Source: a virus. Taken from it: a stretch of DNA of 64,000 nucleotides. The stretch is taken from the UHGV virus genome UHGV-0038498; one strand, written 5' to 3'. Below are positions 1 through 64,000 of this stretch, piece by piece (within the stretch, counting starts at the first letter, position 1; every line of letters starts with the position of its first letter). The notes under the pieces are model-generated. The model searched no databases. It was not told the DNA's origin and saw only the letters and a list, made by a program, of their open reading frames with translations. A program made the position numbers and the translations under genes.

Positions 1-476
1 ATTCTTTTAAGGAAAAAGCTGAAAATGAATTTTTTGAAATAATTGGAGCTATTAATAATAAAACTAAATGCTCTATTGCTCAAAAAGATTATTCAAAATA
101 CATGGTTGAGAATGCATTATCACAATTTCCTGAGTGCATGCCAGCTGTATATGCTATGAATTTAATTGGATCAGGTTTAAGCGATGAAGCCCATTTTAAT
201 TATCTGATGGCTGCTGTTCCTCGGGGTAAAAGATATGGTAAATGGGCAAAACTGGTCGAAGATTCTACTGAAGTATTGATTATTAAGTTACTTGCTAAGC
301 GGTATCAAGTTAATACAAATGATGCAATTAACTATAAATCAATTCTTACTAAAAATGGAAAACTTCCTTTAGTTTTAAAAGAACTAAAAGGTTTAGTCAC
401 GGATGATTTTTTAAAAGAAGTGACTAAGAATGTAAAAGAACAGAAACAGCTCAAAAAACTAGCATTGGAATGGTAA
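1..476 (+). CDS. 62: Clamp-loader small subunit gp62, C-terminal part; 5' end lies upstream of the window
   Basis: Frame is open from window start to TAA at 474-476; translation (...[52 protein letters not shown]...LKKLALEW) matches the T4 gp62 sequence I recall. Confidence 0.88.
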
Positions 477-477
477 A

Positions 478-846
478 ATGATTGAAATTACTCTTAAAAA
501 ACCTGAAGATTTTCTGAAAGTAAAAGAAACTTTGACTCGTATGGGAATTGCTAATAATAAAGATAAAGTTCTGTATCAGTCCTGTCATATTCTTCAGAAA
601 AAAGGACTATACTATATCGTCCATTTTAAAGAAATGCTTCGTATGGATGGCCGTCAGGTTGAAATGACAGAAGAAGATGAAGTTCGTCGTGATTCGATTG
701 CATGGCTGTTAGAAGATTGGGGACTGATTGAAATCGTTCCTGGTCAAAGAACTTTTATGAAAGATTTAACCAATAACTTCCGAGTTATTTCTTTTAAACA
801 GAAACACGAATGGAAACTCGTTCCTAAATATACGATTGGTAATTAA
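478..846 (+). CDS. regA: Translational repressor RegA
   Basis: 122 aa ORF MIEITLKKPEDFLKVKETLTRMGIANNKDKVLYQSCHILQKKGLYYIVHFKEM...; T4 RegA length and sequence; follows gene 62 by 1 nt. Confidence 0.9.
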   Translation: MIEITLKKPEDFLKVKETLTRMGIANNKDKVLYQSCHILQKKGLYYIVHFKEMLRMDGRQVEMTEEDEVRRDSIAWLLEDWGLIEIVPGQRTFMKDLTNNFRVISFKQKHEWKLVPKYTIGN

Positions 847-856
847 GGCAAATTAT

Positions 857-1093
857 ATGACACAATCAGAGATTCAGTTTACCGAAGCTTTTCTAATATT
901 CGAAAATCTAAAACAAACATATGGTCTGTCTTCTACCCAACTGGTTTTTGACCTCCCGGAAGATAAACAAATAGAATTCCAAAAAGAATTCCAACGATTA
1001 GTTTACCCGCACCAGCTCGCATTTCATGCGATTATCAAAACCACAAATAAAGATGGCAAGTCCGTTATATCGCGTCGCACAATAGAAATTTAA
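857..1093 (+). CDS. Hypothetical protein between regA and gene 43
   Basis: ORF 836..1093 in track; first ATG at 857 (MTQSEIQF...), AAGG 9 nt upstream; followed by hairpin terminator. Confidence 0.45.
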   Translation: MTQSEIQFTEAFLIFENLKQTYGLSSTQLVFDLPEDKQIEFQKEFQRLVYPHQLAFHAIIKTTNKDGKSVISRRTIEI

Positions 1094-1099
1094 AGCAAA

Positions 1100-1119
1100 G
1101 GGGCTTCGGCCCCTTATTT
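1100..1119 (+). terminator. Rho-independent terminator-like hairpin (GGGGC-TTCG-GCCCC + TTATTT)
   Basis: 5 bp GC stem with UUCG tetraloop followed by T-rich tract directly after the 857..1093 ORF. Confidence 0.55.
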
Positions 1120-1136
1120 GGAGTATAATATATCAA

Positions 1137-1173
1137 GAGCCTAATAACTCGGGCTATAAACTAAGGAATATCT
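1137..1173 (+). promoter_or_regulatory. Gene 43 translational operator (short hairpin AGCC-UAAUAACUC-GGCU plus single-stranded tract up to the ATG)
   Basis: Hairpin with 8-9 nt loop immediately 5' of gene 43 SD (AAGGAA) and ATG; T4 gp43 is known to autoregulate through such an operator. Confidence 0.5.
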
Positions 1174-3870
1174 ATGAAAGAATTTTATATCTCTATCGAA
1201 ACAGTCGGAAATAACATTGTTGAGCGCTATATTGATGAAAACGGAAAGGAACGTACTCGTGAAGTAGAATATCTTCCGACTATGTTTAGGCATTGTAAGG
1301 AAGAGTCAAAATACAAAGACATTTATGGTAAAAATTGCGCTCCTCAAAAATTTCCATCAATGAAAGATGCACGAGACTGGATGAAGCGAATGGAAGACAT
1401 CGGTCTCGAAGCTCTCGGTATGAACGATTTTAAACTCGCTTACATCAGTGATACATATGGTTCAGAAATTGTTTATGACCGAAAATTTGTTCGTGTAGCT
1501 AACTGTGACATTGAGGTTACTGGTGATAAATTTCCTGACCCAATGAAAGCAGAATATGAAATTGATGCTATCACTCATTATGATTCAATTGACGACCGTT
1601 TTTACGTCTTTGACTTGTTGAATTCAATGTACGGTTCAGTATCAAAATGGGATGCAAAGTTAGCTGCTAAGCTTGACTGCGAAGGTGGTGATGAAGTTCC
1701 TCAAGAAATTCTTGACCGAGTAATTTATATGCCATTTGATAATGAGCGTGATATGCTCATGGAATATATTAATCTCTGGGAACAGAAACGACCTGCTATT
1801 TTTACCGGTTGGAATATTGAGGGATTTGACGTTCCGTATATCATGAATCGCGTTAAAATGGTTCTCGGCGAACGCAGTATGAAACGCTTCTCTCCAATCG
1901 GTCGAGTAAAATCTAAACTAATTCAAAATATGTACGGTAGCAAAGAAATTTATTCTATTGATGGCGTATCTATTCTTGATTATTTAGATTTGTACAAGAA
2001 ATTCGCATTTACTAATTTGCCATCATTCTCTTTGGAATCAGTTGCTCAACATGAAACCAAAAAAGGTAAATTACCGTACGATGGTCCTATTAATAAACTT
2101 CGTGAGACTAATCATCAACGATACATTAGTTATAACATCATTGACGTAGAATCAGTTCAAGCAATTGATAAAATTCGTGGGTTTATCGATCTAGTTTTAA
2201 GTATGTCCTATTACGCTAAAATGCCTTTTTCTGGTGTAATGAGTCCTATTAAAACTTGGGATGCTATTATTTTTAACTCACTGAAAGGTGAACATAGGGT
2301 TATTCCTCAACAAGGTTCGCACGTTAAACAGAGTTTTCCAGGTGCATTTGTGTTTGAACCTAAACCGATTGCTCGTCGATACATTATGAGTTTTGACTTG
2401 ACGTCTCTGTATCCTAGCATTATTCGCCAGGTTAACATTAGTCCTGAGACTATTCGCGGGCAGTTTAAAGTTCATCCAATTCATGAATATATCGCAGGAA
2501 CAGCTCCTAAGCCAAGTGATGAATATTCTTGCTCTCCGAATGGATGGATGTATGATAAGCACCAAGAAGGTATCATTCCAAAGGAAATCGCTAAAGTATT
2601 TTTCCAGCGTAAAGATTGGAAAAAGAAAATGTTCGCGGAAGAAATGAATGCCGAAGCTATTAAAAAGATTATTATGAAAGGTGCAGGGTCTTGCTCAACT
2701 AAACCAGAAGTTGAACGATATGTTAAGTTCAGTGATGATTTCTTAAACGAATTATCGAATTACACCGAATCTGTTCTTAATAGTCTGATCGAAGAATGTG
2801 AAAAAGCTGCTACGCTTGCTAACACAAATCAGCTGAACCGTAAAATTCTTATTAACAGTCTTTATGGTGCTCTTGGTAATATTCATTTCCGTTACTATGA
2901 TTTGCGAAATGCTACTGCTATCACAATTTTCGGTCAAGTCGGTATTCAGTGGATTGCTCGTAAAATTAATGAATATCTGAATAAAGTATGTGGAACTAAT
3001 GGTGAAGATTTCATCGCAGCAGGTGATACTGATTCGGTATATGTTTGTGTAGATAAAGTTATTGAAAAAGTAGGTCTTGACCGCTTTAAAGAACAAAATG
3101 ATTTAGTTGAATTCATGAATCAGTTTGGTAAGAAAAAGATGGAACCTATGATTGATGTTGCATATCGTGAGTTATGTGATTATATGAATAACCGCGAGCA
3201 TCTGATGCATATGGACCGTGAAGCTATTTCTTGCCCTCCGCTTGGTTCAAAGGGTGTTGGTGGATTTTGGAAAGCGAAAAAACGTTATGCTCTGAACGTT
3301 TATGATATGGAAGATAAGCGATTTGCCGAACCGCATCTAAAAATTATGGGTATGGAAACTCAACAGAGTTCAACACCAAAAGCAGTACAAGAAGCTCTCG
3401 AAGAAAGTATTCGTCGTATTCTTCAGGAAGGTGAAGAGTCTGTCCAAGAATACTACAAGAACTTTGAGAAAGAATATCGTCAACTTGACTATAAAGTTAT
3501 TGCTGAAGTAAAAACTGCGAACGATATAGCGAAATATGACGATAAAGGTTGGCCAGGATTTAAATGTCCGTTCCATATTCGCGGTGTGCTAACTTATCGT
3601 CGAGCTGTTAACGGTTTAGGTGTAGCTCCAATTTTGGATGGAAATAAGGTAATGGTTCTTCCATTACGTGAAGGAAATCCATTTGGTGACAAGTGCATTG
3701 CTTGGCCATCAGGCACAGAACTTCCAAAAGAAATTCGTTCTGATGTACTGTCTTGGATTGACTACTCAACTTTGTTCCAAAAATCGTTTGTTAAACCGCT
3801 TGCGGGTATGTGTGAATCGGCGGGTATGGACTATGAGGAAAAAGCTTCGTTAGACTTCCTGTTTGGCTGA
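1174..3870 (+). CDS. 43: DNA polymerase gp43 (family B, with 3'-5' exonuclease)
   Basis: 898 aa ORF MKEFYISIETVGNNIVERYIDENGKERTREVEYLPTMFRHCKEESKYKDIYGKNCAPQKF...; same length and near-identical sequence to T4 gp43; polymerase motifs (e.g. YGDTDS-like region ...AAGDTDSVYVC...). Confidence 0.96.
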   Translation: MKEFYISIETVGNNIVERYIDENGKERTREVEYLPTMFRHCKEESKYKDIYGKNCAPQKFPSMKDARDWMKRMEDIGLEALGMNDFKLAYISDTYGSEIVYDRKFVRVANCDIEVTGDKFPDPMKAEYEIDAITHYDSIDDRFYVFDLLNSMYGSVSKWDAKLAAKLDCEGGDEVPQEILDRVIYMPFDNERDMLMEYINLWEQKRPAIFTGWNIEGFDVPYIMNRVKMVLGERSMKRFSPIGRVKSKLIQNMYGSKEIYSIDGVSILDYLDLYKKFAFTNLPSFSLESVAQHETKKGKLPYDGPINKLRETNHQRYISYNIIDVESVQAIDKIRGFIDLVLSMSYYAKMPFSGVMSPIKTWDAIIFNSLKGEHRVIPQQGSHVKQSFPGAFVFEPKPIARRYIMSFDLTSLYPSIIRQVNISPETIRGQFKVHPIHEYIAGTAPKPSDEYSCSPNGWMYDKHQEGIIPKEIAKVFFQRKDWKKKMFAEEMNAEAIKKIIMKGAGSCSTKPEVERYVKFSDDFLNELSNYTESVLNSLIEECEKAATLANTNQLNRKILINSLYGALGNIHFRYYDLRNATAITIFGQVGIQWIARKINEYLNKVCGTNGEDFIAAGDTDSVYVCVDKVIEKVGLDRFKEQNDLVEFMNQFGKKKMEPMIDVAYRELCDYMNNREHLMHMDREAISCPPLGSKGVGGFWKAKKRYALNVYDMEDKRFAEPHLKIMGMETQQSSTPKAVQEALEESIRRILQEGEESVQEYYKNFEKEYRQLDYKVIAEVKTANDIAKYDDKGWPGFKCPFHIRGVLTYRRAVNGLGVAPILDGNKVMVLPLREGNPFGDKCIAWPSGTELPKEIRSDVLSWIDYSTLFQKSFVKPLAGMCESAGMDYEEKASLDFLFG

Positions 3871-3883
3871 TAGAATAAATCTA

Positions 3884-3905
3884 GGGACCTCCGGGTCCCT
3901 TTTTC
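3884..3905 (+). terminator. Rho-independent terminator (GGGACC-TCCG-GGTCCC + TTTTTC)
   Basis: Perfect 6 bp GC stem, tetraloop, T-run 14 nt after gene 43 stop. Confidence 0.7.
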
Positions 3906-3980
3906 ATACAAGTAATATAAATCTATACTTAGGAAAAATAGATGATTCTAGGTCCTGTAAATTCATTAAAAATTTTTTCA

Positions 3981-4020
3981 CAAAACTGTTTACATCCCTG
4001 TTCTTCCATGGTACTATACA
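3981..4020 (+). promoter_or_regulatory. T4-type early promoter (-35 GTTTAC 3988-3993, 18 nt spacer, -10 TACTAT 4012-4017) with A/T-rich UP-like tract
   Basis: Matches the GTTTAC-N18-TAnnAT geometry repeated 15 times in the window; directly upstream of the SD/ATG at 4052. Confidence 0.55.
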
Positions 4021-4051
4021 ACTATCAACTGATACGGATTTGGAGAATAAA

Positions 4052-4309
4052 ATGAAAATTGTTTATGGTTGTTTAGCAGCGTGTTTAGTTGCATTAGCAG
4101 TTGTTCTAGTTGCATTAGCAGCTGTTCCATTTATTGATATTGAAAATGACACTCAGAATGTGATTGAATCTAATACTGTTATTCACATGAATGGTAAAGT
4201 ATCAACAAAAATTGATGATAATCTTCATATGAATACTAATGGAACGCTGGGTGTTCAATTAGGTAATACCTGTGTAAGCACTACTGGAGTAATTACTACT
4301 TGTATTTGA
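4052..4309 (+). CDS. Hypothetical secreted or membrane-anchored protein (N-terminal hydrophobic helix)
   Basis: ATG 4052 preceded by GGAGAATAAA; product MKIVYGCLAACLVALAVVLVALAAVPF...; the track ORF 3863..4309 extends through terminator and promoter and is not credible as a start. Confidence 0.55.
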   Translation: MKIVYGCLAACLVALAVVLVALAAVPFIDIENDTQNVIESNTVIHMNGKVSTKIDDNLHMNTNGTLGVQLGNTCVSTTGVITTCI

Positions 4310-4319
4310 GGAAATTGTT

Positions 4320-4700
4320 ATGAAAATCGCTATTTTGGTTATTGCATTGGGTCTTACTGGCTGCGTAGCTCAAGGACCGGTAGTAAATCAATCTGATGTA
4401 GGAAAAATTGTAAACTGTTCAAGCAAATTTTATAATCCTAATGTTAAGTGTTATAAAGAAGCTCCAAAACAGACAGTAGAACAAATGCAGGCGAATTTTG
4501 ACGAAGCTATTCGTCCAGATGAATCTGCTCAAGCATATCGTAATTCAGATGTAATTACACGCGAAGAAAAAATTGAAAACTACTGCGCCGAACTTTGGGC
4601 TAATTGGGCTAATAATTACCAATGGCGTACAGGTAAAAATGCTCCGATGGAGTATGTAGTGAATTCTTATAATTCATGTGTAAAAAATTTGACTAAGTGA
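4320..4700 (+). CDS. Predicted lipoprotein (signal peptide with lipobox LTGC)
   Basis: 126 aa ORF MKIAILVIALGLTGCVAQGP...; SD GAGGAAA upstream; sits between gene 43 and imm. Confidence 0.6.
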   Translation: MKIAILVIALGLTGCVAQGPVVNQSDVGKIVNCSSKFYNPNVKCYKEAPKQTVEQMQANFDEAIRPDESAQAYRNSDVITREEKIENYCAELWANWANNYQWRTGKNAPMEYVVNSYNSCVKNLTK

Positions 4701-4707
4701 GGAAAAC

Positions 4708-4959
4708 ATGGAAACTTTAGTAGCAGGTTCAATTTTTATGGTTTTAGTTTCAGGCGTGTTGGCTATCATTATATACATGCTTCCGTGGTTCATCGCCTTG
4801 ATGCGTGGGTCAAAATCGACAGTAGGAATCTTTTTCACATCTTTACTGTTTAATTGGTCAATTATTGGTTGGTTTATTACATTTATTTGGTCAATTGCGG
4901 GTGAAACTAAAAAATCTGCACAACCGAATCAAGTAATTATCATCAGAGAGAAGGAATGA
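4708..4959 (+). CDS. imm: Superinfection immunity protein Imm
   Basis: 83 aa membrane protein METLVAGSIFMVLVSGVLAIIIYMLPWFIALMRGSKS...; T4 Imm length and sequence. Confidence 0.9.
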   Translation: METLVAGSIFMVLVSGVLAIIIYMLPWFIALMRGSKSTVGIFFTSLLFNWSIIGWFITFIWSIAGETKKSAQPNQVIIIREKE

Positions 4960-5105
4960 AAAGCAAAATTTTAGCAGTATTGCTTTTAATCTTGATGATT
5001 ATAATAAGTATATACTATAGCGTAACGGTTCCTTGTATGATTCCGACACTTATTATAGGTTGGGGTTTATTACTGTTACAAGTTAAATATGAATGTATCA
5101 ATTGA
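4956..5105 (+). CDS. Hypothetical small membrane protein (49 aa)
   Basis: ATG overlaps imm stop (ATGA); translation MKSKILAVLLLILMIIISIYYSVTVPCMIPTLIIGWGLLLLQVKYECIN; not in ORF track (under 60 aa). Confidence 0.4.
   Translation: MKSKILAVLLLILMIIISIYYSVTVPCMIPTLIIGWGLLLLQVKYECIN
4981..5005 (+). promoter_or_regulatory. Candidate MotA-dependent middle promoter for gene 42 (MotA box TGCTT 4981-4985, -10 TATAAT 5000-5005)
   Basis: TGCTT box 19 nt upstream of a TATAAT hexamer, the spacing expected for T4 middle promoters; lies inside the small ORF. Confidence 0.3.
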
Positions 5106-5112
5106 GGTTTAA

Positions 5113-5853
5113 ATGATTAGTGACTCTATGACAGTTGAAGAAATCCGTCTTCATTTGGGGCTTGCATTAAAGGAAAAAGATTTCGTAGTTGATAAAACTG
5201 GCGTTAAAACTATTGAAATTATTGGCGCATCATTTGTAGCAGATGAACCGTTTATTTTTGGCGCTCTTAATGATGAATACATTCAGCGTGAACTTGAATG
5301 GTATAAATCTAAAAGTTTGTTTGTTAAAGATATTCCAGGTGAAACACCGAAGATTTGGCAACAGGTAGCATCTTCTAAAGGCGAAATTAACTCGAATTAT
5401 GGTTGGGCCATCTGGTCAGAAGATAACTATGCTCAGTATGATATGTGTTTAGCTGAACTTGGTCAAAATCCTGATTCTCGACGCGGTATCATGATTTATA
5501 CTCGTCCATCCATGCAGTTTGACTACAATAAAGATGGTATGTCAGATTTCATGTGTACGAATACAGTACAGTACCTGATTCGTGATAAGAAAGTCAATGC
5601 AGTAGTGAGCATGCGTTCAAATGACGTTGTCTTCGGATTCCGTAATGATTATGCATGGCAAAAATACGTACTAGATAAATTAGTATCTGATTTGAATGCA
5701 GGTGATTCAACTCGTCAGTATAAAGCAGGTTCTATTATATGGAATGTTGGAAGTCTTCATGTATATTCTCGTCATTTTTACTTGGTTGATCATTGGTGGA
5801 ATACTGGCGAAACTCATATTGTGAAAAAAGATTATAATGGTGAGTGGAAATGA
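5113..5853 (+). CDS. 42: dCMP hydroxymethylase gp42
   Basis: 246 aa ORF MISDSMTVEEIRLHLGLALKEKDFVVDKTGVKTIEIIGASFVADEPFIFGALNDEYIQRELEWYKSK...; T4 gp42 length and sequence; implies hydroxymethyl-cytosine DNA. Confidence 0.95.
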   Translation: MISDSMTVEEIRLHLGLALKEKDFVVDKTGVKTIEIIGASFVADEPFIFGALNDEYIQRELEWYKSKSLFVKDIPGETPKIWQQVASSKGEINSNYGWAIWSEDNYAQYDMCLAELGQNPDSRRGIMIYTRPSMQFDYNKDGMSDFMCTNTVQYLIRDKKVNAVVSMRSNDVVFGFRNDYAWQKYVLDKLVSDLNAGDSTRQYKAGSIIWNVGSLHVYSRHFYLVDHWWNTGETHIVKKDYNGEWK

Positions 5854-6692
5854 TTCAATTCGTAATTCCAAGCTATCAACGCGTAGGGGCAGTTTCTGCC
5901 CTTGATATGTTTCCGACTGATTATGAACCTCATATTGTAGTACGTGAACACGAAGAAAAAGCTTATTATGACGCTTACGGGTCTAGAGCTAAAATTATAA
6001 CTATTCCTGATGATGTTAACGGAATTGCTGGTACTCGTAAAGCAATTACTGATATGTATGCAGGTCAACGAATTTGGATGATTGATGATGATACTACTAT
6101 TCGTATGAGTTCAATGCGAAAGAAAGATGATCGTCGCTGCGTAGATAAAATTAATCAGTTAACTCGTGAACAGTTCTATGAATTGATTCAATACGTTGAA
6201 GATGCCATGGATTGCGGGTATTATCATGGTCATGCTCGTCTGCCTATTTTTAAAATTACTTCATCTTGGGGTAATTATCGTGAAAATTCATATGGATTTA
6301 CGAATACCTGGTATGACCTCGGAAAACTTACAACAGAACAAATTGGGTATGGAAAAATTGATTTATGCGAAGATATGTATGCATTTCTCAATTTAATTAA
6401 TCAAGGTTATCCGCATTTGGCCTTGTTCAAATATCTGGTTGTATCTGGAAAAGCGCAAGCTCCTGGCGGATGTAGTTCAATTCGTAGTAATTCAAAACAT
6501 AATAGAGCTCTTGAGCAAATCAATAGAGAGTTTCCAGAGCAAGCTCGTTGGAAAACATCGAATATTGAAAAGAGAAAATCGTTGGGTGAAGAAGACGAGC
6601 CATTAAAGGTTCTTCGTATGTGTGTTTCGCGCAAAGAAAAATCAGAAGCGTTTCATAAGTTTAATGCTATTCATCCAATAGCAGTTGATTAA
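5850..6692 (+). CDS. Putative DNA glycosyltransferase (GT-A-like, DxD motif) occupying the beta-gt position
   Basis: 280 aa from ATG 5850 (ATGA overlap with gene 42 stop; track uses GTG 5844); product MIQFVIPSYQRVGAVSALDMF...RIWMIDDDTTIRM...; not similar to T4 beta-gt as I recall it. Confidence 0.55.
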   Translation: MIQFVIPSYQRVGAVSALDMFPTDYEPHIVVREHEEKAYYDAYGSRAKIITIPDDVNGIAGTRKAITDMYAGQRIWMIDDDTTIRMSSMRKKDDRRCVDKINQLTREQFYELIQYVEDAMDCGYYHGHARLPIFKITSSWGNYRENSYGFTNTWYDLGKLTTEQIGYGKIDLCEDMYAFLNLINQGYPHLALFKYLVVSGKAQAPGGCSSIRSNSKHNRALEQINREFPEQARWKTSNIEKRKSLGEEDEPLKVLRMCVSRKEKSEAFHKFNAIHPIAVD

Positions 6693-6747
6693 TGCCTAAA
6701 TTTATTGTGTTATAATTACTCTATCTTTAACCAGTGAGGAAAATATA

Positions 6748-6804
6748 ATGTTGCCTATGGAAAAAATGAATGTCTATTGCAGATTTAAAATCCCGTTTGA
6801 TTAA
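6748..6804 (+). other. Short upstream ORF (18 codons) with strong SD, overlapping the uvsX start in another frame
   Basis: GTGAGGAAAATATA precedes ATG 6748; translation MLPMEKMNVYCRFKIPFD; uvsX ATG at 6770 has only a weak GGA upstream. Confidence 0.25.
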
Positions 6805-7951
6805 AGCTTCCACTTCTAAAATGACTGCTGAACTGACTACATCTAAATTCTTTAATGAAAAGGATGTAATCCGTACAAAAATCCCAATGCTTAATATCGC
6901 TATTTCTGGTGCGATTGATGGTGGTATGCAGTCTGGTTTAACCATTTTTGCAGGTCCTTCTAAACACTTTAAATCAAATATGTCTTTGACTATGGTTGCG
7001 GCGTATTTGAACAAATATCCTGACGCGGTATGTCTATTTTATGATAGCGAATTTGGTATTACTCCAGCTTATTTGCGATCCATGGGAGTTGACCCGGAAC
7101 GAGTAATTCATACACCAATTCAGTCAGTTGAACAGCTGAAAATTGATATGGTGAATCAGCTTGAAGCTATTGAGCGTGGTGAAAAAGTTATTGTATTCAT
7201 CGACTCAATCGGTAATATGGCTTCTAAGAAAGAAACGGAAGATGCCTTGAATGAAAAATCTGTGGCAGATATGACTCGTGCTAAATCACTGAAGTCATTA
7301 TTCCGTATTGTTACTCCTTATTTTAGTATTAAAAACATTCCATGCGTTGCGGTTAACCATACAATTGAAACAATTGAAATGTTTAGTAAAACCGTGATGA
7401 CAGGTGGTACAGGCGTAATGTATTCGGCTGATACCGTATTCATTATCGGTAAGCGCCAGATTAAAGATGGTTCTGATCTTCAGGGGTATCAATTTGTTCT
7501 AAATGTAGAAAAATCTCGTACCGTCAAAGAAAAAAGTAAATTCTTTATTGATGTTAAATTTGACGGTGGTATCGATCCTTATTCTGGATTGTTAGATATG
7601 GCTCTTGAATTAGGATTTGTGGTAAAACCTAAAAATGGCTGGTATGCTCGTGAATTTCTTGATGAAGAAACCGGCGAGATGATTCGCGAAGAAAAATCTT
7701 GGCGTGCAAAAGATACCAACTGCACTACATTCTGGGGTCCTTTATTTAAGCATCAACCATTCCGAGATGCTATTAAACGTGCTTATCAGTTAGGTGCTAT
7801 TGATAGTAATGAAATTGTTGAAGCTGAAGTTGATGAATTGATTAACTCAAAGGTTGAAAAATTTAAATCTCCAGAAAGTAAAAGTAAATCAGCAGCTGAT
7901 TTAGAAACTGACCTAGATCAGTTAAGTGATATGGAAGAATTTAATGAATAA
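6770..7951 (+). CDS. uvsX: Recombinase UvsX (RecA/Rad51-like)
   Basis: 393 aa ORF MSIADLKSRLIKASTSKMTAELTTSKFFNEKDVIRTKIPMLNIAISGAIDGG...; T4 UvsX with a 2-residue N-terminal insertion and scattered substitutions. Confidence 0.92.
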   Translation: MSIADLKSRLIKASTSKMTAELTTSKFFNEKDVIRTKIPMLNIAISGAIDGGMQSGLTIFAGPSKHFKSNMSLTMVAAYLNKYPDAVCLFYDSEFGITPAYLRSMGVDPERVIHTPIQSVEQLKIDMVNQLEAIERGEKVIVFIDSIGNMASKKETEDALNEKSVADMTRAKSLKSLFRIVTPYFSIKNIPCVAVNHTIETIEMFSKTVMTGGTGVMYSADTVFIIGKRQIKDGSDLQGYQFVLNVEKSRTVKEKSKFFIDVKFDGGIDPYSGLLDMALELGFVVKPKNGWYAREFLDEETGEMIREEKSWRAKDTNCTTFWGPLFKHQPFRDAIKRAYQLGAIDSNEIVEAEVDELINSKVEKFKSPESKSKSAADLETDLDQLSDMEEFNE

Positions 7952-8288
7952 AGATGATTTAGATTTAGATCTAGAAATTATCGATGAATCCCCCTCTTCG
8001 GAGGGGGAAGAAGAAAGAAAAGAACGTCTTTTTAATGAATCTCTTAAGATAATTAAATCTGCCATGGAAAATGTTATCCAGGAGATTGTCATTAAACTAG
8101 AAGACGGTTCTACACACATTGTGTATGTGACAAAATTAGATTGGGTTGATGGAAAAGTCGTAATGGACTTTGCTGTTCTTGACCAAGAAAGAAAAGCTGA
8201 GTTAGCTCCTCATGTAGAAAAATGTATTACAATGCAACTACAAGATGCATTTAATAAAAGGTCAAAGAAAAAATTTAAATTCTTTTAA
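7944..8288 (+). CDS. 40: Probable head vertex assembly chaperone gp40 (assigned by position between uvsX and 41)
   Basis: 114 aa from ATG 7944 (MNKDDLDLDLEIIDESPSSEGEEERKE...), overlapping uvsX stop; track ORF 7926..8288 starts at a GTG. Confidence 0.55.
   Translation: MNKDDLDLDLEIIDESPSSEGEEERKERLFNESLKIIKSAMENVIQEIVIKLEDGSTHIVYVTKLDWVDGKVVMDFAVLDQERKAELAPHVEKCITMQLQDAFNKRSKKKFKFF
7990..8007 (+). other. GC-rich hairpin with UUCG tetraloop inside the 5' coding region of gene 40 (CCCCCTC-TTCG-GAGGGGG)
   Basis: Perfect 7 bp stem about 40 nt downstream of uvsX stop; no T-run; encodes ...SPSSEGE... Confidence 0.4.
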
Positions 8289-8297
8289 GGAGTAAGT

Positions 8298-9725
8298 GTG
8301 GTAGAAATTATTCTTTCTCATCTCATATTTGATCAAGCTTATTTTTCAAAAGTTTGGCCATATATGGATTCAGAATATTTTGAAAGTGGTCCAGCTAAAA
8401 ATACATTCAAATTAATTAAATCTCATGTTAATGAATACCATAGCGTTCCATCTATTAATGCGTTAAATGTTGCGCTAGAAAATAGTTCATTTACTGAAAC
8501 AGAATATTCTGGTGTAAAAACACTTATTTCGAAACTAGCCGATTCTCCAGAAGACCACAGCTGGTTAGTAAAAGAAACAGAAAAATATGTTCAGCAAAGG
8601 GCGATGTTTAATGCTACGTCTAAAATAATTGAAATTCAAACCAATGCTGAGCTTCCTCCGGAAAAACGAAATAAGAAAATGCCGGATGTTGGTGCTATTC
8701 CTGACATCATGCGCCAAGCATTATCAATTTCATTTGATAGTTATGTTGGTCATGATTGGATGGATGACTACGAAGCACGTTGGCTATCTTATATGAATAA
8801 AGCTCGTAAGGTTCCATTTAAACTCAAAATTCTAAATAAAATTACTAAAGGCGGAGCTGAAACTGGAACACTGAACGTTTTAATGGCCGGTGTTAACGTT
8901 GGTAAGTCATTAGGTCTGTGTTCATTAGCAGCAGATTATTTGCAGCTCGGACATAATGTTCTTTACATTTCCATGGAAATGGCAGAAGAAGTCTGTGCTA
9001 AGCGTATTGATGCTAATATGCTTGATGTTTCTCTCGATGACATTGATGACGGGCATATTTCTTACGCTGAGTATAAAGGAAAAATGGAAAAATGGCGTGA
9101 GAAATCTACTCTCGGTCGTTTAATCGTTAAACAGTATCCTACTGGTGGAGCAGACGCTAATACATTTCGATCTCTTTTAAACGAATTAAAGCTCAAGAAG
9201 AATTTTGTTCCAACAATCATTATTGTTGACTATCTGGGTATTTGTAAATCTTGCCGCATCAGAGTTTATTCAGAAAATAGTTACACAACTGTTAAAGCCA
9301 TCGCAGAAGAATTGCGTGCTCTTGCTGTTGAAACCGAAACTGTTCTTTGGACTGCAGCGCAGGTTGGTAAGCAAGCTTGGGATTCTTCTGATGTTAACAT
9401 GAGCGATATTGCAGAATCTGCCGGTCTTCCAGCAACAGCCGATTTTATGCTTGCGGTCATTGAAACCGAGGAGTTAGCAGCTGCTGAACAACAACTAATT
9501 AAGCAAATCAAATCACGATATGGTGATAAGAATAAATGGAATAAGTTTTTGATGGGTGTTCAAAAAGGAAATCAGAAATGGGTAGAAATTGAGCAAGATT
9601 CTACTCCAACCGAAGTGAACGAAGTAGCAGGTTCACAGCAGATTCAGGCTGAACAGAATCGTTATCAAAGAAACGAATCCGCTCGAGCTCAGTTAGATGC
9701 TTTGGCAAATGAATTAAAATTTTAG
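8298..9725 (+). CDS. 41: Replicative DNA helicase gp41 (DnaB-like); GTG start
   Basis: 475 aa MVEIILSHLIFDQAYFSKVWPYMDSEYFESGPAKNTFKLIKSHV...; Walker A GVNVGKS; T4 gp41 length and sequence. Confidence 0.92.
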   Translation: MVEIILSHLIFDQAYFSKVWPYMDSEYFESGPAKNTFKLIKSHVNEYHSVPSINALNVALENSSFTETEYSGVKTLISKLADSPEDHSWLVKETEKYVQQRAMFNATSKIIEIQTNAELPPEKRNKKMPDVGAIPDIMRQALSISFDSYVGHDWMDDYEARWLSYMNKARKVPFKLKILNKITKGGAETGTLNVLMAGVNVGKSLGLCSLAADYLQLGHNVLYISMEMAEEVCAKRIDANMLDVSLDDIDDGHISYAEYKGKMEKWREKSTLGRLIVKQYPTGGADANTFRSLLNELKLKKNFVPTIIIVDYLGICKSCRIRVYSENSYTTVKAIAEELRALAVETETVLWTAAQVGKQAWDSSDVNMSDIAESAGLPATADFMLAVIETEELAAAEQQLIKQIKSRYGDKNKWNKFLMGVQKGNQKWVEIEQDSTPTEVNEVAGSQQIQAEQNRYQRNESARAQLDALANELKF

Positions 9726-9761
9726 TTTACAAGCCGACAAGACTATGGTATAGTAGTCTTG
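9722..9761 (+). promoter_or_regulatory. Early promoter (-35 GTTTAC 9725-9730, -10 TATAGT 9749-9754) with an 8 bp inverted repeat (CAAGACTA / TAGTCTTG) enclosing the -10
   Basis: GTTTAC-N18-TAnnAT geometry; perfect palindrome arms 9738-9745 and 9754-9761 immediately after gene 41 stop. Confidence 0.5.
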
Positions 9762-9783
9762 TTGGTTAAATGAGGAGATTGTT

Positions 9784-9966
9784 ATGGAATTGGTAAAGGT
9801 AGTTTTTATGGGGTGGTTTAAGAACGAAAGCATGTTTACTAAAGAAATCACAATGATGAAAGATGACGTTCAATGGACTACTAATCAATATGCTGAAGTT
9901 AATAAAGCACTAGTTAAAGCTTTCATTGATGACAAGAAAGTATGCGAAGTGGATTGCCGAGGATAA
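9784..9966 (+). CDS. dmd: Dmd, antitoxin against host RnlA/LsoA (gene 61.5)
   Basis: 60 aa MELVKVVFMGWFKNESMFTKEITMMKDDVQWTTNQYAEVNKALVKAFIDDKKVCEVDCRG; near-identical to T4 Dmd. Confidence 0.85.
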   Translation: MELVKVVFMGWFKNESMFTKEITMMKDDVQWTTNQYAEVNKALVKAFIDDKKVCEVDCRG

Positions 9967-9967
9967 T

Positions 9968-10225
9968 ATGCATATTGTTTTATTTAAACCTACACCGTAT
10001 AACGTCAGGAAAAACACTCAATTCAAAGCACTTATCGCAGATACGTGGGAATTGGTATTAGATATTCCGGCAGAAGAAAGTCCTCCATTTGGTCGAGTGG
10101 AATTTATTAAGTTTGCTGTGCGCCCTACGAAGCGACAGATTCGCCAATGCAAAAGATACTTTCGTAAAATCGTCAAGTTAGAGAAACAGTTTGTAACATG
10201 TGATTATGCAGAAGTTTTAAAATAG
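9968..10225 (+). CDS. Hypothetical protein (61.4 position)
   Basis: ATG 9968 follows dmd stop by 1 nt (MHIVLFKPTPYNVRKNTQFKALIADTWELVLDIPAEE...); the track ORF 9926..10225 is an upstream extension. Confidence 0.5.
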   Translation: MHIVLFKPTPYNVRKNTQFKALIADTWELVLDIPAEESPPFGRVEFIKFAVRPTKRQIRQCKRYFRKIVKLEKQFVTCDYAEVLK

Positions 10226-10260
10226 CTGTTTACTTTTATTGGAAATTGAGATACTATATA
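10225..10260 (+). promoter_or_regulatory. Early promoter (-35 GTTTAC 10228-10233, -10 TACTAT 10252-10257)
   Basis: GTTTAC-N18-TACTAT upstream of sp. Confidence 0.5.
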
Positions 10261-10285
10261 AACATAAATTACTGAGGAGATTATC

Positions 10286-10579
10286 ATGAAAAAATTTATC
10301 TTTGCTACAATTTTTGCTTTATCTTCTTGTGCTGCTCAGCCTGCTATGGCGGGTTATGACAAAGATTTGTGTGAATGGTCTATGACTGCAGATCAGACTG
10401 AAGTTGAAACTCAAATTGAAGCAGATATTATGAATATTGTTGAGCGTGACCGTCCTGAAATGAAAGCTGAAGTACAAAAACAGCTTAAGTCTGGTGGTGT
10501 AATGCAGTATAATTATGTTCTGTATTGCGATAAAAACTTTAATAATAAAAATATCATCGCTGAAGTGGTAGGTGAATAA
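10286..10579 (+). CDS. sp: Spackle periplasmic protein Sp (superinfection exclusion / lysozyme inhibitor; gene 61.3)
   Basis: 97 aa with cleavable signal peptide MKKFIFATIFALSSCAAQPAMA|GYDKDLCEWSM...; matches T4 Sp. Confidence 0.88.
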   Translation: MKKFIFATIFALSSCAAQPAMAGYDKDLCEWSMTADQTEVETQIEADIMNIVERDRPEMKAEVQKQLKSGGVMQYNYVLYCDKNFNNKNIIAEVVGE

Positions 10580-11205
10580 TGCTCTATCAAATGCACAAGT
10601 GCAAAGATACATACAAATATAAAGGTGCTCAGTGTTATATCATTAATCGTGAAAACGCGGGTCCAGGTCATTCGCATCAATCACGGTTTGTATTCGTTAA
10701 AAACAATGAAATTATAGCAGTTGCTAATTACATGCTTGTGACTAATGACGTTAATCCGGTGCCTTTTACATATTATAATCTAATGGATTTGGCGTACGAT
10801 TATAATTGGTTTAATCATGATACTTTGGCTCATATTGAAGGCGTAGGATTTGACATCTCTTATTCTAGTTACTCGTTGTGTCCTATGAGCAGAGCTCATA
10901 AAGAGCCTGAATATTTTTCATTTCGTCGGCGTGTAGATTTTGAACGCAGCACAGAGTATGTCGGTGGAATCTTTGTTAAAGATAATCGAATTACTCGCAT
11001 TATTTATCCTTTGGGCTGTGGTCAAAAAGATATTGATGTTGATTTAGACTTTACTGAAAACATCATTAATCATATTGCTTCTGTGTATTTTGATATTGAT
11101 CACAAAATTGTAATATGTGGATATGAATTACCGTCAGAAAAACAGTCTAAAGTAGATGTTTCTATTGATGACCAAATTTTTAATGCTTTTATGAATAGAG
11201 GTTAA
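10579..11205 (+). CDS. Hypothetical protein (61.2 position)
   Basis: 208 aa ORF with ATGA-type overlap with sp stop; conserved early-gene position. Confidence 0.6.
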   Translation: MLYQMHKCKDTYKYKGAQCYIINRENAGPGHSHQSRFVFVKNNEIIAVANYMLVTNDVNPVPFTYYNLMDLAYDYNWFNHDTLAHIEGVGFDISYSSYSLCPMSRAHKEPEYFSFRRRVDFERSTEYVGGIFVKDNRITRIIYPLGCGQKDIDVDLDFTENIINHIASVYFDIDHKIVICGYELPSEKQSKVDVSIDDQIFNAFMNRG

Positions 11206-11206
11206 T

Positions 11207-11371
11207 ATGAAAACGTTTAAAGAATTTATTAAAGAAGATATGGTAGCTGGAGATTCAGGTGGTAATCCTGAAAATATCTCTACTGGAACAACGTCAGGCG
11301 CTGTAGTAAATAAAGGTCCTGAGCAGATTCCTAAAAAGAAAAAAGAGGAATCTAAAGAAAAAGAAGAGTAA
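11207..11371 (+). CDS. Hypothetical small acidic/lysine-rich protein (61.1 position)
   Basis: 54 aa MKTFKEFIKEDMVAGDSGGNPENISTGTTSGAVVNKGPEQIPKKKKEESKEKEE; tightly packed between neighbours. Confidence 0.45.
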   Translation: MKTFKEFIKEDMVAGDSGGNPENISTGTTSGAVVNKGPEQIPKKKKEESKEKEE

Positions 11372-11373
11372 AA

Positions 11374-12402
11374 ATGCCATCAATACCTTGGATTGATAAT
11401 GAGTTTGCATACCGTGCATTAGCTCATTTACCTAAATTCGCACAAGTAAATAATAGTTCAACTTTTAAATTACGGTTTAGATGCCCTGTTTGTGGAGATT
11501 CAAAAACCGACCAAAATAAAGCCCGTGGATGGTATTATGGCGATAATAATGAAGGAAATATTCATTGTTATAACTGTAACTATCATGCACCAATCGGAAT
11601 ATATTTAAAGGAGTTTGAACCTGATTTATATCGTGAGTATATCTTTGAAATAAGAAAAGAAAAAGGTAAAAGTCGTCCAATAGAAAAACCTAAAGAACTT
11701 CCTAAACAACCTGAGAAGAAAATAATTAAATCTCTTCCGTCATGCATTAGATTAGATAAACTGGCGGAAGACCATCCAATTATAAAATATGTAAAAGCTC
11801 GTTGTATTCCAAAGGATAAATGGAAATATCTTTGGTTTACAACCGAATGGCCTAAATTAGTTAATAGTATAGCGCCAGGAACATATAAAAAGGAAATACC
11901 TGAGCCTCGTCTTGTTATTCCAATTTATAATGCTAACGGAAAAGCTGAGTCTTTTCAAGGACGTGCATTAAAGAAAGATGCTCCTCAAAAATATATCACC
12001 ATCAAAGCTTATCCTGAGGCAACAAAAATTTATGGAGTTGAACGAGTCAAAGATGGTGATGTATATGTTCTAGAAGGACCTATAGATTCACTTTTTATTG
12101 AAAATGGTATAGCTATTACGGGCGGTCAATTAGACCTAGAAATTGTTCCATTTAAAGATAGACGTGTGTGGGTTTTAGATAATGAACCTCGTCACCCTGA
12201 CACTATTAAACGAATGACTAAATTGGTTGATGCAGGAGAAAGGGTTATGTTTTGGGACAAATCTCCCTGGAAATCAAAGGATGTTAATGATATGATTAGA
12301 AAGGAAGGTGCAACCCCTGAACAAATTATGGAATATATGAAAAATAATATTGCCCAAGGGTTGATGGCTAAAATGCGGCTATCTAAATATGCTAAGATTT
12401 AA
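11374..12402 (+). CDS. 61: DNA primase gp61
   Basis: 342 aa MPSIPWIDNEFAYRALAHLPKFAQVNNSSTFKLRFRCPVCGDSKTDQNKARGWYYGDNNEGNIHCYNCNYH...; zinc ribbon CxxC..CxxC plus TOPRIM region; T4 gp61 length. Confidence 0.92.
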   Translation: MPSIPWIDNEFAYRALAHLPKFAQVNNSSTFKLRFRCPVCGDSKTDQNKARGWYYGDNNEGNIHCYNCNYHAPIGIYLKEFEPDLYREYIFEIRKEKGKSRPIEKPKELPKQPEKKIIKSLPSCIRLDKLAEDHPIIKYVKARCIPKDKWKYLWFTTEWPKLVNSIAPGTYKKEIPEPRLVIPIYNANGKAESFQGRALKKDAPQKYITIKAYPEATKIYGVERVKDGDVYVLEGPIDSLFIENGIAITGGQLDLEIVPFKDRRVWVLDNEPRHPDTIKRMTKLVDAGERVMFWDKSPWKSKDVNDMIRKEGATPEQIMEYMKNNIAQGLMAKMRLSKYAKI

Positions 12403-12599
12403 ATTAACCCAACTAAAGCAAATGCTAAATCTACGAATGTATCAAGAGTAATTACCGGAATATTAACACCATGAGCGATAGCAATTGGCGATAAAATAAA
12501 GTTCCAGAGTAAAATTCCTACCATAGCAGAAATAGTAAAAGCTATACGTTTTTTATTACCTTTTATGGCATTAACAAGTGCCATTAATTTTTGTACCAT
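12399..12599 (-). CDS. Hypothetical small membrane protein encoded antisense between genes 61 and 56
   Basis: 66 aa MVQKLMALVNAIKGNKKRIAFTISAMVGILLWNFILSPIAIAHGVNIPVITLDTFVDLAFALVGLI; minus-strand AAGGAGGA 5 nt upstream of ATG; stop overlaps primase stop. Confidence 0.55.
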   Translation of the reverse strand: MVQKLMALVNAIKGNKKRIAFTISAMVGILLWNFILSPIAIAHGVNIPVITLDTFVDLAFALVGLI

Positions 12600-12610
12600 A
12601 TATCCTCCTT

Positions 12611-12636
12611 ATTGCTTTATATATTTATTGTATAAT
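12611..12636 (+). promoter_or_regulatory. Candidate middle promoter for gene 56 (MotA-box-like ATTGCTTTA 12611-12619; extended -10 TGTATAAT 12629-12636)
   Basis: TGCTT box about 18 nt upstream of TATAAT; spacing 1-2 nt off the ideal. Confidence 0.3.
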
Positions 12637-12670
12637 TAATCTACTAACCCATGAATTGAAAGGAAAAATA

Positions 12671-13189
12671 ATGGCATACTTTAATGAATGTTCACAACTG
12701 ATCGAAGGCGCTGATAAAGCTCAAAATGAATACTGGGATATTCTCGGTGATGAAAAAGACCCGCTGCAGGTTATGCTTGATATGCAGAAATCTCTGCAGG
12801 TTCGTTTAGCTAAAGATAAACCTGAATATAACCGTCATCCTGATGATTTGGCTACTGCAGGCGAAGTTGTTGATTGGCTGCGTAATCAGAAAGATTATAT
12901 TGATGATGAATTCCGCGAACTACTGACTTCTCTTGGTGGTATGAGCAATGGCGAAAAAGATGCATCTGCTGTATGGAAGCCATGGAAAGCTCAACATGGT
13001 GAACGTCGTGAAACTCTGATTACTGATTTGTCTCCACAAGACCAGTTGGAAATTAAATTCGAAATGATTGATATTCTTCATTTCGTTCTGAACATGTTCC
13101 AAGGTCTCGGTCTTACAGCTGAAGAAATCTTTAAACTTTATTATCTAAAAAATGCCGAAAACTTCGCTCGTCAAGACCGAGGTTATTAA
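12671..13189 (+). CDS. 56: dCTPase / dCTP pyrophosphatase gp56
   Basis: 172 aa from ATG 12671 (MAYFNECSQLIEGADKAQNEYWDILGDEKDPLQVMLDMQKSLQ...EEIFKLYYLKNAENFARQDRGY); matches T4 gp56; the 203 aa track ORF is a 5' extension. Confidence 0.9.
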   Translation: MAYFNECSQLIEGADKAQNEYWDILGDEKDPLQVMLDMQKSLQVRLAKDKPEYNRHPDDLATAGEVVDWLRNQKDYIDDEFRELLTSLGGMSNGEKDASAVWKPWKAQHGERRETLITDLSPQDQLEIKFEMIDILHFVLNMFQGLGLTAEEIFKLYYLKNAENFARQDRGY

Positions 13190-13223
13190 TATAAACGACA
13201 GCTTAAAAGCTGTGAGAATTTAT

Positions 13224-13231
13224 TATAAATA
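13224..13231 (+). promoter_or_regulatory. T4 late promoter TATAAATA for soc
   Basis: Exact TATAAATA 30 nt upstream of soc ATG; soc is a late capsid gene. Confidence 0.6.
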
Positions 13232-13261
13232 GTCATGTAATTTAAATAAAAGGAGAATTAC

Positions 13262-13507
13262 ATGGCTAGTACTCGCGGTTATGTTAATATTAAAACATTT
13301 GAGCAGAAATTAGATGGAAATAAGAAAATTGAAGGAAAAGAAATTTCTGTAGCTTTCCCTCTTTATTCTGACGTTCACAAAATTTCTGGCGCTCATTATC
13401 AGACATTCCCTTCAGAAAAAGCAGCATATTCTACAGTATATGAAGAAAATCAACGTGATGCATGGATTACTGCAAACGAAGATTTGTGGAAAGTAACTGG
13501 TGAATAA
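13262..13507 (+). CDS. soc: Small outer capsid protein Soc
   Basis: 81 aa MASTRGYVNIKTFEQKLDGNKKIEGKEISVAFPLYSDVHKISGAHYQTFPSEKAAYSTVYEEN...; matches T4 Soc. Confidence 0.92.
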   Translation: MASTRGYVNIKTFEQKLDGNKKIEGKEISVAFPLYSDVHKISGAHYQTFPSEKAAYSTVYEENQRDAWITANEDLWKVTGE

Positions 13508-13513
13508 ATTCAA

Positions 13514-13538
13514 GGACTCCTTCGGGAGTCCTTTTTTC
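13514..13538 (+). terminator. Rho-independent terminator (GGACTCC-TTCG-GGAGTCC + TTTTTT)
   Basis: 7 bp perfect stem, UUCG loop, T6 run right after soc. Confidence 0.75.
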
Positions 13539-13544
13539 ATTTTA

Positions 13545-13580
13545 CCGGTTTACTTTCCAAAATGAGTATGATATAATAGA
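13545..13580 (+). promoter_or_regulatory. Early promoter (-35 GTTTAC 13548-13553, -10 TATAAT 13572-13577)
   Basis: GTTTAC-N18-TATAAT. Confidence 0.55.
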
Positions 13581-13603
13581 ATTATCTTATAGAGGAGAGC
13601 ACT

Positions 13604-13810
13604 ATGTTAAATCGCTGGATTAAACCAAATGAAGATTTAGATATTATCATTTCACGGCATGTAATGAAGAAATATGAACTACAGCCATGGTCTACAGAAG
13701 TTGTTGTGCATTCATTTATGATGTACGCAGATGGTTCTGTTGAATTTAATGCAGAGATTCGATATGATTATGGCGAGAAGCAAGTTGAATTCAAAAGAGG
13801 CTTTTTGTAA
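13604..13810 (+). CDS. Hypothetical protein
   Basis: 68 aa ORF with SD AGAGGAGAG upstream. Confidence 0.5.
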   Translation: MLNRWIKPNEDLDIIISRHVMKKYELQPWSTEVVVHSFMMYADGSVEFNAEIRYDYGEKQVEFKRGFL

Positions 13811-14148
13811 TGTTTATCTTTAATTGGTTTAAAAGTTTCTTTACGGATTTTTTCTCTACAACTCCCGGAGAAGGTGTAGTTCCTATTTCAAACGACTACC
13901 TCCCTTTAACTGTAGTTGAATATGTTTATATGGGAGATGGAACAGTAGAAGCAGTTACTATGACTTATGAAGAAGCCCAAGAATATTATAAAAATCCTTG
14001 GCGTTGGTCAACACCTACATCATCTAATACGCAGAATACACAGTCTAGTTCTGATTCATATGATACTAATGTTCCTGTTCATGTATGGACGGGCGATTCA
14101 TGTGGAAGTTCTTGTGATTCTAGTTGTTCATCTACATCTTGTGATTGA
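13810..14148 (+). CDS. Hypothetical protein with Ser/Cys-rich C-terminal tail ([17 protein letters not shown])
   Basis: 112 aa ORF, ATGA-type overlap with previous ORF. Confidence 0.5.
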
Positions 14149-14156
14149 GGAAAATT

Positions 14157-14642
14157 ATGGAAGCGATTTTGTTTGAAATGTATATCAGCAGTAATAGTTT
14201 GTCGTTTGCTAAAGACGTTCCAATTACCGTAGCAGTAATGATTGATAAGGGTTATTGTGACCCAATGTATCTCGTAGAAAATTTCGTTTCAATGCCAGTT
14301 CCAGAAGATGCTGAAATAAAACTTAAAAAGATCGGAATTATTGAAACTGTGCCAAATATTCCATTTAGAGCAATTGAAGCATTTACTAAGTCCGAATACA
14401 TTAATGTTAGCGCAGAACAATATAATGATAATCCTTTATCTTTTTATTCGTACGATTCAGTATATGACTGGAAAATAGATAAAGGAAATAAATTTATAAT
14501 TGCAAGTGAAGATGCTTTATCATACTTTATTTCTTCTGTGTGGAATAGTTTGCATCCAAATTTGCTAAAAATTCATGAATTTGACGATGCTCCTACTATT
14601 GTTTTAGGTAAAACAAATGAAAGTTCTGAAGAAGATGCTTGA
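14157..14642 (+). CDS. Hypothetical protein (161 aa)
   Basis: ATG 14157 preceded by GAGGAAAA ([36 protein letters not shown]...); track ORF starts at an upstream TTG. Confidence 0.5.
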
Positions 14643-14820
14643 ATGGTTCAATAGACCAAACTCAATGTATATTGATGATGGTTGGGTTGAACAAGCAAAT
14701 AAAGAAATGCAGAACGAATCGGAAGAATGGATGAAATCAATGATTAGTGCCGAGAAAGAAAAGAAATTAGAACGCTCAGCGCTTAAATTGATGAGAGACA
14801 TCTATGGTGATAAATCATGA
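14635..14820 (+). CDS. Hypothetical small protein; start uncertain (14617 or 14635)
   Basis: ORF overlaps the end of the preceding gene; lysine/glutamate-rich product. Confidence 0.3.
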
Positions 14821-14981
14821 ACAAGAATATGACGTTAGAAGAGGCTAAAGCTAAAGCAAATGAAGCAATGGATTTGCTTCTTAAAATTGGCAGTAAAATG
14901 ATGGAAGAAAATGAGAAATACATTCAGGACAACAAAATTCCTGACGGTCCATTAGTAGGCAAAAGGAAATCACATGATTGA
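14817..14981 (+). CDS. Hypothetical small protein (54 aa)
   Basis: ATGA-type overlap with previous ORF; [54 protein letters not shown]. Confidence 0.35.
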
Positions 14982-15444
14982 AGTAGCAAAACGATATTCA
15001 ATAGAATTTATGTCTAAAGAAGGTAAATCAGTAAATACACTTAATAAAAATTGCTCATTAATTATTCCTTTAGCAGAAAATCCGGATCGTTTAATTAAAG
15101 ATATAAAAGAAAGAAAATATCCAGAAAATGTTATTCTAATTATAAAGCATACTGAAGATATTTTACATAATACAGATTCACCGTTTTCTTCTTCTGAAGC
15201 TTTAACTATTAAAGGCTATAAAAGAGCTAATGAATATGGTCTTTTTGACCTGTTTGAAGACGATAAAGTTAAATTAGCTAGTCAACCTTCTAAAAGTAAA
15301 ACATTCATTATTGAAGATATTAAAGATATAAATGCATTTGTTAAGATGGTCTGGGCTCATTTTGATGTTGGACTACGCTGGAGAATGTCCGAAGAAGAAA
15401 GAAAGATTATTGAAGCTAATCGTCATTTTGGTTTTTATCGCTAG
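14974..15444 (+). CDS. Hypothetical protein
   Basis: 156 aa ORF in the operon-like array. Confidence 0.5.
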
Positions 15445-15452
15445 GAATTAAT

Positions 15453-15635
15453 ATGGATTTATTTGAGATGTTAGAAGATAATCATTCTACGAATATCCAG
15501 AATGATTCTAGTGATTATAAGAAAGAGTACCGTATAGTATTACAGAATTATGGAATTGAAGCCCCAGATGCTCTTCTAGAAGAACTAGCTTCATACCATC
15601 TTGACCCTCCGCCCTGGGCTCCCTGGGCAAAATAA
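15453..15635 (+). CDS. Hypothetical small protein
   Basis: 60 aa ORF, GGAATTAAT upstream. Confidence 0.4.
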   Translation: MDLFEMLEDNHSTNIQNDSSDYKKEYRIVLQNYGIEAPDALLEELASYHLDPPPWAPWAK

Positions 15636-15643
15636 TTCAAAAA

Positions 15644-15680
15644 GTTGTTTACTTTCCTTCCTAACAATGATATGATAGCT
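15644..15680 (+). promoter_or_regulatory. Early promoter (-35 GTTTAC 15647-15652, -10 TATGAT 15671-15676)
   Basis: GTTTAC-N18-TATGAT upstream of the first ADP-ribosyltransferase gene. Confidence 0.5.
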
Positions 15681-15702
15681 TCTGAAGTATACGGAGGCTA
15701 TC

Positions 15703-16326
15703 ATGATTATTAATCTTGCAGATGTTGAACAGTTATCTATAAAAGCTGAAAGTGTCGATTTTCAATATGATATGTATAAAAAGGTCTGTGAAAAATTTAC
15801 TGACTTTGAACAGTCAGTTCTTTGGCAATGTATGGAAGCCAAAAAGAATGAAGCTCTTCATCAGCAGTTGAATAAAATCGTTAAAAAGCATTTAACTAAA
15901 TCACCTTATCAGCTATATCGTGGTATATCAAAATCTACAAAAGAACTCATTAAAGATTTACAAGTCGGAGAAGTGTTTTCAACGAACAGAGTAGATTCAT
16001 TTACTACTAGTTTGCATACAGCATGTGGTTTTTCTTATGTTGAATATTCCACTGAAATAATATTTCGCTTAAAAACTGATAAAGCTTTTAATTACTCTGA
16101 CCATATCAGCGATATTATACTTTCTTCTCCTAATACTGAGTTTAAGTATACATATGAAGATACTGATGGATTAGATTCAGAACGTACTGATAACTTAATG
16201 ATGATTGTACGTGAACAAGAATGGATGATTCCAATTGGAAAGTATAAAATAACTTCTATTTCAAAAGAAAAATTACACGATTCGTTTGGAACATTTAAAG
16301 TGTATGATATTGAGGTAGTTGAATGA
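15703..16326 (+). CDS. modB: ADP-ribosyltransferase, ModB-like (R-S-E class)
   Basis: 207 aa; LYRG (Arg), STS and EQEWMIP (Glu) motifs in the order typical of Arg-specific mono-ADP-ribosyltransferases; T4 ModB is 207 aa. Confidence 0.65.
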   Translation: MIINLADVEQLSIKAESVDFQYDMYKKVCEKFTDFEQSVLWQCMEAKKNEALHQQLNKIVKKHLTKSPYQLYRGISKSTKELIKDLQVGEVFSTNRVDSFTTSLHTACGFSYVEYSTEIIFRLKTDKAFNYSDHISDIILSSPNTEFKYTYEDTDGLDSERTDNLMMIVREQEWMIPIGKYKITSISKEKLHDSFGTFKVYDIEVVE

Positions 16327-16925
16327 AATATTCAGCAATGCAATTAAAAGATTTTAAAATCAAATCAATGGATGCATCTGTGCGTGCTTCTATTCGTGAA
16401 GAATTACTTTCTGAAGGATTTAATTTATCCGAAATTGAACTTTTAATTCATTGTATTACTAATAAGCCAGACGATCATTCTTGGTTAAATGAAATAATCA
16501 AATCTCGTTTGGTTCCAAACGATAAACCTCTTTGGAGAGGTGTTCCAGTTGAGACTAAACAGGTGTTAAATCAAGGAATTGATATTATTACATTTGATAA
16601 AGTAGTATCAGCTTCATATGATAAAAATATAGCTCTACATTTTGCTTCTGGATTAGAATACAACACACAAGTTATTTTTGAATTCAAAGCTCCTATGGTG
16701 TTTAATTTCCAGGAGTATGCTATAAAAGCTCTACGTTGTAAAGAATATAGTCCAAGTTTTAAGTTTCCAGATAGCCATCGCTATCGTAATATGGAATTAG
16801 TTTCAGATGAACAAGAAGTAATGATACCAGCTGGAAGTGTATTTAGAATTGCGGATAGATATGAGTATAAAAAGTATTCAACATACACTATCTATACTCT
16901 TGACTTTGAAGGATTTAATTTATAA
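16323..16925 (+). CDS. modA: ADP-ribosyltransferase, ModA-like (paralogue of the preceding gene)
   Basis: 200 aa; LWRG, SAS and EQEVMIP motifs; T4 ModA is 200 aa; ATGA overlap with previous gene. Confidence 0.65.
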   Translation: MKYSAMQLKDFKIKSMDASVRASIREELLSEGFNLSEIELLIHCITNKPDDHSWLNEIIKSRLVPNDKPLWRGVPVETKQVLNQGIDIITFDKVVSASYDKNIALHFASGLEYNTQVIFEFKAPMVFNFQEYAIKALRCKEYSPSFKFPDSHRYRNMELVSDEQEVMIPAGSVFRIADRYEYKKYSTYTIYTLDFEGFNL

Positions 16926-16977
16926 TGGAAGGACTTAGATTCATTATACCATGAAAGTTTTAAAGCATTTTTCATAA

Positions 16978-17015
16978 AGTTGTTTACAAGCTGAAGTAAA
17001 AATGTTATAGTATAA
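16978..17015 (+). promoter_or_regulatory. Early promoter (-35 GTTTAC 16982-16987, -10 TATAGT 17006-17011)
   Basis: GTTTAC-N18-TATAGT. Confidence 0.5.
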
Positions 17016-17041
17016 GTAGTTAACCCGTCCGTGAGAAAAAT

Positions 17042-17788
17042 ATGAAACTGACTAATAATCAAATTCGTAAAATTAAACGTCGTCTAGAGCATACTCAGGC
17101 ATCTGCTAAAAGACGTTCTAAAGATTTTAACTTAGACTTCAATTACATTAAGAACATTTTAGATCAGAAAGTTTGCGCTTACTCTGGAGAACCTTTTGAT
17201 AATCGTATTGAAGGAGAGAAATTATCATTAGAACGTTTTGATAATAACGTTGGATACATTAAAGGGAATGTTATTGCAGTAAAGAAAAAGTATAATACAT
17301 TTCGTTCTGATTATACTTTAGAAGAGTTGATTGAAAAGCGTGATTTATTTGCTTTGCGAATTGGTCGTTCATCTGCGAAAAAAGTTCATAAACTAAATTT
17401 AGATGAAAAGAAATGGGCTAAAATCAAAAAGACTTATAATCAAATTAAAGCTATACAGAAAAAACGTGAAAACCGAATTGAACACATTTCTCAGCTTTCT
17501 AAATTAAAACAAACCTCTGACATTAAGCTAACGATTATAGCACTCAAAGCTCGTATTGATGGTTCTCGTATAGCAGAAGGCGCTGAAGTTGTTAAATTGA
17601 ACGTTCTTCTTAAAGGCTCAGATTGGAAAACTGTGAAAAAGTTATCAGAAGCAGAAATGCAATATGATATGTGTGATAAAATTATTCAAGGTGTAGAGCG
17701 GTATCAAAACTTGTCTTTTATTGATAAACTTAAACTGAAAAGAGGATACCCGCTAAATTGTTCAATTTTTAAACTTATCCGAGGATAA
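17042..17788 (+). CDS. srd: Srd-like protein (postulated decoy of sigma-70/sigma-S region)
   Basis: 248 aa basic protein at the T4 srd position between modA and dda.1. Confidence 0.6.
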   Translation: MKLTNNQIRKIKRRLEHTQASAKRRSKDFNLDFNYIKNILDQKVCAYSGEPFDNRIEGEKLSLERFDNNVGYIKGNVIAVKKKYNTFRSDYTLEELIEKRDLFALRIGRSSAKKVHKLNLDEKKWAKIKKTYNQIKAIQKKRENRIEHISQLSKLKQTSDIKLTIIALKARIDGSRIAEGAEVVKLNVLLKGSDWKTVKKLSEAEMQYDMCDKIIQGVERYQNLSFIDKLKLKRGYPLNCSIFKLIRG

Positions 17789-17789
17789 T

Positions 17790-18101
17790 ATGTTTTATGT
17801 ATATGCGATAGTTTATAGAGATAAAGATGGATTTACGGCGCCTGTTCCGCTTGATGAACATCGTCCTGCTGTATTTTTTGAAAGGGAGATTGCTGATAAA
17901 GTATTTACCACTCTTAAAGAGCAGTATCGACTAGCTTTAGGTATGGGACTTCCGAGATTAGTTGAGACTCCACGCAAGTTTTGGTTTAATAAAATAGAAG
18001 TTAAACATGTTAAGCCTGATGTAGATACACAAAGATTATATCGGCGAATTTTAGATACTGGGCGTATTGTTAGTATACCAATTGCAGGGAATTTACGATG
18101 A
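17790..18101 (+). CDS. Hypothetical protein (dda.1 position)
   Basis: 103 aa ORF; 4-nt overlap with dda. Confidence 0.5.
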   Translation: MFYVYAIVYRDKDGFTAPVPLDEHRPAVFFEREIADKVFTTLKEQYRLALGMGLPRLVETPRKFWFNKIEVKHVKPDVDTQRLYRRILDTGRIVSIPIAGNLR

Positions 18102-19417
18102 CATTTGATGATTTGACCGAAGGCCAGAAAAATGCCTTTAACATCGTTATGAGGGCTATTAAAGAAAAGAAACATCATGTAACTATTAATGGACCTGCTG
18201 GTACTGGTAAGACTACTCTTACTAAGTTCATCATTGAAGCCTTAATATCTACGGGCGAAACTGGCATTATTTTAGCAGCTCCTACTCATGCAGCTAAAAA
18301 GATTCTTTCAAAACTGTCAGGGAAAGAAGCGAGTACTATTCACAGTATTCTCAAAATTAACCCGGTAACATATGAAGAAAACGTTCTTTTTGAACAAAAG
18401 GAAGTGCCAGATTTAGCTAAATGCAGAGTATTAATCTGCGACGAAGTGTCAATGTATGATAGAAAGCTATTTAAAATTCTGCTTTCAACTATCCCGCCGT
18501 GGTGTACTATAATTGGAATAGGCGATAATAAGCAAATTAGACCTGTTGACCCAGGAGAAAATACTGCTTATATCAGTCCGTTCTTTACACATAAAGATTT
18601 TTATCAGTGTGAACTCACTGAAGTTAAACGCAGTAATGCTCCTATTATTGATGTAGCTACTGATGTTCGCAACGGTAAGTGGATTTATGATAAAGTTGTT
18701 GACGGGCATGGAGTACGTGGATTTACGGGTGATACCGCTTTACGCGATTTTATGGTAAATTATTTTTCAATCGTAAAATCGCTAGATGATTTGTTTGAAA
18801 ATCGCGTAATGGCATTTACGAATAAATCTGTTGATAAGTTAAATAGCATTATTCGCAAAAAGATTTTTGAAACTGATAAAGATTTTATCGTTGGCGAAAT
18901 TATTGTAATGCAGGAACCATTAATTAAAACATATAAAATTGATGGAAAGCCTGTGTCAGAAATTATTTTTAATAACGGACAATTAGTTCGTATTATAGAA
19001 GCAGAGTATACATCAACATTTGTTAAAGCTCGTGGTGTTTCTGGAGAATATCTAATTCGTCATTGGGATTTAACAGTAGAAACTTACGGCGATGATGAAT
19101 ATTATCGTGAAAAGATTAAAATAATTTCATCTGATGAAGAGCTGTATAAGTTTAACTTATTTTTAGGTAAAACGGCAGAAACTTATAAAAATTGGAATAA
19201 AGGTGGAAAAGCTCCGTGGAGTGATTTTTGGGATGCTAAATCACAGTTTAGTAAAGTGAAAGCACTTCCTGCATCAACATTCCACAAAGCTCAGGGCATG
19301 TCTGTAGACCGTGCTTTCATCTATACGCCTTGTATTCATTATGCAGATGCTGAATTGGCTCAGCAGCTTCTTTATGTTGGTGTCACTCGTGGTCGTTATG
19401 ATGTGTTTTATGTGTGA
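18098..19417 (+). CDS. dda: Dda DNA helicase (SF1B)
   Basis: 439 aa MTFDDLTEGQKNAFNIVMRAIKEKKHHVTINGPAGTGKTTLTKFIIEAL...; Walker A GPAGTGKTT; T4 Dda length and sequence. Confidence 0.92.
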   Translation: MTFDDLTEGQKNAFNIVMRAIKEKKHHVTINGPAGTGKTTLTKFIIEALISTGETGIILAAPTHAAKKILSKLSGKEASTIHSILKINPVTYEENVLFEQKEVPDLAKCRVLICDEVSMYDRKLFKILLSTIPPWCTIIGIGDNKQIRPVDPGENTAYISPFFTHKDFYQCELTEVKRSNAPIIDVATDVRNGKWIYDKVVDGHGVRGFTGDTALRDFMVNYFSIVKSLDDLFENRVMAFTNKSVDKLNSIIRKKIFETDKDFIVGEIIVMQEPLIKTYKIDGKPVSEIIFNNGQLVRIIEAEYTSTFVKARGVSGEYLIRHWDLTVETYGDDEYYREKIKIISSDEELYKFNLFLGKTAETYKNWNKGGKAPWSDFWDAKSQFSKVKALPASTFHKAQGMSVDRAFIYTPCIHYADAELAQQLLYVGVTRGRYDVFYV

Positions 19418-19423
19418 GGATAT

Positions 19424-19684
19424 ATGATTAACATCAATTCAAAATATTTAAATCGTCTAATAGATGGTATAAAGAAGCATACTGATAAGCAAGATAACCT
19501 CAGTGTTATGGTAACAGGAGCTGAGCTCCTTTATAAGCTTAATCTTATAAGTGATACTATACTAGCAATTAAACGAATTGAAAAACAATCATATCATAGT
19601 AATACAGACACGGTAATTACATTAGATGAAAGTGTCTGTAAGCTGCTGATTAAATTTGAGGAAGCTATTCGTGGAAATAACTAA
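19424..19684 (+). CDS. Hypothetical protein (dexA.2-like position)
   Basis: 86 aa ORF. Confidence 0.45.
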   Translation: MININSKYLNRLIDGIKKHTDKQDNLSVMVTGAELLYKLNLISDTILAIKRIEKQSYHSNTDTVITLDESVCKLLIKFEEAIRGNN

Positions 19685-19916
19685 AGATCAGTTTTATCTG
19701 CTTCAAGATAAAGTGAGTGAAATTTATGAAATAGCTTATAGTAAAAATCGCAAAAACGTGAAAATTGAATCAGGCAAGTTAATGCTTCAATTGGAAGAAA
19801 TTGAACGAGATTTGATTGCGTTAGAATTCTTTTGTGGTGAAGTGAAAACTGTTACAATCAGTGATTATGTTTTAGGTGAAATTAGCCATCTTTATAAGGC
19901 GGTTATTAATGATTGA
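19656..19916 (+). CDS. Hypothetical protein, paralogue of next ORF
   Basis: 86 aa; shares ...EEIERDLIALEFF...VTISDYVLGEISHLYK... pattern with 19876..20151. Confidence 0.4.
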   Translation: MRKLFVEITKDQFYLLQDKVSEIYEIAYSKNRKNVKIESGKLMLQLEEIERDLIALEFFCGEVKTVTISDYVLGEISHLYKAVIND

Positions 19917-20151
19917 ATTAAGTTTGCATCAGTTTAAATCTCTTATGGCAAATGTTAAAGCTGTCATTCAAGAAAATCCAGGACCTGATAATGTTACTAT
20001 TCGCGAAAAAGCTTTAAAGATAGTATACAGTCTTGAAGAGATACAAAAAGATATTGAATCTATGGCAAAATTTATTGATGAGCCCATTAATAAAGTTTAT
20101 ATCCAAGATTATACTGTAGGTCAAATTCGCGATTTAGCGAGGAAAATTTAA
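19876..20151 (+). CDS. Hypothetical protein, paralogue of previous ORF
   Basis: 91 aa; ...EEIQKDIESMAKFI...VYIQDYTVGQIRDLARK... Confidence 0.4.
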   Translation: MKLAIFIRRLLMIELSLHQFKSLMANVKAVIQENPGPDNVTIREKALKIVYSLEEIQKDIESMAKFIDEPINKVYIQDYTVGQIRDLARKI

Positions 20152-20834
20152 TGTTTGATTTTATTATAGATTTTGAAACAATGGGAAGCGGTGAAAAGGC
20201 AGCTGTTATTGATTTGGCTGTTATTGCCTTTGACCCTAATCCAGAAGTAGTTGAAACATTTGATGAATTAGTTTCACGCGGCATTAAAATCAAGTTTGAT
20301 TTAAAAAGCCAAAAAGGACATCGTCTTTTTACTAAAAGCACTATCGAATGGTGGAAAAATCAATCTCCTGAAGCTCGAAAAAATATTGCACCATCAGATG
20401 AAGATGTAAGCATTATCGATGGTATTGCAAAATTTAATGATTACATCAATGCGCATAATATCGATCCTTGGAAATCTCAGGGCTGGTGCCGTGGAATGTC
20501 ATTTGATTTTCCAATTTTAGTTGATCTCATTCGTGATATTCAACGTCTTAATGGTGTATCTGAGAATGAGCTTGATACGTTTAAGTTAGAACCTTGTAAA
20601 TTCTGGAATCAGCGTGATATTCGTACCAGAATTGAAGCACTTCTGCTTGTTCGTGATATGACTACATGTCCTCTTCCAAAGGGAACTTTAGATGGATTCG
20701 TTGCACATGATTCTATTCATGACTGTGCGAAAGACATCCTGATGATGAAGTATGCTTTGCGATATGCTATGGGTCTTGAAGATGCTCCGTCAGAGGAAGA
20801 GTGCGATCCTCTGTCTCTTCCAACAAAACGATAA
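20151..20834 (+). CDS. dexA: Exonuclease A (DnaQ-like 3'-5' exonuclease) DexA
   Basis: 227 aa MFDFIIDFETMGSGEKAAVIDLAVIAF...; DEDD-type exonuclease motif (DFETMG); T4 DexA length. Confidence 0.85.
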   Translation: MFDFIIDFETMGSGEKAAVIDLAVIAFDPNPEVVETFDELVSRGIKIKFDLKSQKGHRLFTKSTIEWWKNQSPEARKNIAPSDEDVSIIDGIAKFNDYINAHNIDPWKSQGWCRGMSFDFPILVDLIRDIQRLNGVSENELDTFKLEPCKFWNQRDIRTRIEALLLVRDMTTCPLPKGTLDGFVAHDSIHDCAKDILMMKYALRYAMGLEDAPSEEECDPLSLPTKR

Positions 20835-20837
20835 AAA

Positions 20838-20872
20838 GTTGTTTACTTCCTCGGTTAGTTGTGGTATTATAA
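20838..20872 (+). promoter_or_regulatory. Early promoter (-35 GTTTAC 20841-20846, -10 TATTAT 20865-20870)
   Basis: GTTTAC-N18-TATTAT. Confidence 0.5.
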
Positions 20873-20897
20873 CACCATAGCTACTGAGGATAATAAA

Positions 20898-21398
20898 ATG
20901 AAAATTTATCGTGTTGAATCATCGTTTAGTATTCTTGATTATGAAGATGCTATAACAATACGTCGAAATCTTTGTGTTCAAATAACGCCGTACAGGAGTA
21001 TAATAGATTCATGGAGCGAAGAGTGGCTATTACGTGTAGGTTATAGTAGACCTAATTTTATGCATCATAGCGATGATAATAAAAGAATTCCTGTACCACA
21101 TGAAGATAAACTATTAGTTAAAAACGCTAATATAGTAATTAATACTAAGTTCAATAAAGATTATGTTGGAGTAGAATATCATATTCCAGGATGGTTTATA
21201 GCTCTTTATCATTTTGCTTTCGCTAGCGAATATGATATGATGAGATGGTTCACACGAGAAGAGCGTGAAGAATTATCTTCTAAAGGATTTTATCTTGCTG
21301 TATACGAAGTGCCAGATGACCAAGTTATCATTGGCGGACACCAAGTAATGTTCCGTAAATCCCATGCTGAACTTGTAGATTTTATTGAAATGAGATAA
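20898..21398 (+). CDS. Hypothetical protein
   Basis: ATG 20898 preceded by CTGAGGATAA (MKIYRVESSFSILDYEDAITIRRNL...); the track start 20859 lies inside the promoter -10. Confidence 0.5.
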   Translation: MKIYRVESSFSILDYEDAITIRRNLCVQITPYRSIIDSWSEEWLLRVGYSRPNFMHHSDDNKRIPVPHEDKLLVKNANIVINTKFNKDYVGVEYHIPGWFIALYHFAFASEYDMMRWFTREEREELSSKGFYLAVYEVPDDQVIIGGHQVMFRKSHAELVDFIEMR

Positions 21399-21400
21399 TT

Positions 21401-21943
21401 ATGAAATTTAATTATAATTCTGAATACACCCCAAATCCTATAGATAAAATATTTGATATGGATATAGCAAGCATGTACGGCACTCTTGTTAAACCATTAG
21501 AAATTAAGGAAACCTTTATGACTGCTCGGACCATCGAAATTGGCAAAACCTACAAACTGGTTGAAACTGAAATTAAAACTACTGAACTAAGTTTGGGTTA
21601 TAAAGCATTGACCAGTGTTTTGGGTGAAGGTGAGTTTGCGGTTAAAAGTTTTTCAAAAAGTAATTGGCATGATAAGAATAAAGCTTATGTGATTCGAGCA
21701 CAACGCTTAGATAATGATGAAGTAATTAAAACTATAGTCTTTGAAGCAGAGCTTATCCTTTTCCAAGAATGCGATCCTACTGACCTTCTAACTCGTGCTG
21801 TAGCTATCAAAACCCCATTTATTTCGGTCTGTGGCTGGGTAACAGACCAGTGGATTGAAGATGGCGTTGAACTTCTGAACGTTGTTCATGCAGGTGATTT
21901 TAGTGTAGTACCTCGTAGTGCAGTGGTAGCTATTTTGAATTAA
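21401..21943 (+). CDS. MotB-like family protein (paralogue 1)
   Basis: 180 aa; C-terminal block WVTDQWIEDGVELLNVVHAGDFSVVP shared with the next two genes. Confidence 0.5.
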   Translation: MKFNYNSEYTPNPIDKIFDMDIASMYGTLVKPLEIKETFMTARTIEIGKTYKLVETEIKTTELSLGYKALTSVLGEGEFAVKSFSKSNWHDKNKAYVIRAQRLDNDEVIKTIVFEAELILFQECDPTDLLTRAVAIKTPFISVCGWVTDQWIEDGVELLNVVHAGDFSVVPRSAVVAILN

Positions 21944-21980
21944 TAGTTTACAAACTCTTGGGACCAGAGTATAATGGTCC
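21943..21980 (+). promoter_or_regulatory. Early promoter (-35 GTTTAC 21946-21951, -10 TATAAT 21970-21975) with inverted repeat GGACCA/TGGTCC enclosing the -10
   Basis: GTTTAC-N18-TATAAT; palindrome arms 21961-21966 and 21975-21980. Confidence 0.5.
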
Positions 21981-22019
21981 TGTGGAGTATAAAATCTTTT
22001 TAACAAGTGAGAGATAACT

Positions 22020-22508
22020 ATGATTATTAATATTGGTGAATTAGCTCGTGTATCTGATAAATCCCGTTCTAAAGCAGCAGGAAAATTGGTCGAAATTGTA
22101 AGCATTCAGCTTAAACATGGCGTTAAAGATGAAGATTCTGAAGTAAAAGTGCGTATCATTCCTAAAGATGGAAAGTCTAAACCTCAGTTTGGCTATGTTC
22201 GTGCGAAATTTCTTGAGTCTGCGTTTTTGAAAGCTGTTCCTGCTAAAGGAATTGAAACGATTGATACTTCGCATGTAGGTGTAGACTTTAAGTGGAAACT
22301 CGGTCAGGCTATTAAGTTCATTGCTCCTTGTGAATTTAAATTTATCAAAGATGATGGTTTGGCTGTTTATACTCGTGCTATGTGTGCATACATTACCGAC
22401 CAGTGGGTAGAAGACGGTGTTAAGCTGTATAATGTGGTATTTTTAGGAACATACAAAGTCATTCCTGAAAGCTGGATTAAACACTATAGCAAAGCTCTCT
22501 ATGCATAA
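22020..22508 (+). CDS. motB: Probable MotB (DNA-binding early protein), 162 aa
   Basis: Length equals T4 MotB; N-terminal SRSKAAGKLVEIVS and C-terminal ITDQWVEDGVKLYNVVFLG blocks; located between dexA and gene 39 as in T4. Confidence 0.5.
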   Translation: MIINIGELARVSDKSRSKAAGKLVEIVSIQLKHGVKDEDSEVKVRIIPKDGKSKPQFGYVRAKFLESAFLKAVPAKGIETIDTSHVGVDFKWKLGQAIKFIAPCEFKFIKDDGLAVYTRAMCAYITDQWVEDGVKLYNVVFLGTYKVIPESWIKHYSKALYA

Positions 22509-22524
22509 AGTTTAAGGAATTATT

Positions 22525-22944
22525 ATGAATATTGTAAATCTATCTACTGGTGATTACGTATATGTATCCGTTGCTTCTCGTTCTAAAGTTGCAGGAAAGC
22601 TGGTTGAAGTTCTTTCTGTAAGTGATCCAGTTTTTGGTCGTAACGAGGTTAAAGTTCGTGACGCTGATGGTAACATTGGTTATGTCTCAAGCCAATTCAT
22701 TGAGCCAGAAGAAAGCGCGTTTAAATGGAAACTTTGTTCTTCAGTTTTAGTTGTAAAAGACCATAAATTCACAATTGCGGCAGCAACAGATGGAACTCCA
22801 TGGACAACGAATCAAGTCGCTGGTTTTATTTCGGACCGTTGGGTAGAAGATGGCGTCAAGCTCTACAATATTGTTTTTGCAGGCCAGTTCATGGTAGTTC
22901 CTGAATTCCAAATTAAAAAATGGTGCGAAGCAGCTTTAGCATAA
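22525..22944 (+). CDS. MotB-like family protein (paralogue 3)
   Basis: 139 aa; SRSKVAGKLVEVLSV and ISDRWVEDGVKLYNIVFAG blocks shared with 22020..22508. Confidence 0.5.
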   Translation: MNIVNLSTGDYVYVSVASRSKVAGKLVEVLSVSDPVFGRNEVKVRDADGNIGYVSSQFIEPEESAFKWKLCSSVLVVKDHKFTIAAATDGTPWTTNQVAGFISDRWVEDGVKLYNIVFAGQFMVVPEFQIKKWCEAALA

Positions 22945-22978
22945 ATTTGCATAAAGCTTAAAATTTTTTCATAAAACT

Positions 22979-23030
22979 ATATACATCAGTAGTTGATTAT
23001 GGTACTATATCAATATCAACTACTGATACA
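22979..23030 (+). promoter_or_regulatory. Promoter-like element with degenerate -35 and -10 TACTAT (23003-23008) flanked by a 13 bp perfect inverted repeat (22985-22997 / 23015-23027)
   Basis: ATCAGTAGTTGAT ... ATCAACTACTGAT arms around TGGTACTATAT; shares downstream leader with other cassettes. Confidence 0.35.
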
Positions 23031-23051
23031 GAAAACAACTTGGAGAATAAA

Positions 23052-23321
23052 ATGGAAAACTTAATTATCATCGAACAATCTTTCAACGATTATGGTATGG
23101 CTTATGGTTATCGTGCGATAATGGAAGATTCTCGTGGATGTGTTATCGATATTGCAGAATGTAAAGATTTACTGCAGCTTTTGAAGATTGTTCGCAAAAA
23201 TTGGGATTGTGAAAACATTAAAGCTCGTGTTGTAACGGAAGAAGAAACTGTTTTTCATGATGTAAAATTCGCCAAAGGTGCTGCTACTCTTCTGAAACGC
23301 ATCGCTCCACTGTTCAATTAA
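23052..23321 (+). CDS. Hypothetical protein
   Basis: ATG 23052 after GGAGAATAAA (MENLIIIEQSFNDYGMAYGYRAIMEDSRG...). Confidence 0.5.
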   Translation: MENLIIIEQSFNDYGMAYGYRAIMEDSRGCVIDIAECKDLLQLLKIVRKNWDCENIKARVVTEEETVFHDVKFAKGAATLLKRIAPLFN

Positions 23322-23334
23322 TGAGGAAATTGTA

Positions 23335-23550
23335 ATGAAACGTAAAACTGTTCAGAAATGCACTAATGACGAATTTGAAGATGTATTATTCGATCCAGAT
23401 TTGGTAGTAGTTCAAAAGGAACACACTGCTAAGTTTACTCACTTGACTTCGGTTTATGTGTATGAAAAGGTTGGTGATAAACAACCAATTTACGGTGTAT
23501 TTCGTGAAATTACTGAAGACGGTACAACTTACTGGAAGGAAATTTATTAA
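23335..23550 (+). CDS. Hypothetical protein (71 aa; cef-sized, identity not confirmed)
   Basis: ORF with GAGGAAATTGTA upstream. Confidence 0.45.
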
Positions 23551-23969
23551 TGGCTATTAGATTTGAAGTTAATAAATGGTATCAATTTAAAAATAAACAA
23601 GCTCAAGAAGCTTTTATTAAAGACCATACTGATAACGGAATCTATGCGCGCCGTTTAGGTATGCATCCTTTTAAAATTTTAGATGCTGACCATCTTGGTC
23701 GTCCTACTAAAATTATGTCATTTACTGGCACAATTGGATATGCAAAACATGGTGATATCCTTGATGAAAACTTTATCTGGCTTTCTACTAACGAAGCTGA
23801 GTTCTTTGATGAAGTTGAAAATCCATATCAGGCAGCTGAAGAGCAAGAGCAGGAAGAGCAAGAACAAATAGAAGATTTCACAGCATTTCCTGTCATGAAA
23901 GTTACTATTGAAAATAATGAACAGGCATGGTCCTTGTATCAGATGTTGAAAGCACACTTTAAGGAATAA
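23550..23969 (+). CDS. Hypothetical protein with acidic EQEQEEQEQ tract (goF-position)
   Basis: 139 aa ORF, ATGA-type overlap with upstream gene. Confidence 0.5.
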
Positions 23970-23971
23970 TT

Positions 23972-24148
23972 ATGCCAATGTATGATTATAAATGCCAATC
24001 CGAAGATTGCGGGCATGAATATGAAAAAATTAAAAAGATTTCTGAACGAGAAAATGATGTTTGCCCTAAATGTCATCGTTTGTCTACTCGTCGGCCTTCT
24101 GCTCCTAAGCATGTGAATGGTGGATTTTACGACTTACTTAAAGGGTAA
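23972..24148 (+). CDS. Small zinc-ribbon protein (CxxC ... CxxC), FmdB-like
   Basis: 58 aa MPMYDYKCQSEDCGHEYEKIKKISERENDVCPKCHRLSTRRPSAPKHVNGGFYDLLKG. Confidence 0.45.
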   Translation: MPMYDYKCQSEDCGHEYEKIKKISERENDVCPKCHRLSTRRPSAPKHVNGGFYDLLKG

Positions 24149-24150
24149 TT

Positions 24151-24522
24151 ATGTTTAAAATTGGTAAGAAATATCGCATTCGTGAAGGTGAAGAACAGAA
24201 ATATCTACTTTCTGCTAGTAATAGGAATAGTTCTATTAATGCTGTAATATTGACTAGTGAATTTATCGTTGAAGATATGAAAGGTCATAATGTTACAATG
24301 ATTAGTACAGCATCTGGAAATGATGGAAAAATTCTTCATAGTTGTCAGAGTAATGTTCTAATTTATGATGAAGAATTTGACTTCTTTAAAGAAGTTTCCG
24401 AAGATTTTAATTTTGAATGTACTATTACTATGAAATCTGGTGACCCTCTTTCTTTTACAGTTAAAGATGAAAGAAGTCGCTTGAGAATTATTAGTCTTCT
24501 TCAAGCCATTAAATTTGAGTGA
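24151..24522 (+). CDS. Hypothetical protein
   Basis: 123 aa ORF. Confidence 0.5.
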   Translation: MFKIGKKYRIREGEEQKYLLSASNRNSSINAVILTSEFIVEDMKGHNVTMISTASGNDGKILHSCQSNVLIYDEEFDFFKEVSEDFNFECTITMKSGDPLSFTVKDERSRLRIISLLQAIKFE

Positions 24523-24526
24523 AATT

Positions 24527-24787
24527 ATGAAATATATTAATCGTTCTATCGCAGCATTAGTATTAGCAGTGTCTTTAGCAGGATGTACTGATGCTGATAA
24601 TGCAACCAAAGTTTTGTCTTCAAGCGGTTTTACTAATATTGAAATCACTGGATACAATTGGTTCGGTTGCTCTGAAAATGATTTCCAACATACTGGATTT
24701 CGCGCTATTGGACCTACCGGGCAGAAAGTAGAAGGAACCGTATGTTCTGGTCTATTCTTCAAGGATTCGACTATCCGTTTTAAATAA
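24527..24787 (+). CDS. Predicted lipoprotein (lipobox LAGC)
   Basis: 86 aa from ATG 24527: MKYINRSIAALVLAVSLAGCTDADNATKV... Confidence 0.5.
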   Translation: MKYINRSIAALVLAVSLAGCTDADNATKVLSSSGFTNIEITGYNWFGCSENDFQHTGFRAIGPTGQKVEGTVCSGLFFKDSTIRFK

Positions 24788-24810
24788 AAGGCCTTCGGGC
24801 CTTTAGCTTT
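24788..24810 (+). terminator. Terminator-like hairpin (AAGGCC-TTCG-GGCCTT)
   Basis: 6 bp stem with UUCG loop after the lipoprotein gene; weak T tract. Confidence 0.45.
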
Positions 24811-24856
24811 ATGATTACCGGAGTATAATATTCCCGAAACCAAACGAGGATAAGTG

Positions 24857-26674
24857 ATGATTAAGAATGAAATTAAAATTCTGAGCGATATTGAACATAT
24901 CAAAAAGCGTAGCGGCATGTATATTGGCTCTTCTGCTAATGAAATGCATGAGCGCTTTCTGTTTGGTAAATGGGAAAGTGTTCAGTATGTACCTGGTCTT
25001 GTTAAGCTTATTGATGAAATTATCGATAACTCAGTAGATGAAGGTATTCGTACTAAGTTTAAATTCGCAAATAAAATTAACGTTACTATTAAAAACAATC
25101 AAGTAACAGTTGAAGATAACGGTCGTGGTATTCCGCAAGCGATGGTTAAAACACCTACCGGCGAAGAAATTCCTGGTCCTGTTGCTGCCTGGACTATTCC
25201 AAAAGCAGGTGGTAACTTTGGTGATGATAAAGAACGCGTCACTGGCGGTATGAATGGTGTTGGTTCTAGTTTAACTAACATTTTTTCTGTGATGTTTGTT
25301 GGTGAAACTGGCGACGGTCAAAATAATATTGTAGTTCGTTGTTCAAATGGCATGGAAAATAAATCATGGGAAGATATTCCCGGAAAATGGAAAGGAACTC
25401 GTGTTACTTTCATTCCTGATTTTATGTCATTTGAAACTAATGAGCTATCTCAAGTTTATCTTGACATTACACTAGATCGTCTCCAGACACTTGCAGTAGT
25501 TTATCCTGATATTCAATTTACCTTTAATGGTAAAAAGGTTCAGGGTAATTTTAAGAAATATGCACGCCAATATGATGAGCATGCTATTGTTCAAGAACAA
25601 GAAAATTGTTCTATTGCGGTTGGTCGTTCACCGGATGGTTTTCGTCAATTAACATACGTCAATAACATTCATACTAAGAATGGTGGCCATCATATTGACT
25701 GTGTTATGGATGATATTTGTGAAGACCTTATTCCACAAATCAAACGTAAGTTCAAAATTGATGTAACTAAAGCACGTGTTAAAGAATGTTTGACTATCGT
25801 CATGTTTGTTCGTGATATGAAAAACATGCGATTTGATTCTCAAACTAAAGAGCGTTTGACTTCTCCATTTGGTGAAATTCGTAGTCATATTCAGCTTGAT
25901 GCTAAAAAGATTTCACGCGCTATTTTAAACAATGAAGCAATTTTAATGCCAATTATTGAAGCTGCTTTGGCTCGTAAATTGGCGGCAGAAAAAGCAGCAG
26001 AAACTAAAGCAGCTAAAAAGGCTTCTAAAGCTAAGGTTCATAAACATATTAAAGCGAATCTTTGCGGTAAAGATGCTGACACGACTCTTTTCTTGACTGA
26101 GGGTGATTCTGCTATCGGATATCTTATTGATGTTCGTGATAAAGAACTTCATGGTGGTTATCCATTACGTGGTAAAGTTCTCAACAGTTGGGGTATGTCA
26201 TATGCTGATATGCTTAAAAATAAAGAACTGTTTGATATTTGCGCAATCACTGGATTAGTTCTTGGTGAAAAGGCTGAAAACTTAAATTATCATAATATTG
26301 CCATTATGACTGACGCTGACCATGATGGTCTAGGAAGCATTTATCCTTCTCTGCTCGGATTTTTTAGTAATTGGCCAGAACTGTTTGAACAAGGAAGAAT
26401 TCGCTTTGTCAAAACTCCTGTAATCATCGCTCAGGTCGGTAAAAAACAAGAATGGTTTTATACAGTCGCTGAATATGAGAGTGCCAAAGATGCTCTACCT
26501 AAACATAGCATCCGTTATATTAAAGGACTTGGCTCTTTGGAAAAATCTGAATATCGTGAGATGATTCAAAATCCAGTATATGATGTTGTTAAACTTCCTG
26601 AGAACTGGAAAGAGCTTTTTGAAATGCTCATGGGAGATAATGCTGACCTTCGTAAAGAATGGATGAGCCAGTAG
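24857..26674 (+). CDS. 39: DNA topoisomerase II large (ATPase, GyrB-like) subunit gp39, uninterrupted form
   Basis: 605 aa from ATG 24857 (MIKNEIKILSDIEHIKKRSGMYIGSSANE...); continuous through the region that in T4 is split into genes 39 and 60 (...LVLGEKAENLNYHNIAIMTDADHDGLGSIYPSLLGFFSNWPELFEQ...). Confidence 0.92.
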   Translation: MIKNEIKILSDIEHIKKRSGMYIGSSANEMHERFLFGKWESVQYVPGLVKLIDEIIDNSVDEGIRTKFKFANKINVTIKNNQVTVEDNGRGIPQAMVKTPTGEEIPGPVAAWTIPKAGGNFGDDKERVTGGMNGVGSSLTNIFSVMFVGETGDGQNNIVVRCSNGMENKSWEDIPGKWKGTRVTFIPDFMSFETNELSQVYLDITLDRLQTLAVVYPDIQFTFNGKKVQGNFKKYARQYDEHAIVQEQENCSIAVGRSPDGFRQLTYVNNIHTKNGGHHIDCVMDDICEDLIPQIKRKFKIDVTKARVKECLTIVMFVRDMKNMRFDSQTKERLTSPFGEIRSHIQLDAKKISRAILNNEAILMPIIEAALARKLAAEKAAETKAAKKASKAKVHKHIKANLCGKDADTTLFLTEGDSAIGYLIDVRDKELHGGYPLRGKVLNSWGMSYADMLKNKELFDICAITGLVLGEKAENLNYHNIAIMTDADHDGLGSIYPSLLGFFSNWPELFEQGRIRFVKTPVIIAQVGKKQEWFYTVAEYESAKDALPKHSIRYIKGLGSLEKSEYREMIQNPVYDVVKLPENWKELFEMLMGDNADLRKEWMSQ

Positions 26675-26705
26675 TTTACTTTACCACAAGGATGTGGTAT
26701 AATTA
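26672..26705 (+). promoter_or_regulatory. Early promoter (-35 GTTTAC 26674-26679, -10 TATAAT 26698-26703)
   Basis: GTTTAC-N18-TATAAT overlapping the gene 39 stop. Confidence 0.5.
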
Positions 26706-26728
26706 ATTGGGCAAATGAGGATATTGAA

Positions 26729-26932
26729 ATGAAATCATATAAAGTAAATTTAGAACTTTTTGATAAAGCAGTTCATCGAGAATATAGAATCATTCAACGC
26801 TTTTTCGATATGGGAGAAGCTGAAGAGTTTAAAAACCGCTTTAAGGATATTAGAGATAAAATTCAATCCGACACCGCAACTAAAGATGAACTACTAGAAG
26901 TTGCTGAAGTTATTAAACGCAATATGAATTAA
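26729..26932 (+). CDS. Hypothetical protein (rIIA.1 position)
   Basis: 67 aa ORF immediately upstream of rIIA. Confidence 0.5.
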
Positions 26933-26942
26933 TGAGGAAATT

Positions 26943-29120
26943 ATGATTATCACCACTGAAAAAGAAACAATTCTTGGTAATGGTTCTAAATCAAAAGCAT
27001 TTAGCATTGCAGCAAATCCTAAAGTATTTAAAATTCTGTCATCTGATTTGTATACAAACAAGATTCGCGCAGTAGTCCGTGAATTGATTACCAACATGAT
27101 TGATGCCCATGCTCTCAATGGAAATCCTGAAAAATTTATCATTCAAGTTCCAGGACGATTAGATCCGCGATTTGTTTGCCGAGATTTTGGTCCGGGTATG
27201 AGCGATTTTGATATTCAAGGTGATGATAATTCTCCTGGGTTGTATAATTCATACTTTAGTTCATCTAAGGCTGAATCTAACGATTTCATTGGCGGATTTG
27301 GTTTAGGTTCTAAATCTCCGTTTAGCTATACTGATACATTTAGTATTACTTCATATCATAAAGGCGAAATTCGTGGTTATGTAGCTTACATGGATGGTGA
27401 TGGTCCGCAAATTAAACCTACATTCGTAAAAGAAATGGGTCCAGATGATAAAACTGGTATTGAAATCGTAGTTCCAGTTGAAGAAAAAGACTTTAGAAAC
27501 TTTGCTTATGAAGTTTCTTATATCATGCGACCATTCAAAGATTTGGCTATCATTAATGGTCTTGACCGCGAAATTGATTATTTTCCGGATTTTGATGACT
27601 ATTACGGTGTAAATCCAGAAAGATATTGGCCAGATCGTGGTGGATTGTATGCTATCTATGGTGGTATTGTTTATCCTATCGATGGTGTTATTAGAGACCG
27701 TAACTGGTTAAGCATCCGCAATGAAGTGAATTACATTAAGTTTCCAATGGGTTCACTTGATATTGCTCCATCACGCGAAGCTCTTTCACTAGATGATCGT
27801 ACCCGTAAAAATATTATTGAGCGTGTTAAAGAGCTTAGTGAGAAGGCATTCAATGAAGATGTAAAACGATTTAAAGAATCTACATCTCCTCGTCATACAT
27901 ACCGTGAATTGATGAAGATGGGATATTCTGCTCGAGATTATATGATTAGTAATTCAGTCAAATTTACGACTAAAAATCTGTCATATAAGAAGATGCAAAG
28001 TATGTTTGAACCTGATAGTAAACTATGCAATGCAGGAGTTGTGTATGAAGTAAATCTTGACCCTCGGCTGAAACGCATTAAGCAAAGCCATGAAACTTCA
28101 GCCATTGCATCAAGTTATCGTCTATTTGGTATTAATACAACAAAAATTAATATCGTTATTGATAATATTAAAAATCGTGTTAATATTGTCCGTGGATTAG
28201 CGCATGCGTTAGATGATAAAGAATTTAACAACACTTTGAATATTCATCACAACGAGCGTCTTCTGTTTATTAATCCGGAAGTAGAATCGCAGATTGATTT
28301 ACTCCCTGATATTATGGCAATGTTTGAAAGTGATGAAGTTAACATTCATTATTTGTCAGAAATTGAAGCTTTAGTTAAAAGTTATATTCCGAAGGCAGTT
28401 AAAAGTAAAGCTCCTCGTCCTAAAGCTGCTACTGCATTTAAGTTTGAAATTAAAGACGGGCGCTGGGAAAAAGAGGAACTGTTTACACTTACGTCAGAAG
28501 CAGATGAAATTACTGGTTATGTAGCATACATGCATCGTTCTGATATTTTCTCTATGGATGGTACTACATCGCTTTGTCATCCATCTATGAGTATTTTGAC
28601 TCGTATGGCTAATCTTATTGGCATTAATGAATTTTATGTTATTCGTCCGCTTTTGCAGAAAAAGGTAAAAGAACTTGGTCAGTGCCAATGTATTTTTGAA
28701 ACTCTGCGTGATTTATATGTAGATGCTTTTGATGCTGTAGATTATGATAAGTATGTAGGTTATTCAAGTTCAGCTAAACGATATATTGATAAAATTATTA
28801 AGTATCCTGAACTCGATTTTATGATGAAGTACTTCAGTGTAGATGAAGTTTCTGAAGAATATACTCGCCTTGGTAATATGGTTAGTTCATTGCAGGGTAT
28901 ATATTTCAACGGTGGAAAAGGTACCATCGGTCATGATATCTGGACAGTAACTAATCTTTTTGATGTATTGTCAAATAATGCTTCAAAAAACAGTGATAAA
29001 ATGGTCGTTGAGTTTACCAAGAAATTCCGTATTGTTTCCGACTTCATCGGTTATCGCAACTCTTTAAGTGATGATGAAGTTTCCCAAATCGCTAAAACTA
29101 TGAAGGCCCTTGCGGCCTAA
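26943..29120 (+). CDS. rIIA: rIIA protein (lysis-inhibition / Rex exclusion-related membrane-associated ATPase-like)
   Basis: 725 aa [65 protein letters not shown]...; T4 rIIA length and sequence. Confidence 0.93.
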
Positions 29121-29131
29121 TAAGGAAAATT

Positions 29132-30070
29132 ATGTACAATATTAAATGTCTGACCAAAAACGAACAAGCTGAAATTGTCAAACTGTATTCAAGCGGTAAT
29201 TACACCCAACAGGAATTGGCTGATTGGCAAGGTGTATCGGTTGACACAATCCGTCGTGTTTTGAAAAATGCTGAAGAAGCTGAGCGCTCCAAAGTTACCA
29301 TTAGCGGTGACATTACGGTTAAAGTTAATAGCGATACAGCTATCGCTCCAGTTGCTAAATCTGACATTATTTGGAATGCATCTAAAAAATTCATTTCAAT
29401 TACTGTTGACGGTGTAACTTATAACGCAACTCCTAATACTCATTCAAACTTCCAGGAAATTCTTAATCTGCTTGTTGCAGATAAATTGGAAGAAGCGGCA
29501 CAAAAAATTAACGTTCGTCGCGCTGTTGAAAAATATATTTCTGGTGATGTTCGAATTGAAGGCGGAAGCTTGTTCTATCAAAATATTGAATTGCGGTCTG
29601 GTTTAGTTGATCGTATTCTCGATTCGATGGAAAAAGGCGAAAACTTTGAATTTTATTTTCCGTTCTTGGAAAATTTGTTGGAAAACCCGAGCCAAAAGGC
29701 GGTATCTCGACTCTTTGATTTCTTGGTAGCAAACGATATTGAAATTACGGAAGACGGCTACTTCTATGCTTGGAAAGTAGTTCGCAGTAATTACTTTGAC
29801 TGTCATTCAAATACTTTTGATAACAGTCCCGGTAAAGTAGTTAAAATGCCACGTACTCGTGTGAATGACGATGATACACAAACTTGTTCTCGTGGTCTGC
29901 ATGTGTGTTCTAAATCTTATATTCGTCACTTTGGTAGTTCAACCAGCCGAGTTGTAAAAGTTAAAGTGCATCCGCGTGATGTAGTATCAATTCCGATTGA
30001 TTACAACGATGCTAAAATGCGTACCTGCCAATATGAAGTAGTTGAAGACGTTACTGAACAATTTAAATAA
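29132..30070 (+). CDS. rIIB: rIIB protein
   Basis: 312 aa MYNIKCLTKNEQAEIVKLYSSGNYTQQELADWQGVSVDTIRRVLKNAEE...; T4 rIIB length and sequence. Confidence 0.93.
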   Translation: MYNIKCLTKNEQAEIVKLYSSGNYTQQELADWQGVSVDTIRRVLKNAEEAERSKVTISGDITVKVNSDTAIAPVAKSDIIWNASKKFISITVDGVTYNATPNTHSNFQEILNLLVADKLEEAAQKINVRRAVEKYISGDVRIEGGSLFYQNIELRSGLVDRILDSMEKGENFEFYFPFLENLLENPSQKAVSRLFDFLVANDIEITEDGYFYAWKVVRSNYFDCHSNTFDNSPGKVVKMPRTRVNDDDTQTCSRGLHVCSKSYIRHFGSSTSRVVKVKVHPRDVVSIPIDYNDAKMRTCQYEVVEDVTEQFK

Positions 30071-30098
30071 GGGCTTCGGCCCTTAACTAAGGAAAATT

Positions 30099-30293
30099 AT
30101 GTTAGGTTATCAAGCACGAGTAAAAGAAGAATACGATCAATTAATGCTCAAAATTAATGCACTGAGCAAATTTTTAGAAAGCACAAAGTTTCTAACGATT
30201 AATGAAGTTGAGCAAGAATTACTGCTTTCACAGTTCATCTCAATGAAATCTTACGCAGATTGTTTAGAAAAAAGAATTGCACAATTCAAATAA
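30099..30293 (+). CDS. Hypothetical small protein (rIIB.1 position)
   Basis: 64 aa ORF with AAGGAAAATT upstream. Confidence 0.45.
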   Translation: MLGYQARVKEEYDQLMLKINALSKFLESTKFLTINEVEQELLLSQFISMKSYADCLEKRIAQFK

Positions 30294-30296
30294 AAT

Positions 30297-30320
30297 AAGG
30301 GGCTTCGGCCCTTTTGTTTT
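30297..30320 (+). terminator. Rho-independent terminator (AAGGGGC-TTCG-GCCCCTT + TTGTTTT)
   Basis: 7 bp stem, UUCG loop, T-rich tract. Confidence 0.6.
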
Positions 30321-30379
30321 AAGAGAAACTATGATTTATTGTATGAATATCAGTGATTCCGTCGTAAAAGGAAAGTTTA

Positions 30380-30937
30380 ATGCAGAAAACGAATCCGGGT
30401 TTACAGAGACTATTTCACATTCCGGCATTTACCATGTCGAACAGTGACTTGACTAGTGAAATGAAGGTCAAAATTGCTGATACAGCAAGATACTCTTTAA
30501 AACAAAACCCGAACCAGGATAAAGCAGAAGTTATCGAAAGATGCCGTATCGCTGTGTACGCAGAATTTTTTGTAGCAGATTGGTTGAGCGGGTATGTTAA
30601 CAAAGGCCAAGAGGATGTTAATGATCCGTATACATACGCATGGGATGTATTGGCGCATCCAAGATACTGCGGGCTTCGTGTAGAAGTTAAGACACATCAA
30701 ACTGACTCACGTTGGATTTCTGTAACAACAGGATGCAGCGGAGAGTATCCATATGGTTCTGGAATAAATCTAGGGCCCATTCTGAATCATCAGGTCGCTG
30801 ACTGTATAATTATATTCAACACTAAAGAAATTCATCCAGGTGTCATCCAGTACACTCCGAAGTTCATCGGTGATAGAGAAGACCTTCGTAAGGTTGTAAG
30901 AAAAAGCAACTACAACGGATGGTATCTTTCCATTTAA
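30380..30937 (+). CDS. denB: Endonuclease IV DenB (cytosine-DNA specific)
   Basis: 185 aa ORF at the T4 denB position next to rIIB; length matches T4 DenB. Confidence 0.6.
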   Translation: MQKTNPGLQRLFHIPAFTMSNSDLTSEMKVKIADTARYSLKQNPNQDKAEVIERCRIAVYAEFFVADWLSGYVNKGQEDVNDPYTYAWDVLAHPRYCGLRVEVKTHQTDSRWISVTTGCSGEYPYGSGINLGPILNHQVADCIIIFNTKEIHPGVIQYTPKFIGDREDLRKVVRKSNYNGWYLSI

Positions 30938-30949
30938 AAATTTTCACAA

Positions 30950-30985
30950 AACAGTTTACATACCACAAGGACTGTGGTACTATAC
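30950..30985 (+). promoter_or_regulatory. Early promoter (-35 GTTTAC 30954-30959, -10 TACTAT 30978-30983)
   Basis: GTTTAC-N18-TACTAT; member of the repeated promoter-leader cassette. Confidence 0.55.
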
Positions 30986-31010
30986 AACTATCAGCTACGG
31001 AGGAGTAAAA

Positions 31011-31274
31011 ATGAAATTTAAATTTTATTACGCTAAACATAAAATAACTGATGAGTTTGTGTCAGTTGAATATTCTAGCGATGATGAAGGTATGATTTAT
31101 ACTCGCTTGGGGCTATCGCACTGGGAGTCTGATACGCCTTATTTTTCAACTCCCGAAGAAATTACACGCTTAGTTAATGGTCATATGAATGACCACTGGT
31201 GTGTAATTCTTTCAGATAGTCTTAAAGCGGCTATTAATAGTAATGAAATGAAAATCGCTGAGATTGAACTATGA
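31011..31274 (+). CDS. Hypothetical protein
   Basis: 87 aa ORF after ACGGAGGAGTAAAA. Confidence 0.5.
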   Translation: MKFKFYYAKHKITDEFVSVEYSSDDEGMIYTRLGLSHWESDTPYFSTPEEITRLVNGHMNDHWCVILSDSLKAAINSNEMKIAEIEL

Positions 31275-31357
31275 GTTCATTGTGGTGGTGTTTTATTTGG
31301 TTAATTAGTATTCCATTAATTTGTTTAACATTTACTTTTGTGATGAGGTTATTATGA
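31271..31357 (+). CDS. Hypothetical hydrophobic microprotein (28 aa)
   Basis: MSSLWWCFIWLISIPLICLTFTFVMRLL; ATGA overlap with upstream stop; below ORF-track size cutoff. Confidence 0.35.
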   Translation: MSSLWWCFIWLISIPLICLTFTFVMRLL

Positions 31358-31452
31358 AAATTTTGAATTCTGTGCTTATTGCTTGTGCGTGGTGGGTTGC
31401 GCAAGTTTCAGCGGTAGTAGTTGGTATTCACATTTATTACGAATATTTTTAA
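31354..31452 (+). CDS. Hypothetical hydrophobic microprotein (32 aa)
   Basis: MKILNSVLIACAWWVAQVSAVVVGIHIYYEYF; start overlaps previous stop. Confidence 0.35.
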   Translation: MKILNSVLIACAWWVAQVSAVVVGIHIYYEYF

Positions 31453-31454
31453 AA

Positions 31455-31492
31455 AAAGTTGTTTACAAGACTGTTCCTCTGTGGTATTATTA
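31455..31492 (+). promoter_or_regulatory. Early promoter (-35 GTTTAC 31461-31466, -10 TATTAT 31485-31490)
   Basis: GTTTAC-N18-TATTAT. Confidence 0.5.
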
Positions 31493-31518
31493 TCCTATCA
31501 ACTACGGAGGAACAGAAA

Positions 31519-31632
31519 ATGAAAAAGATTGTTAAAGCTATATGGAATGTAGTTATAATACTAATAGTTTTGAGTATATTCCCAATCGTTTTAATGATTG
31601 ATGTATTAAACGCTTACTTTGGATTTATGTGA
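31519..31632 (+). CDS. Hypothetical hydrophobic microprotein (37 aa)
   Basis: MKKIVKAIWNVVIILIVLSIFPIVLMIDVLNAYFGFM; SD ACGGAGGA. Confidence 0.4.
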   Translation: MKKIVKAIWNVVIILIVLSIFPIVLMIDVLNAYFGFM

Positions 31633-31639
31633 GGAAAAT

Positions 31640-31837
31640 ATGAAGCGTAAACGCAGTGCTTTTACATTTATTGAATGGTTTTTCGATAATATTTTTCCGG
31701 CTTTATTCATTTTCATGCTGATTTTTGCCTTAGGTTCAGTTGTAGTTGGAATTTATTTGATGGCAGTTGTCGGAATGGACATTCATCAAAATGGTTTAAA
31801 ATCTGTGGTTGAAACAATTTGGAATGGTGTAAAATGA
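31640..31837 (+). CDS. Hypothetical membrane protein (65 aa)
   Basis: ATG 31640 after GTGAGGAAAATA; MKRKRSAFTFIEWFFDNIFPALFIFMLIFALGSVVVGIYLMAVVGMDIHQ... Confidence 0.45.
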   Translation: MKRKRSAFTFIEWFFDNIFPALFIFMLIFALGSVVVGIYLMAVVGMDIHQNGLKSVVETIWNGVK

Positions 31838-31944
31838 TAAATTTGCTGAGTGGTTGGTTTTATATTCTCATGTTTTACGTTGGTGCAAATTTTCCGTATT
31901 GGATGGGATGGTCAACAACTGCATTTGGATTTTATACTCCCTGA
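31834..31944 (+). CDS. Hypothetical hydrophobic microprotein (36 aa)
   Basis: MINLLSGWFYILMFYVGANFPYWMGWSTTAFGFYTP; ATGA overlap. Confidence 0.35.
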   Translation: MINLLSGWFYILMFYVGANFPYWMGWSTTAFGFYTP

Positions 31945-31952
31945 GGTGAATT

Positions 31953-32168
31953 ATGAAAATTTTTAAAGATGTAAAAGTTGGCGAAATTTTTTGCTTAGAT
32001 AGTGGTGATCAGTTAATTCGTATTTCACCTCTTAAGAGCACTAGCGAGAAAATGACAGTTAATGCTACTTTAGCAAACAACAGCAATGAACGTTTCTGTA
32101 TTGAAAATGATACTGAAACTTATACCGTAGAAGAGTTTTGGGAATTGAGCGTCGACTGCGACGATTAA
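31953..32168 (+). CDS. Hypothetical protein
   Basis: 71 aa ORF with GAGGTGAATT upstream. Confidence 0.45.
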   Translation: MKIFKDVKVGEIFCLDSGDQLIRISPLKSTSEKMTVNATLANNSNERFCIENDTETYTVEEFWELSVDCDD

Positions 32169-32228
32169 TTTATCGGGCCGTATGTATTCATGCGGCCTTG
32201 GAGTAGAAAATAATTAGAGGAAATTAAC

Positions 32229-32684
32229 ATGAAATATATGACTGTTACTGATTTGAATAATGCAGGCGCAACTGTTATTGGTACAATCAAGGGCGGTGAA
32301 TGGGTTTTTGGAACTCCGCATAAAGACATTTTGTCTAACCCTGGATTTTACTTTTTAGTGAGCAAATTTGGTGGTCCATTTGATAGTCCGTGTGTATCTG
32401 CACGATTTTATGTAGGTAATCAGCGTTCTAAGCAAGGATTCAGTGCAGTTCTAAGTCATATTCGTCAGCGTCGGTCTCAGCTTGCGCGTACTATTGCAAA
32501 TAACAATGTTCCATACACAGTATTTTATCTTCCTGCTTCTAAGATGAAACCTCTGACGACGGGATTTGGAAAAGGTCAGTTAGCTTTAGCGTTTACTCGT
32601 AATCATCATTCTGAGTATCAAACACTTGAAGAAATGAACCGTATGTTGGCTGATAACTTTAAATTTGTTTTGCAGGCATATTAA
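32229..32684 (+). CDS. ndd: Nucleoid disruption protein Ndd
   Basis: 151 aa [68 protein letters not shown]...; T4 Ndd. Confidence 0.9.
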
Positions 32685-32764
32685 TGAGTAATTTCCATAA
32701 CGAACATGTGATGCAGTTCTATCGTAACAATCTTAAAACCAAAGGCGTCTTCGGACGCCAGTGA
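32684..32764 (+). CDS. stp: Stp peptide (26 aa; inhibitor of type I restriction that activates the PrrC anticodon nuclease)
   Basis: [26 protein letters not shown]; start overlaps ndd stop (TAATG); matches the T4 Stp sequence I recall. Confidence 0.78.
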
Positions 32765-32771
32765 GGAAAAT

Positions 32772-32930
32772 ATGAATATCGCAAAATTATTAGGAGTTAT
32801 TTCATTTGTTTGTTGGATAGTAGCATGTGTTTTAACTATCTGTATCGATGCTAGCAGTGTGTTTTCACAAGCTTTAGCCCAGGGTATGTGTGCATATTTA
32901 ACATTTGTGTTGTTATCTACTAATGATTAA
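32772..32930 (+). CDS. Small membrane protein (52 aa), possibly the ac (acridine sensitivity) homologue
   Basis: MNIAKLLGVISFVCWIVACVLTICIDASSVFSQALAQGMCAYLTFVLLSTND; SD GTGAGGAAAATA. Confidence 0.45.
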   Translation: MNIAKLLGVISFVCWIVACVLTICIDASSVFSQALAQGMCAYLTFVLLSTND

Positions 32931-33063
32931 GAAAATCTTGGGCTATTCATTAGCCCTTGCTACTTTATTGGTAGCACTATATTATGGAGTAATGTTCGGA
33001 TTAATTCAAGTCGTGCTTTTCATTTCTGATGTTATTATGGCACTACATTCACTAGTATGGTAA
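32923..33063 (+). CDS. Hypothetical hydrophobic microprotein (46 aa)
   Basis: MIKKILGYSLALATLLVALYYGVMFGLIQVVLFISDVIMALHSLVW; overlaps previous ORF end. Confidence 0.35.
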   Translation: MIKKILGYSLALATLLVALYYGVMFGLIQVVLFISDVIMALHSLVW

Positions 33064-33067
33064 ATTT

Positions 33068-34396
33068 ATGCAACTGAATAATCGCGATTTAAAAAGTATC
33101 ATTGATAATGAAGCATTGGCTTATGCTATGTACACGGTTGAAAATCGTGCTATCCCAAATATGATTGATGGATTTAAGCCAGTTCAACGATTTGTTATTG
33201 CTCGAGCTCTTGATTTGGCACGAGGAAATAAAGATAAGTTTCACAAACTCGCTTCTATTGCAGGCGGTGTAGCAGACCTTGGATATCATCATGGTGAAAA
33301 CTCTGCACAAGACGCGGGTGCTTTGATGGCTAACACTTGGAATAATAACTTTCCTTTGTTAGATGGTCAAGGAAATTTTGGTTCTCGTACCGTTCAAAAA
33401 GCAGCGGCAAGTCGTTATATTTTTGCTCGTGTAAGTAAAAATTTCTATAACGTATATAAAGATACTGAATATGCTCCGGTACATCAAGATAAAGAACACA
33501 TTCCGCCTGCTTTCTATTTGCCTATTATTCCTACTGTTCTTCTTAACGGTGTTTCCGGTATTGCAACTGGTTATGCAACTTACATTCTTCCTCATAGTGT
33601 TTCTTCTGTCAAGAAAGCTGTACTGCAAGCTCTTCAAGGAAAGAAAGTAACTAAACCGAAGGTAGAATTCCCAGAATTTCGCGGTGAAGTCGTTGAAATT
33701 GACGGTCAATATGAAATTCGTGGAACGTACAAGTTTACTTCACGAACTCAAATGAATATCACTGAGATTCCATATAAGTATGATCGTGAAACTTATGTGA
33801 GTAAAATCTTAGACCCGCTTGAAGATAAAGGCTTCATTACGTGGGATGATGCTTGTGGTGAGCATGGTTTTGGCTTTAAAGTTAAATTCCGTAAAGAATA
33901 TTCTTTGAGCGATAACGAAGAAGAACGCCATGCAAAAATTATGAAAGACTTCGGGTTGATTGAGCGTCGTTCCCAGAATATTACTGTTATTAATGAGAAA
34001 GGAAAGCTGCAAGTTTACGATAACGTAGTTGATTTAATCAAAGACTTCGTTGAAGTTCGTAAAACTTATGTCCAAAAACGAATTGATAACAAAATCAAAG
34101 AAACTGAATCGGCATTTCGTTTAGCCTTTGCCAAGGCGCATTTCATTAAGAAAGTAATTTCAGGTGAAATTGTTGTACAAGGTAAAACTCGTAAAGAACT
34201 GACCGAAGAACTTTCTAAAATTGATATGTATTCTTCTTATGTTGATAAACTAGTTGGAATGAACATTTTTCATATGACTTCCGACGAAGCAAAGAAACTT
34301 GCTGAAGAAGCTAAAGCTAAAAAAGAAGAAAACGAATATTGGAAAACTACTGATGTAGTTACCGAATACACTAAAGATTTAGAGGAAATCAAATGA
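33068..34396 (+). CDS. 52: DNA topoisomerase II medium (GyrA-like, DNA breakage-reunion) subunit gp52
   Basis: 442 aa MQLNNRDLKSIIDNEALAYAMYTVENRAIPNMIDGFKPVQRFVIARALD...; T4 gp52 length and sequence. Confidence 0.92.
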   Translation: MQLNNRDLKSIIDNEALAYAMYTVENRAIPNMIDGFKPVQRFVIARALDLARGNKDKFHKLASIAGGVADLGYHHGENSAQDAGALMANTWNNNFPLLDGQGNFGSRTVQKAAASRYIFARVSKNFYNVYKDTEYAPVHQDKEHIPPAFYLPIIPTVLLNGVSGIATGYATYILPHSVSSVKKAVLQALQGKKVTKPKVEFPEFRGEVVEIDGQYEIRGTYKFTSRTQMNITEIPYKYDRETYVSKILDPLEDKGFITWDDACGEHGFGFKVKFRKEYSLSDNEEERHAKIMKDFGLIERRSQNITVINEKGKLQVYDNVVDLIKDFVEVRKTYVQKRIDNKIKETESAFRLAFAKAHFIKKVISGEIVVQGKTRKELTEELSKIDMYSSYVDKLVGMNIFHMTSDEAKKLAEEAKAKKEENEYWKTTDVVTEYTKDLEEIK

Positions 34397-34542
34397 GTCC
34401 ATTCATTGGTATTACAAGCGCTGCATTAGTATCCGGTGGCATTTTACTGGCGGGTTTAGGTGTTGTTCCTGCCGTAGCAGGAGGTCTTCTTGCGTTCGGA
34501 ATTCAACGTGTTATCATGACAGTTATCACAGTCATGCAGTAA
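34393..34542 (+). CDS. Hypothetical glycine-zipper membrane microprotein (49 aa)
   Basis: MSPFIGITSAALVSGGILLAGLGVVPAVAGGLLAFGIQRVIMTVITVMQ; ATGA overlap with gene 52 stop. Confidence 0.4.
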   Translation: MSPFIGITSAALVSGGILLAGLGVVPAVAGGLLAFGIQRVIMTVITVMQ

Positions 34543-34547
34543 TTTTA

Positions 34548-34574
34548 GGGAGAGCCGAGGCTCTCCCTTTTTTA
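34548..34574 (+). terminator. Rho-independent terminator (GGGAGAGCC-GA-GGCTCTCCC + TTTTTTA)
   Basis: 9 bp perfect stem followed by T-run. Confidence 0.72.
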
Positions 34575-34594
34575 TTTCAAAAATTTTTTCACAA

Positions 34595-34630
34595 AACGGT
34601 TTACAACCAAAGCATACTGTGGTACTATAC
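34595..34630 (+). promoter_or_regulatory. Early promoter for motA (-35 GTTTAC 34599-34604, -10 TACTAT 34623-34628)
   Basis: GTTTAC-N18-TACTAT; member of the repeated cassette. Confidence 0.55.
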
Positions 34631-34669
34631 AACTATCAACTACTGATACAGAATTACGGAGATTAGAAA

Positions 34670-35305
34670 ATGTCTAAAGTAACTTACATCATCAAAGCTT
34701 CTAACGATGTTCTGAATGAAAAAACTGCTGCGATTTTAATTACCATTGCTAAGAAAGATTTCATTACAGCTGCAGAAGTTCGTGAGGTGCATCCAGATTT
34801 AGGTAACGCAGTAGTTAATAGTAATATTGGGGTATTGATTAAAAAAGGCCTGGTGGAGAAATCTGGTGATGGATTAATCATTACAGGCGAAGCTCAGGAT
34901 ATTATTTCAAATGCAGCAACTTTATATGCGCAGGAAAATGCTCCTGAACTACTGAAAAAACGAGCAACTCGTAAAGCTCGTGAGATTACTTCCGATATGG
35001 AAGAAGATAAAGACTTCATGTTAAAACTTTTAGATGAAAATGGATTTGTTCTTAAAAAGGTTGAAACTTACCGCAGTAACTATCTTGCTATTTTAGAAAA
35101 ACGCACTCACGGAATTCGTAATTTTGAAATTAATAACAATGGAAATATGCGAATTTTTGGATACAAAATGATGGAACATCATATTCAGAAATTTACTGAT
35201 ATCGGAATGTCATGTAAAATCGCTAAAAACGGTAATGTGTATCTTGACATTAAACGCTCGGCAGAAAACATTGAAGCAGTAATCACCGTAGCATCTGAAC
35301 TGTGA
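34670..35305 (+). CDS. motA: Middle-transcription activator MotA
   Basis: 211 aa MSKVTYIIKASNDVLNEKTAAILITIAKKDFITAAEVREVHPDLGNAVVNSNIGVLIKKG...; almost identical to T4 MotA. Confidence 0.95.
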   Translation: MSKVTYIIKASNDVLNEKTAAILITIAKKDFITAAEVREVHPDLGNAVVNSNIGVLIKKGLVEKSGDGLIITGEAQDIISNAATLYAQENAPELLKKRATRKAREITSDMEEDKDFMLKLLDENGFVLKKVETYRSNYLAILEKRTHGIRNFEINNNGNMRIFGYKMMEHHIQKFTDIGMSCKIAKNGNVYLDIKRSAENIEAVITVASEL

Positions 35306-35315
35306 GGAATAAATA

Positions 35316-35645
35316 ATGAACAAGTTAGAAATTGTTAATGAACTTCGTCGTTGTGCAGAACCCACTCAAGAGGGGTGGGACATCTGGTACCATGGAGCTT
35401 ATCTTGGAACTATCGTAAAGATTAAGACTGGTAAATACATGATTATTCGTGAAAGTAAAGATGCTCCAGTAGGTATTCGCAATAATTTTATGGCGGCGAT
35501 AAGTTCCTTTACGGATTCAGCTTATGAAATTTACCTTGCTGATTATAAAGAATTCCAGGAATCTCAACCAGTTATTCGCTCAATTGGTGTTAACAAAGCT
35601 CAACAGAAAACTTTGTGGCAGCGTATTAAAGGATGGTTTAAATGA
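35316..35645 (+). CDS. Hypothetical protein (motA.1 position)
   Basis: 109 aa ORF. Confidence 0.5.
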
Positions 35646-36103
35646 ACCCATTTATTAATCGTTTAAAAATGCTGAATGTTCCTTTATCTCGTGAAACTCC
35701 AGAAAGTCTTGTTGAAAAATTTAAAGCGCATGGTTATAAATGCACAGAAGAAGATATTCTGAAAGAAGTTCCTGAAATCTGTTGGCAGTCTGCATATTGG
35801 GACGAAAATCAAAAATATCAACGACGAATTGTTTGCGCAGCCAACCGTTTTAAATTAAAAGATGGACGAACTCTTGTTATTCCAGGTGCTCGTCATTATT
35901 CTAAAGATATGGCAGAAGTTTTAGATGTAGTTAAACCTCAATTAGTTACTCAACAAGTTTGTGATGATGACCAAGGGTTTATTGACCAATATAGTAATTA
36001 TTGGACCCGTGAAGAAGCAATGATTATTGCAACTTACGCTGGACAAGTACGTATTGAACGTGGTGGTAGTGAAAAAGAACTTTACTCTGAGGACCTTTAC
36101 TAA
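35642..36103 (+). CDS. Hypothetical protein
   Basis: 153 aa ORF, ATGA overlap. Confidence 0.5.
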
Positions 36104-36399
36104 TGAATATTAAAAAGTTTCAAATTGATGGAATTAAGAATCAAATCCAGGCACTGGAATATGCCAATAAAATGATGTCAACTAATTGGGGAATTTATGC
36201 CAATGAACCGGCATTTCAATTCTGTAATATGGAATTCACCAAAAAGCTCGTAGGAAAAGATTATGTATGTCCATTTAGTTCCCCAATAAATGGAATGCTA
36301 AAACCTGCTTTACGCGATCTTTATATTGCGATGAACGAAGAAATGATAAAAGAACTAAAACGTCAACTGAAGGTGATTCAATTTGGCCAGGGAAATTAA
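36103..36399 (+). CDS. Hypothetical protein
   Basis: 98 aa ORF, overlapping start/stop with neighbour. Confidence 0.5.
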   Translation: MNIKKFQIDGIKNQIQALEYANKMMSTNWGIYANEPAFQFCNMEFTKKLVGKDYVCPFSSPINGMLKPALRDLYIAMNEEMIKELKRQLKVIQFGQGN

Positions 36400-36601
36400 T
36401 TCAAAATCCGATTATTTTAATTCTCTCAATGATAAAGATAAAAATCTAATACGGCATTTTATTGTTGAGATGGGATATACTGACACACGTGATTTAAGAG
36501 AACATATATTTGAATGTGGTGTAGCTAAAAAGTTTTCATTCACATGCAAATGTTTGAGAGAGGTAATTCAGCACTATGAACAATTTAGTCGCAAAACATA
36601 A
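36383..36601 (+). CDS. Hypothetical protein
   Basis: 72 aa ORF; start codon uncertain. Confidence 0.4.
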   Translation: MAREINSKSDYFNSLNDKDKNLIRHFIVEMGYTDTRDLREHIFECGVAKKFSFTCKCLREVIQHYEQFSRKT

Positions 36602-36684
36602 TTTTAATAAAGCTTCTATCCATAAAGATAAGAAGAAAGCGTTTAAAGAATCTAATCGCAAACAGAAACATAAGGGGAAGGTCT

Positions 36685-36963
36685 ATGATTATTGATTCTC
36701 AGTCTGTGGTTCAATACACAATCAAAATTGATATTCTAGAAAAGCTATATAAGTTTCTACCAAATTTATACCACTCAATTGTTAATGAATTAGTTGAAGA
36801 ACTACATCTCGAGAATAATGATTTCTTGGTTGGAACTTATAAAGACCTCTCAAAAGCAGGATATTTTTACGTAATTCCAGCTCCAGGAAAAAGTATTGAT
36901 GATGTATTAAAAACTATAATGATTTATGTCCTTGATTATGAAATTGAAGATTATTTCGAATGA
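36685..36963 (+). CDS. arn: Arn, anti-restriction nuclease (inhibitor of McrBC)
   Basis: 92 aa MIIDSQSVVQYTIKIDILEKLYKFLPNLYHSIVNELVEELHLENNDF...; matches T4 Arn length and position before asiA. Confidence 0.8.
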   Translation: MIIDSQSVVQYTIKIDILEKLYKFLPNLYHSIVNELVEELHLENNDFLVGTYKDLSKAGYFYVIPAPGKSIDDVLKTIMIYVLDYEIEDYFE

Positions 36964-37112
36964 GTCATAATCTTGAAAAAGTAATCGAGCATAATGTAGC
37001 TCAGGAACGTAAGTCGTTCAAGGAATTCGTAGAAAAAATTTTTGAAGAAAATACCACAGACCAGTTTACAAATCAAGCGTCTGATGATATTATAGTAAAG
37101 TCAACTAATTGA
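36960..37112 (+). CDS. Hypothetical small protein (50 aa)
   Basis: ATGA overlap with arn stop; MSHNLEKVIEHNVAQERKSFKEFVEKIFEENTTDQFTNQASDDIIVKSTN. Confidence 0.35.
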   Translation: MSHNLEKVIEHNVAQERKSFKEFVEKIFEENTTDQFTNQASDDIIVKSTN

Positions 37113-37124
37113 GTGGTATAGTTA

Positions 37125-37397
37125 ATGAATAAAAATATTGATACAGTTCGTGAAATTATTACTGTTGCGTCTATTTTAATTAAATTTTCCAGAGAAGATA
37201 TTGTTGAGAATCGTGCTAATTTTATTGCATTTCTGAATGAGATTGGAGTAACGCATGAAGGTAGAAAGTTGAATCAGAATTCATTCCGTAAAATTGTTTC
37301 TGAATTAACTCAAGAAGATAAGAAAACCCTCATCGACGAATTCAACGAGGGTTTTGAGGGTGTATATCGATATCTAGAGATGTATACGAACAAATAA
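37125..37397 (+). CDS. asiA: Anti-sigma-70 factor AsiA
   Basis: 90 aa MNKNIDTVREIITVASILIKFSREDIVENRANFIAFLNEIGVTHEGRKLNQNSFRKIVSELTQEDKKTLIDEFNEGFEGVYRYLEMYTNK; T4 AsiA. Confidence 0.95.
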   Translation: MNKNIDTVREIITVASILIKFSREDIVENRANFIAFLNEIGVTHEGRKLNQNSFRKIVSELTQEDKKTLIDEFNEGFEGVYRYLEMYTNK

Positions 37398-38054
37398 TTA
37401 TTTAGCCCTTCCTAATATTCTGGCCGCCTGAGCACATATTGATTCAAGGCGGTCATTACTTATATGATCATTTCTATACCAGTACATGGTTATTGTTCCA
37501 GCATAGATATTATCCAAATTGAAATATGGACAACTGTACATGTAATTTATTTCGGGAGTAGGCTTTTTAGTCGGTAAAAAAGCAAATTTTGAGTTGGAAT
37601 AATAATGACGTCCATTTAAATGAACTGCATATTCATCCATAGTTTTATCAACAGGATATCCTCCAAGTGATTTTTCACTTATTGTTGAAGGTAATTTTCC
37701 TTCATATGCTATAATATCAACAAAATAGTTTAAGTTTTTAGGGCGGAAAGAATACACCGCACTAAAGTCTGCCTCAGATGATATATGAACTATCTGGAGT
37801 TGTTCCAGGGCGACAGATTCAAAGCGTGCATTTCTTTCCTTTTCAATAATTTCACTGTATGTTTCATACTTTGATTGCTTATAGTACTCAAAGAAACTAT
37901 CTCCCCTATACCAAACAATCGCCATTATAAACAAAAGAATTACGACAGCTACACGGGAAGCAAGAACTTTCCCGGTAGCGTTATCTTTGAACAAGCGATC
38001 TAGAACACCAAACAGAATATCAGAGGGCGAAAATGATATTCTAGGTGCTGCCAT
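37398..38054 (-). CDS. t: Holin T
   Basis: 218 aa MAAPRISFSPSDILFGVLDRLFKDNATGKVLASRVAVVILLFIMAIVWYRGDSFFEYYKQSKYETYSEI...; single TM with large periplasmic domain; T4 T; SD AAGGAGGG. Confidence 0.92.
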   Translation of the reverse strand: MAAPRISFSPSDILFGVLDRLFKDNATGKVLASRVAVVILLFIMAIVWYRGDSFFEYYKQSKYETYSEIIEKERNARFESVALEQLQIVHISSEADFSAVYSFRPKNLNYFVDIIAYEGKLPSTISEKSLGGYPVDKTMDEYAVHLNGRHYYSNSKFAFLPTKKPTPEINYMYSCPYFNLDNIYAGTITMYWYRNDHISNDRLESICAQAARILGRAK

Positions 38055-38085
38055 AGACCCTCCTTTTAAGGATATTTATTCAAAA

Positions 38086-38877
38086 TTATACTCTTGCACC
38101 ATATATTGTACCAACTTTAGTCCAAGTTGGAGCATTACCAGTAACAGCTTTACCTGCTGCGCCACCCGAGTGAACAGTTCCTCCAGTACCACCTTGAATA
38201 TATGAAGATTTGCCCGCAGCCCCCAAATCTCCACCATCTCCTCCATGGTGAACCCCAGAAACAGTACCTTTACCAGGAGCAGAAATTGTAGCGGCAGATG
38301 CTGCCGATGCGCTGCCGCCTGCTGCACCCGCTGCACCAAATGGACGACCTCCGCCGCCACCAAATATCATATCCATTTGGGGGAAAGGATGATATCTAGC
38401 ACCAGCGCCGCCACCACCGCCACCACCGATAATACCATTATTGTTTATTCTTAAACGAGTTCCAATTCCGTTATTTATTGCAGTTCCTCCTGCTCCACCA
38501 GCAGAGTTACTTCCGCCATTTCCTCCTCGACCCAATACATGAACACCACTATTAATATTTAAGGTAACATATGCATTAGTTAATGAGCTAGGAAAATCTA
38601 AGCATGGTTGACCTGTCGATGAAGAAACGATATTGCCTGTAATTGTAATAACAACAGGAGTACTTCCTTGGGCTTTTATCCAATTTATTAGTGTGTCTTT
38701 ATTATAAGAATTGCTAGCACCAATGCTGTAATATACTTCTTTAGATTGTCCGGCCATTGAGCTCATCCAACCAGGAACTGAAACACGAACTGCTTTCATT
38801 GCAGCATCCATCCAACGTTGTCCAGTTTCATTCACGGCAGATTCACCAATCCAGCCAGGAACACCTACAATTGCCAT
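38086..38877 (-). CDS. 38: Receptor-recognising tail-fibre tip adhesin gp38 (T2-type, glycine-rich motifs)
   Basis: 263 aa; conserved N-terminus MAIVGVPGWIGESAVNETGQRWMDAAMKAV... and C-terminal half with poly-Gly blocks (GGGGGGGAG, GGGGRPFG, GGTGGT) separated by variable segments. Confidence 0.85.
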   Translation of the reverse strand: MAIVGVPGWIGESAVNETGQRWMDAAMKAVRVSVPGWMSSMAGQSKEVYYSIGASNSYNKDTLINWIKAQGSTPVVITITGNIVSSSTGQPCLDFPSSLTNAYVTLNINSGVHVLGRGGNGGSNSAGGAGGTAINNGIGTRLRINNNGIIGGGGGGGAGARYHPFPQMDMIFGGGGGRPFGAAGAAGGSASAASAATISAPGKGTVSGVHHGGDGGDLGAAGKSSYIQGGTGGTVHSGGAAGKAVTGNAPTWTKVGTIYGARV

Positions 38878-38888
38878 TAAAAATCCTT

Positions 38889-38906
38889 AGAGGGCCGAAG
38901 CCCTCT
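38889..38906 (-). other. RNA hairpin with UUCG tetraloop between genes 37 and 38 (AGAGGGC-UUCG-GCCCUCU), immediately 5' of the gene 38 SD
   Basis: Perfect 7 bp stem on the minus-strand transcript in the 30 nt intergenic gap. Confidence 0.45.
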
Positions 38907-38907
38907 T

Positions 38908-41900
38908 TTACATAAGTTTAGATTCAAGTTCTTTTACACGAGAAGAAAGTGTTTTCACAGCTTCAACCAGAAGAGCAATCTGGGCTTGAGAAGAAACAGT
39001 GAGTATTTTATTACCCTTGCTATCTTCTGTTTCATGGACAGCTTCTGGTAAAACGTCTTGCAACGTTTGAGCTATAATACCCGCTTCGGTTTGAACAGGT
39101 TCACCGCCTATATATTCAGCTTTGTCATAGATTAAACCATCAAGTTGCTCAACCCTTTCGAGCGCATTTTTAATAGGTTTAAAATTAGATTTCAAGCGAA
39201 CATCAGAACGAATATAAACGTTAGGAGCATTGACGTTTTTCTCGGAATAAACTTCACTTGAGGTGAATCTAACAACTTTAACGTTGTTCGCCCACGCTTC
39301 TAAAAGCCCATCGCCTACTTGTCTAAAACCAGTATCGCTATCACCAATTGCAATGGAGTTACCACCCCAACCGTTGGAGGTATTTACACCAAATGCTCTC
39401 GCAGATCCGCATGATAGTATAGGAGCATAAAATGTTCCATCCATGTCAAAAGTCCAACGAGCCTGTTGCCCCGATGGGTTGTCGCCACGCATGCGAATAA
39501 TACCTTGACGCCAAGTACCAGAAACACCTAACCATCCAAATTCAAATGATTGACGATAGCCCGCGTCAGTTAAAAAACTGTATCCAGAAAATAGCGGGTA
39601 ATAAGCTTGACTTGTCTTGGAAATGCCACCCGTATTCGCTAAGAATGCAGAATTGTCGCGAGTCACATTTGAAATAGCAGAAAAGCTAACACTCCATTGT
39701 CCGGCAGCTTTAACTCGTGAATTAATGTTTCCATTAATAGTAATATCTTTATCAAAAGAAGTATTTTCGCCAAGACGAACAGTACCAGCAGTCATATCGA
39801 TTGAAAACGGTCGTTTTCCATTCCAATCGCCTTCAGTTGCTTTATTATCGCCGTCTGAAGAGTTTTTGTCAGTCAGTAAAATATAGAAGTTTCCACCGTC
39901 ATTTCGAAATAAAACGGAATTAGAACCTGATCTATCAGAATTACTTGTAATACGAATACCAGTTTGGTTATTAATAGCAATTTCTGACTCTGCTACATAA
40001 CGCTTAGGCCCGTTAGGCGTTTTTTGCAAGTTATTCAATATACTTGCAACTTGACCTTGAATTGCCGTCTCAGGAAGTTCAACTGCAGTTTCTGTGGCGC
40101 CGGATGAATCTGAAGCAAATATTTGATTAACATTAGCGTTCGGTGTGGCATAATATGAAACAGCCAACGCCTGGGCGTATGTACCTACATTCACATAGAT
40201 ATCATAAACATCGCCTGATGTATTAACAGTGGCAACGTTTTTAATACCTTGAGCAACATCCAACGACCAAACAACAGCATTAATGCCTTTAGGATTGTTG
40301 TTAGAAGTTCTTAAAACAATTTGCGAAATAACACACTGGTGAGGAGTGGAAACATTATACCCGTTCCCGCCTGAAATTTCAAATTTAATAGTTGAGGTTG
40401 ATTGCGGCATTGTCACCGTTGCTAATTTGTACCAACCGCCAGTACCTGAATAAGAAACCATTCGGGTATTGACTTTACGATCTAATGTCGAGTTCAAGTT
40501 AGCAAAGTTAGGTAATGAACCACCCGTGATATTACCATCAGTACCAATACGAACATTACCAGCACCTAATTTACCAGGAGAGTAAAAATCACCGTTTTTA
40601 TTAAATTCCCAACCTAAATCCTTTATAATCGCGCCAGTAGAACCGCCATCACCACCTTCATGATAATGAACTCTAAAATTACCACCGTTAATTAAAGTAC
40701 CAATAGAATAGCAACTATTATTTTGTACGTATCTCTGTTTAACAATTGGAACATACGTACTTGTATCTGTGCGATTAATATTCATATAGAACGGAGCACG
40801 AACGTTTTCATTATTTTGTGAAGCAAATGAACCAGCCCCCGCAGGTCTAACAGCATCAGTACATTCTACATCGATGTACGACGACTGACCTAACTGCATA
40901 CGGTAATTAGGAGAAATACGACTATGACTAGTAACAACAACAAGTTTATTATCGTTGTCTACAGTAATCATATTGCCGCCTCTGCCGTCATCGCCTAACG
41001 TGACAGAATGACGCATTTGTACCATACCATTATTAAGACTAATACTTAATGGGCGGAGATTACTTATTCCACCACTTTCACCAGCATCTTTAGGAGTCGG
41101 GATAATATGTAATGATGCTTCTGAACGACGGAAAATAGCACCATATTCAGCATTCCAAATTCTTAATGCATCTGCTGTTCCACCAAATTTAGCTTGTCCG
41201 TTTACAGATAATCCATTATTAACATTTAAAGAAGATTCAGTTGTAATAGAACCAGAAGCAACAATACTGCCTGAAGTTAATAAACCACCATTAACTCGAA
41301 ATTGAATAGGTCCGACAGTAGAACCTGATCCGGGAGCAACTCGCTGAGAATAAAAATGGTAACCTTGCCCATCTGATACTTCAAAAACTGTTTCACGGGA
41401 ACGATCGCCAGATGCGTTAAATGAATTACCCCACGCTTTAACAGTTACATAGCTTTTATTCTGCCCAGCACGAGTACCACCTTCCCACAAAATTTGCTTA
41501 GTGCCATCAACCGTAGTAGTTGGAGCGAATGTTAGCCCAGCAGTAGAATTATTAGCTGCTAAATATACACCATTATATATTGAAAGCTGCTTAGTGGATG
41601 TAATACCGCCATCAGCATAAAACATTACATTATTTGCACCGGTTACTATTTTAAGAATACCCGGGTTAACTTCCATGCCTTCTTGGGTATTAATATTAGT
41701 TTTGCCTTTACCACGGAAATAGTGGTTCATTTTTCCGCCTGAGTTATAGCCAATATGTGTCTGGCCGTCTCCAGCAGTGTTTTCATCAGCCTGTGTTTGA
41801 ACTGATAAAAATGCAACATTCGTTCCAGGCATAGTCCATGTTGTACCTTGATCTTCTGAGCGACCAAATATACCTTTACGAGTACTACGGAAACTATCAG

Positions 41901-42891
41901 GCGTAATAGATGCAACGGAATAACCTCCACCAACTAAATCATAAACACCTTGTTTAATATATTTCAGACCAGTTACAGTGTCACCGAGAACAAGATACTT
42001 ATCACCCATTACCCCAGTATTTCCATAATCACTAGACGGGAAACCCGTAGTGAATGTACCTAATGCAAGGCTATTACGGCCAGCTATTCGGCCATCATTA
42101 CGAATACCATATTGTTTAGATTGAGGAGTATTACCAGTCCACCATGACATTTCATCAGCTTGTCCAGTCTGAGCTGTACAGATTTCATGCCACATGGTTC
42201 CGCCTGATTTAGCACGAACTTTACGAAGATAGTTTACTCCGTTAGTTTCACCGGTTCCAGGATAAACATACTGAACCAATGATTGTGAATCGTATTGTCC
42301 AAAGGCTTTAGAATCATGATTAATTAAATTAACACTAATAGTTGGTGTACTAATAGAAGTTAAAGCAGTTAACTTGCGTGCCTGGAAAATACCACCATCA
42401 GTAGAAATGAAATGAAATTCTGAATTTTGAGCCCCTGCTGCGGTTCCTTGACGAACACGCATTGTGATTACGCCTTCATTTTCAGACTGTGGTTTTGAAT
42501 ATAAAACACCTCTCTCCGATCCATCTGTATTTTCAAACCAAAGATGGGCATTGGAAGTATCATTTGTTGCTCTTGCGTAAAATGACCCTCGCATAGATCT
42601 GAAAACTTTTGCAGTTATGCCATCAGTAGAACCAATAGGTCCATTTACGGTCATTCCACCTGTTTGTACATAATCGCCATTTAACCTCAAAAGACCATTG
42701 ATAGTTACATTTCCATCAATTTGACCGCCTTTAGCAATACCTAGATCAATAATATTTCCTGAATCATCTTTAGTAAAAATTGTTCTATCTTTTAAGTTTA
42801 TAGCCAATTCACCTTCGGCTAATACTGAAGCAGCAGGACGTGCACCTGCGGTTTTGCTTCTTTTAAATTGTATTTGTTTTAAAGTAGCCAT
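38908..42891 (-). CDS. 37: Long tail fibre distal subunit gp37 with C-terminal intramolecular chaperone domain
   Basis: 1327 aa; N-terminus [51 protein letters not shown] typical of gp37; C-terminus ...[35 protein letters not shown]...[15 protein letters not shown] resembles auto-cleaving S74-type chaperone domains. Confidence 0.9.
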
Positions 42892-42899
42892 AAGTCCTC

Positions 42900-43565
42900 T
42901 TAATAATAGCCGAAATCTTGAACAGAATCCTTAATTACGATTTGGTCAAATCGCGGAACGTGTGAAGGTTGAGACGCAGGATTCTGCGAGAAAAAGTTTG
43001 GTGCGGTTAAGTTTCCAGTCATAGTGTCTCCTTTACGGAAAACTCTAGAATCCGCATTTGCCGTAACAGTATTTATTGCTCCATCAACATAGTCCTTTCT
43101 AGTAAGGTCATTCACTGCTATAGGAGCAGCCGCATCACTTCTTACTTGACCAGCTGCTGACACAACACCTTTTGTGTTAATATCACCATTACGTGTGTTA
43201 ATTACCACAGTTCGAGCTGCTGAACCTTGTGATGATTTAAAACCAATACCATACCATGAAACAATATCAATATTTGCTGTAGCAAAAGTTGCTGCATCGC
43301 CATTACCTGGATAAATACCGCACGGGTTTGTATTGTTTACAGCATATGGTACTTGAACACCAGCATTAAATGTTACCTTTGACGCAAAAGTACCACCATT
43401 AGCTTTAGAAACGAAATCGTTATCAACAGCTTGTGGTTTATTATATTCTGAATATATTTTAAATGATTTATAGAGTACATCGTCACCGGCTGGATTCAAT
43501 GGAAAATTTCCTTGATGCCAAATGACAGAGCCTCCAGTTGTTGAACCTACTTTTAAATCAGCCAT
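42900..43565 (-). CDS. 36: Long tail fibre distal connector gp36
   Basis: 221 aa [51 protein letters not shown]...; T4 gp36 length. Confidence 0.9.
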
Positions 43566-43588
43566 TGTATGCCCCTTTATTTTAATAG

Positions 43589-43596
43589 TATTTATA
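43589..43596 (-). promoter_or_regulatory. Late promoter TATAAATA (minus strand) for genes 36-37-38
   Basis: Plus-strand TATTTATA = minus TATAAATA, about 25 nt upstream of gene 36 ATG. Confidence 0.55.
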
Positions 43597-43599
43597 AAG

Positions 43600-43625
43600 A
43601 AAAAGGGAACCCGAAGGCTCCCTCA
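43600..43625 (-). terminator. Terminator-like hairpin after gene 35 (minus strand GGGAGCC-UUCG-GGUUCCC + UUUUU)
   Basis: 7 bp stem (one G-U pair), UUCG loop, T5 run on the minus-strand transcript. Confidence 0.55.
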
Positions 43626-43627
43626 AT

Positions 43628-44743
43628 TTATACTTCTCTAAATTCTTGCCCAAACACTTTACCAGTTTTAGACGATGCTTGCGTAGGAAGTACCATTATA
43701 TCCGGAGGTGAAGCAGATTCACAGATATAATTAACACGAATGCCATTGACGCCAAATTCAGCGGGTTTCGAAATACCTCCATTTCTTGACACTTCAGAAA
43801 AGCTTAAATTTCTCATGCCACCTTGACCAGCTTGTGCTGTTCTTTGTGCATATATCGTAAATCCTACAGCGTTTTCTGGAACAACTACATAATCTTCCTT
43901 TAATTCCCAAGACCCAGCTTGCCCGGTAAACTCAGCTTGCGTCGAGGAAATATATCCATTAGATGCGTTATAAAAACGGATGGATATATTTGTAGTTCCA
44001 AGAGCAAGTAAATCGGCATCAGCATATAACTGTGCTTTAAGATAAAGAACATCGCCAGGGATTAAATTATAGTCAGATAATTTACTTATAGCAGCCGAAG
44101 TCGGTAGACGTGCAATTTCGTTATTAGTTCCACCAACTGCCGACATAAATTGCTCAACGCTTTCGTATGTTCTTTTAGGAAATCCCGTAGCTCCAACGTC
44201 TTCTAAACTGTCAAATACAACATCTAAAATAGTTTGATAGTCATCTGTGCTTTTTCTATTACTTAGTTTAACATGCTCCAATGCAATAGCTCTTTTAGAA
44301 GAAGTGTAAAAAGCAGCATATGATACGTCAAATCTTGACAATATAGAATCAGATGGAAAAGCAGACGTTCCTGCGGTTCTCAACCAAGATACTACTTCAG
44401 GAGGAAAATTAACCTTTCCGCTAGTTAATATAGCAACAAGTCTGTTATTCGTCAAAGAATTCATGAAACTAACAAAAGCAGCCGATGTAGTATCATTTGA
44501 AGCCGAAAAAGCATATGACTTACTATCAACTAATGCTCCGGTGGAAGGGTCAAAAACTCTTAAATGAAGTCCTGCGCTAAATGTTTGACTTCCAACAGGA
44601 TTATCCTGAAATTTAACATATGGTCCTGCCGTAGAAAGCGGGCAAGAACCCGCTATACTTATTTTATATCTTACTGAATTACTTTCCGATAAAAATGGCG
44701 TTTGGACATATCCTTGTCCAAACTCTGCCATAAATTTTTCCAT
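43628..44743 (-). CDS. 35: Long tail fibre hinge protein gp35
   Basis: 371 aa MEKFMAEFGQGYVQTPFLSESNSVRYKISIAGSCPLSTAGPYVKF...; T4 gp35 length and position. Confidence 0.85.
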   Translation of the reverse strand: MEKFMAEFGQGYVQTPFLSESNSVRYKISIAGSCPLSTAGPYVKFQDNPVGSQTFSAGLHLRVFDPSTGALVDSKSYAFSASNDTTSAAFVSFMNSLTNNRLVAILTSGKVNFPPEVVSWLRTAGTSAFPSDSILSRFDVSYAAFYTSSKRAIALEHVKLSNRKSTDDYQTILDVVFDSLEDVGATGFPKRTYESVEQFMSAVGGTNNEIARLPTSAAISKLSDYNLIPGDVLYLKAQLYADADLLALGTTNISIRFYNASNGYISSTQAEFTGQAGSWELKEDYVVVPENAVGFTIYAQRTAQAGQGGMRNLSFSEVSRNGGISKPAEFGVNGIRVNYICESASPPDIMVLPTQASSKTGKVFGQEFREV

Positions 44744-44751
44744 AATACCTC

Positions 44752-47700
44752 TTATTCAATCCATTCAAATTTAACAGATTTATTCACTGGGTCAGGAATA
44801 ATGCGAACATTACCAATTCGTAAGAAATCACGAATAGTAAGATTCCCCATTGTAGCATTATCAGATGGTAAAGCACCGATATCAGACGGCTGAGGAGGGT
44901 TACCTCCATCAAATACCTGAACAAAACTCGACCAAGAGTTTTTGGTTTTCTGCCATGTACGCGTCCAGCGAGTGGTACGTGCTTCTGGAGTCGTTGGATA
45001 AGTAATCCAATCTTGGTAAAGCGAATCAAGTGTGTTACCAAACTGAGTCAATGTACCAGGAGATTTAACTTCTTCACCACGTTCTAAGTATGGAAGTCCA
45101 GTCACTTCATTAGTTTTTTCAACCATTTTAAAATAACCTGGGAACTGGTTATAAGTAGCTGAATCATTAATGTCAATTGACCAGAATCCTACAGTATCAG
45201 ATGTTGGCGCACGGGTATATAAGTCAGATGTTTTAGTGCCCTGAGAACGAATTCTCGAGTTAACAGTTAAACCACCTGAATTTATAGTAGCACCTTTGGC
45301 AATGATTAAGCTTTCACCAATCGTTACTTGACCGGATGCATTGTTAATAGCTAAAGGACGTAATCCATTAAATCCGCCAGTCTGATCACCCGATGCAGTA
45401 AGCATAAAATAGGTGTTAGCAGCATCATTACGAATAAAGAATCCATAGTCGCCATTTATTGCTCTGAAAGCATTTGCAGACTTGCTGATGAATTCACCAT
45501 TGGCTGTAACTGAACTACCAAATGTTGCAACGCCGTTCGCATTCAAAGAACCCGAAGCATTAACATTTATTGGCATTACAGTACCATTGATACTAAACGT
45601 TATATTCCCAGCTTTATTGCGTTGAGAATAAAAGTGATTAGACGTTTCATCACCAACTTCAAATACAGTAGAACGTGTTGTATCTGAACCGCCACCAAAC
45701 TGATTTCCCCAAACTCTGATAGTCATCGTCTGTACTGGGTTAGTTCCAGTTTGAGGTCCTTTCTCAAAAATCAGACGAGTTGCTGTTCCAGTATTAGAAA
45801 TAGTTAATGTGCTGTTTGCCGAAACTGATCCGCCAAACGTAGCAGTACTAGATGATACAAGAGGGGCACTCAGATTCGTTTGTTGGGTTAAGGTTAGTGA
45901 ACCATTAACCGTCTGTGCAATATCCCTACGAATGAATTGAGATGAATCTAGACCATCCAATAAATTTGTATCAGCAGCTTTTGCTTTTAATGGCAAATAA
46001 TTTGCTAATACACGGTTTAATTCGTATGGTGATACTGCATAGCTATTTTTCTCGTATAATTCTAATGACTGGGTTGAACCAACTGTATCATTACCAACGA
46101 ATGTAATTGAACCAGATGAAGTTTTAACAAAGCCTCTTATCGCAGTAGTAGCTGCCCAAGTAGGTTCACTCTGCACAATCCATTTTAAATTTTTTGGAGA
46201 TACAGCAGTATTTGCTGACGTTCCAGTAACAGTTTCAGACTGGGTTGCAACTTTAATAACACCTTCCTGCGCTTCAGTAGATTTAGTACCTAAAAGCTTT
46301 TTAGGAGTTATTAAAACATTATCTAATGTTCCTGCAGCAGCTTCAACTTGTGTAGCCACACGAAGTGTACCACGCTGTGTCTCATTTGCTTCAAGAATAT
46401 TAAGGGTATAATGGTCCCAGAGAGTTCCTGATTCAACTAATCCAGATAGAGCAACAACAGAAGTACGATCAGTACTATTAAATCTAGTTTTAATTTTTAA
46501 TGGTGTAGAGATACGAGTATCGTCGACGCCTGCGTCGAATTCAACTTGTGTAGCAATTTCAGCTATACCACTTAAACTTTCAGTTGCTCTACGGTCATTT
46601 AAAGTTTTAGGAGTGACTGCACGAGTATAATCAGTTCCTGTATTAACTTCACTTTGTGTAGCAATTTCAATTAAACCAATTCTTCCATCAGTTGATGTCT
46701 TTTTATGTAACGTTTCTGGCGTTACAACCGCATTTGCCCATCCTTCTTGACTCTGTCCAGCAATTACTTCACTTTCAACTGCTAAAATTACTGCACCTTG
46801 TTGCGTTGGAGTAGCTTTATACTGATCCAGAGCTTTAGGCGAAACAACTAAATTATTAGTGTTTTTATTATAAACGTTTGTACCATTTAATTCACGACTA
46901 GAAGCTGGAGTAGCTCCTGCGGTAGATACAAAGGTTACAATACCAGATAATGACTCAGAACCTTGACGAGCTTGAAGCTTTTTAGGAGTGATGATTGTAG
47001 TATCATCAGTACCTGCATTAGTTTCCTGTTGCGTAGCAATTTCAGCAACACCTCTACGAGTTTCTGTAGCAGTTCTTTCATTCAGCTTTTTAGGAGTGAT
47101 GATAATATCATCAGCAAAAGAGAATGTGGTGTTCTGATTCACTTGAGCAGTAGTTGCTATTCTTGCGATACCTCTACGAGTTTCTGTAGCAGTACGGTTA
47201 GCTAATGTTTCTGGAGTAATTGCTAATTCTTTTTGTGGAGAATTTTCTAAATCGACATTAGCTTGCGCTTGTGTAGCTAAAGCAATCACGCCTAATCTTG
47301 CTCTAGTAGAATCGTTTAAAGAATCAACTCTTTCTACGGTTGGAACGTTTTGTTGTACAACCCAGTATTTTCCATCAGAATCTTCTATATAAGCAAGTTG
47401 TAAAACTGGAACATAATTAGTTTCACCGTTAAAAACTAATTCTTGGACAGTCACCCATTCAGCTTCAGGTGGATACTCTGAACGTTTTGGGAATTGCAGC
47501 AATTGAACTGAAGAAGCAATTTTATCTTCACCGGCAGCTTTGATTTTAACTGTTTGTCCTTTTCTCATGTAATTCATGGAAATTTTAACAGTATCACCAA
47601 CAGAAATATTAGTTGGAAGCTGAAGCTCAATTGTTTGAGTTGTTCCGTTATTCGCACCAAATACCATAACTTCTTCATTTGGACGAATGTTTGAATTAGT

Positions 47701-48621
47701 CGTTATGATACGTAAACGTGCTTTACTGTCCCCGTCAAATAATCTCCACAATTTCTCATTATCATCATACATCAAGAAACCGTCAATCGATGTACGGCCT
47801 TCAATGGAATGAGTTCCATCTTCTTGCACTGATGTCGTTTCATCATATGTAGTAACAATTGTATGATAAAGAGGGTTTAATTTATCCAAATCGACGAAAT
47901 TAATAATATCGCCGTGATTAGCAAATCTCGGAAGTTTAATATTTATCGGTGCAGCAGAAGTAAATCTACGTACGATAAAATCGTTGGATTGTGCTTGATA
48001 AGTATTCGCTGGTGTTACAACTACAGCTTCTCTACTATAATCAGCTACATACATTTGCCACAGACGATTACTAAAAATTAAAACTAACTGTGACTTTGGA
48101 TGAGTCATTAGTACTGAACGTACTTGCTCGCCTCTGAAGTTTACAATACTTTGCACTGGAGCTACAATTAAAACTTGGTTAACTCCAGGTTTTCCTCCAA
48201 TATCTTGGAGAACTATAGTATCACCGTCAATTGGGGTAGATGGTAAAGTAAATGTAATATCATTACCAGCTGCAGTGTTAACCGAAATAGCTTCACCGGA
48301 TTTTAATTGATATGAACCAGATGAGACTGTAATCCAGTTAGCATCGGTACGTAATGCTCTCCAGCGTCCGCTATTAAAAGGTCCTGCCGGTTTTGGAATA
48401 TCATTTATAGCAGCCCAAAAGCGGTTATCATAAATGATTACAAAATCTTTTAAATATCCACGAGTTGGATCGTATTGTTGAACTGTGTTTTCTTGAATTA
48501 GGTAATCAACGTTAACACCGTCAGTTCCTACGGCACGATCAGCTAAAGCTACGTTGATTATTTTATCGCCACCTGCGTCCAGACCATCTTCTGCTCTGAA
48601 CTTTCTTTTAATCTCGGCCAT
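44752..48621 (-). CDS. 34: Long tail fibre proximal subunit gp34
   Basis: 1289 aa MAEIKRKFRAEDGLDAGGDKIINVALADRAVGTDGVNVDYLIQENTVQQYDPTRGYLKD...; T4 gp34 length; internal array of about 7 repeats of an ETRRG(I/V)A(E/R)IAT...ITPKKL motif. Confidence 0.92.
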   Translation of the reverse strand: MAEIKRKFRAEDGLDAGGDKIINVALADRAVGTDGVNVDYLIQENTVQQYDPTRGYLKDFVIIYDNRFWAAINDIPKPAGPFNSGRWRALRTDANWITVSSGSYQLKSGEAISVNTAAGNDITFTLPSTPIDGDTIVLQDIGGKPGVNQVLIVAPVQSIVNFRGEQVRSVLMTHPKSQLVLIFSNRLWQMYVADYSREAVVVTPANTYQAQSNDFIVRRFTSAAPINIKLPRFANHGDIINFVDLDKLNPLYHTIVTTYDETTSVQEDGTHSIEGRTSIDGFLMYDDNEKLWRLFDGDSKARLRIITTNSNIRPNEEVMVFGANNGTTQTIELQLPTNISVGDTVKISMNYMRKGQTVKIKAAGEDKIASSVQLLQFPKRSEYPPEAEWVTVQELVFNGETNYVPVLQLAYIEDSDGKYWVVQQNVPTVERVDSLNDSTRARLGVIALATQAQANVDLENSPQKELAITPETLANRTATETRRGIARIATTAQVNQNTTFSFADDIIITPKKLNERTATETRRGVAEIATQQETNAGTDDTTIITPKKLQARQGSESLSGIVTFVSTAGATPASSRELNGTNVYNKNTNNLVVSPKALDQYKATPTQQGAVILAVESEVIAGQSQEGWANAVVTPETLHKKTSTDGRIGLIEIATQSEVNTGTDYTRAVTPKTLNDRRATESLSGIAEIATQVEFDAGVDDTRISTPLKIKTRFNSTDRTSVVALSGLVESGTLWDHYTLNILEANETQRGTLRVATQVEAAAGTLDNVLITPKKLLGTKSTEAQEGVIKVATQSETVTGTSANTAVSPKNLKWIVQSEPTWAATTAIRGFVKTSSGSITFVGNDTVGSTQSLELYEKNSYAVSPYELNRVLANYLPLKAKAADTNLLDGLDSSQFIRRDIAQTVNGSLTLTQQTNLSAPLVSSSTATFGGSVSANSTLTISNTGTATRLIFEKGPQTGTNPVQTMTIRVWGNQFGGGSDTTRSTVFEVGDETSNHFYSQRNKAGNITFSINGTVMPINVNASGSLNANGVATFGSSVTANGEFISKSANAFRAINGDYGFFIRNDAANTYFMLTASGDQTGGFNGLRPLAINNASGQVTIGESLIIAKGATINSGGLTVNSRIRSQGTKTSDLYTRAPTSDTVGFWSIDINDSATYNQFPGYFKMVEKTNEVTGLPYLERGEEVKSPGTLTQFGNTLDSLYQDWITYPTTPEARTTRWTRTWQKTKNSWSSFVQVFDGGNPPQPSDIGALPSDNATMGNLTIRDFLRIGNVRIIPDPVNKSVKFEWIE

Positions 48622-48655
48622 TCTCCCGGGCTCCTATTGTGTTTTCAATAATAAG

Positions 48656-48663
48656 TATTTATA
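48656..48663 (-). promoter_or_regulatory. Late promoter TATAAATA (minus strand) for gene 34
   Basis: Plus-strand TATTTATA about 35 nt upstream of the gene 34 start. Confidence 0.55.
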
Positions 48664-48698
48664 CTTGTTTACTTTAAGATTCGGATGGTATATAATAG
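48664..48698 (+). promoter_or_regulatory. Early promoter for rnh (-35 GTTTAC 48667-48672, -10 TATAAT 48691-48696)
   Basis: GTTTAC-N18-TATAAT; back to back with the minus-strand late promoter. Confidence 0.55.
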
Positions 48699-48725
48699 AA
48701 ATCTCACTAATTGAACGAGGTTCAT

Positions 48726-49643
48726 ATGGATTTAGAAATGATGCTGGATGAAGATTACAAAGAAGGAATCTGCTTAATTGACTTTAGTCAAATTGCGCTT
48801 TCAACTGCTTTGGTAAACTTCCCAGATAAAGAAAAAATTAATTTATCAATGGTTCGTCATTTGATATTGAACTCAATTAAGTTTAATGTCAAAAAAGCAA
48901 AAACTCTTGGATACACTAAAATTGTACTGTGTATTGATAATGCGAAATCTGGATACTGGCGTCGTGATTTTGCTTATTATTATAAGAAAAACCGTGGAAA
49001 AGCACGAGAAGAATCTACTTGGGACTGGGAAGGTTATTTTGAATCCAGTCATAAAGTTATAGATGAATTGAAAGCTTATATGCCATACATTGTTATGGAT
49101 ATTGATAAGTATGAAGCAGATGACCATATTGCTGTTCTTGTTAAAAAGTTCTCTTTAGAAGGACATAAGATTTTAATCATTTCATCTGATGGTGACTTTA
49201 CTCAACTTCATAAATACCCAAATGTTAAGCAATGGTCACCGATGCACAAGAAATGGGTTAAAATTAAAAGCGGTTCTGCTGAAATTGACTGTATGACTAA
49301 AATCCTTAAAGGTGACAAAAAGGATAACGTTGCTTCAGTTAAAGTACGGTCTGACTTTTGGTTTACTAGAGTTGAAGGTGAACGAACTCCTTCAATGAAA
49401 ACCTCTATTGTCGAAGCTATTGCTAATGACCGCGAGCAAGCTAAGGTGCTTCTCACAGAATCTGAATATAATCGTTATAAAGAAAATTTAGTTCTAATTG
49501 ATTTTGATTATATTCCTGATAATATTGCTTCAAACATTGTGAATTACTATAATTCATATAAATTACCGCCGCGTGGCAAAATTTATTCATATTTTGTAAA
49601 AGCGGGACTTTCTAAATTAACTAATAGCATTAATGAATTTTGA
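48726..49643 (+). CDS. rnh: RNase H / 5'-3' flap exonuclease (FEN-1 family)
   Basis: 305 aa from ATG 48726 (MDLEMMLDEDYKEGICLIDFSQIALSTALVNF...); T4 RNase H length and sequence; track start 48711 is a TTG extension. Confidence 0.92.
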   Translation: MDLEMMLDEDYKEGICLIDFSQIALSTALVNFPDKEKINLSMVRHLILNSIKFNVKKAKTLGYTKIVLCIDNAKSGYWRRDFAYYYKKNRGKAREESTWDWEGYFESSHKVIDELKAYMPYIVMDIDKYEADDHIAVLVKKFSLEGHKILIISSDGDFTQLHKYPNVKQWSPMHKKWVKIKSGSAEIDCMTKILKGDKKDNVASVKVRSDFWFTRVEGERTPSMKTSIVEAIANDREQAKVLLTESEYNRYKENLVLIDFDYIPDNIASNIVNYYNSYKLPPRGKIYSYFVKAGLSKLTNSINEF

Positions 49644-49651
49644 GGTGAATA

Positions 49652-49921
49652 ATGGCTAAAAAAGAAATGGTTGAATTTGATGAAGCTATCCATGGCGAAG
49701 ACTTGGCTAAATTTATCAAAGAAGCATCTGATCATAAACTGAAAATTTCCGGTTATAATGAATTGATTAAAGACATTCGAATTCGTGCCAAAGATGAACT
49801 TGGTGTTGATGGCAAGATGTTTAATCGTCTATTAGCTTTGTATCATAAAGATAACCGTGATGTGTTTGAAGCTGAAACTGAAGAGGTAGTTGAACTTTAT
49901 GACACAGTTTTCTCTAAATGA
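49652..49921 (+). CDS. dsbA: Double-stranded DNA-binding protein DsbA (late transcription enhancer)
   Basis: 89 aa MAKKEMVEFDEAIHGEDLAKFIKEASDHKLKISGYNELIKDIRIRAK...; T4 DsbA. Confidence 0.85.
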   Translation: MAKKEMVEFDEAIHGEDLAKFIKEASDHKLKISGYNELIKDIRIRAKDELGVDGKMFNRLLALYHKDNRDVFEAETEEVVELYDTVFSK

Positions 49922-50237
49922 TATTCGTCCGGTCGATGAGACCGGTCTTTCAGAAAAAGAACTTTCAATTAAGAAAGAAAAGGATGAAATTGCAAAGCTT
50001 CTTGACCGCCAAGAAAATGGATTTATTATTGAAAAAATGGTAGAAGAGTTTGGAATGAGTTATCTTGAAGCTACAACAGCGTTCTTAGAAGAAAATTCTA
50101 TTCCTGAAACTCAATTTGCTAAATTTATTCCTTCGGGTATAATTGAAAAAATTCAGTCAGAAGCTATCGACGAAAATCTTTTACGTCCTTCTGTTGTTCG
50201 TTGTGAAAAAACTAATACATTAGATTTTCTACTATGA
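49899..50237 (+). CDS. 33: Late-promoter transcription accessory protein gp33
   Basis: 112 aa from ATG 49899 (MTQFSLNDIRPVDETGLSEKELSIKKEKDEIAKLL...); T4 gp33 length; overlaps dsbA 3' end. Confidence 0.85.
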   Translation: MTQFSLNDIRPVDETGLSEKELSIKKEKDEIAKLLDRQENGFIIEKMVEEFGMSYLEATTAFLEENSIPETQFAKFIPSGIIEKIQSEAIDENLLRPSVVRCEKTNTLDFLL

Positions 50238-50887
50238 TTAAACTCCGCATGCCTGCTGATGGTGAAAGATACATTGATGGTAAATCAGTTTATAAATTAT
50301 ACTTAATGATAAAACAGCATATGAATGGAAAGTATGATGTAATTAAGTATAATTGGTGCATGCGGGTGTCTGATGCCGCTTATCAAAAGCGAAGGGATAA
50401 GTATTTTTTCCAGAAGTTATCAGAAAAATATAAATTAAAGGAACTTGCTTTAATCTTTATAAGCAATCTGGTTGCTAACCAAGATGCTTGGATTGGTGAC
50501 ATCTCTGACGCTGATGCACTTGTGTTTTATCGTGAATATATCGGACGCTTAAAGCAAATTAAATTTAAGTTTGAAGAAGATATTCGCAACATTTATTATT
50601 TTAGTAAAAAAGTTGAAGTTTCTGCTTTTAAAGAAATCTTTGAGTATAATCCAAAAGTCCAATCGAGTTATATTTTTAAACTACTTCAATCGAATATAAT
50701 TTCGTTTGAGACGTTTATCCTGCTTGATTCGTTTTTAAATATAATCGATAAACATGATGAACAGACTGATAATTTAGTCTGGAATAATTATTCTATAAAG
50801 TTAAAGGCTTATAGAAAAATTTTAAATATTGATTCACAGAAAGCTAAAAGTGTTTTCATTGAAACTGTGAAATCTTGCAAGTATTAA
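50234..50887 (+). CDS. 59: Helicase loader gp59
   Basis: 217 aa MIKLRMPADGERYIDGKSVYKLYLMIKQHMNGKYDVIKYNWCMRVSDAAYQKRR...; T4 gp59. Confidence 0.9.
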   Translation: MIKLRMPADGERYIDGKSVYKLYLMIKQHMNGKYDVIKYNWCMRVSDAAYQKRRDKYFFQKLSEKYKLKELALIFISNLVANQDAWIGDISDADALVFYREYIGRLKQIKFKFEEDIRNIYYFSKKVEVSAFKEIFEYNPKVQSSYIFKLLQSNIISFETFILLDSFLNIIDKHDEQTDNLVWNNYSIKLKAYRKILNIDSQKAKSVFIETVKSCKY

Positions 50888-50888
50888 T

Positions 50889-50913
50889 TGCTTATTATAA
50901 ATAGATTATAATT
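50889..50913 (+). promoter_or_regulatory. Candidate MotA-dependent middle promoter for gene 32 (TGCTT 50889-50893, -10 TATAAT 50908-50913)
   Basis: MotA box 19 nt upstream of TATAAT, the canonical middle-promoter spacing. Confidence 0.4.
50896..50903 (+). promoter_or_regulatory. Late promoter TATAAATA for gene 32
   Basis: Exact TATAAATA overlapping the middle promoter. Confidence 0.45.
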
Positions 50914-50919
50914 ATCTCA

Positions 50920-50986
50920 CTGACCAGCTATGAGGTAAAGTGTCATAGCACCAACTGTTAATTAATTAAATCAAAAAGGAAATAAA
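50920..50986 (+). promoter_or_regulatory. Gene 32 autoregulatory leader (GCTATGA/TCATAGC stem region plus AU-rich UUAAUUAAUUAAA tract)
   Basis: Inverted repeat and long unstructured A/U tract directly 5' of the gene 32 SD, as in the T4 gp32 translational operator. Confidence 0.5.
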
Positions 50987-51895
50987 ATGTTTAAACGTAA
51001 ATCTACTGCTGAACTCGCTGCACAAATGGCTAAACTGGCTGGAAATAAAGGTGGTTTTTCTTCTGAAGATAAAGGCGAGTGGAAACTGAAACTCGACAAT
51101 GCGGGTAACGGTCAAGCAGTAATTCGTTTTCTTCCGTCTAAAAATGATGAACAAGCACCATTTGCACTTCTTGTAAATCACGGTTTCAAGAAAAATGGTA
51201 AATGGTATATCGAAACATGCTCATCTACCTACGGTGATTACGATTCTTGTCCAGTATGTCAGTACATCAGTAAAAATGATTTGTATAACACTGACAATAA
51301 AGAGTACGGTCTTGTTAAACGTAAAACTTCTTACTGGGCTAACATTCTTGTAGTAAAAGACCCGGCTGCTCCAGAAAATGAAGGTAAAGTATTTAAATAC
51401 CGTTTCGGTAAGAAAATCTGGGATAAAATCAATGCAATGATTGCAGTTGATGTTGAAATGGGTGAAACTCCGGTTGATGTAACTTGTCCGTGGGAAGGTG
51501 CTAACTTTGTACTGAAAGTTAAACAAGTTTCTGGTTTTAGTAACTACGACGAATCTAAATTCCTGAATCAATCTGCGATTCCAAACATTGATGATGAATC
51601 TTTCCAGAAAGAACTGTTCGAACAAATGGTTGACCTTTCTGAAATGACTTCTAAAGATAAATTCAAATCGTTTGAAGAACTGAGCACTAAGTTCAGTCAA
51701 GTTATGGGAACTGCTGCTATGGGTGGTGCCGCAGCGACTGCCGCTAAGAAAGCTGATAAAGTTGCTGATGATTTGGATGCATTCAATGTTGATGACTTCA
51801 ATACAAAAACTGAAGATGATTTTATGAGCTCAAGCTCTGGCAGTTCATCTAGTGCTGATGACACGGACCTGGATGACCTTTTGAATGACCTTTAA
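50987..51895 (+). CDS. 32: Single-stranded DNA-binding protein gp32
   Basis: 302 aa [59 protein letters not shown]...[12 protein letters not shown]; T4 gp32. Confidence 0.96.
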
Positions 51896-51917
51896 TAGAT
51901 TATATTACTAATTAATT

Positions 51918-51943
51918 GGGGACCCTAGAGGTCCCCTTTTTTT
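51918..51943 (+). terminator. Rho-independent terminator (GGGGACC-CTAGA-GGTCCCC + TTTTTTT)
   Basis: 7 bp perfect stem followed by T7 run after gene 32. Confidence 0.78.
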
Positions 51944-51963
51944 ATTTCAAAATTTTTTCACAA

Positions 51964-52000
51964 AACGGTTTACATACCACAAGGACTGTGGTACTATACA
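51964..52000 (+). promoter_or_regulatory. Early promoter (-35 GTTTAC 51968-51973, -10 TACTAT 51992-51997)
   Basis: GTTTAC-N18-TACTAT; member of the repeated cassette. Confidence 0.55.
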
Positions 52001-52040
52001 ACTATCAGCAATACTGCTGATGATTAAAGAGGAAAATAAT

Positions 52041-52268
52041 ATGGCTAAAGTTGATATTGACATCGTTGATTTTGAATATATTGAAGAAATTATTCGTAAT
52101 CGTTATCCTGAACTTAGTATCACAAGCGTGCAAGATTCTAAGTTTTGGAGTATTCAAATCGTTATTGAAGGTCCTCTTGAAGACCTCACCCGCTTTATGG
52201 CTAATGAATATTGTGATGGCATGGATTCTGAAGACGCAGAATTTTACATGGGACTGATTGAACAATAA
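52041..52268 (+). CDS. Hypothetical protein (frd.3-like position)
   Basis: 75 aa from ATG 52041 after AAGAGGAAAATAAT ([26 protein letters not shown]...). Confidence 0.5.
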
Positions 52269-52313
52269 TTATCAAGGGGGCTATCAAGCCCCCATTAAAA
52301 TGAGGAAAATGCA

Positions 52314-52694
52314 ATGTATACTGGTAGAAAATATGAACTTGTTCCAAGACTTATTGATACATTTATTAATTATAGCCCACGTTCCAATTCATCAATAGTT
52401 AAAGCTATTCGAGATAATGGCGGATGGTTTGAAGTTAAAGAAGTTTCCGTCGCCAATGGATACAAAGCAGTAAAACACATTGAATGCGCAAATGGAAAGC
52501 ATTTTTATCTCAAAGATAGACTTTTAGAAATTTGTGAAGATGAATTTCATTGTTTTCGTGAGTATAAAGAATCGACTTCCGAAGAAGATGAAGTCGAAGA
52601 CAAGGTTTCTGGCGTAACAAAAATTCACTGCATTGTTGACGAAAATAATGTAGACGAAATCATTGAACTTTTGCGAAAAACTTTCAAAAAGTAG
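52314..52694 (+). CDS. Hypothetical protein
   Basis: 126 aa ORF with GAGGAAAATGCA upstream. Confidence 0.5.
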   Translation: MYTGRKYELVPRLIDTFINYSPRSNSSIVKAIRDNGGWFEVKEVSVANGYKAVKHIECANGKHFYLKDRLLEICEDEFHCFREYKESTSEEDEVEDKVSGVTKIHCIVDENNVDEIIELLRKTFKK

Positions 52695-52726
52695 TTTACA
52701 GTAGGGTAGTAGTGTGATACTATTAC
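52690..52726 (+). promoter_or_regulatory. Early promoter (-35 GTTTAC 52694-52699, -10 TACTAT 52718-52723) embedded in a 9 bp stem hairpin (GGGTAGTAG / CTATTACCC)
   Basis: GTTTAC-N18-TACTAT; inverted repeat 52704-52712 / 52720-52728. Confidence 0.5.
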
Positions 52727-52748
52727 CCTATCAACTAAGGAGAATAAA

Positions 52749-52991
52749 ATGAGATTACAACGTCAGAGCATTAAAGATTCAGAAGTTAGGGGTAAATGGT
52801 ATTTTAATATCATCGGTAAAGATTCTGAACTTGTTGAAAAAGCTGAACGTCTTTTGCGTGATATGGGATGGGAAGATGAATGCGATGGATGTCCTCTTTA
52901 TGAAGATGGAGAAAGCGCAGGATTCTGGATTTACCATTCTGATGTTGATCAGTTTAAAGCTGATTGGAAAACTGTGAAAAAGTCTGTTTGA
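52749..52991 (+). CDS. Hypothetical protein
   Basis: 80 aa ORF after AAGGAGAATAAA. Confidence 0.5.
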   Translation: MRLQRQSIKDSEVRGKWYFNIIGKDSELVEKAERLLRDMGWEDECDGCPLYEDGESAGFWIYHSDVDQFKADWKTVKKSV

Positions 52992-53001
52992 GGAAAATAT
53001 T

Positions 53002-53334
53002 ATGTCTGACATTCATGTAACTGGAATTTCTCAAGTAAACATTCGCTGTCAATTTAAAACTGTACCTGGGGTGACTCATATTACTTTATCACATGACCCA
53101 TATTCTCGTGGAAGACAGTTAACTGGAGTAATTAAGTTTTTCGGTGGAATTGGCGGTAATGAATTTACTATAGGCGATGACGAAATTGTTGGCTGTAAAT
53201 TAAAAGTTCAGAAGGGTGTGCTAGAACTTTTTAATGATGAAGTTTTTGATGAAATCTCACAAGCAGTTAACAAAGGAATGGTAACATTAGTTAAAATGAT
53301 TAAAGCTAGTGGATATGTTCCTGATCCTTTTTAA
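53002..53334 (+). CDS. Hypothetical protein
   Basis: 110 aa ORF after GAGGAAAATATT. Confidence 0.5.
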   Translation: MSDIHVTGISQVNIRCQFKTVPGVTHITLSHDPYSRGRQLTGVIKFFGGIGGNEFTIGDDEIVGCKLKVQKGVLELFNDEVFDEISQAVNKGMVTLVKMIKASGYVPDPF

Positions 53335-53345
53335 TAGGAGATAAT

Positions 53346-54377
<1,032 letters not shown>

Positions 54378-54378
<1 letters not shown>

Positions 54379-55238
54379 TGAAACAATACCAATTTTTAAT
54401 TAAAGATATCCTGGAAAACGGTTATGAAACCGATGACCGAACAGGCACAGGAACAATTGCTTTGTTCGGTACTAAATTACGCTGGGATTTAACTAAAGGT
54501 TTTCCTGCAGTAACGACTAAGAAGCTCGCCTGGAAAGCTTGTATTGCTGAGCTAATATGGTTTTTATCGGGAAGCACGAATGTCAATGATTTACGATTAA
54601 TTCAACATGATTCATTAATTCAAGGTAAAACAGTTTGGGATGAAAATTACGAAAATCAAGCAAAAGATTTAGGATACCATAGCGGTGAACTTGGTCCAAT
54701 TTATGGAAAACAATGGCGCGATTTTGGTGGTGTAGACCAAATTATAGAAGTTGTTGATCGTATTAAAAAACTGCCAAATGATAGGCGTCAAATTGTTTCT
54801 GCATGGAATCCAGCTGAACTTAAATATATGGCATTACCGCCTTGTCATATGTTCTATCAATTTAACGTACGTAATGGCTATTTGGATTTGCAGTGGTATC
54901 AACGTTCGGTAGATGTTTTCCTCGGTCTTCCATTTAATATTGCATCATATGCTACGTTAGTTCATATTGTAGCTAAGATGTGTAATCTTATTCCAGGAGA
55001 TTTGATATTTTCTGGTGGTAATACTCATATCTATATGAATCACGTAGAACAATGTAAAGAACTTTTGCGTCGTGAACCTATGGATTTATGCGAATTACAA
55101 TTAAAATTTCCAGATGAATTTGATGAATGGGACACAGAATCACAGGTATTTTGGTTGAGTCAATTCGCAAAGCCACATAATTTTGTTCTTAACAACTACG
55201 TATCTCACCCGCCAATTAAAGGAAAGATGGCGGTGTAA
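54378..55238 (+). CDS. td: Thymidylate synthase, intron-free
   Basis: 286 aa from ATG 54378 (MKQYQFLIKDILENGYETDDRTGTGTIALFGTKLRWDLTKGFPAVTTKKLAWKACIAELIWFLSGSTN...); catalytic Cys in ALPPCH; single uninterrupted frame. Confidence 0.92.
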
Positions 55239-55261
55239 TTTTAATTTAATTGAGAGGATAT

Positions 55262-55525
55262 ATGATTTTACGATTTAAGGATACTTCTGGTGTCGTTCTT
55301 TTTACACTTCCTAATCCAAGTGAGTTAGAAGTTCCAGGACCAGAACAACCTATTATCATTTATGGTAAAAAATACTATACTCATAAAATGACTCGTGAGT
55401 ATTTTGATAATAAAATTTCTACAGTTAAAACTTCTTCTGATTGTTATTATGATATTACTGTTTTAACGGAACAACAATATGACGAATTATTACCGCGCGG
55501 GCCGTCTATGCCGGGTAGTGAATAA
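55262..55525 (+). CDS. Hypothetical protein
   Basis: 87 aa from ATG 55262 after GAGAGGATAT. Confidence 0.45.
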
Positions 55526-55805
55526 ATATAAATCCGACTTTGATGTTAATATTCACCGCGGTACATTTTGGGGAAATTACGTCGGTAAAGATGCTGGCAG
55601 CCGGGAGGCTGCCATTGAATTATTCAAAAAAGATTTTATACGTCGAATTAAATCCGGAGAAATAACTAAAGCACATTTAGAGCCTTTACGTGGAATGAGG
55701 CTAGGATGCACATGTAAACCAAAGCCGTGTCATGGTGATATAATAGCTCATATAGTTAACCGATTGTTTAAAGACGATTTTCAAGTTGAGGACTTATGCA
55801 ATTAA
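55479..55805 (+). CDS. Hypothetical Cys/His-containing protein overlapping both neighbours; start uncertain
   Basis: 108 aa ORF; ...[20 protein letters not shown]... Confidence 0.4.
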
Positions 55806-58060
55806 TTAATGTTATCAAAAGTAGTGGTGTTTCTCAGAGCTTTGACCCGCAAAAAATTATTAAAGTTTTATCTTGGGCAGCTGAAGGAACATCTGTAGAT
55901 CCTTATGAATTATATGAAAATATTAAATCATATCTCCGTGATGGAATGACAACTGATGACATTCAGACTATTGTCATTAAGGCTGCTGCGAATTCTATTT
56001 CAGTTGAAGAGCCTGATTATCAATACGTAGCTGCACGCTGTTTAATGTTTGCTCTTCGTAAGCATGTTTATGGGCAGTATGAACCACGTTCATTTATTGA
56101 CCATATTTCTTACTGTGTAAATGAAGGTAAATATGACCCTGAATTGTTGTCAAAATATTCTGCCGAAGAAATTACATTTTTAGAATCAAAAATTAAGCAC
56201 GAGCGGGATATGGAATTTACTTATTCCGGGGCGATGCAATTAAAAGAAAAATATCTAGTTAAAGATAAAACCACTGGTCAAATTTATGAAACTCCGCAGT
56301 TTGCATTTATGACTATTGGAATGGCATTACATCAAGATGAACCTGTTGATAGATTAAAACATGTTATTCGTTTTTATGAAGCAGTATCTACTCGACAGAT
56401 TTCATTACCAACTCCTATTATGGCTGGTTGCCGTACTCCAACTCGGCAGTTTAGTTCATGCGTTGTTATTGAAGCAGGTGATTCATTAAAGTCTATCAAT
56501 AAGGCTTCCGCTTCAATTGTTGAATATATCTCCAAACGCGCTGGAATTGGTATTAACGTTGGTATGATTCGTGCCGAAGGTTCTAAGATTGGCACAGGTG
56601 AAGTGCGTCATACTGGCGTTATTCCTTTTTGGAAACATTTTCAGACTGCTGTTAAATCATGTTCACAAGGCGGAATTCGTGGCGGCGCTGCTACTGCTTA
56701 TTATCCTATTTGGCATTTGGAAGTTGAAAATCTTCTCGTTTTGAAAAATAACAAAGGCGTAGAAGAAAACCGCATCCGTCATATGGATTACGGTGTTCAA
56801 CTGAATGACCTAATGATGGAACGATTCGGAAAGAATGATTACATTACTTTGTTCAGTCCGCATGAAATGGGTGGCGAACTTTATTATTCTTATTTTAAAG
56901 ACCAAGACCGTTTCCGTGAATTATACGAAGCCGCAGAAAAAGACCCTAATATTCGTAAAAAGCGTATTAAAGCCCGTGAACTGTTTGAATTGCTCATGAC
57001 TGAACGCTCAGGAACAGCAAGGATTTATGTGCAGTTCATTGATAATACGAATAACTATACGCCATTTATTCGTGAAAAGGCACCTATTCGTCAGAGTAAC
57101 TTGTGTTGTGAAATTGCTATTCCAACAAATGACGTGAATAGTCCTGATGCTGAAATTGGATTGTGTACGTTATCTGCATTTGTGTTAGATAACTTTGATT
57201 GGCAAGACCAAGATAAAATTAACGAATTGGCAGAAGTCCAAGTTCGTGCTCTTGATAATCTTTTGGATTACCAAGGATATCCAGTTCCAGAAGCTTTAAA
57301 AGCTAAAAAGCGTCGAAACCTCGGTGTTGGTGTGACGAACTATGCAGCTTGGCTGGCAAGTAATTTTGCTTCTTATGAAGATGCTAACGATTTAACACAC
57401 GAACTATTTGAGAGATTACAGTATGGACTCATTAAAGCATCCATTAAGCTCGCCAAAGAAAAAGGACCTTGCGAATATTATTCAGACACTCGTTGGTCTC
57501 GAGGCGAATTACCTATCGACTGGTACAATAAAAAGATTGACCAAATCGCAGCTCCAAAATACGTTTGTGACTGGTCGTCGCTGCGGGAAGACCTTAAGCT
57601 CTTTGGCATCCGTAATAGCACATTATCAGCACTTATGCCATGTGAGTCATCTTCCCAAGTTTCTAACAGTACAAACGGTATCGAGCCTCCACGTGGACCA
57701 GTCTCTGTTAAAGAATCAAAAGAGGGTTCCTTTAATCAAGTCGTGCCCAATATTGAGCATAACATAGACCTCTATGATTATACGTGGAAATTAGCTAAGA
57801 AAGGTAATAAACCTTATCTTACGCAAGTAGCTATTATGTTGAAATGGGTATGTCAATCAGCTTCAGCGAATACATATTATGACCCGCAGATTTTTCCAAA
57901 AGGAAAGGTTCCAATGTCAATAATGATTGATGACCTTTTGTATTTTTGGTATTTTGGCGGAAAAAATTTCTATTATCATAATACACGTGACGGTTCTGGT
58001 ACTGATGATTATGAAATAGAAACTCCAAAAGCTGAAGATTGTTCATCCTGTAAATTATGA
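55796..58060 (+). CDS. nrdA: Aerobic ribonucleotide reductase large subunit NrdA
   Basis: 754 aa [44 protein letters not shown]...; T4 NrdA length and sequence. Confidence 0.95.
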   Translation: MQLINVIKSSGVSQSFDPQKIIKVLSWAAEGTSVDPYELYENIKSYLRDGMTTDDIQTIVIKAAANSISVEEPDYQYVAARCLMFALRKHVYGQYEPRSFIDHISYCVNEGKYDPELLSKYSAEEITFLESKIKHERDMEFTYSGAMQLKEKYLVKDKTTGQIYETPQFAFMTIGMALHQDEPVDRLKHVIRFYEAVSTRQISLPTPIMAGCRTPTRQFSSCVVIEAGDSLKSINKASASIVEYISKRAGIGINVGMIRAEGSKIGTGEVRHTGVIPFWKHFQTAVKSCSQGGIRGGAATAYYPIWHLEVENLLVLKNNKGVEENRIRHMDYGVQLNDLMMERFGKNDYITLFSPHEMGGELYYSYFKDQDRFRELYEAAEKDPNIRKKRIKARELFELLMTERSGTARIYVQFIDNTNNYTPFIREKAPIRQSNLCCEIAIPTNDVNSPDAEIGLCTLSAFVLDNFDWQDQDKINELAEVQVRALDNLLDYQGYPVPEALKAKKRRNLGVGVTNYAAWLASNFASYEDANDLTHELFERLQYGLIKASIKLAKEKGPCEYYSDTRWSRGELPIDWYNKKIDQIAAPKYVCDWSSLREDLKLFGIRNSTLSALMPCESSSQVSNSTNGIEPPRGPVSVKESKEGSFNQVVPNIEHNIDLYDYTWKLAKKGNKPYLTQVAIMLKWVCQSASANTYYDPQIFPKGKVPMSIMIDDLLYFWYFGGKNFYYHNTRDGSGTDDYEIETPKAEDCSSCKL

Positions 58061-58103
58061 TATAATTTGACTCACGGACGAGTCACCAACAACGAGAAAT
58101 AAT

Positions 58104-58895
58104 ATGAAAGACCTACCTGCCATAACATATCCAGGTGCAAAACATAAGTATATGCCATTTATTAGACAATTTTCAAACCGCTTTGACGATAAGCCTGTTT
58201 TGGATGCTTTTTGTGGTGGTCTTGGATTTTCTATGAATTGTCAGAGAGATGTTATATGTAATGATATTAATACTCCTCTTATAGATATGTATAACAAGAT
58301 GAAATTATCTTCAATTAATGATATAGTTCAAATTATTGAAGACTTTAATTTGAATGACAAAGATTCAGCACCTTTTTATAATCTGTCAAAAGAATACGAT
58401 AAAACCAAAAACGGATTATATCTTTATGTTTTACATTTATTTTCATTCAGTTCGTTAATCCGATTTTCTAGTAATGGAAATTATAACGCGGCTTTCGCCA
58501 ATAGAGCCAAGTATTCCAGAACTTCTTTTAACAAGTCTCAACAGGATAAATTTTCTGAATTTAAAAATAGACAGCACCGATTTACATTTAGTAATAAATC
58601 ATTCAGAGATTTGGATTTTGAAAACAAAAATTTATTCATTGACCCACCATATCTTTCTACTAAATTTAAATATTCAGGCTGGGAAGAAAAGGATGAATTA
58701 GAATTATTAGACAAAATTAAACAATCAAAGTCTAAATTTATTATCACTAATAATCTATCAGACGATATTAACAATTATATTTTAAAAGATTGGGCACTTT
58801 CTAATAATTTCAAAATTGAATATTTTGAAACCATGTATAGGAAGCAAAAGAAAGGTGCATCATTTCAGACTGAAGTGCTTATACACAATATGTGA
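58104..58895 (+). CDS. Dam-family N6-adenine DNA methyltransferase (divergent), in the nrdA-nrdB gap
   Basis: 263 aa; motifs in Dam order: YPGAK (cf. WAGGK), DAFCGGLGFS (AdoMet motif I), NDINTPLIDMY, LYLYVLH, FIDPPY (catalytic DPPY); own SD (AACGAGAAATAAT). Confidence 0.7.
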   Translation: MKDLPAITYPGAKHKYMPFIRQFSNRFDDKPVLDAFCGGLGFSMNCQRDVICNDINTPLIDMYNKMKLSSINDIVQIIEDFNLNDKDSAPFYNLSKEYDKTKNGLYLYVLHLFSFSSLIRFSSNGNYNAAFANRAKYSRTSFNKSQQDKFSEFKNRQHRFTFSNKSFRDLDFENKNLFIDPPYLSTKFKYSGWEEKDELELLDKIKQSKSKFIITNNLSDDINNYILKDWALSNNFKIEYFETMYRKQKKGASFQTEVLIHNM

Positions 58896-58930
58896 TTAAA
58901 TAATTTAAATCTATAATAAGCGAGAATAAT

Positions 58931-60100
58931 ATGTCTACAGTTTTTAATACAAATCCAGTTGATGTTTTAAAAGAACCTATGTTCTTCGGTTCAGGTCTTG
59001 GTATTGCGCGTTATGATATTCAACGCCATAAAGTTTTTGAAGATTTAACCGAAAAGCAATTATCATTTTTCTGGCGTCCTGAAGAAGTAAACTTAATGAT
59101 GGATGCTGCGCAATTTAACAAGCTTCCTCAGTATCAGCAAGATATTTTTACTAATAACTTGAAGTATCAATCACTTCTAGATAGCATTCAGGGTCGTGCA
59201 CCGTCTGCTGTACTTATGTCGTTAATTTCAGACCCAAGTCTTGATACATGGGTTGCTACATGGACTTTTAGTGAAACTATTCACAGCCGTTCATATACTC
59301 ATATCATGCGAAATCTTTATACTGATCCGTCAAAGGTATTTGATGAGATTGTATTAGATAAAGCTATTATGAAACGTGCCGAGTCCATTGGTCGCTATTA
59401 CGATGATGTTCTAGTTAAGACTCGTGAATACCAAAACGCGGTTGAAGATTATGAAGGAATTTTATCAGAAGGATTTCGTAAAGACGAATTAGGCAAAGTT
59501 GTTGAATGTACTAAACGAGCACTAATGAAATCTCTTTATCTTTGCCTTCATGTAATCAACGCGTTGGAAGCTATTCGTTTTTATGTATCTTTCGCATGTA
59601 CCTTTAACTTCCATAAGAACATGGAAATCATGGAAGGTAATGCCAAGATTATGAAGTTCATTGCACGTGATGAGCAGCTTCACCTTAAAGGCACTCAATA
59701 TATTATTCGTCAACTTCAACTTGGCACTGATGGCGATGAATGGGTTAAAATTGCTCAAGAGTGTGAACAAGAAGCAGTTGATATTTTCATGGAAGTTAAC
59801 CGTCAAGAAAAAGACTGGGCAGTTCATTTATTTAAAGATGGCGATGTTCCTGGATTAAATACAAATAGCATGTGGAGCTTTATTGATTACTTAACTGTAT
59901 CTCGTATGAAACAGTGCGGTCTTCCATGCCCAATTACTGATGCTCCGGTTAAACATCCGTATCCTTGGATTCGTGAATATCTTAATTCTGATAATGTTCA
60001 ATCCGCGCCACAAGAAGTAGAACTGTCATCTTACCTTGTAGCACAGATTGATAATGATGTTGATGATAAAGTTATGATGGGTTTTAAAAAATATTTTTAA
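58931..60100 (+). CDS. nrdB: Aerobic ribonucleotide reductase small subunit NrdB, intron-free
   Basis: 389 aa MSTVFNTNPVDVLKEPMFFGSGLGIARYDIQRHKVFEDLTEKQLSFFWRPEEVN...; single uninterrupted frame. Confidence 0.92.
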   Translation: MSTVFNTNPVDVLKEPMFFGSGLGIARYDIQRHKVFEDLTEKQLSFFWRPEEVNLMMDAAQFNKLPQYQQDIFTNNLKYQSLLDSIQGRAPSAVLMSLISDPSLDTWVATWTFSETIHSRSYTHIMRNLYTDPSKVFDEIVLDKAIMKRAESIGRYYDDVLVKTREYQNAVEDYEGILSEGFRKDELGKVVECTKRALMKSLYLCLHVINALEAIRFYVSFACTFNFHKNMEIMEGNAKIMKFIARDEQLHLKGTQYIIRQLQLGTDGDEWVKIAQECEQEAVDIFMEVNRQEKDWAVHLFKDGDVPGLNTNSMWSFIDYLTVSRMKQCGLPCPITDAPVKHPYPWIREYLNSDNVQSAPQEVELSSYLVAQIDNDVDDKVMMGFKKYF

Positions 60101-60104
60101 GGAG

Positions 60105-60127
60105 TGGGCCGCAAGGCCCATTTTATT
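60105..60127 (+). terminator. Hairpin (TGGGCC-GCAA-GGCCCA) with U-rich tail between nrdB stop and denA start; possible terminator and/or SD-bridging structure
   Basis: 6 bp GC stem with GNRA loop; AAGGAG lies just 5' of the hairpin and denA ATG just 3'. Confidence 0.45.
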
Positions 60128-61715
<1,588 letters not shown>

Positions 61716-61750
61716 GCTGTTTACAAGTCCCTCGTGTTGTGTTACAGTAG
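61716..61750 (+). promoter_or_regulatory. Early promoter (-35 GTTTAC 61719-61724, -10 TACAGT 61743-61748)
   Basis: GTTTAC-N18-TAnnnT. Confidence 0.4.
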
Positions 61751-61776
61751 TCTTACTGACATAACATGAGGACTTT

Positions 61777-62283
61777 ATGATGGATTTACAGCTTATTACT
61801 ACTGAAATGGTCGTTGAAGCATACGGTGATACCACGGATGGGATTTCTGTATTTAAAGGAAATCGTCGAGTTGGATATATCACCGATCTTAAGAAAGATT
61901 TAGCTAAGCAAGCAAAGCGGAAAACGACCATTAAAGAATATCGAAATCGTCGTCTTGAGCAAGCCCGTGATATGCTTCCCGATGCGGTTGAGGAGATGAA
62001 AGTCTTTTTAGAAAATCAGCTTGCGAAATATGATTGTGATGTGTTCATTAATCAGACTCAACCTAATGTTCATATTAATAACTGTAAATGCTATATCATC
62101 GTTAATCCTTTGACGGGAAAACATCGTCTTGGAATTAGTAATCCAAATCGTAGCGCATCGGATATGGCAGAAGATGTTGAGGCATGCTTTAAAATTTCTA
62201 AATCTCCTGCTGAACATCATATTTTAATTAACGGTCTTTCTCAAGACGATATTATAGAGGTTATTAAAACTTTATGCAATTAA
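61777..62283 (+). CDS. alc: Alc (blocks transcription of cytosine-containing DNA)
   Basis: 168 aa ORF at the T4 alc position between gene 63 and the spanin genes. Confidence 0.75.
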   Translation: MMDLQLITTEMVVEAYGDTTDGISVFKGNRRVGYITDLKKDLAKQAKRKTTIKEYRNRRLEQARDMLPDAVEEMKVFLENQLAKYDCDVFINQTQPNVHINNCKCYIIVNPLTGKHRLGISNPNRSASDMAEDVEACFKISKSPAEHHILINGLSQDDIIEVIKTLCN

Positions 62284-62627
62284 GTAATACGACAGCAGGC
62301 TTGCTATTAATTGTAATTGCATTGGGCGGAACTTCTTTAATTTTAAAAAATAAAATTGAAAGATTAGAAACGTCTGTTGTAGAAATTACAAAAACGGCCA
62401 ATGAAAACGCTTTAGCATTAAATAATTTGCGAATTCAGTATAATTATATTGATGCGATGAATAATAAAAATCGTGAGGCAATTGCTGCTATTGAGCGTGA
62501 AAATGAAAAACTGCGCAAAGACGCAAAGAAGGCGGATGTGGTGGCTCATAAGCCAGGATTGGTTGAAAAACAAATCAACAACTCCTTCAACAAGTTCGCA
62601 GAAGACATCCAGGACCTTTCTAAATGA
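62274..62627 (+). CDS. Inner-membrane spanin (i-spanin; pseT.3 position)
   Basis: 117 aa; N-terminal TM helix (LLLIVIALGGTSLIL) followed by coiled-coil-like region. Confidence 0.6.
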   Translation: MQLSNTTAGLLLIVIALGGTSLILKNKIERLETSVVEITKTANENALALNNLRIQYNYIDAMNNKNREAIAAIERENEKLRKDAKKADVVAHKPGLVEKQINNSFNKFAEDIQDLSK

Positions 62628-62923
62628 TTAAACTATCAGCAGTAATATTATCTATTGGTCTTCTAGTTGGTTGTTCGACAAAGCCTCTAGAAGTAAAGAA
62701 AGAAACAGTTCATCCTAATTGGCCTGTACAAATAAAGTCATATGATGAAGCTAAACTATCCTGGCAAGTTAAAGTTATTGATGGCAAAGCTTGGGTCGGT
62801 ATGCCATTCGAAGATTCCCAGGAATTTCGTATTTGGCTTAATGATGTAAAACGATATGTACATGATCAGAAAACTATGATATGTTATTATCGCCAAGAGT
62901 TAAAAGAGGATAAATGCAAATGA
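62624..62923 (+). CDS. Outer-membrane lipoprotein spanin (o-spanin; pseT.2 position)
   Basis: 99 aa; signal peptide with lipobox LVGC (MIKLSAVILSIGLLVGCSTKP...); ATGA overlap with i-spanin. Confidence 0.6.
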   Translation: MIKLSAVILSIGLLVGCSTKPLEVKKETVHPNWPVQIKSYDEAKLSWQVKVIDGKAWVGMPFEDSQEFRIWLNDVKRYVHDQKTMICYYRQELKEDKCK

Positions 62924-63144
62924 TTTCATGGCATCAATTTGAACATCTCAAAGGATTGATTTATGAATCCGAGATGGCTGCAATGATTTACGGACGCCAG
63001 ATTCAGCGGTTAGAATCTTTACCTCCAACTAATGATGTTTTATTAGCTCAATCTCGTGCTAATCTTAAAAATGAATACCAAAATAAGTGGGGTAAAGCAT
63101 CTAAAGACCTGCATGATTATATTCAATCATTGGTTGAGAAATAA
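62914..63144 (+). CDS. Hypothetical protein
   Basis: 76 aa ORF. Confidence 0.45.
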   Translation: MQMISWHQFEHLKGLIYESEMAAMIYGRQIQRLESLPPTNDVLLAQSRANLKNEYQNKWGKASKDLHDYIQSLVEK

Positions 63145-63147
63145 TAA

Positions 63148-64000
<853 letters not shown>

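Follow-up and report, generated by a model that had tools for sequence, protein, structure and literature searches.

Gene content of the gene 43-42 interval in a T4-like phage genome and the linkage of the lipoprotein gene imm.1 to imm

Between gene 43 and gene 42 of the virus genome UHGV-0038498 (positions 3884-5112 of the 64,000-nucleotide stretch of DNA that was analysed, below referred to as the window) lie four consecutive small ORFs, one of which encodes a lipoprotein and the next the superinfection-immunity protein Imm. A first-pass annotation of this DNA had suggested that the lipoprotein adds to what T4 carries at this position and that, like Llp of T5 and Cor of T1-like phages, it might block a receptor or DNA entry. 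Whether it is such an addition, and what a lipoprotein might do beside Imm, matters for an old problem, that of T4 superinfection immunity in the periplasm and the positioning of Imm. We report that this lipoprotein is the uncharacterised T4 gene imm.1 itself and no accessory gene, and that the gene identities and the operon layout are almost certainly those of the standard Tequatrovirus early "imm operon". As the best explanation of the whole we favour this standard operon with Imm.1 as the periplasmic partner of Imm, a reading to which, partnership included, we give a probability of roughly 0.45.

Layout and transcription signals of the interval

The features of the locus are listed in Table 1. 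That the four genes have a terminator and an early promoter of their own upstream, as had been proposed, agrees with what we find. The terminator hairpin proper spans positions 3883-3900 with the T-run after it; this terminator is kept in T4, as seen in the alignment, and is labelled as such in SA20RB, and a scan of the region gave three terminator-like sites where 0.7 were expected. The early promoter is identical in T4, and its site is labelled T4 early promoter in SA20RB, a phage record that is 98.6% identical. MotA-type motifs number eight in the window (0.44 expected by chance), and the site of the one within 42.1 is labelled middle promoter in SA20RB. Transcription of gene 43 would end at the terminator, and the T4 early promoter would then drive a series of four genes in the order variable slot (occupied here by a gene for an 85-aa exported protein), imm.1, imm and 42.1, while the middle promoter inside 42.1 would take over the transcription of gene 42.

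Table 1. Features of the gene 43-42 interval and its flanks (positions in the window)
Feature	Position	Strand	Basis or description
Gene 43 (DNA polymerase), upstream flank	1174..3870	+	898-aa ORF, near-identical to T4 gp43
Intrinsic terminator 3' of gene 43	3883..3905	+	7-bp stem, 5 G-C pairs, then TTTTT
T4-type early promoter of the operon	3989..4017	+	TTTACA-17-TACTAT, TG upstream
Variable accessory gene, 85 aa; predicted small beta-rich protein, exported or anchored by its N-terminus	4052..4309	+	
21-bp tandem repeat, 2.6 copies	4073..4127	+	Tandem Repeats Finder; in the hydrophobic N-terminus of the 85-aa ORF
imm.1, predicted lipoprotein, 126 aa	4320..4700	+	DUF5481 / phrog_1754
imm, superinfection-immunity inner-membrane protein, 83 aa	4708..4959	+	PF14373 (Imm_superinfect)
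42.1, hydrophobic microprotein, 49 aa	4956..5105	+	phrog_3610 at 1.2e-25
MotA-type middle-promoter motif for gene 42, within 42.1	4981..5005	+	TGCTT-N14-TATAAT
Gene 42 (dCMP hydroxymethylase), downstream flank	5113..5853	+	246-aa ORF, near-identical to T4 gp42

The four small ORFs are real genes with membrane- or periplasm-targeted products: all are preceded by a GGAG/GAGG-type ribosome-binding site, each product has a hydrophobic segment of at least 1.6 on the Kyte-Doolittle scale, and all match a PHROG or Pfam family, which bears out the earlier description of four consecutive envelope-targeted proteins. The reading frames given for Imm, the lipoprotein and the microprotein were likewise confirmed; for the first ORF the coordinates and the N-terminal hydrophobic anchor stand, while its product has 85 and not 86 residues. 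T4 indeed carries imm.1 plus imm here, as the first-pass annotation had stated (T4p046 and T4p045), and these together with the 49-aa ORF, which bears the name 42.1 in RB32, give the same genes in the same order behind the same terminator and early promoter as in the window; compared with T4, the window has an extra 268-bp block with the 85-aa ORF. As sequence, nothing in the interval is new, all four genes being already annotated in other, near-identical genomes. The Rfam scan gave zero matches and the NCBIfam and PADLOC scans gave sub-threshold noise only, the base composition showed no anomaly suggestive of recent foreign origin, and no paralogues of the four proteins were found within the window. 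A 37-aa ORF (3942-4055) was dismissed as a gene; all it does is overlie the conserved early promoter.

Identity of the lipoprotein gene and its linkage to imm

The imm.1 product matches PF17578 (DUF5481) with 239.2 bits (cut-off 27, E 5.4e-72) over profile positions 1-103 of 103 as well as phrog_1754 (5e-44), and it is 99% identical to Imm.1 of T4 and T6, which differ from it by at most one residue. Its gene directly precedes imm in the interval from gene 43 to gene 42, as it does in the alignment with T4 and in the annotations of T4, T6 and RB32, and the protein is present at ≥95% identity in about 500 Tequatrovirus records. The suggestion that the lipoprotein is an addition to the T4 content therefore fails, and its supposed accessory status gives way to a T4 ORF conserved at this very position. 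When the 43-42 interval was compared across T4-like genomes, the link between lipoprotein and imm held and the lipoprotein as an extra gene did not, the gene absent from T4 being the 85-aa ORF.

The neighbouring imm product matches PF14373 with 58.2 bits (cut-off 27.9, E 7.7e-16), with identities of 100% to Imm of T6 and 98.8% to that of T4. A 1-bp indel accounts for the length of Imm.1, 126 aa in the window and 125 aa in T4, and the same indel closes, through an in-frame TGA at 4690-4692, the 94-aa version of Imm with an N-terminal extension that is possible in T4; judged from the reading frames, this shows that the 94-aa start chosen for Imm in a recent cryo-EM study is T4-specific. Imm, an inner-membrane protein, binds gp29, the tape-measure protein of the incoming phage, and blocks the translocation of the genome (bioRxiv 10.64898/2026.03.06.709160).

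As a lipoprotein criterion we used a positively charged N-terminal region, a hydrophobic core and a lipobox [LVI][ASTVI][GAS]C with the Cys at about residues 15-35. Imm.1, with the signal MKIAILVIALG-LTGC and the lipobox LTGC placing the Cys at residue 15, has the sequence features of a signal peptidase II substrate. This Cys is kept in 11 of the 12 divergent Imm.1 lineages; the exception, L015, has a signal-peptidase-I-type signal peptide in place of the lipobox, which suggests that the periplasmic part of Imm.1 is what matters. Under the established +2 rule, absence of Asp at the residue following the lipobox Cys predicts Lol export to the outer membrane. Among the Imm.1 homologues the +2 residue is V, G, A, S or Q, and outer-membrane sorting is thus expected, given that it is Asp in none of them. 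Within Tequatrovirus the dN/dS of Imm.1 is 0.02-0.12. C89 and C120 are invariant, and both lie in the C-terminal helical hairpin (residues 81-125), the only part that is confident in an AF2 model computed from an alignment of only seven sequences, the N-terminal half being poor (pLDDT <60).

A word-indexed protein search for Imm.1 found close relatives only, and a full HMMER scan of 1.84 billion representatives found six clusters, by which the family is tiny and offers no bacterial homologues that could inform on function; a profile search with alignment A4 added one further cluster, and an IMG/VR locus search returned five near-identical loci only. With the family profile there was no PDB match at E ≤1, and Foldseek of the model against PDB gave none at E ≤0.001.

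In every lineage sampled an Imm.1-family lipoprotein gene adjoins imm or lies one small gene away. Divergent DUF5481 homologues (29-55% identity) are all encoded directly upstream of a PF14373 imm gene; in Mosigvirus the pair stands elsewhere in the genome, in the order dmd - imm.1 - imm - sp, in Gelderlandvirus, Karamvirus, Jiaodavirus and phage Roth51 it is 43 - lipoprotein - imm - 42, and in Gaprivervirus TH44 and phage CUA3 it is 43 - imm - 42.1 - lipoprotein. The lipoproteins of all these lineages match phrog_1754, and the lipoprotein subtypes occur in 657, 122 and 266 records, with overlaps, which is comparable in magnitude to the 1002 records with imm. Profile-profile alignment of T4-type with remote lipoproteins covers the first 30 residues only, so that remote homology rests on phrog_1754 membership and shared motifs. 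The adjacency has survived at least two independent rearrangements, the relocation beside sp in Mosigvirus and the order swap in Gaprivervirus, and it persists down to about 25-35% sequence identity. In the lineages sampled this uncharacterised lipoprotein stays with imm even after relocation, whereas its operon neighbours do not: both 42.1 and the 85-aa ORF also occur apart from imm.

A candidate periplasmic role for Imm.1

The earlier idea of a lipoprotein working with the immunity gene gains support from this conserved linkage, including that after relocation, and we tentatively propose that in superinfection immunity Imm.1 partners Imm from the periplasm, at odds that we place a little short of even. 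Imm.1 would be cleaved and lipidated at Cys15 and sorted to the outer membrane, where it would sit in the inner leaflet and hold a disulfide-stapled helical hairpin out into the periplasm on a poorly ordered tether some 65 residues long. Its target there would be the tail tip or tape-measure protein of the incoming phage, or else Imm, and no receptor would be blocked. That Imm.1, encoded beside imm in about 1000 Tevenvirinae genomes, represents a third, periplasmic component of superinfection exclusion alongside Imm and Spackle is a more doubtful extension. In one variant of it the outer-membrane-tethered hairpin would capture or misdirect the emerging tape-measure protein or tail tip; in the alternative, Imm.1 would be the partner long postulated for the positioning of Imm. 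In this extension the product of 42.1 might be a further accessory subunit.

Spackle (Sp), the T4 periplasmic inhibitor of the gp5 lysozyme, is like Imm.1 small, early, exported, helical and Cys-containing, and it acts, as Imm.1 is proposed to act, on the incoming tail tip in the periplasm. Imm.1 has been detected as an early protein in T4, where imm.1 is classed as both early-RNA and early-protein, as is sp (PMC9697503 supplement), and in Mosigvirus the genes stand in the row imm.1 - imm - sp. The two proteins share no sequence similarity, however, and Sp is soluble whereas Imm.1 is predicted to be lipid-anchored; the sp gene of the window, at 10286-10576, falls in another family, PF25676. 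HK97 gp15 and T4 Imm are inner-membrane blockers of tape-measure-mediated genome entry, and Imm of the window falls in the same functional class; a lipoprotein partner has been described for neither of the two, the partnership with Imm.1 being proposed here.

Plasmid-borne Imm alone excludes T4, as known from the literature, and Imm.1 is therefore not strictly required for exclusion; the conserved adjacency could also stem from the co-regulation of genes for envelope proteins, or from their being inherited together as a cassette, and not from a physical or functional partnership. In a rival view Imm.1 would serve the envelope in a way that has nothing to do with superinfection immunity, for example in stabilising the infected envelope, in modulating lysis timing or lysis inhibition, or in acting on a host periplasmic factor, and it would then travel with imm for no other reason than that the two, both small early genes for envelope proteins, share a transcription unit. 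Consistent with this, T4 early regions often string small membrane proteins together, and two genes of the present operon, the 85-aa ORF and 42.1, are clearly separable from imm; moreover, we found no paper on the function of Imm.1 or DUF5481 and no interaction or phenotype data on Imm.1 in the literature. The same separability of the neighbours also tells against an unrelated role, since the Imm.1 gene, in the same transcription unit, does not part from imm, through both rearrangements and down to the lowest identities seen. Furthermore, between two genera of E. coli phages Imm.1 is about 33-38% identical as compared with about 65% for Imm, which argues against a shared conserved host target. 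We give an unrelated role a somewhat lower probability than the partnership.

Far less probable is the earlier view, in which the lipoprotein would be an accessory that T4 does not have and would, as Llp of T5 and Cor do, close a receptor or the path of DNA entry; its "accessory to T4" part is already refuted. Llp and Cor (T1/phi80-like) are, like Imm.1, small phage lipoproteins of the infected cell, predicted to face the periplasm from the outer membrane and associated with exclusion functions, and here, too, the lipoprotein is encoded beside an immunity gene. Remote Imm.1 homologues give weak matches to the Cor family phrog_1119 (E 0.02-0.05), but these span residues 1-20 only, that is signal peptide and lipobox, and Imm.1 of the window gave no match to this family. 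Nor is there any similarity in sequence or fold between Imm.1 and Llp or Cor, in line with the PDB searches above. Llp and Cor block one specific receptor, FhuA, while T4 and T6 use different outer-membrane receptors, OmpC/LPS and Tsx, respectively. A receptor-specific blocker should vary with receptor use, and Imm.1, nearly invariant across T-even phages with different receptors, does not; by these comparisons Imm.1 is not an Llp/Cor-type receptor blocker, and the analogy drawn in the first-pass annotation is not supported.

The neighbouring genes 42.1 and the 85-aa ORF

The start of 42.1 overlaps the imm stop codon as ATGA, and its product is probably a two-helix membrane hairpin. The ORF is present in T4 (88% identity to the window protein), although it is unannotated in T4 RefSeq as well as in the T6 record. 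It is open in at least nine lineages and the protein is conserved across at least five genera, with the motif PxMIPT...W...QxKYxC kept across genera; the window protein has the HMM match, the motif and the position between genes 43 and 42. For most between-genus pairs dN/dS is 0.17-0.35 with synonymous divergence near saturation. In Mosigvirus-like genera 42.1 is conserved though gene 42 does not come after it. On the whole 42.1 belongs to the conserved genes of the 43-42 interval; in many cases it is coupled to imm, but it is separable from it. We therefore flag this 49-aa membrane protein as missing from the T4 reference annotation.

The 85-aa ORF (phrog_4189, 3.5e-31) is present in 326 phage records and is the sole gene here that T4 is without; it is also absent from T6 and RB32. 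T4 lacks exactly the 268-bp block that encodes it, which follows the ribosome-binding site common to both phages and precedes the start codon of imm.1, with the junction at the repeated ATGAAAAT. On the C-terminal side phrog_4189 proteins have a conserved C-x9-C (alignment A2), which is present in the window protein, and AF2 predicts an N-terminal helix (residues 2-23) followed by six short strands (42-84). Its dN/dS is 0.16-0.43 (pairs with dS >0.1).

That the 49-aa ORF, the 85-aa ORF or both are chance ORFs over regulatory DNA or a repeat is scarcely credible: SA20RB has nothing but a promoter and a terminator annotated at the site of the 49-aa ORF, inside which the middle-promoter motif lies, and T4 and T6 leave it unannotated, but both ORFs have PHROG matches and ribosome-binding sites, and the conservation described above, including the C-terminal Cys pair of the 85-aa protein and the persistence of 42.1 where gene 42 does not follow, stands against it.

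A lipoprotein assignment of the 85-aa protein was rejected. The UniRef label "Lipoprotein" belongs to one allele, and a Cys18 lipobox is found in that allele alone; the lipobox-like LAAC at residues 8-11 of the window protein is not conserved, most alleles having LAVC. The 21-bp tandem repeat accounts for the 78-aa and 85-aa alleles seen in alignment A2. In Dhakavirus a homologue sits at an unrelated locus, and the gene for the 85-aa protein is an accessory one, mobile and independent.

Gene content of the interval between genes 43 and 42

Hundreds of Tequatrovirus (T4-like) genomes match the interval 3871-5112 at 95-99% identity, the best being Hafnia phage IsaacDaniel and Shigella phage ESh26 (99.1% each). 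The four consecutive small ORFs reported in the first-pass annotation were all recovered, the product of the first being 85 aa rather than 86 aa, and the description of an envelope-targeted cluster holds: each ORF encodes a strongly hydrophobic segment and the 126-aa protein has a canonical lipobox. All four are preceded by a Shine-Dalgarno sequence of the GGAG/GAGG type, and the ATG of 42.1 shares bases with the stop codon of imm in the sequence ATGA. The cluster's own terminator and early promoter were likewise found, and a phage record that is 98.6% identical has both annotated, the promoter as a T4 early promoter. The four-gene cluster is thus real and was read correctly, but it corresponds to the usual imm operon of Tequatrovirus, and each of its genes already has an annotation in public genomes.

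Features of the interval and its flanks (positions in the window)
Feature	Position	Strand	Remark
regA	upstream of gene 43	+	gene order
small RB18-ORF43.1-like gene	836-1093	+	after regA; ATG at 857
gene 43	1174-3870	+	gene order
terminator hairpin, then T-run	3883-3900		conserved in T4
promoter TTTACA-17-TACTAT with upstream TG	3989-4017		conserved in T4
85-aa ORF	4052-4309	+	ORF call
imm.1, 126 aa	4320-4700	+	ORF call
imm, 83 aa	4708-4959	+	ORF call
42.1, 49 aa	4956-5105	+	ORF call
MotA-type motif TGCTT-N14-TATAAT	4981-5005		inside 42.1
gene 42	5113-5853	+	gene order
beta-glucosyl-HMC-alpha-glucosyltransferase, T2/T6-type	5844-6692	+	3' of gene 42
uvsX	3' of the glucosyltransferase gene	+	gene order

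Between genes 43 and 42 the T4 reference annotation lists imm.1 and imm only. In an interval alignment the terminator, promoter, imm.1, imm and imm-42 spacer are collinear with T4 and ~97% identical, and exactly one block is missing in T4, 268 bp containing the 85-aa ORF; its junction is a repeated ATGAAAAT, since the 85-aa ORF and imm.1 both start with ATGAAAAT. The 85-aa ORF is also absent from T6 and RB32. The 49-aa ORF, named 42.1 in RB32, exists in T4 with 88% protein identity; it is intact but unannotated in T4 RefSeq (locus L001 6228-6377, minus strand) and T6 GenBank (locus L024 ~818-970), and annotated in RB32 and many newer records. In the terminator stem that follows gene 43, a 1-bp indel and an A/G substitution separate the window from T4, with the hairpin kept in both (GGGACC...GGTCCC in the window, GGACC...GGTCC in T4). 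Near the end of imm.1 (window 4690-4710; L001 6374-6658, minus strand) the T4 sequence is longer by one base, TTGACCTAAG versus TTGACTAAG in the window. As a result T4 Imm.1 is shortened to 125 aa and an in-frame ATG further upstream becomes available to imm; the 94-aa Imm that starts there is the form used for cryo-EM in a 2026 preprint (bioRxiv 10.64898/2026.03.06.709160). The window and the six further Tequatrovirus loci that were examined all have an in-frame TGA that blocks this extension, which leaves the 83-aa Imm as the only conserved form.

The lipoprotein and its linkage to imm

The 126-aa lipoprotein had been taken as a possible accessory factor not present in T4. It is T4 Imm.1 itself, because the interval is collinear with T4, the protein matches Pfam DUF5481 (239 bits, cut-off 27) and Imm.1 is 99% identical in T4 and T6; ~500 records have it at ≥95% identity. 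A conserved T4 ORF at this position is what the first-pass annotation had named beforehand as counting against its proposal. The N-terminus, MKIAILVIALG-LTGC, places the lipobox Cys at residue 15, and T4 imm.1 gives an early RNA and an early protein in a multi-omics data set (PMC9697503 supplement). Purifying selection within Tequatrovirus is very strong (dN/dS 0.02-0.12 at dS 0.05-0.22).

DUF5481 is a very small family, with six clusters from a full HMMER scan of 1.84 billion representative proteins and one more from a profile search. Conserved features are a signal peptide with lipobox, YNPxxKxY, AYRxS and an invariant Cys pair (C89/C120). One lineage has a signal-peptidase-I-type signal (LAGFSAHAS) in place of the lipobox, from which the anchor appears to be dispensable and the periplasmic part the functional unit. 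In the AF2 model only residues 81-125 are predicted with confidence (pLDDT ~90), as a C-terminal helical hairpin that the C89/C120 pair would staple, and the ~65 residues after the lipid Cys have low confidence; neither sequence nor fold searches found a solved structure similar to Imm.1. RefSeq labels T4 imm.1 (T4p046, L001 6637-7014) "iduronate sulfatase", which looks like an annotation error since DUF5481 and phrog_1754 are the protein's only family matches.

Gene order around the lipoprotein gene and imm by lineage
Lineage	Gene order	Remark
Tequatrovirus (window, T4, T6, RB32)	43 - 85-aa ORF (window only) - imm.1 - imm - 42.1 - 42	
Mosigvirus	dmd - imm.1 - imm - sp	locus other than the 43-42 interval
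Gelderlandvirus S16, Karamvirus CkP1, Jiaodavirus Metamorpho, Klebsiella phage Roth51	43 - lipoprotein - imm - 42	
Gaprivervirus TH44, phage CUA3	43 - imm - 42.1 - lipoprotein	

All divergent DUF5481 homologues (29-55% identity) sit directly upstream of a PF14373 imm gene. The lipoproteins of all tabulated lineages match phrog_1754 (E 1e-15 to 1e-52) and have in common G-x-V-V-x-x-x-E-V-G-K after the lipid Cys, a C-terminal Cys pair and a (F/Y)-N-K-C ending; with hhalign alone, T4-type and remote lipoproteins align over the first 30 residues only. The lipoprotein subtypes gave 657, 122 and 266 tblastn records (the 148 records of the Roth-type lipoprotein overlap with the 266), together of the same order as the 1002 imm-carrying records. 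Given the different distribution of 42.1, the linkage that resists rearrangement is that of the lipoprotein with imm specifically, and not of the whole four-gene cluster. Comparative genomics thus strengthens the earlier idea that the lipoprotein is functionally tied to imm, its accessory-to-T4 part being wrong, and the idea is cheaply testable.

A possible role for Imm.1

Imm of T4 resides in the inner membrane, binds the tape-measure protein gp29 through the latter's helical-bundle domain and blocks genome translocation, and plasmid-expressed Imm alone reduces T4 plating efficiency (bioRxiv 10.64898/2026.03.06.709160). We found no paper on Imm.1 function. Our leading reading, to which we give a probability of about 0.4, is that Imm.1 may be a periplasmic auxiliary of the immunity module. 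It is made early, like Sp and Imm, and would be lipidated at Cys15 and sent to the periplasmic face of the outer membrane, where it might act on the incoming tail tip, the tape-measure protein or Imm itself. Outer-membrane export is expected because none of the Imm.1 homologues sampled has Asp at +2, the position that by the established +2 rule governs outer-membrane sorting of lipoproteins. In Mosigvirus the imm.1-imm pair adjoins the gene for spackle (Sp), the other exclusion protein and also early-made. Imm.1 is strongly constrained within a genus, but between two genera that infect E. coli its identity is only 33-38% (Imm, ~65%); a target on the phage side, or a partner that co-evolves, fits this pattern better than a host protein common to both. 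The main rival, somewhat less probable in our estimate, is that Imm.1 has an unrelated envelope role and that its linkage to imm stems from co-regulation. Receptor blocking of the Llp/Cor type, as first suggested, is disfavoured because T4 and T6 differ in their receptors but have virtually the same Imm.1, and because the protein has no similarity to either family.

The 85-aa ORF, 42.1 and neighbouring genes

The 85-aa ORF matches phrog_4189, occurs in 326 phage records (tblastn and blastn agree; ~60-65% of Tequatrovirus records) and has a dN/dS of 0.16-0.43 in pairs with dS >0.1. The common allele is 78 aa; that of the window has seven additional residues in the hydrophobic N-terminus, owing to a 21-bp tandem repeat at 4073-4127. 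This N-terminus could be a cleaved signal peptide (possible site between VALA and AVPF) or an uncleaved anchor. The protein was rejected as a lipoprotein since the lipobox is confined to some alleles, from which the UniRef label "Lipoprotein" on one allele probably stems. Dhakavirus dhabil and dhaeg have a homologue with 61% identity elsewhere in the genome, near Nudix hydrolase, lysozyme and pyrimidine-dimer-excision (denV-type) genes, and a frd.3-like gene fills the slot in one metagenomic relative. The gene is therefore a mobile accessory in a variable slot just 3' of the early promoter and does not belong permanently to the immunity module. Its two main allele groups (~85% and 90-99% nt identity to the window copy), set against an adjacent imm.1 with ≥95% protein identity in all Tequatrovirus records, suggest faster evolution or recombinational exchange in this slot.

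The 49-aa 42.1 matches phrog_3610 and keeps an open frame in no fewer than nine distinct lineages, with the invariant pattern P-x-MIPT...W...Q-x-K-Y/F-x-C and a dN/dS of 0.17-0.35 in most between-genus pairs, synonymous sites being near saturation. The MotA-type middle-promoter motif inside it (eight such motifs in the window, 0.44 expected) fits middle-mode transcription of gene 42. As the cause of protein-level conservation this motif was rejected: conservation peaks in the C-terminal half, and 42.1 is conserved in genera without gene 42 3' of the ORF. In several genera the imm locus is without 42.1; Mosigvirus, Mosugukvirus and Kanagawavirus keep it in the 43-42 interval, coupled to another upstream gene, and the imm.1 and imm of Mosigvirus are located away from it. 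In these intervals (L004 1818-4323, L005 1824-4318 and L006 1824-4323) the 42.1 homologue lies between a gene labelled "arabinose-5-phosphate isomerase" in two of the three records (unnamed in the third), the stop of which its start overlaps, and an ORF of ~560 aa labelled "nucleotidyltransferase" in one; both may be DNA hypermodification genes.

The small gene between regA and gene 43 matches PF25760 (Phage RB18 ORF43.1; 7.7e-31), where T4 has a 78-bp gap without a gene. T2/T6-style DNA glucosylation should be expected for the window phage because the gene after gene 42 is of the TAGT type (Pfam), versus beta-glucosyltransferase in T4, and the segA homing-endonuclease gene is absent before uvsX.

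Follow-up and report, generated by a model that had tools for sequence, protein, structure and literature searches.

The intact plus-strand ORF that separates gene 42 from uvsX in the 64,000-nucleotide stretch of phage DNA analyzed here (the window) encodes, with a probability that we put at about 93%, a T2/T6-type beta-glucosyl-HMC-alpha-glucosyltransferase (ba-gt, also termed ggt or TAGT). An earlier note on this DNA had placed a GT-A-like glycosyltransferase at this locus, and had considered T2/T6-style beta-alpha gentiobiosyl transfer among its possible activities. This suggestion agrees with near-identity of the protein to the T2 and T6 enzymes and with its match to PHROG 842. Overall, the window represents a Tequatrovirus of mosaic makeup, with ~97% identity to several isolates.

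The ba-gt ORF and its neighbors

The coding features of the slot and of the hmC pathway, and the extent of the exchanged segment, are as follows.

5113..5853, +: gene 42, dCMP hydroxymethylase, source of hm-dCMP (Pfam Thymidylat_synt)
5836..6781, +: replacement cassette, 946 bp without T4 DNA homology vs. 1941 bp (b-gt plus segA) in T4
5850..6692, +: ba-gt (= ggt = TAGT), very probable beta-glucosyl-HMC-alpha-glucosyltransferase, 280 aa
6770..7951, +: uvsX recombinase, right border of the slot (Pfam T4_UVSX_C, 132.8 bits, and RecA)
12671..13189, +: gene 56 dCTPase of the hmC pathway, which keeps unmodified C out of DNA

The presence of a 280-aa ORF in the 42-uvsX slot, as first noticed in the earlier note, was borne out by the ORF at 5850–6692 and by its neighbors. 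The ORF runs on the plus strand from an ATG (5850–5852) to a TAA (6690–6692) over 280 codons, and its 280-aa product contains RIWMIDDDTTIRM, with D79-D80-D81 encoded at 6084–6092. The TGA of gene 42 (5851–5853) and the ATG of ba-gt overlap in the sequence ATGA, which suggests that translation of ba-gt may be coupled to that of gene 42. An in-frame GTG at position 5844, two codons upstream of the ATG, is likewise open, and the ATG at 5850 is the start chosen in all annotated relatives.

Gene 42 had been described as intact, and its ORF (5113–5853) indeed yields a product identical to T4 gp42 at 238 of 245 residues (97%). The gene 56 product is 74% identical to T4 gp56 over 172 aa (tblastn) and matches Pfam dUTPase_2. 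Only imm, imm.1 and small ORFs were found between genes 43 and 42.

The 77-nt spacer before uvsX carries the sequence TGCCTAA (6693–6699) and, 11 nt later, TATAAT (6711–6716), both within the segment without T4 DNA homology. We take this pair (6693–6716) to resemble a T4 middle (MotA-dependent) promoter. A sigma-70 promoter scan of positions 4900–7000 gave a number of sites not above that of shuffled sequences, and the whole window gave no Rfam or tRNA hit. Two minus-strand ORFs (5832–6068 and 6407–6634) were rejected as mechanical: nothing supports them, and the coding region in which they lie is strongly conserved. A terminator-like hairpin in the 5′ end of ba-gt (5884–5904) was also rejected, with a hairpin count equal to the chance expectation and a folding z of -1.2.

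In the T4 reference record, the order is 42, b-gt (1056 nt, 351 aa), segA and uvsX, with segA being a homing endonuclease gene. The earlier note had correctly placed a 351-aa b-gt between gene 42 and uvsX of T4, but had omitted segA from the same slot. By blastn, T4 homology stops at window position 5835 (T4 25497), 18 nt short of the gene 42 end, and restarts at window position 6782 (T4 23555), 12 nt into uvsX; from 6782 on, uvsX shows 88.5% nucleotide identity with T4. The ba-gt protein does not resemble T4 b-gt, in agreement with the earlier note: the best BLASTP match had an E of 3.4, and the Pfam b-gt family (PF09198) did not match. Homologues of a-gt, b-gt and segA were sought in the window by tblastn and none was found.

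Identity and relatives of the ba-gt protein

The Shigella phage pSs-1 protein that is annotated as beta-glucosyl-HMC-alpha-glucosyltransferase is identical to the ba-gt protein at 280 of 280 positions. Identity is 277/280 with the enzyme of Durham phage NR1, 276/280 (98.6%) with that of phage T2, 274/280 (97.9%) with that of phage T6, and 273/280 with that of Durham phage BGP. The order 42, ba-gt and uvsX is common to T2, T6, pSs-1, NR1 and BGP; the ATGA overlap is also present in T2, T6 and pSs-1, and a 4-nt overlap of gene 42 and ba-gt is annotated in NR1 and BGP. The window gene and the T2/T6 ba-gt genes of PHROG 842 therefore have the same length (280 aa), slot, ATGA overlap and motifs.

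Database searches placed the protein in the same group. The best protein match had an E of 4e-189, and the ORF is not a chance one; PHROG 842 'beta-glucosyl-HMC-alpha-glucosyltransferase' matched at E = 5.6e-89. By megablast, 475 phage records carry ba-gt at a nucleotide identity of at least 90%, all at full length. These records are mostly from Escherichia, Shigella and Yersinia T-even phages, and the named ones among them are annotated as 'beta-glucosyl-HMC-alpha-glucosyltransferase' or 'glucosyl transferase'. A further ~200 T4-like phages of Klebsiella, Enterobacter, Salmonella and Citrobacter have a relative at ~65% identity (tblastn). A scan of IMG/VR returned only five loci, all with Q10 and R11.

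At the family level, Pfam TAGT (TET-associated glycosyltransferase, PF20691) matched at 38.8 bits vs. a gathering score of 27.5, with residues 3–207 of the protein covering positions 2–205 of the 205-position profile. When 1.84 billion representative proteins were searched with a profile, 2169 clusters were obtained at E ≤ 1e-3, of which 745 were at E ≤ 1e-10. The window protein shares with 78 diverse TAGT relatives the invariant residues R11, D80, D175, G186 and G207. Many TAGT members are found together with TET/JBP dioxygenases and act on hmC that is made on DNA, whereas the window ba-gt belongs with a gp42-based pathway in which hmC is made at the nucleotide level, and in T6 the acceptor base is already glucosylated (PMC13216743).

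Predicted fold and putative roles of conserved residues

A sequence search of the PDB with the ba-gt protein gave no significant match. When a 79-sequence profile was used instead, the only match, to the GT2 enzyme 9jma, was weak and did not reach significance, although it agrees with the fold search. An AlphaFold2 model was built from a nine-sequence alignment (mean pLDDT 71.5, pTM 0.74, moderate confidence); its first 130 residues are confident, and the conserved loops at residues 130–150 and 190–211 are poor. The modeled protein is a single Rossmann-like alpha/beta/alpha domain that resembles solved GT-A enzymes. Its fold matches GT-A/GT2 enzymes, Foldseek agrees with this, and no b-gt or a-gt structure was among the top fold matches.

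Structure prediction had been proposed in the earlier note as a check, and it returned a glycosyltransferase fold of the GT-A/GT2 type. The description of the protein as GT-A-like with a DxD motif also stands: D79-D80-D81 is present, the model matches GT-A/GT2 enzymes, and the Pfam family is TAGT. These data support the view that ba-gt is a small GT-A-fold, DxD-type transferase. The GT-A, GT2-like inverting enzymes BcsA, K4CP, TarS/TarP, AvpGT and WrtF show 9–16% sequence identity to ba-gt. The acceptor of the GT2-like enzymes is a glycan or a lipid, whereas that of ba-gt would be a sugar on DNA.

When 79 diverse members of the family were aligned, R11, D80, D175, G186 and G207 were invariant, and I6, P7, R63, D79, D81, G206 and R212 were at least 90% conserved. 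Most of these residues fall into four motifs.

5865..5882, +: 'IPxYxR' GT2-like loop, I6-P7-S8-Y9-Q10-R11, after strand beta-1; putative nucleotide-sugar binding
6084..6092, +: DxD motif, D79-D80-D81; putative binding of a divalent metal and the UDP diphosphate, from knowledge of GT-A enzymes
6369..6374, +: 'ED' motif, E174-D175; candidate catalytic base of an inverting GT-A enzyme
6465..6485, +: conserved loop G206-G207-C-S-S-I-R212, within the low-confidence model segment 190–211

In the model, D79-D80-D81 comes after the strand formed by residues 74–78, as in GT-A enzymes, and by analogy it would hold the metal and UDP. The E174-D175 pair forms the start of helix 174–184 and is paired with 'EED' of 9jma, albeit in a part of the alignment that is not significant; E174/D175 is likely to be the base that activates the acceptor 6-OH. 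The G206-R212 loop could possibly act as a lid over the acceptor or the donor. The residue roles rest on the analogy with GT2 enzymes, because no solved structure of the family was found by sequence search.

Conservation also bears on whether the ORF might be a decaying or non-functional remnant, a reading that we consider very unlikely. Loss-of-function alleles can exist in laboratory stocks, as an amber triplet at codon 10 in the T6 record MH550421 indicates. In the window, however, the ORF is intact, and the protein retains every family residue that is invariant or nearly so; several independent isolates encode an identical protein. The gene and its pSs-1 counterpart share 99.2% nucleotide identity and 100% protein identity; the differences are therefore synonymous.

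Proposed place of ba-gt in the hmC pathway

In the pathway that we propose, gp42 would make hm-dCMP, gp56 would remove dCTP, and the polymerase would build hmC into DNA. The a-gt enzyme would add an alpha-linked glucose to about three quarters of the hmC. As the last step, and by analogy with T2 and T6, ba-gt would use UDP-glucose to attach a second glucose, in a beta-1,6 linkage, at the 6-OH of the alpha-glucose, with alpha-gentiobiosyl-hmC as the product. The acceptor would be the alpha-glucosyl-hmC made by a-gt, rather than hmC. A beta linkage would be formed from UDP-alpha-glucose, and an inverting enzyme is therefore expected.

This scheme follows what has been reported for relatives. In T2 and T6, a-gt alpha-glucosylates ~75% of hmC, and the second glucose is attached by a beta-1,6 linkage (PMC6024577; bioRxiv 10.64898/2026.02.25.707755). 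DNA of a T6 delta-ba-gt mutant carries only alpha-glucosyl-hmC and is more sensitive to the Brig1 glycosylase (PMC11078745), and BapA frees glucose from the DNA of a T6 g-gt deletion, but not from wild-type T6 DNA (bioRxiv 10.64898/2026.02.25.707755). The Durham Tequatrovirus phages have a-gt and a TAGT gene syntenic with T4 b-gt, and lack b-gt (PMC13390438). When their DNA was analyzed by HPLC/MS, hmC, alpha-glucosyl-hmC and alpha-gentiobiosyl-hmC were detected, with NR1 and BGP among the phages analyzed (PMC13390438). The earlier proposal that this enzyme sets the sugar pattern of hmC is in keeping with such data, as near-identical enzymes occur in phages with measured gentiobiosyl-hmC.

In pSs-1 and T6, genes 47 and 55 flank a-gt, which lies ~11 kb upstream of ba-gt. 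The expected position of a-gt in this phage is beyond the left edge of the window, by about 6–7 kb in relatives. The window contains no a-gt by tblastn, so its presence in this phage is assumed from the relatives, which suggest that the phage probably carries it.

The T4 b-gt enzyme has a GT-B fold; b-gt and ba-gt both use UDP-glucose and both form a beta linkage. Although the two genes share the 42-uvsX slot, ba-gt replaces b-gt positionally but not functionally, because hmC left bare by a-gt would stay bare. The statement that this gene replaces T4 b-gt at the locus is thus correct for the position and incorrect for the function, the acceptor being alpha-glucosyl-hmC and not hmC.

Another sugar or another acceptor would be the alternative at this step: ba-gt might attach a different sugar (e.g., arabinose), or might act directly on hmC or 5-hydroxycytosine, as in the RB69-type (Mosigvirus) phages. 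The TAGT family is large and diverse (the 2169 clusters at E ≤ 1e-3), some members, which possibly differ in specificity, occur where neither a-gt nor b-gt is present (PMC13216743), and sugar specificity is not readable from sequence alone. Mosigvirus arabinosylation, however, involves a gp42 homologue of the 5-hydroxy-dCMP synthase type and a sugar-precursor cluster between gene 43 and uvsX (PMC13390438, PMC6024577), and both are missing at the window locus. The window gp42 is 97% identical to the T4 hydroxymethylase and is not of the Mosigvirus type, and no sugar-nucleotide biosynthesis gene was found between gene 43 and uvsX. The interval from the end of gene 39 (26674) to the start of rIIA (26943) is too small for a second transferase gene. 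Moreover, the ba-gt protein is 97.9–100% identical to the enzymes of T2, T6, pSs-1 and NR1, whose DNA is reported to carry gentiobiosyl-hmC. We therefore regard transfer of another sugar or to another acceptor as very unlikely, and arabinosylation, which the earlier note had offered as an alternative, is excluded by the T4-type gp42, the lack of a sugar-nucleotide cluster and the near-identity of the enzyme to those of gentiobiosyl-hmC phages (PMC13390438).

T2 and T6 alleles and the extent of di-glucosylation

Assignment to the T2/T6 type leaves a wide range for the extent of modification: gentiobiosyl-hmC makes up 72% in T6 vs. 5% in T2 (PMC6024577; bioRxiv 10.64898/2026.02.25.707755). Relative to the window, the T2 protein differs by R11H, K92R, I101V and P251S, and the T6 protein by Y40N, D55G, K92R, I101V and R106H, in addition to an amber at codon 10. 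Two of these changes are peculiar to T2 among the relatives compared: R11H, which changes the family-invariant arginine (window codon 11, 5880–5882), and P251S. Outside seven T2 records, the precise T2 sequence context occurs only in SV76, whose record is as long (163,826 bases) as one of the T2 records. In the window, R11 and P251 are present, as in T6, NR1 and all other relatives examined.

The R11H change tracks the uniquely low gentiobiosyl content of T2, which suggests a hypomorphic T2 allele. We tentatively propose, at somewhat less than even odds, that the low level in T2 (~5% vs. 72% in T6) is caused by R11H in ba-gt, possibly together with P251S. This explanation was not found stated in the literature searched, which did not extend to the 1993 study in which the T2 and T6 genes were reportedly cloned. 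If it is true, then (i) R11 and P251 in the window predict a T6-like, highly di-glucosylated genome; and (ii) position 11 is a possible sequence marker for the modification level in T-even phages.

The window has R11, like T6 and unlike T2, and a high, T6-like share of gentiobiosyl-hmC would therefore be expected in this phage. The contrary reading, in which ba-gt contributes little, as in T2 (~5% gentiobiosyl-hmC), and the DNA is essentially alpha-monoglucosylated, seems unlikely to us, albeit with some evidence in its favor. The T2 gene product is 98.6% identical and yet goes along with ~5% gentiobiosyl-hmC (PMC6024577; bioRxiv 10.64898/2026.02.25.707755), and the Durham phages, with near-identical enzymes, differ in their ratio (1:2:2 vs. 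roughly two thirds; PMC13390438). Since near-identical enzymes go with widely differing di-glucosylation, its extent is not readable from sequence with certainty. Against a T2-like level, the window retains both residues at which T2 is specifically changed, and in NR1 (277/280), the closest of the relatives with measured DNA, gentiobiosyl-hmC accounts for about two thirds (PMC13390438). A T6-like level is the reading that we prefer for this phage.

In the T6 record MH550421, codon 10 of ba-gt is TAG instead of CAA, and no other phage record shares the 28-mer with this TAG. As a consequence of this TAG, the CDS in that record is annotated from M20 (261 aa), a start that would remove strand beta-1 and the IPSYxR loop. 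Either a sequencing error or an amber mutation particular to that stock may account for the TAG; the T6 stocks of recent work clearly have an active ba-gt (PMC11078745).

Other features of the window

A T4-type dam is missing between gene 61 (11374–12402) and gene 56 (12671–13189), where the gap spans 12403–12670. A D12-class N6-adenine DNA methyltransferase gene is located at 58104–58895 (+), between nrdA and nrdB. Its product matches PF02086 at 84 bits and is 33% identical to T4 Dam, and the gene has a nucleotide-level match in only 7 of 50,697 phage records, including NR1 and BGP.

The td gene (54366–55238, 290 aa, with a full-length Thymidylat_synt match) and nrdB (58931–60100) are uninterrupted ORFs. 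No Rfam family, group I introns included, reached its gathering score anywhere in the window, and the window thus seems to lack the introns of T4 td and nrdB. A 144-aa GIY-YIG ORF (60104–60538, +) is flanked by nrdB and the RNA ligase 1 gene and probably is a seg-type homing endonuclease gene or a remnant of one.

From ORF lengths alone, the ORF at 24854–26674 (+), next to rIIA, may encode a single 606-aa topoisomerase large subunit, in contrast to the split genes 39 and 60 of T4. By the same measure, the tail-fiber region looks T2/T6-like to us, with a 1327-aa gp37-like ORF (38908–42891, -) and a 263-aa gp38-like ORF (38086–38877, -).

Discussion

The ba-gt gene is a long-known, named gene, which the earlier note had not recognized, and its product, fold class and position are already published. 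Classical work, for which PMC6024577 is a review, dealt with the enzyme and its product. The assignment to Pfam TAGT, the AlphaFold-based GT-A fold with its clustering beside GT2 and the distribution in 753 phage genomes have been reported (PMC13216743), as has the synteny of ba-gt with T4 b-gt (PMC13390438). GenBank already lists an identical protein, from pSs-1, with the right name. Because gene, product, fold class and position have been published, the assignment adds nothing new to biology.

For the phage itself, the second glucose alters which host defenses can attack its DNA. Gentiobiosyl-hmC resists the Brig1 glycosylase in vitro (PMC11078745) and the BapA glucosyl hydrolase (bioRxiv 10.64898/2026.02.25.707755), and it is still targeted by GmrSD-type enzymes such as BrxU (PMC13390438, PMC13216743). 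A ba-gt gene of the T2/T6 type with a T6-like R11 thus helps to predict the host range of this phage against such defenses.

Follow-up and report, generated by a model that had tools for sequence, protein, structure and literature searches.

A 66-codon ORF on the minus strand between gene 61 and gene 56 in a 64,000-nucleotide stretch of viral genome UHGV-0038498 (hereafter the window) is very probably a real late membrane-protein gene of holin ancestry. Sequence comparison establishes it as a real, conserved gene under purifying selection, and profile comparison establishes that its product shares homology with the last two hydrophobic helices of 3TM-type holins, which make up the membrane core of those proteins. 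By the same comparisons, the protein is a shortened, distant relative of the PF11351 holin family, a link that is new here. Our best explanation as a whole, which we put a little below an even chance, is that this is a conserved late gene of T-even phages whose product, a holin-derived inner-membrane protein, would serve as an accessory to lysis.

The Junction between Genes 61 and 56

The original prediction was that an antisense gene encoding a small membrane protein converges on gene 61, and this was borne out by conservation, purifying selection, and the signals present in homologues. The ORF, which has an ATG start, and its translation agree exactly with what was first quoted (Table 1). 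The overlap of its stop with that of the primase was also found: gene 61 ends at 12402 and the stop codon of the ORF occupies 12399–12401, and an identical 4-nt overlap occurs in T4, JS09, CkP1, and MY742. The ATG of gene 56 at 12671 leaves the expected gap of 268 bp between genes 61 and 56. A strong Shine-Dalgarno sequence had been proposed 5 nt upstream of the ATG, and it is present but with a spacer of 3 nt: on the minus strand, AAGGAGGA (plus-strand coordinates 12610→12603) is followed by TAT and then by the ATG at 12599–12597. An equivalent Shine-Dalgarno sequence (GGAGG/AGGAG) was found in 16 of 16 homologous loci.

As had also been predicted, a MotA-box/−10 pair abuts the 5′ end of the ORF. 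Read against the T4 middle-promoter consensus, this pair is a candidate MotA-dependent promoter of gene 56, with TGTATAAT on the plus strand at 12629–12636, and its spacer holds the minus-strand late box of the ORF that is described below. A weak terminator-like hairpin lies on the plus strand at 12565–12584. We considered a dual start similar to that of lambda S (M1...K4...M6) for the ORF and rejected it, because M6 has no Shine-Dalgarno sequence of its own and the dual-start motif is not conserved; the Shine-Dalgarno sequence is 19 nt from M6, and M6 is confined to Tequatrovirus and one unplaced metagenomic relative (P0051).

Table 1. Features at the gene 61/56 junction of the window
Feature	Position	Strand	Description	Basis
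CDS, 66-aa membrane protein	12399..12599	−	ATG start; begins MVQKLMALVNAIKGNKKR, ends ...ALVGLI	ORF listing
Shine-Dalgarno sequence AAGGAGGA	12603..12610	−	3-nt spacer to ATG	Sequence
TTAA common to the convergent stops of gene 61 and the ORF	12399..12402	.		Sequence and ORF listing
Gene 61 (DNA primase)	11374..12402	+	Convergent neighbor of the ORF	
Gene 56 (dCTPase)	12671..13189	+	Divergent neighbor of the ORF	
Candidate MotA-dependent middle promoter of gene 56	12612..12636	+	TTGCTTTA 12612–12619, 11-nt spacer, TG-TATAAT 12629–12636	Read from sequence
Late-promoter box AATAAATA	12622..12629	−	A(−13) variant of TATAAATA	Pattern search
Predicted late transcription start	12616	−	17-nt 5′ UTR AGCAAUAAGGAGGAUAU	Inferred from box at −13 to −6

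Conservation and Genomic Context of the ORF

T4 carries dam in the interval between genes 61 and 56, as stated in the original prediction, from which it had been concluded that the oppositely oriented membrane-protein gene replaced dam in a cassette swap. The presence of dam at this junction in T4 and its absence from the window accord with that conclusion. However, the two genomes are collinear on either side, with about 900 bp including dam in T4 where the window has 20 bp (12611–12630), and the 309 bp that separate gene 61 from dam in T4, which carry no annotation, contain the same ORF (NC_000866 17738–17935, 95.5% identity). Phage F1 likewise carries dam and the ORF together. What stays constant at the junction is the ORF, and its neighbor varies: this may be dam, small ORFs (CkP1, MY742), a 181-aa ORF (in one T2 record), a homing endonuclease (YenP8), or nothing. 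The swap, to which we give almost no credence, is already refuted by the T4 sequence. The junction is contiguous, in the layout without dam, in 333 of 696 matching phage records, and the window phage merely lacks dam, like about half of its relatives.

We found the ORF in 693 phage records, with at least 80% of its length covered in 687 of them. Homologues in the same position and orientation beside the primase gene are present in Mosigvirus, Gaprivervirus, Karamvirus, Jiaodavirus, the unclassified Enterobacter phage MY742, and Raoultella phage M21a; at least six Tevenvirinae genera have such homologues, with identity falling to ∼28%. The ORF was also detected by tblastn in Dhakavirus, S16-like Salmonella phages, Citrobacter phages Moon and Merlin, and Edwardsiella phage PEi20. 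It matches PHROG 2024 (E 3.5e-31; residues 2–66 against profile positions 1–65 of 65), a family listed as being of “unknown function,” and hundreds of Tequatrovirus and Mosigvirus genomes label it a “hypothetical protein” (for example RB32ORF030w and RB69ORF029w, which belong to the same family and share the position and orientation of the window ORF). The T4 reference annotation omits it, as do several other records, among them those of VR7, VR20, SP18, PEi20, and IME523. A literature search on the names RB32ORF030w and RB69ORF029w found no paper mentioning either, and a search of the window with the family HMM found no paralogue.

Antisense ORFs of 30–67 aa are numerous in the ORF listing of the window, and because the DNA is AT-rich, the length of an antisense ORF is not significant by itself. 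This abundance, together with the overlap between the 5′ end of the ORF and the candidate promoter elements of gene 56, might suggest a chance ORF that is kept only through the overlapping gene 56 promoter and gene 61 end. The promoter overlap is limited to the leader, however, and does not involve the 201-bp coding sequence, and genomes in which dam or a homing endonuclease parts the ORF from gene 56 or gene 61 still have it. The substitution pattern is also that of a coding frame: variable sites are distributed 8/1/14 and 38/13/47 by codon position in the frame of the ORF, which is a third-position bias, and dN/dS is 0.08–0.3, which denotes purifying selection. Length variants among the homologues differ by whole codons. 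The ORF stands above chance because it is conserved, is under purifying selection, and has a Shine-Dalgarno sequence/late box in every homologue, and the probability that it arose and persisted by chance is negligible.

Late Expression Signals

The T4 late-promoter box occupies positions −13 to −6 relative to the start site (PMC1524935), and both the consensus and its known variants have been described (PMC2988020, PMC1524935). The ORF has the TATAAATA-type box at −13 to −6 that marks T4 late genes, in the form AATAAATA at 12629→12622. A(−13) is the commonest of the known variants, accounting for 9 of the 50 T4 late-promoter sites listed (PMC2988020). Of the 16 homologous loci, 15 have ATAAATA at a distance of 12–22 nt upstream of the ATG, within flanking sequence that is otherwise unalignable; the exception is CkP1, which has ATTAAATA. 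The base at −13 is G in T4, T2, and KPV15 and C in CJ20 and YenP8, both of which are rarer promoter variants than T or A. The box of the window and that of T4 both fall within the nonhomologous segment at the dam breakpoint and have therefore been kept independently. WATAAATA occurs less often in the window than expected (10 sites, compared with 23 ± 4.8), and half of these sites are located 18–34 nt upstream of a Shine-Dalgarno sequence and ATG, namely those of soc, t, 36, 34, and the ORF. We infer that the ORF is transcribed late from the predicted box. A literature search for T4 ribosome profiling, transcription-start mapping, and small-protein data found nothing covering the ORF.

The original prediction also treated the opposite orientation of the ORF as an anomaly within the early region, and this does not stand, because the ORF is oppositely oriented as a late-promoter gene. 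What that prediction observed thus holds, but its interpretation was half wrong.

A late transcript of the ORF would run into gene 61, as the minus strand has no terminator-like site within the first 2.9 kb or more beyond the ORF, and some regions of T4 are transcribed on both strands at different times (PMC2988020). The antisense RNA might in that case be the functional product, helping to shut off the primase, with the ORF being incidental. We consider this very unlikely in the face of the constraint at the protein level (the dN/dS values given above, the invariant W..P motif, and a frame and length that are kept down to ∼28% identity), the strong Shine-Dalgarno sequence in every lineage, and the homology of the ORF to a protein family. 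The predicted fold of the late mRNA is unremarkable (z-score −0.5), which also led us to reject RNA-structure explanations of the locus. An antisense effect could nevertheless accompany that of the protein.

Homology to the Membrane Core of PF11351 Holins

Hydropathy and charge positions give the ORF product a cationic N terminus (K/R at residues 4, 13, and 16–18), a long hydrophobic helix at ∼16–42, a turn with the conserved P48, and a C-terminal hydrophobic helix at 52–63; at ∼13–16 residues, this second hydrophobic helix is short for a segment that crosses the whole membrane. The AlphaFold2 model (pLDDT 76.5) has helices at 2–12, 16–42, and 52–63. Among the homologues, W32 and P38 are invariant and N33 and P48 are nearly so. 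These features point to a membrane topology in which the N terminus is cytoplasmic. A Foldseek search against viral structure models returned matches only from the family of the ORF itself.

Pfam and NCBIfam searches of the ORF gave nothing significant, and a Pfam scan of the window ORF gave no match even at E ≤ 10. In an hhalign comparison, however, the ORF family matched the PF11351 proteins with Prob 95.9, E 5.6e-9, and a score of 49.3, whereas the controls gave ≤18 (column-shuffled alignments), 9.8 (reversed alignment), and ≤16 (unrelated ICP1 membrane proteins). Residues 21–65 of the ORF align without gaps to residues 65–109 of a 124-aa holin, and the two share the pattern N-[YF]-x4-P-x5-G-x3-P...G. 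An intermediate subfamily bridges the ORF family and PF11351 (E 4e-18 and 4e-9). When an HMM built only from PF11351 proteins was run against the 931 six-frame peptides of the window, the ORF was the sole match (E 2e-6), and in the reverse search, 121 of 122 PF11351 proteins ranked above all background peptides. Distant members of the ORF family score 13.6–15.3 bits against PF11351, below the gathering threshold of 24.8, compared with 60.8 bits for C72C1 and 57.9 bits for CRP-125 gp44, which are true members.

PF11351 (GTA_holin_3TM, formerly DUF3154) includes the phage C72C1 “holin” and Roseobacter phage CRP-125 gp44, and its name ties the family to holins for the release of gene-transfer agents. 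The ORF retains only the C-terminal third of such a holin and is about half the size: the N-terminal domain (∼60 residues, profile positions 1–65) and the charged C-terminal tail, a usual feature of holins, are absent, and the ORF has ∼20 residues before the aligned core and ends in ...VGLI. Like the PF11351 holins, it has expression signals of the late or lysis type, as predicted from sequence, but it has no adjoining endolysin gene. Rather than forming part of a lysis cassette, the gene sits between the primase gene and dCTPase, dam, or small ORFs in all T-even-type loci. Two intermediate relatives (P0066 and P0067) adjoin Phage_lysozyme genes in the late regions of prophages, and PHROG scans of the genes flanking the prophage relatives added nothing to this. 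CRP-125 gp44 lies between tail-fiber genes and DNA maturase A/B, the interval that in T7 holds the holin gene 17.5.

Members of PF11351 have been reported or treated as holins (PMC7182436, PMC6630229), and remote homology has been used to place the experimentally studied ICP1 holin TeaA in the family (PMC7182436). We looked for a direct link between the ORF and TeaA and rejected it. ICP1 ORF135–139 gave neither a PF11351 match in hmmscan nor a significant hhalign match to the T4-type family or the PF11351 alignment, and ORF137, the probable TeaA, has no significant similarity to the ORF; we therefore advise against citing TeaA as a relative.

Discussion

We propose that late in infection, gp55-RNA polymerase would initiate at the AATAAATA box and produce a minus-strand mRNA with a short leader, from which the strong Shine-Dalgarno sequence would drive translation of the 66-aa protein. 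The protein would enter the inner membrane with its cationic N terminus in the cytoplasm, its long transmembrane helix bearing the W-N...P...G motif, followed by a short periplasmic turn (P48) and the second, short hydrophobic helix. This membrane core would derive from the last two hydrophobic helices of PF11351 holins, with loss of the ∼60-residue N-terminal domain and the charged tail. The protein might then be an accessory to the lysis program, either as a weak depolarizer resembling a pinholin or as a partner that tunes the timing of holin T. That it acts in lysis is a tentative proposal, somewhat short of an even prospect.

The protein is not the main holin. T4 t mutants do not lyse, and the ORF product is therefore not a sufficient holin. 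T4 T, which is necessary for lysis, is a 218-aa protein that has a single transmembrane domain and a large domain in the periplasm. In the window, t resembles the ORF in being a late gene with a AATAAATA box and a strong Shine-Dalgarno sequence, and both products are inner-membrane proteins (by prediction for the ORF), but the two have no sequence relationship: the family HMM matches no other peptide of the window, including that of t. By analogy only, the ORF is similar to class II holins and pinholins (phage 21 S21-68) and to PLE LidI (66 aa) in size (60–70 aa), in having two hydrophobic helices, in its probable N-in topology, and in its predicted late expression; unlike the class II holins and pinholins, it lacks a charged C-terminal tail and a conserved dual-start motif. 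LidI is a 66-aa transmembrane protein that alters holin timing and is not itself a holin (PMC7182436).

The fold could instead have been co-opted, giving a late inner-membrane protein with a role outside lysis. Possible roles of this kind are late superinfection exclusion or the blocking of incoming DNA, a membrane anchor for an assembly step, and the countering of a membrane-based host defense. In T-even phages, the gene lies among genes for replication and nucleotide metabolism and has no lysis gene nearby; both the N-terminal domain and the charged tail of the PF11351 holins are gone from its product; its family has no defined function (PHROG 2024); and nonlytic holin-like proteins are documented (PMC9636201). 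However, the only functional information on the relatives points to lysis (holin annotations, neighboring lysozyme genes, and the tail-fiber/maturase position), and the A(−13) late-promoter variant of the ORF is also the one that precedes the holin gene t in the window. We regard co-option as a credible but doubtful alternative to a role in lysis. The ORF product could also be a second holin-derived late membrane protein in T4 and its relatives, forming an unrecognized part of the lysis/lysis-inhibition system, for example by acting on the triggering of holin T, to set or sharpen it, or by depolarizing the membrane, although we think this rather unlikely.

Holin-controlled lysis and lysis inhibition have T4 as their reference system, and the T4 gene list is generally taken to be complete. 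Reads from omics studies are mapped to that list, and a gene that is missing from the annotation is invisible to them. A conserved late gene of holin ancestry outside the T4 annotation could be an overlooked player in lysis timing, and the survival of a holin membrane core as a free-standing protein of 60–70 residues across a phage subfamily is a case of holin-domain reuse. Even if deletion of the gene had no phenotype, the annotation of T4 would be corrected.

An antisense gene at the junction of genes 61 and 56

We confirmed the presence of an antisense ORF between gene 61 (primase) and gene 56 (dCTPase), and the translation given for it in the original prediction matches the window sequence exactly. 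The 268 bp gap between the two genes contains no plus-strand gene, and the convergent stop codons of gene 61 and the ORF have TTAA in common. The predicted Shine-Dalgarno sequence is present, but its spacer is 3 nt and not 5 nt as had been proposed. Both elements of the candidate gene 56 promoter were found on the plus strand, with a spacing that fits a MotA-type middle promoter. Because many other antisense ORFs of 30–67 aa appear in the ORF listing for the window, the length of this ORF by itself says little. A terminator-like hairpin on the early strand falls within codons 6–12 of the ORF; it may attenuate transcription running on from 61 into 56, or it may be a chance feature.

Features of the 61/56 junction and late-promoter boxes in the window
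Feature	Position	Strand	Remarks
Gene 61	ends 12402	+	primase
66-aa ORF	12399-12599	-	66 codons, ATG start
Hairpin	12565-12584	+	ATGGCATTAACAAGTGCCAT then TAATTTTTGT; terminator-like
Shine-Dalgarno of ORF	12610->12603	-	AAGGAGGA, then TAT, then ATG
Candidate gene 56 middle promoter, part	12612-12619	+	TTGCTTTA
Predicted late start	~12616	-	17-nt leader containing the Shine-Dalgarno
Late-promoter box 5' of ORF	12629->12622	-	AATAAATA
Candidate gene 56 middle promoter, part	12629-12636	+	TGTATAAT
Gene 56	starts 12671	+	dCTPase
soc late box	13224-13231		TATAAATA, perfect
soc	starts 13262		
Holin gene t	about 37398-38080	-	218 aa, MAAPRISFSPSDILFG...
WATAAATA sites	12622, 13224, 35308, 38073, 38472, 43070, 43589, 48656, 50896, 55521		

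The ORF had been proposed to replace dam, which T4 carries between 61 and 56. The T4 record does contain dam at this site, but the 309 bp gap between 61 and dam, which carries no annotation in the RefSeq record, holds the same 66-aa ORF (95.5% identity), convergent with 61. In a BLAST comparison, window 12300-12610 is collinear with T4 18037-17725 and window 12631-12787 with T4 16825-16669; between these blocks, T4 has about 900 bp including dam, whereas the window has 20 bp. As T4 has both genes between collinear flanks, the ORF is not a dam replacement, and the phage studied here merely lacks dam. This phage is a Tequatrovirus with 98% identity across the junction to PinkRuby, sb3, PhiZZ6, and similar phages, and many phages share the dam-less layout: of 696 phage records that match, 333 run through the junction without a break.

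The ORF stays in place at the junction, and what lies next to it changes. T4 and F1 have dam there, one T2 record (PV958097) has a 181-aa ORF, CkP1 and MY742 have small ORFs, and in Yersinia phage vB_YenM_P8 a homing endonuclease gene separates the ORF from the primase gene. The T2 181-aa hypothetical ORF (locus L015, 1-510), at the site of dam in T4, has a PD-(D/E)XK-like D...EIK motif and matches the Pfam DpnII family of GATC-cutting endonucleases weakly, below threshold (E 0.009); T4 has a GATC methylase at the same locus. The vB_YenM_P8 insertion (locus L016, 809-1389), which occupies the space from the small ORF to the expected primase site, carries the endonuclease gene and a 33-aa fragment annotated "DNA packaging ATPase" and represents a second type of insert at the junction. 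In the window (12671-13507), soc comes immediately after gene 56, without segF, the homing endonuclease gene that separates them in T4; dam and segF, the two optional T4 genes of this stretch, are both missing.

The ORF encodes a conserved, predicted membrane protein

A tblastn search found the protein in 693 phage records, in 687 of them at full length. Most annotations call it a "hypothetical protein" (RB32ORF030w, RB69ORF029w), and it falls in PHROG 2024, of unknown function. Homologs in the same position and orientation are present in Mosigvirus JS09 (~51% identity), Gaprivervirus CJ20, Karamvirus CkP1, Jiaodavirus KPV15, Enterobacter phage MY742, and Raoultella phage M21a, with identity falling to ~28%. 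Further tblastn matches came from Dhakavirus, S16-like Salmonella phages, Citrobacter phages Moon and Merlin, and Edwardsiella phage PEi20, several of whose records leave the ORF unannotated. Pairwise dN/dS in the ORF frame is 0.08–0.3 within and between genera, variable sites are distributed over the three codon positions as 8/1/14 in Tequatrovirus and 38/13/47 in Mosigvirus/Gaprivervirus, and length variants differ by whole codons. Residues W32 and P38 never vary, and N33, G44, and P48 are almost invariant. We conclude that the ORF is a real protein-coding gene. A purely RNA-level role, in which the minus-strand transcript would act as an antisense RNA, is unlikely given this protein-level constraint, and the RNA fold is unremarkable (z = -0.5).

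Among 1.84 billion cluster representatives, a profile search recovered only 21, indicating that the family is small and phage-restricted. Two natural variants (P0025 and P0041) carry in-frame 3-residue deletions within the first hydrophobic helix, which therefore tolerates shortening by about one turn. A further cluster representative, P0059, is a T4-type protein in which all differences (A->V, T->I, S->F, P->L, H->Y, R->C, and Q3 CAA->TAA, which shifts the start to M6) are explicable by C->T changes; this suggests that it was assembled from bisulfite- or deaminase-converted reads and is not a natural variant.

The N-terminus is cationic (K/R at 4, 13, and 16–18), and the protein has no acidic residues other than D53 and D57. 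AlphaFold2 with the family alignment (pLDDT 76.5) predicted helices at 2–12, 16–42, and 52–63. By the positive-inside rule, the N-terminus would be cytoplasmic; the long helix would then cross the membrane, placing the conserved P48 turn in the periplasm, and the short C-terminal helix would re-enter the membrane or lie within it.

Remote homology to 3TM-type holins

Distant family members gave weak but consistent matches to Pfam PF11351 (GTA_holin_3TM) and PHROG 3427 "holin." With tblastn, one of these members led to a 124-aa annotated holin of phage C72C1, and another to gp44 of the T7-like Roseobacter phage CRP-125; both are true PF11351 members (E about 1e-16). The gp44 gene is flanked by the tail-fibre genes and DNA maturase A/B, the position of holin gene 17.5 in T7. 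An hhalign comparison of the T-even family (24 sequences) with seven PF11351 proteins gave Prob 95.9, E 5.6e-9, and a score of 49.3, with ORF residues 21–65 aligned without gaps to holin residues 65–109. Column-shuffled alignments (150 shuffles each way) averaged 10–11 with a maximum of 18, the reversed alignment scored 9.8, and unrelated ICP1 membrane proteins scored at most 16. An intermediate subfamily of 50–99 aa bridges the T-even family and PF11351 (E 4e-18 and 4e-9). When an HMM built from PF11351 proteins only was run without filters on the 931 six-frame window peptides of at least 30 aa, the 66-aa ORF was the sole match (E 2e-6; next best 1.6). In the reverse search, 121 of 122 PF11351 proteins outranked every background peptide, although the 122 represent two lineages only and CRP-125 gp44 was weak (E 0.14).

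These profile comparisons argue that the ORF product is a truncated relative of 3TM-type holins. It does not reach Pfam's own PF11351 threshold. Of the holin architecture, only the final two hydrophobic helices remain; the N-terminal domain and the charged tail of PF11351 holins are absent. The experimentally studied ICP1 holin TeaA is assigned to PF11351 by remote homology only (PMC7182436). ICP1 ORF135-139 showed no significant similarity to the T-even family of the ORF, and so we claim no direct relationship to TeaA.

Two of the intermediate relatives are encoded at the ends of prophage late regions, next to Phage_lysozyme genes; in T-even phages, no lysis gene lies beside the ORF. T4 t mutants do not lyse, and the 66-aa protein therefore cannot be a sufficient holin; it may have a membrane role unrelated to lysis.

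A predicted late promoter

ATAAATA lies 12–22 nt 5' of the ATG in 15 of 16 homologous loci (CkP1 has ATTAAATA instead), and the sequence around it cannot otherwise be aligned between genera; the MY742 box is a perfect TATAAATA. T4 late promoters have TATAAATA at -13 to -6, with A at -13 in 9 of 50 listed T4 sites, and T4 relatives show little conservation at -13 (PMC2988020, PMC1524935). The predicted transcription start follows from this box position. In both the window and T4, the box falls within the non-homologous segment at the dam breakpoint, indicating that it was retained independently on both backgrounds, and in T4, T2, and F1 the shared sequence 5' of the ORF starts at the box while the genes further upstream differ.

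The window is strongly depleted of WATAAATA (10 sites versus 23 ± 4.8 expected from shuffles, with at least 10 sites in all 100 of 100 shuffles), a pattern that selection against stray late promoters could explain. Half of the 10 sites lie 18–34 nt before a Shine-Dalgarno sequence and ATG, those of the known late genes soc, t, 36, and 34 and of the 66-aa ORF. Holin gene t has the same A(-13) variant box as the ORF, 18 nt before its ATG.

The minus-strand late box lies inside the spacer of the candidate plus-strand middle promoter of gene 56, which suggests a compact, time-shared divergent promoter region for the two genes. No minus-strand terminator-like site was predicted over 2.9 kb downstream of the ORF (window 9500-12450), and so a late transcript from the predicted start may run antisense through gene 61 and beyond.

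The ORF is not new to the databases: many genomes list it as a hypothetical protein, and submission OE5505 names it "Holin." What is new is that the T4 reference annotation omits it, that it has a conserved, predicted late promoter, and that it is recognizable, from its sequence, as a truncated relative of the 3TM-type holins.

Follow-up and report, generated by a model that had tools for sequence, protein, structure and literature searches.

A cluster of five genes for hydrophobic microproteins was identified between denB and ndd in the window, a 64,000-nucleotide stretch of the virus genome UHGV-0038498 that belongs to a T4-type phage (Tequatrovirus), and it is the ndd.6-ndd.5-ndd.4-ndd.3/2a-ndd.2 cluster of such phages. 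The five ORFs have long been annotated in T4, are members of existing protein families and were covered by two genome-wide T4 screens, so nothing is added as gene finding; the clean evidence presented here that all five are true genes nevertheless settles an annotation that is inconsistent across hundreds of T4-like genomes. In addition, profile comparisons suggest a likeness, not previously described, between Ndd.4 and the transmembrane (TM) segment of the tape-measure protein gp29. The overall explanation that we favour, namely a real T4-type ndd cluster whose products would act early at the inner membrane, with Ndd.4 as a decoy of gp29, is held to be somewhat better than an even bet.

Layout of the locus and its T4 counterpart

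The five ORFs that an earlier note on this DNA had reported between denB and ndd were all present, on the + strand and with ATG starts. Its picture of the interval needed one correction, since two hydrophilic ORFs, orfX and the ndd.1 homolog, lie there as well. The further small peptides that it had placed after ndd and gene 52 were also found, and they correspond to Ac, gp52.1 and MotA.1. The features of the region are as follows:

30954..30983, + strand: T4-type early promoter-like site upstream of orfX, ndd.6 and ndd.5, also present in the sigma-70 scan
31011..31274, + strand: orfX, 87 aa, hydrophilic, phrog_2390, first gene of the unit
31271..31357, + strand: ndd.6 homolog, 28 aa, predicted single TM helix, phrog_8851
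31354..31452, + strand: ndd.5 homolog, 32 aa, hydrophobic, phrog_5011
31461..31490, + strand: T4-type early promoter-like site upstream of ndd.4, found by both the pattern and the sigma-70 scan
31519..31632, + strand: ndd.4 homolog, 37 aa, PHROG 3098 (E = 4e-21)
31640..31837, + strand: 65-aa gene equivalent to T4 'ndd.3' plus 'ndd.2a', Pfam DUF7248 (PF23906), PHROG 2401
31834..31944, + strand: ndd.2 homolog, 36 aa, aromatic-rich, uncharged, phrog_4135
31953..32168, + strand: ndd.1 homolog, 71 aa, hydrophilic, last gene before ndd
32772..32930, + strand: ac (acridine resistance membrane protein), 52 aa
32923..33063, + strand: gene 52.1, 46 aa membrane protein, Pfam DUF7396
34393..34542, + strand: motA.1, 49 aa Gly/Ala-rich TM peptide, phrog_3487
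34547-34568: strong terminator hairpin after motA.1

The array consists of two units packed for translational coupling, with early-promoter-like sites upstream. ATGA overlaps of start and stop codons join orfX to ndd.6 (the orfX stop overlapping the ndd.6 start), ndd.6 to ndd.5 and the 65-aa gene to ndd.2, and Shine-Dalgarno sequences of GAGG or GGAGG precede ndd.5, ndd.4 and the 65-aa gene, while those before ndd.6 and ndd.2 are weak. The promoter pattern GTTTAC-N12-16-TGGTAYTAT occurs six times in the window, always on the + strand, against 0 expected. In T4, the transcripts of ndd.2 to ndd.6 were classed as 'early', and at the protein level none of the five was classified in the same study, the last column reading 'none' (PMC9697503, supplement 4).

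As a measure of hydrophobicity, the best 19-residue Kyte-Doolittle windows scored 2.33 for Ndd.6, 2.17 for Ndd.5, 3.06 for Ndd.4, 2.71 for the 65-aa protein and 1.29 for Ndd.2. The expectation of one TM helix per peptide is thus clear in four of them, whilst Ndd.2, which is aromatic-rich with zero charged residues, lies under the usual threshold of 1.6. Each of the five is predicted to reside in the inner membrane of the host as one helix, and by the positive-inside rule Ndd.4, Ndd.2a and Ndd.5 would be oriented N-in/C-out.

The location matches that in T4, between denB and ndd.1/ndd on the early strand, and the proteins are 91–100% identical to those of T4 over their full length (tblastn), with PHROG matches for all five at E-values from 4e-17 to 3e-30. 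Though ndd.6, ndd.5 and ndd.2 have the same lengths in both phages, the window carries an additional 87-aa gene ahead of ndd.6, namely orfX, which has no counterpart in T4 itself, and ndd.4 is read as 37 aa here against 42 aa in the T4 reference annotation. The T4 reference also lists ndd.3 (26 aa) and ndd.2a (40 aa) where the window has one gene of 65 aa. One G is missing in NC_000866 at this point, and the split is not seen in three re-sequenced T4 genomes; 'ndd.3' and 'ndd.2a' are an artefact of the one base missing from the reference genome, and the T4 reference is hereby corrected to a single 65-aa DUF7248 gene.

The earlier remark that most of these genes fall under ORF-calling cut-offs agrees with the records of relatives, as ndd.6 was annotated in only 3 of the 11 that were fetched. 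In Pfam, four of the five peptides fell into no family, and neither Pfam nor PHROG matched any of the five to a family of assigned function, holins and small toxins included. In the literature, nothing specific on ndd.2a and its sister genes was found in main texts, the genes being listed only in supplements of genome-wide studies, and no ribosome-profiling study of T4 was found.

All five reading frames are genuine protein-coding genes

Taken together, the five ORFs account for 89% of the 674-nt array, whereas 2000 shuffles gave a mean of 0.88 such ORFs and 15% coverage, with P(n≥5) = 0.0005, and the observed coverage was never reached. A synonymous excess was detected in at least one clade for every gene, with p from 5e-4 to 6e-9, and it appears, together with third-position bias, in the proposed frame and not in the two alternative frames. 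Loss of the frames in relatives, which the earlier note had named as evidence against the genes, was not seen, the frames being intact in 17–19 of 19 close genomes. The order of four among the five families is also kept in other T4-like genera, in which Ndd is only 46–64% identical, and the protein families persist across genera where DNA alignment is lost; at the DNA level, only the ndd.4 promoter and the 5′ end of ndd.4 (array query positions 231-352) align to other genera. The view of the array as real, tightly packed membrane-microprotein genes is borne out, with four families kept across genera under purifying selection. For orfX the substitution counts cannot be relied on, since in some relatives another gene occupies that spot.

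That chance frames in an AT-rich spacer, with T-rich codons mimicking hydrophobic peptides, account for part or all of the array is very improbable. Such frames can indeed appear by chance, since the minus strand of the window, taken as a non-coding-strand control, holds 14 hydrophobic small ORFs, and within Tequatrovirus alone neither ndd.6 nor ndd.4 has a significant synonymous excess. However, both genes were confirmed in other clades, and the restriction of the excess to the proposed frame, the conservation of proteins across genera without DNA alignment and the shuffle result all stand against chance, so that this reading is already largely refuted.

Ndd.6 is 92% identical to T4 Ndd.6 (PHROG E = 4e-17), and its family motif WC(L/F)IW..(C/S)IP.IC is conserved in other genera. 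In the RB69ORF270c-type clade the gene shows 14 synonymous versus 13 non-synonymous changes (codon positions [7,2,18], p = 7e-5), while the 4/7 found within Tequatrovirus alone are not significant. Ndd.5, which is 100% identical to its T4 counterpart and known only from Tequatrovirus, has 10 synonymous versus 3 non-synonymous changes (codon positions [2,0,11], p = 3e-5) and a frame intact in 19/19 genomes. Its residues 8-11 (L-I-A-C) are lipobox-like under the pattern [LVI][ASTVI][GAS]C after a signal peptide, but the preceding hydrophobic stretch is merely 8 residues long in this Tequatrovirus-only family. For ndd.4, 22 synonymous versus 17 non-synonymous changes were counted in a second clade (codon positions [8,5,26], p = 9e-7). 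Ndd.2 (PHROG E = 4e-23) carries the conserved motif VG.N.PYW.G, with 13 synonymous versus 13 non-synonymous changes (codon positions [7,4,15], p = 5e-4); homologs are present in other genera, and four relatives start at an ATG 3 nt downstream.

The 65-aa protein matches Pfam DUF7248 (PF23906) over its full length with 71.9 bits against a cut-off of 27, as a typical member of the family with no difference noted, and its gene shows 22 synonymous versus 10 non-synonymous changes (p = 6e-9). It has a basic N-terminus, a long TM helix, a kink at Gly52 and a conserved C-terminal helix, GLKSVVE.IWNG; the AF2 model contains helices 5-51 and 53-62 with a mean pLDDT of 77. The conserved C-terminal helix, presumably periplasmic, is probably the working part. 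A profile search for the 65-aa protein reached 143 clusters, all from T4-like enterobacterial phages, whereas the word-indexed search with the single protein reached only 8, so the profile was required to go further. A pilin-like reading (MKRKRSA|FTFIE) was tried and rejected: judged by a short basic leader ending in Gly, F-T-L-I-E, a hydrophobic helix and family-wide conservation, other genera of the family lack the motif, and the match of the profile to the pilin structure 8tob is weak (E = 0.22).

Likeness of Ndd.4 to the tape-measure protein gp29

Ndd.4 has a basic N-terminus (KK..K), a TM helix, an invariant Asp28 and an aromatic C-terminus, and its C-terminal 22 residues (16-37) align to positions 237-258 in the TM segment of gp29. 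Though only about 20 largely hydrophobic residues are spanned, hhalign gave a probability of 92–93% for Ndd.4 against the gp29 segment, with P from 2.5e-7 to 4.7e-7 and a score of 30.9, compared with a mean of 8.1 (sd 1.6, max 12.8, n = 300) for column-shuffled controls, 11.6 for an unrelated TM family and 8.6 for the reversed gp29 segment. Against the full-length gp29 profile the same columns, 237-258, were recovered with P = 3e-6. Among 4351 six-frame T4 ORFs, Ndd.4 and gp29 are reciprocal best non-self matches with marginal E-values of 0.02–0.06, and when the whole PDB was searched with the Ndd.4 profile, a gp29 homolog came out on top, also at a marginal E of 0.68. The single-sequence search with Ndd.4 among 1.84 billion representatives reached only 6 clusters, all of close relatives.

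The common pattern is a hydrophobic run-(I)D-(L/V)(L/I)-x-(I/V)-(H/Y)F-x-Y-(W/F), in which the Asp is invariant in both families and the shared positions are those invariant in both proteins. Ndd.4 and gp29 resemble each other more closely when both come from one phage than when they are mismatched, the best same-phage pair having 12/18 residues identical; measured by identity, the difference gave P = 0.0014 for 8 clades and P = 1e-4 for 11 representatives, while with a substitution matrix the test was weaker (P = 0.07, 8 clades), the independent clades being few. Synonymous sites of ndd.4 and gene 29 are scrambled or saturated, with no DNA-level identity, so the match has been retained at the protein level; recent gene conversion between the two genes was considered and ruled out, as the synonymous sites differ. 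The two proteins are otherwise dissimilar, gp29 being an essential virion protein of 590 aa and Ndd.4 a free-standing early protein of 37 aa with its own basic N-terminus.

It is unlikely that the likeness reflects no interaction at all, but only old common ancestry or a shared requirement such as the same lipid or insertion route. The match is short and hydrophobic, as such an origin would have it, and the saturated synonymous sites mean that any duplication must be ancient. However, had the two proteins drifted independently since an old duplication, same-phage pairs would not exceed cross-phage pairs in likeness, and the coincidence of the shared positions with the invariant ones of both families also argues against it.

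No comparable mimicry by ndd.6, ndd.5, ndd.2a, ndd.2, ac, 52.1 or motA.1 was found among all six-frame T4 ORFs, their best non-self matches being non-genic frames (E = 0.04–0.8), and ndd.6, ndd.2a and ndd.2 showed no comparable resemblance to the gp29 profile. The Ndd profiles also gave no match to the imm ORF among the T4 six-frame ORFs.

Possible roles of the cluster and comparison with known systems

T4 exclusion has been attributed to imm and sp by classical genetics, which counts against an exclusion role for Ndd.4. The five genes are accessory and, as the T4 literature has shown, dispensable on laboratory E. coli: ndd.2 to ndd.6 were scored 'Not Fit' in CRISPRi-ART (PMC11879866 supplement) and 'Non-essential' in the HIDEN-SEQ supplement (10.1101/2025.11.20.689424), and ndd.6 to ndd.4 are missing from the record of a viable T4 mutant. 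In that HIDEN-SEQ supplement imm and sp, both known to act in exclusion, are likewise 'Non-essential', so a gene for exclusion would be expected to have no fitness effect. The saΔ9 deletion, which removes 52.1, ac, stp, ndd, ndd.1-ndd.6 and denB, is also viable, and it abolishes the post-infection stimulation of phospholipid synthesis (Kutter et al. 2018, PMC6071114). With the overlapping rIIΔDD2 deletion, it is the phosphatidylglycerol-specific stimulation that disappears, and the authors pointed out that several genes of the region encode predicted membrane proteins, without identifying those responsible (PMC6071114).

The five peptides would act very early at the inner membrane, probably each on a separate target, given that phages carry or lack them independently of one another. 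The TM segment of gp29, its helical-bundle domain and its contact with gp48 have been described, and Imm is reported to bind gp29 and to keep its TM segment from interacting with its helical bundle; Ndd.4 is not mentioned in that work (bioRxiv 10.64898/2026.03.06.709160). In the proposed mechanism, the gp29 segment packs on the helical-bundle domain, binds the tube tip (gp48), inserts in the membrane and opens the DNA conduit, and the C-terminal 22 residues of Ndd.4 would copy the conserved end of that segment and the following junction (about T4 237-258, with the invariant Asp). A free, membrane-anchored Ndd.4 made within minutes of infection may then compete for the contacts of the gp29 segment, the most likely effect being that channel formation by later-arriving phages is blocked, a superinfection exclusion beside that of Imm; alternatively, Ndd.4 may close off the channel that the parental phage has left behind. 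That Ndd.4 is a self-mimicking decoy which captures the helical bundle or tube tip of later phages, and a third T4 exclusion factor co-evolving with gp29, is put forward tentatively, as a possibility well short of even that the sequence comparisons point to. The resemblance to the gp29 TM segment lends indirect support to the exclusion raised in the earlier note, and for this one peptide only. It is a concrete and cheaply testable hypothesis, tied to the newly described T4 genome delivery and Imm-mediated exclusion. If true, self-mimicry of the tape-measure TM segment would be a simple and evolvable way to exclude related phages, and it would provide a peptide scaffold with which the entry of phage DNA could be blocked.

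Three other roles were weighed for the cluster. At least one microprotein might reprogram host phospholipid synthesis, in the form of the T4-induced phosphatidylglycerol stimulation, by binding inner-membrane enzymes of lipid synthesis or transport. The saΔ9 and rIIΔDD2 phenotypes (PMC6071114) favour this, and the phosphatidylglycerol phenotype of saΔ9 suggests a role other than that of a decoy for some gene of the region. However, the effect was mapped only to a 3.4-kb region that also holds denB, ndd, ac and 52.1, and the stimulation is also lost in a strain deficient in dCTPase, endoIV and alc (PMC6071114), so DenB or DNA status may be responsible; with no sequence link to lipid enzymes in Pfam and profile searches, a lipid role seems quite unlikely.

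Action of the peptides as inhibitors or toxins of host membrane machinery during takeover (efflux pumps, transporters, divisome or elongasome, secretion), along the lines of the earlier note, is rated just as low. The same cluster encodes Ac, a membrane protein of 52 aa that is annotated as controlling acridine sensitivity and alters acridine uptake; early expression suits a takeover role, and Gp94 (Emp) of the T4-like phage AV110 is reported to bind MreB, MreC and MreD (2026 preprint, bioRxiv 10.64898/2026.09.14.751387). These points are set against the lack of a fitness cost on knock-down or disruption, the lack of homology to known small toxins or regulators in PHROG, Pfam and profile searches, and a presence and absence that differ among phages sharing hosts. 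Counter-defence against membrane-acting abortive infection or prophage exclusion, as by rIIA/rIIB against RexAB and relevant only on certain natural hosts, would fit a neighbourhood full of host-conflict genes (rIIB, denB, ndd, stp, ac), a mosaic, clade-specific gene content typical of arms-race loci and genes that are non-essential on K-12. It is considered distinctly improbable, since none of the five changed significantly (q = 1.0 for all) in one conditional-comparison table of HIDEN-SEQ (10.1101/2025.11.20.689424), and it leaves the resemblance of Ndd.4 to gp29 unexplained.

Small single-TM membrane regulators are also known from bacteria, such as AcrZ and MgrB of E. coli. Though no homology of the five peptides to T4 Ac or to small bacterial regulators was detected, regulators of this type (T4 Ac, 30–65 aa, single TM helix) bind larger membrane proteins, and by analogy this is likely to be the general mode here. 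For the proposed action of Ndd.4 on gp29, the closest comparison is with exclusion proteins acting on the tape-measure protein, of the T4 Imm and HK97 gp15 type. A TM helix is predicted for Ndd.4, an early promoter-like site lies upstream of its gene, and the T4 transcript is classed as early. Imm is itself a small, early, non-essential inner-membrane protein, and Ndd.4 would interfere at the same step. However, Imm has 83 aa and several helices, whereas Ndd.4 is a single helix that resembles the TM segment of its putative target, which suggests a decoy rather than a binder of the immunity-protein type.

Identity and layout of the small genes

The window was identified as a Tequatrovirus (T4-type) genome segment, in which the following genes were located.

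29132-30070, + strand: rIIB
Between rIIB and denB, + strand: denB.1
30380-30937, + strand: denB
31011-31274, + strand: 87-aa hydrophilic ORF (orfX), between denB and the five hydrophobic ORFs
31271-31357, 31354-31452, 31519-31632, 31640-31837 and 31834-31944, + strand: the five hydrophobic ORFs
31953-32168, + strand: ndd.1, after the five hydrophobic ORFs
32229-32684, + strand: ndd
3′ of ndd, + strand: stp, ac, 52.1, gene 52, motA.1 and motA, in this order

A megablast search with 30900-33100 matched 568 phage records, of which 490 span 80% or more of the query. In the annotated T4 and ime09 records the five ORFs are named ndd.6, ndd.5, ndd.4, ndd.3/ndd.2a and ndd.2, and the later small peptides are ac, 52.1 and motA.1. 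The T4 products are 91-100% identical to the window (tblastn), all five ORFs match PHROG families (E=4e-17 to 3e-30), the 65-aa protein encoded by ndd.3/2a belongs to Pfam DUF7248 (71.9 bits, cut-off 27) and gp52.1 to DUF7396. The five ORFs are genuine genes, already known beforehand.

The earlier note had described them as microprotein genes with overlaps typical of translational coupling, and its coordinates, lengths and ATG starts were all confirmed, as were three ATGA overlaps and strong Shine-Dalgarno sequences before ndd.5, ndd.4 and ndd.3/2a. Its view that each ORF encodes a single TM helix held for four of them, which have clear helices, but not for ndd.2, whose product is aromatic-rich, uncharged and not strongly hydrophobic; the best 19-residue hydropathy windows from ndd.6 to ndd.2 were 2.33, 2.17, 3.06, 2.71 and 1.29. 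Together the five ORFs occupy 89% of the 674 nt; shuffled sequence yielded a mean of 0.88 such ORFs (2000 shuffles; P(n≥5)=0.0005).

The slot between denB and ndd.6 (31011-31274) is a variable cassette, occupied by the 87-aa gene (phrog_2390) in the window and most relatives, by a 68-aa gene in T2, RB32 and PP01, by both in tandem in ime09 and by neither in T4. A further small hydrophobic ORF of 49 aa, with a ribosome-binding site and a hydropathy window of 2.84, was found at 4956-5105 (+).

In the T4 reference (NC_000866/AF158101) the 65-aa ORF starts ATGAA-CGT with one G missing, and so it was annotated as 'ndd.3' (26 aa, resulting from the frameshift) and 'ndd.2a' (40 aa, corresponding to the C-terminal part). 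The G is present in three independently sequenced T4 genomes (HM137666, KJ477684 and OZ209023), which encode a 65-aa protein identical to that of the window; the 82-nt ndd.3 of the HIDEN-SEQ annotation is consistent with this artefact (10.1101/2025.11.20.689424 supplement). The model of the DUF7248 protein contains a long helix (5-51), with the highest confidence at about residues 11-40, and, beyond the invariant Gly52, a short one (53-62). Conservation is concentrated in this C-terminal helix, which is predicted to be periplasmic.

A premature stop cuts the protein to 44 aa in the T2 record PV958097, and a protein cluster from phage ELT1 likewise represents a 44-aa version, so a truncated allele circulates. 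In Shigella phage Sf25, gp120 (62 aa) naturally joins the N-terminus and TM helix of Ndd.4, in frame, to the C-terminal half of the DUF7248 protein. Pfam PF26889 is also named in the precomputed domain list of gp120, presumably for the Ndd.4 part, and no match to PF26889 was obtained for the window protein in the local Pfam scan.

Coding constraint within and beyond Tequatrovirus

The denB-ndd interval of the window was aligned with 18 Tequatrovirus genomes, and polymorphic sites were counted as synonymous or non-synonymous.

Polymorphic sites in the five small genes within Tequatrovirus (gene; synonymous/non-synonymous; codon positions first, second, third; p)
ndd.6; 4/7; 6, 1, 4; not significant
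ndd.5; 10/3; 2, 0, 11; 3e-5
ndd.4; 2/4; 3, 1, 2; not significant
ndd.3/2a; 22/10; 7, 2, 23; 6e-9
ndd.2; 13/13; 7, 4, 15; 5e-4

The synonymous excess was weaker or absent in the two alternative frames of ndd.5, ndd.3/2a and ndd.2. Too few changes left ndd.6 and ndd.4 undecided within Tequatrovirus, and both are constrained in other clades (ndd.4: 22/17, codon positions 8, 5, 26, p=9e-7; ndd.6: 14/13, codon positions 7, 2, 18, p=7e-5). The frames are largely retained in relatives, against the refutation that the earlier note named: from ndd.6 to ndd.2 they are intact in 18, 19, 19, 17 and 19 of 19 genomes.

A wider set comprised 36 IMG/VR loci with an Ndd 46-95% identical to that of the window. 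In the 29 most distant (46-66%), the denB-ndd interval carries small hydrophobic ORFs in the same order: an ndd.6-like peptide with the motif WC(L/F)IW..CIP.IC, an ndd.4-like peptide with the pattern KK.LKAIWN-TM-D-...F.YFF, an ndd.2a-like protein of 62-71 aa (basic N-terminus, TM, Q..GLKSVVE.IWNG) and an ndd.2-like peptide with VG.N.PYW.G. By tblastn, ndd.5 was found in Tequatrovirus only. Different phages carry different subsets of the small genes, a mosaic that speaks against an obligate five-part complex. A profile search returned 143 DUF7248 clusters, and every named one traces to a T4-like phage infecting enterobacteria or to a contig of about 160-175 kb.

Of the five frames, ndd.6 is the least stable: MZ234013 has a 53-nt tandem duplication across the ndd.6/ndd.5 junction (aligned to about 31320-31360), and in another relative a 2-nt insertion (about 31345) lengthens ndd.6 to 83 aa.

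Early expression, dispensability and neighbouring proteins

The window has six copies (0 expected) of the sequence GTTTAC-N12-16-TGGTAYTAT, a T4-type early-promoter pattern, with one copy directly upstream of orfX and another directly upstream of ndd.4. A 30-nt early-promoter sequence is identical at 30954-30983 and 51968-51997, on the same strand and 21 kb apart; such repeats explain why BLAST gives several 'places' per genome, and deletions or duplications could arise through them.

In a T4 time-course, RNA of ndd.2 to ndd.6 is 'early', with 'none' in the final column, read as unclassified at the protein level (Wolfram-Schauerte et al., PMC9697503, supplement 4). All are 'Not Fit' in CRISPRi-ART (PMC11879866 supplement) and 'Non-essential' in HIDEN-SEQ, which recovered insertions at almost all of their sites (10.1101/2025.11.20.689424 supplement); imm, sp and ac are likewise 'Non-essential' there and gene 29 is essential (10.1101/2025.11.20.689424). 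The record of a viable T4 mutant is missing ndd.6 to ndd.4. With the classical deletion saΔ9, which spans 52.1 through denB, phage yield remains at 50% of wild type, and T4 no longer stimulates phospholipid synthesis, in particular that of phosphatidylglycerol (PMC6071114). This region-level effect is the only published phenotype that might involve ndd.6, ndd.5, ndd.3/2a and ndd.2, whose proteins gave no informative similarity in Pfam, PDB and T4 six-frame ORF searches or, for ndd.6, ndd.3/2a and ndd.2, in a gp29 profile search. Residues 8-11 of Ndd.5 (L-I-A-C) are lipobox-like, a feature that may have given rise to the 'outer membrane' label in T4 annotation.

Just after motA, a 109-aa ORF (35316-35645) is identical at 108/109 residues to Arn.4 of T4T; arn.4 is only 68 aa in the T4 reference annotation. 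Judged by its size and its place beside MotA, the ORF probably corresponds, as homolog, to Gp94/Emp from the T4-like phage AV110, which was reported in 2026 to bind MreB, MreC and MreD and to inhibit E. coli growth (bioRxiv 10.64898/2026.09.14.751387).

Ndd.4 and the tape-measure protein gp29

Searched against all PDB sequences, the Ndd.4 family profile gave a single match (E≤10), to residues 239-253 of the gp29 homolog 9f4b_BH (E=0.68); the same motif lies at 240-258 of T4 gp29, in its most conserved part. Profile-profile comparison of the family with this segment gave a probability of 92-93% (P=2.5e-7 to 4.7e-7) and a score of 30.9, against a mean of 8.1 for 300 column-shuffled versions (sd 1.6, max 12.8), 11.6 for the unrelated DUF7248 profile and 8.6 for the reversed segment. 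With the full gp29 alignment, Ndd.4 columns 16-37 align to gp29 237-258 (P=3e-6). Among 4351 six-frame T4T ORFs the two profiles are reciprocal best non-self matches (E=0.063 and E=0.024), the next-best match being at E=0.95. When Ndd.4 and gp29 were paired by common contig, eight clade representatives shared 54 identities, versus 45.6±2.7 in shuffled pairings (P=0.0014; BLOSUM62 P=0.07), and 11 representatives gave P=1e-4 (identity) and 0.017 (BLOSUM62); the best same-phage pair is identical at 12/18 residues. Recent gene conversion between ndd.4 and gene 29 was ruled out, since the shared residues use different codons.

In gp29, a TM segment (207-246) is reported to rest on a hydrophobic patch of a helical-bundle domain (273-518), with the tube-tip protein gp48 holding it; its proposed role is to enter the inner membrane and open the DNA conduit. 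The paper, a 2026 preprint, makes no mention of Ndd.4, mimicry or decoys (bioRxiv 10.64898/2026.03.06.709160). Because of its basic N-terminus, Ndd.4 is predicted to be N-in/C-out; its gp29-like end would then lie on the periplasmic side, where an incoming tape-measure protein arrives. There it would compete with the gp29 TM segment of any superinfecting phage; alternatively, it may seal the channel that the parental phage leaves behind. The earlier note's idea of membrane-acting accessory microproteins, possibly serving exclusion, is reasonable, and for Ndd.4 it now takes a specific, testable form. The T4 exclusion protein Imm is reported to bind the bundle patch and to disturb the segment-bundle interaction (bioRxiv 10.64898/2026.03.06.709160); for Ndd.4 we propose the role of a putative competitor of the gp29 TM segment or of a channel seal.
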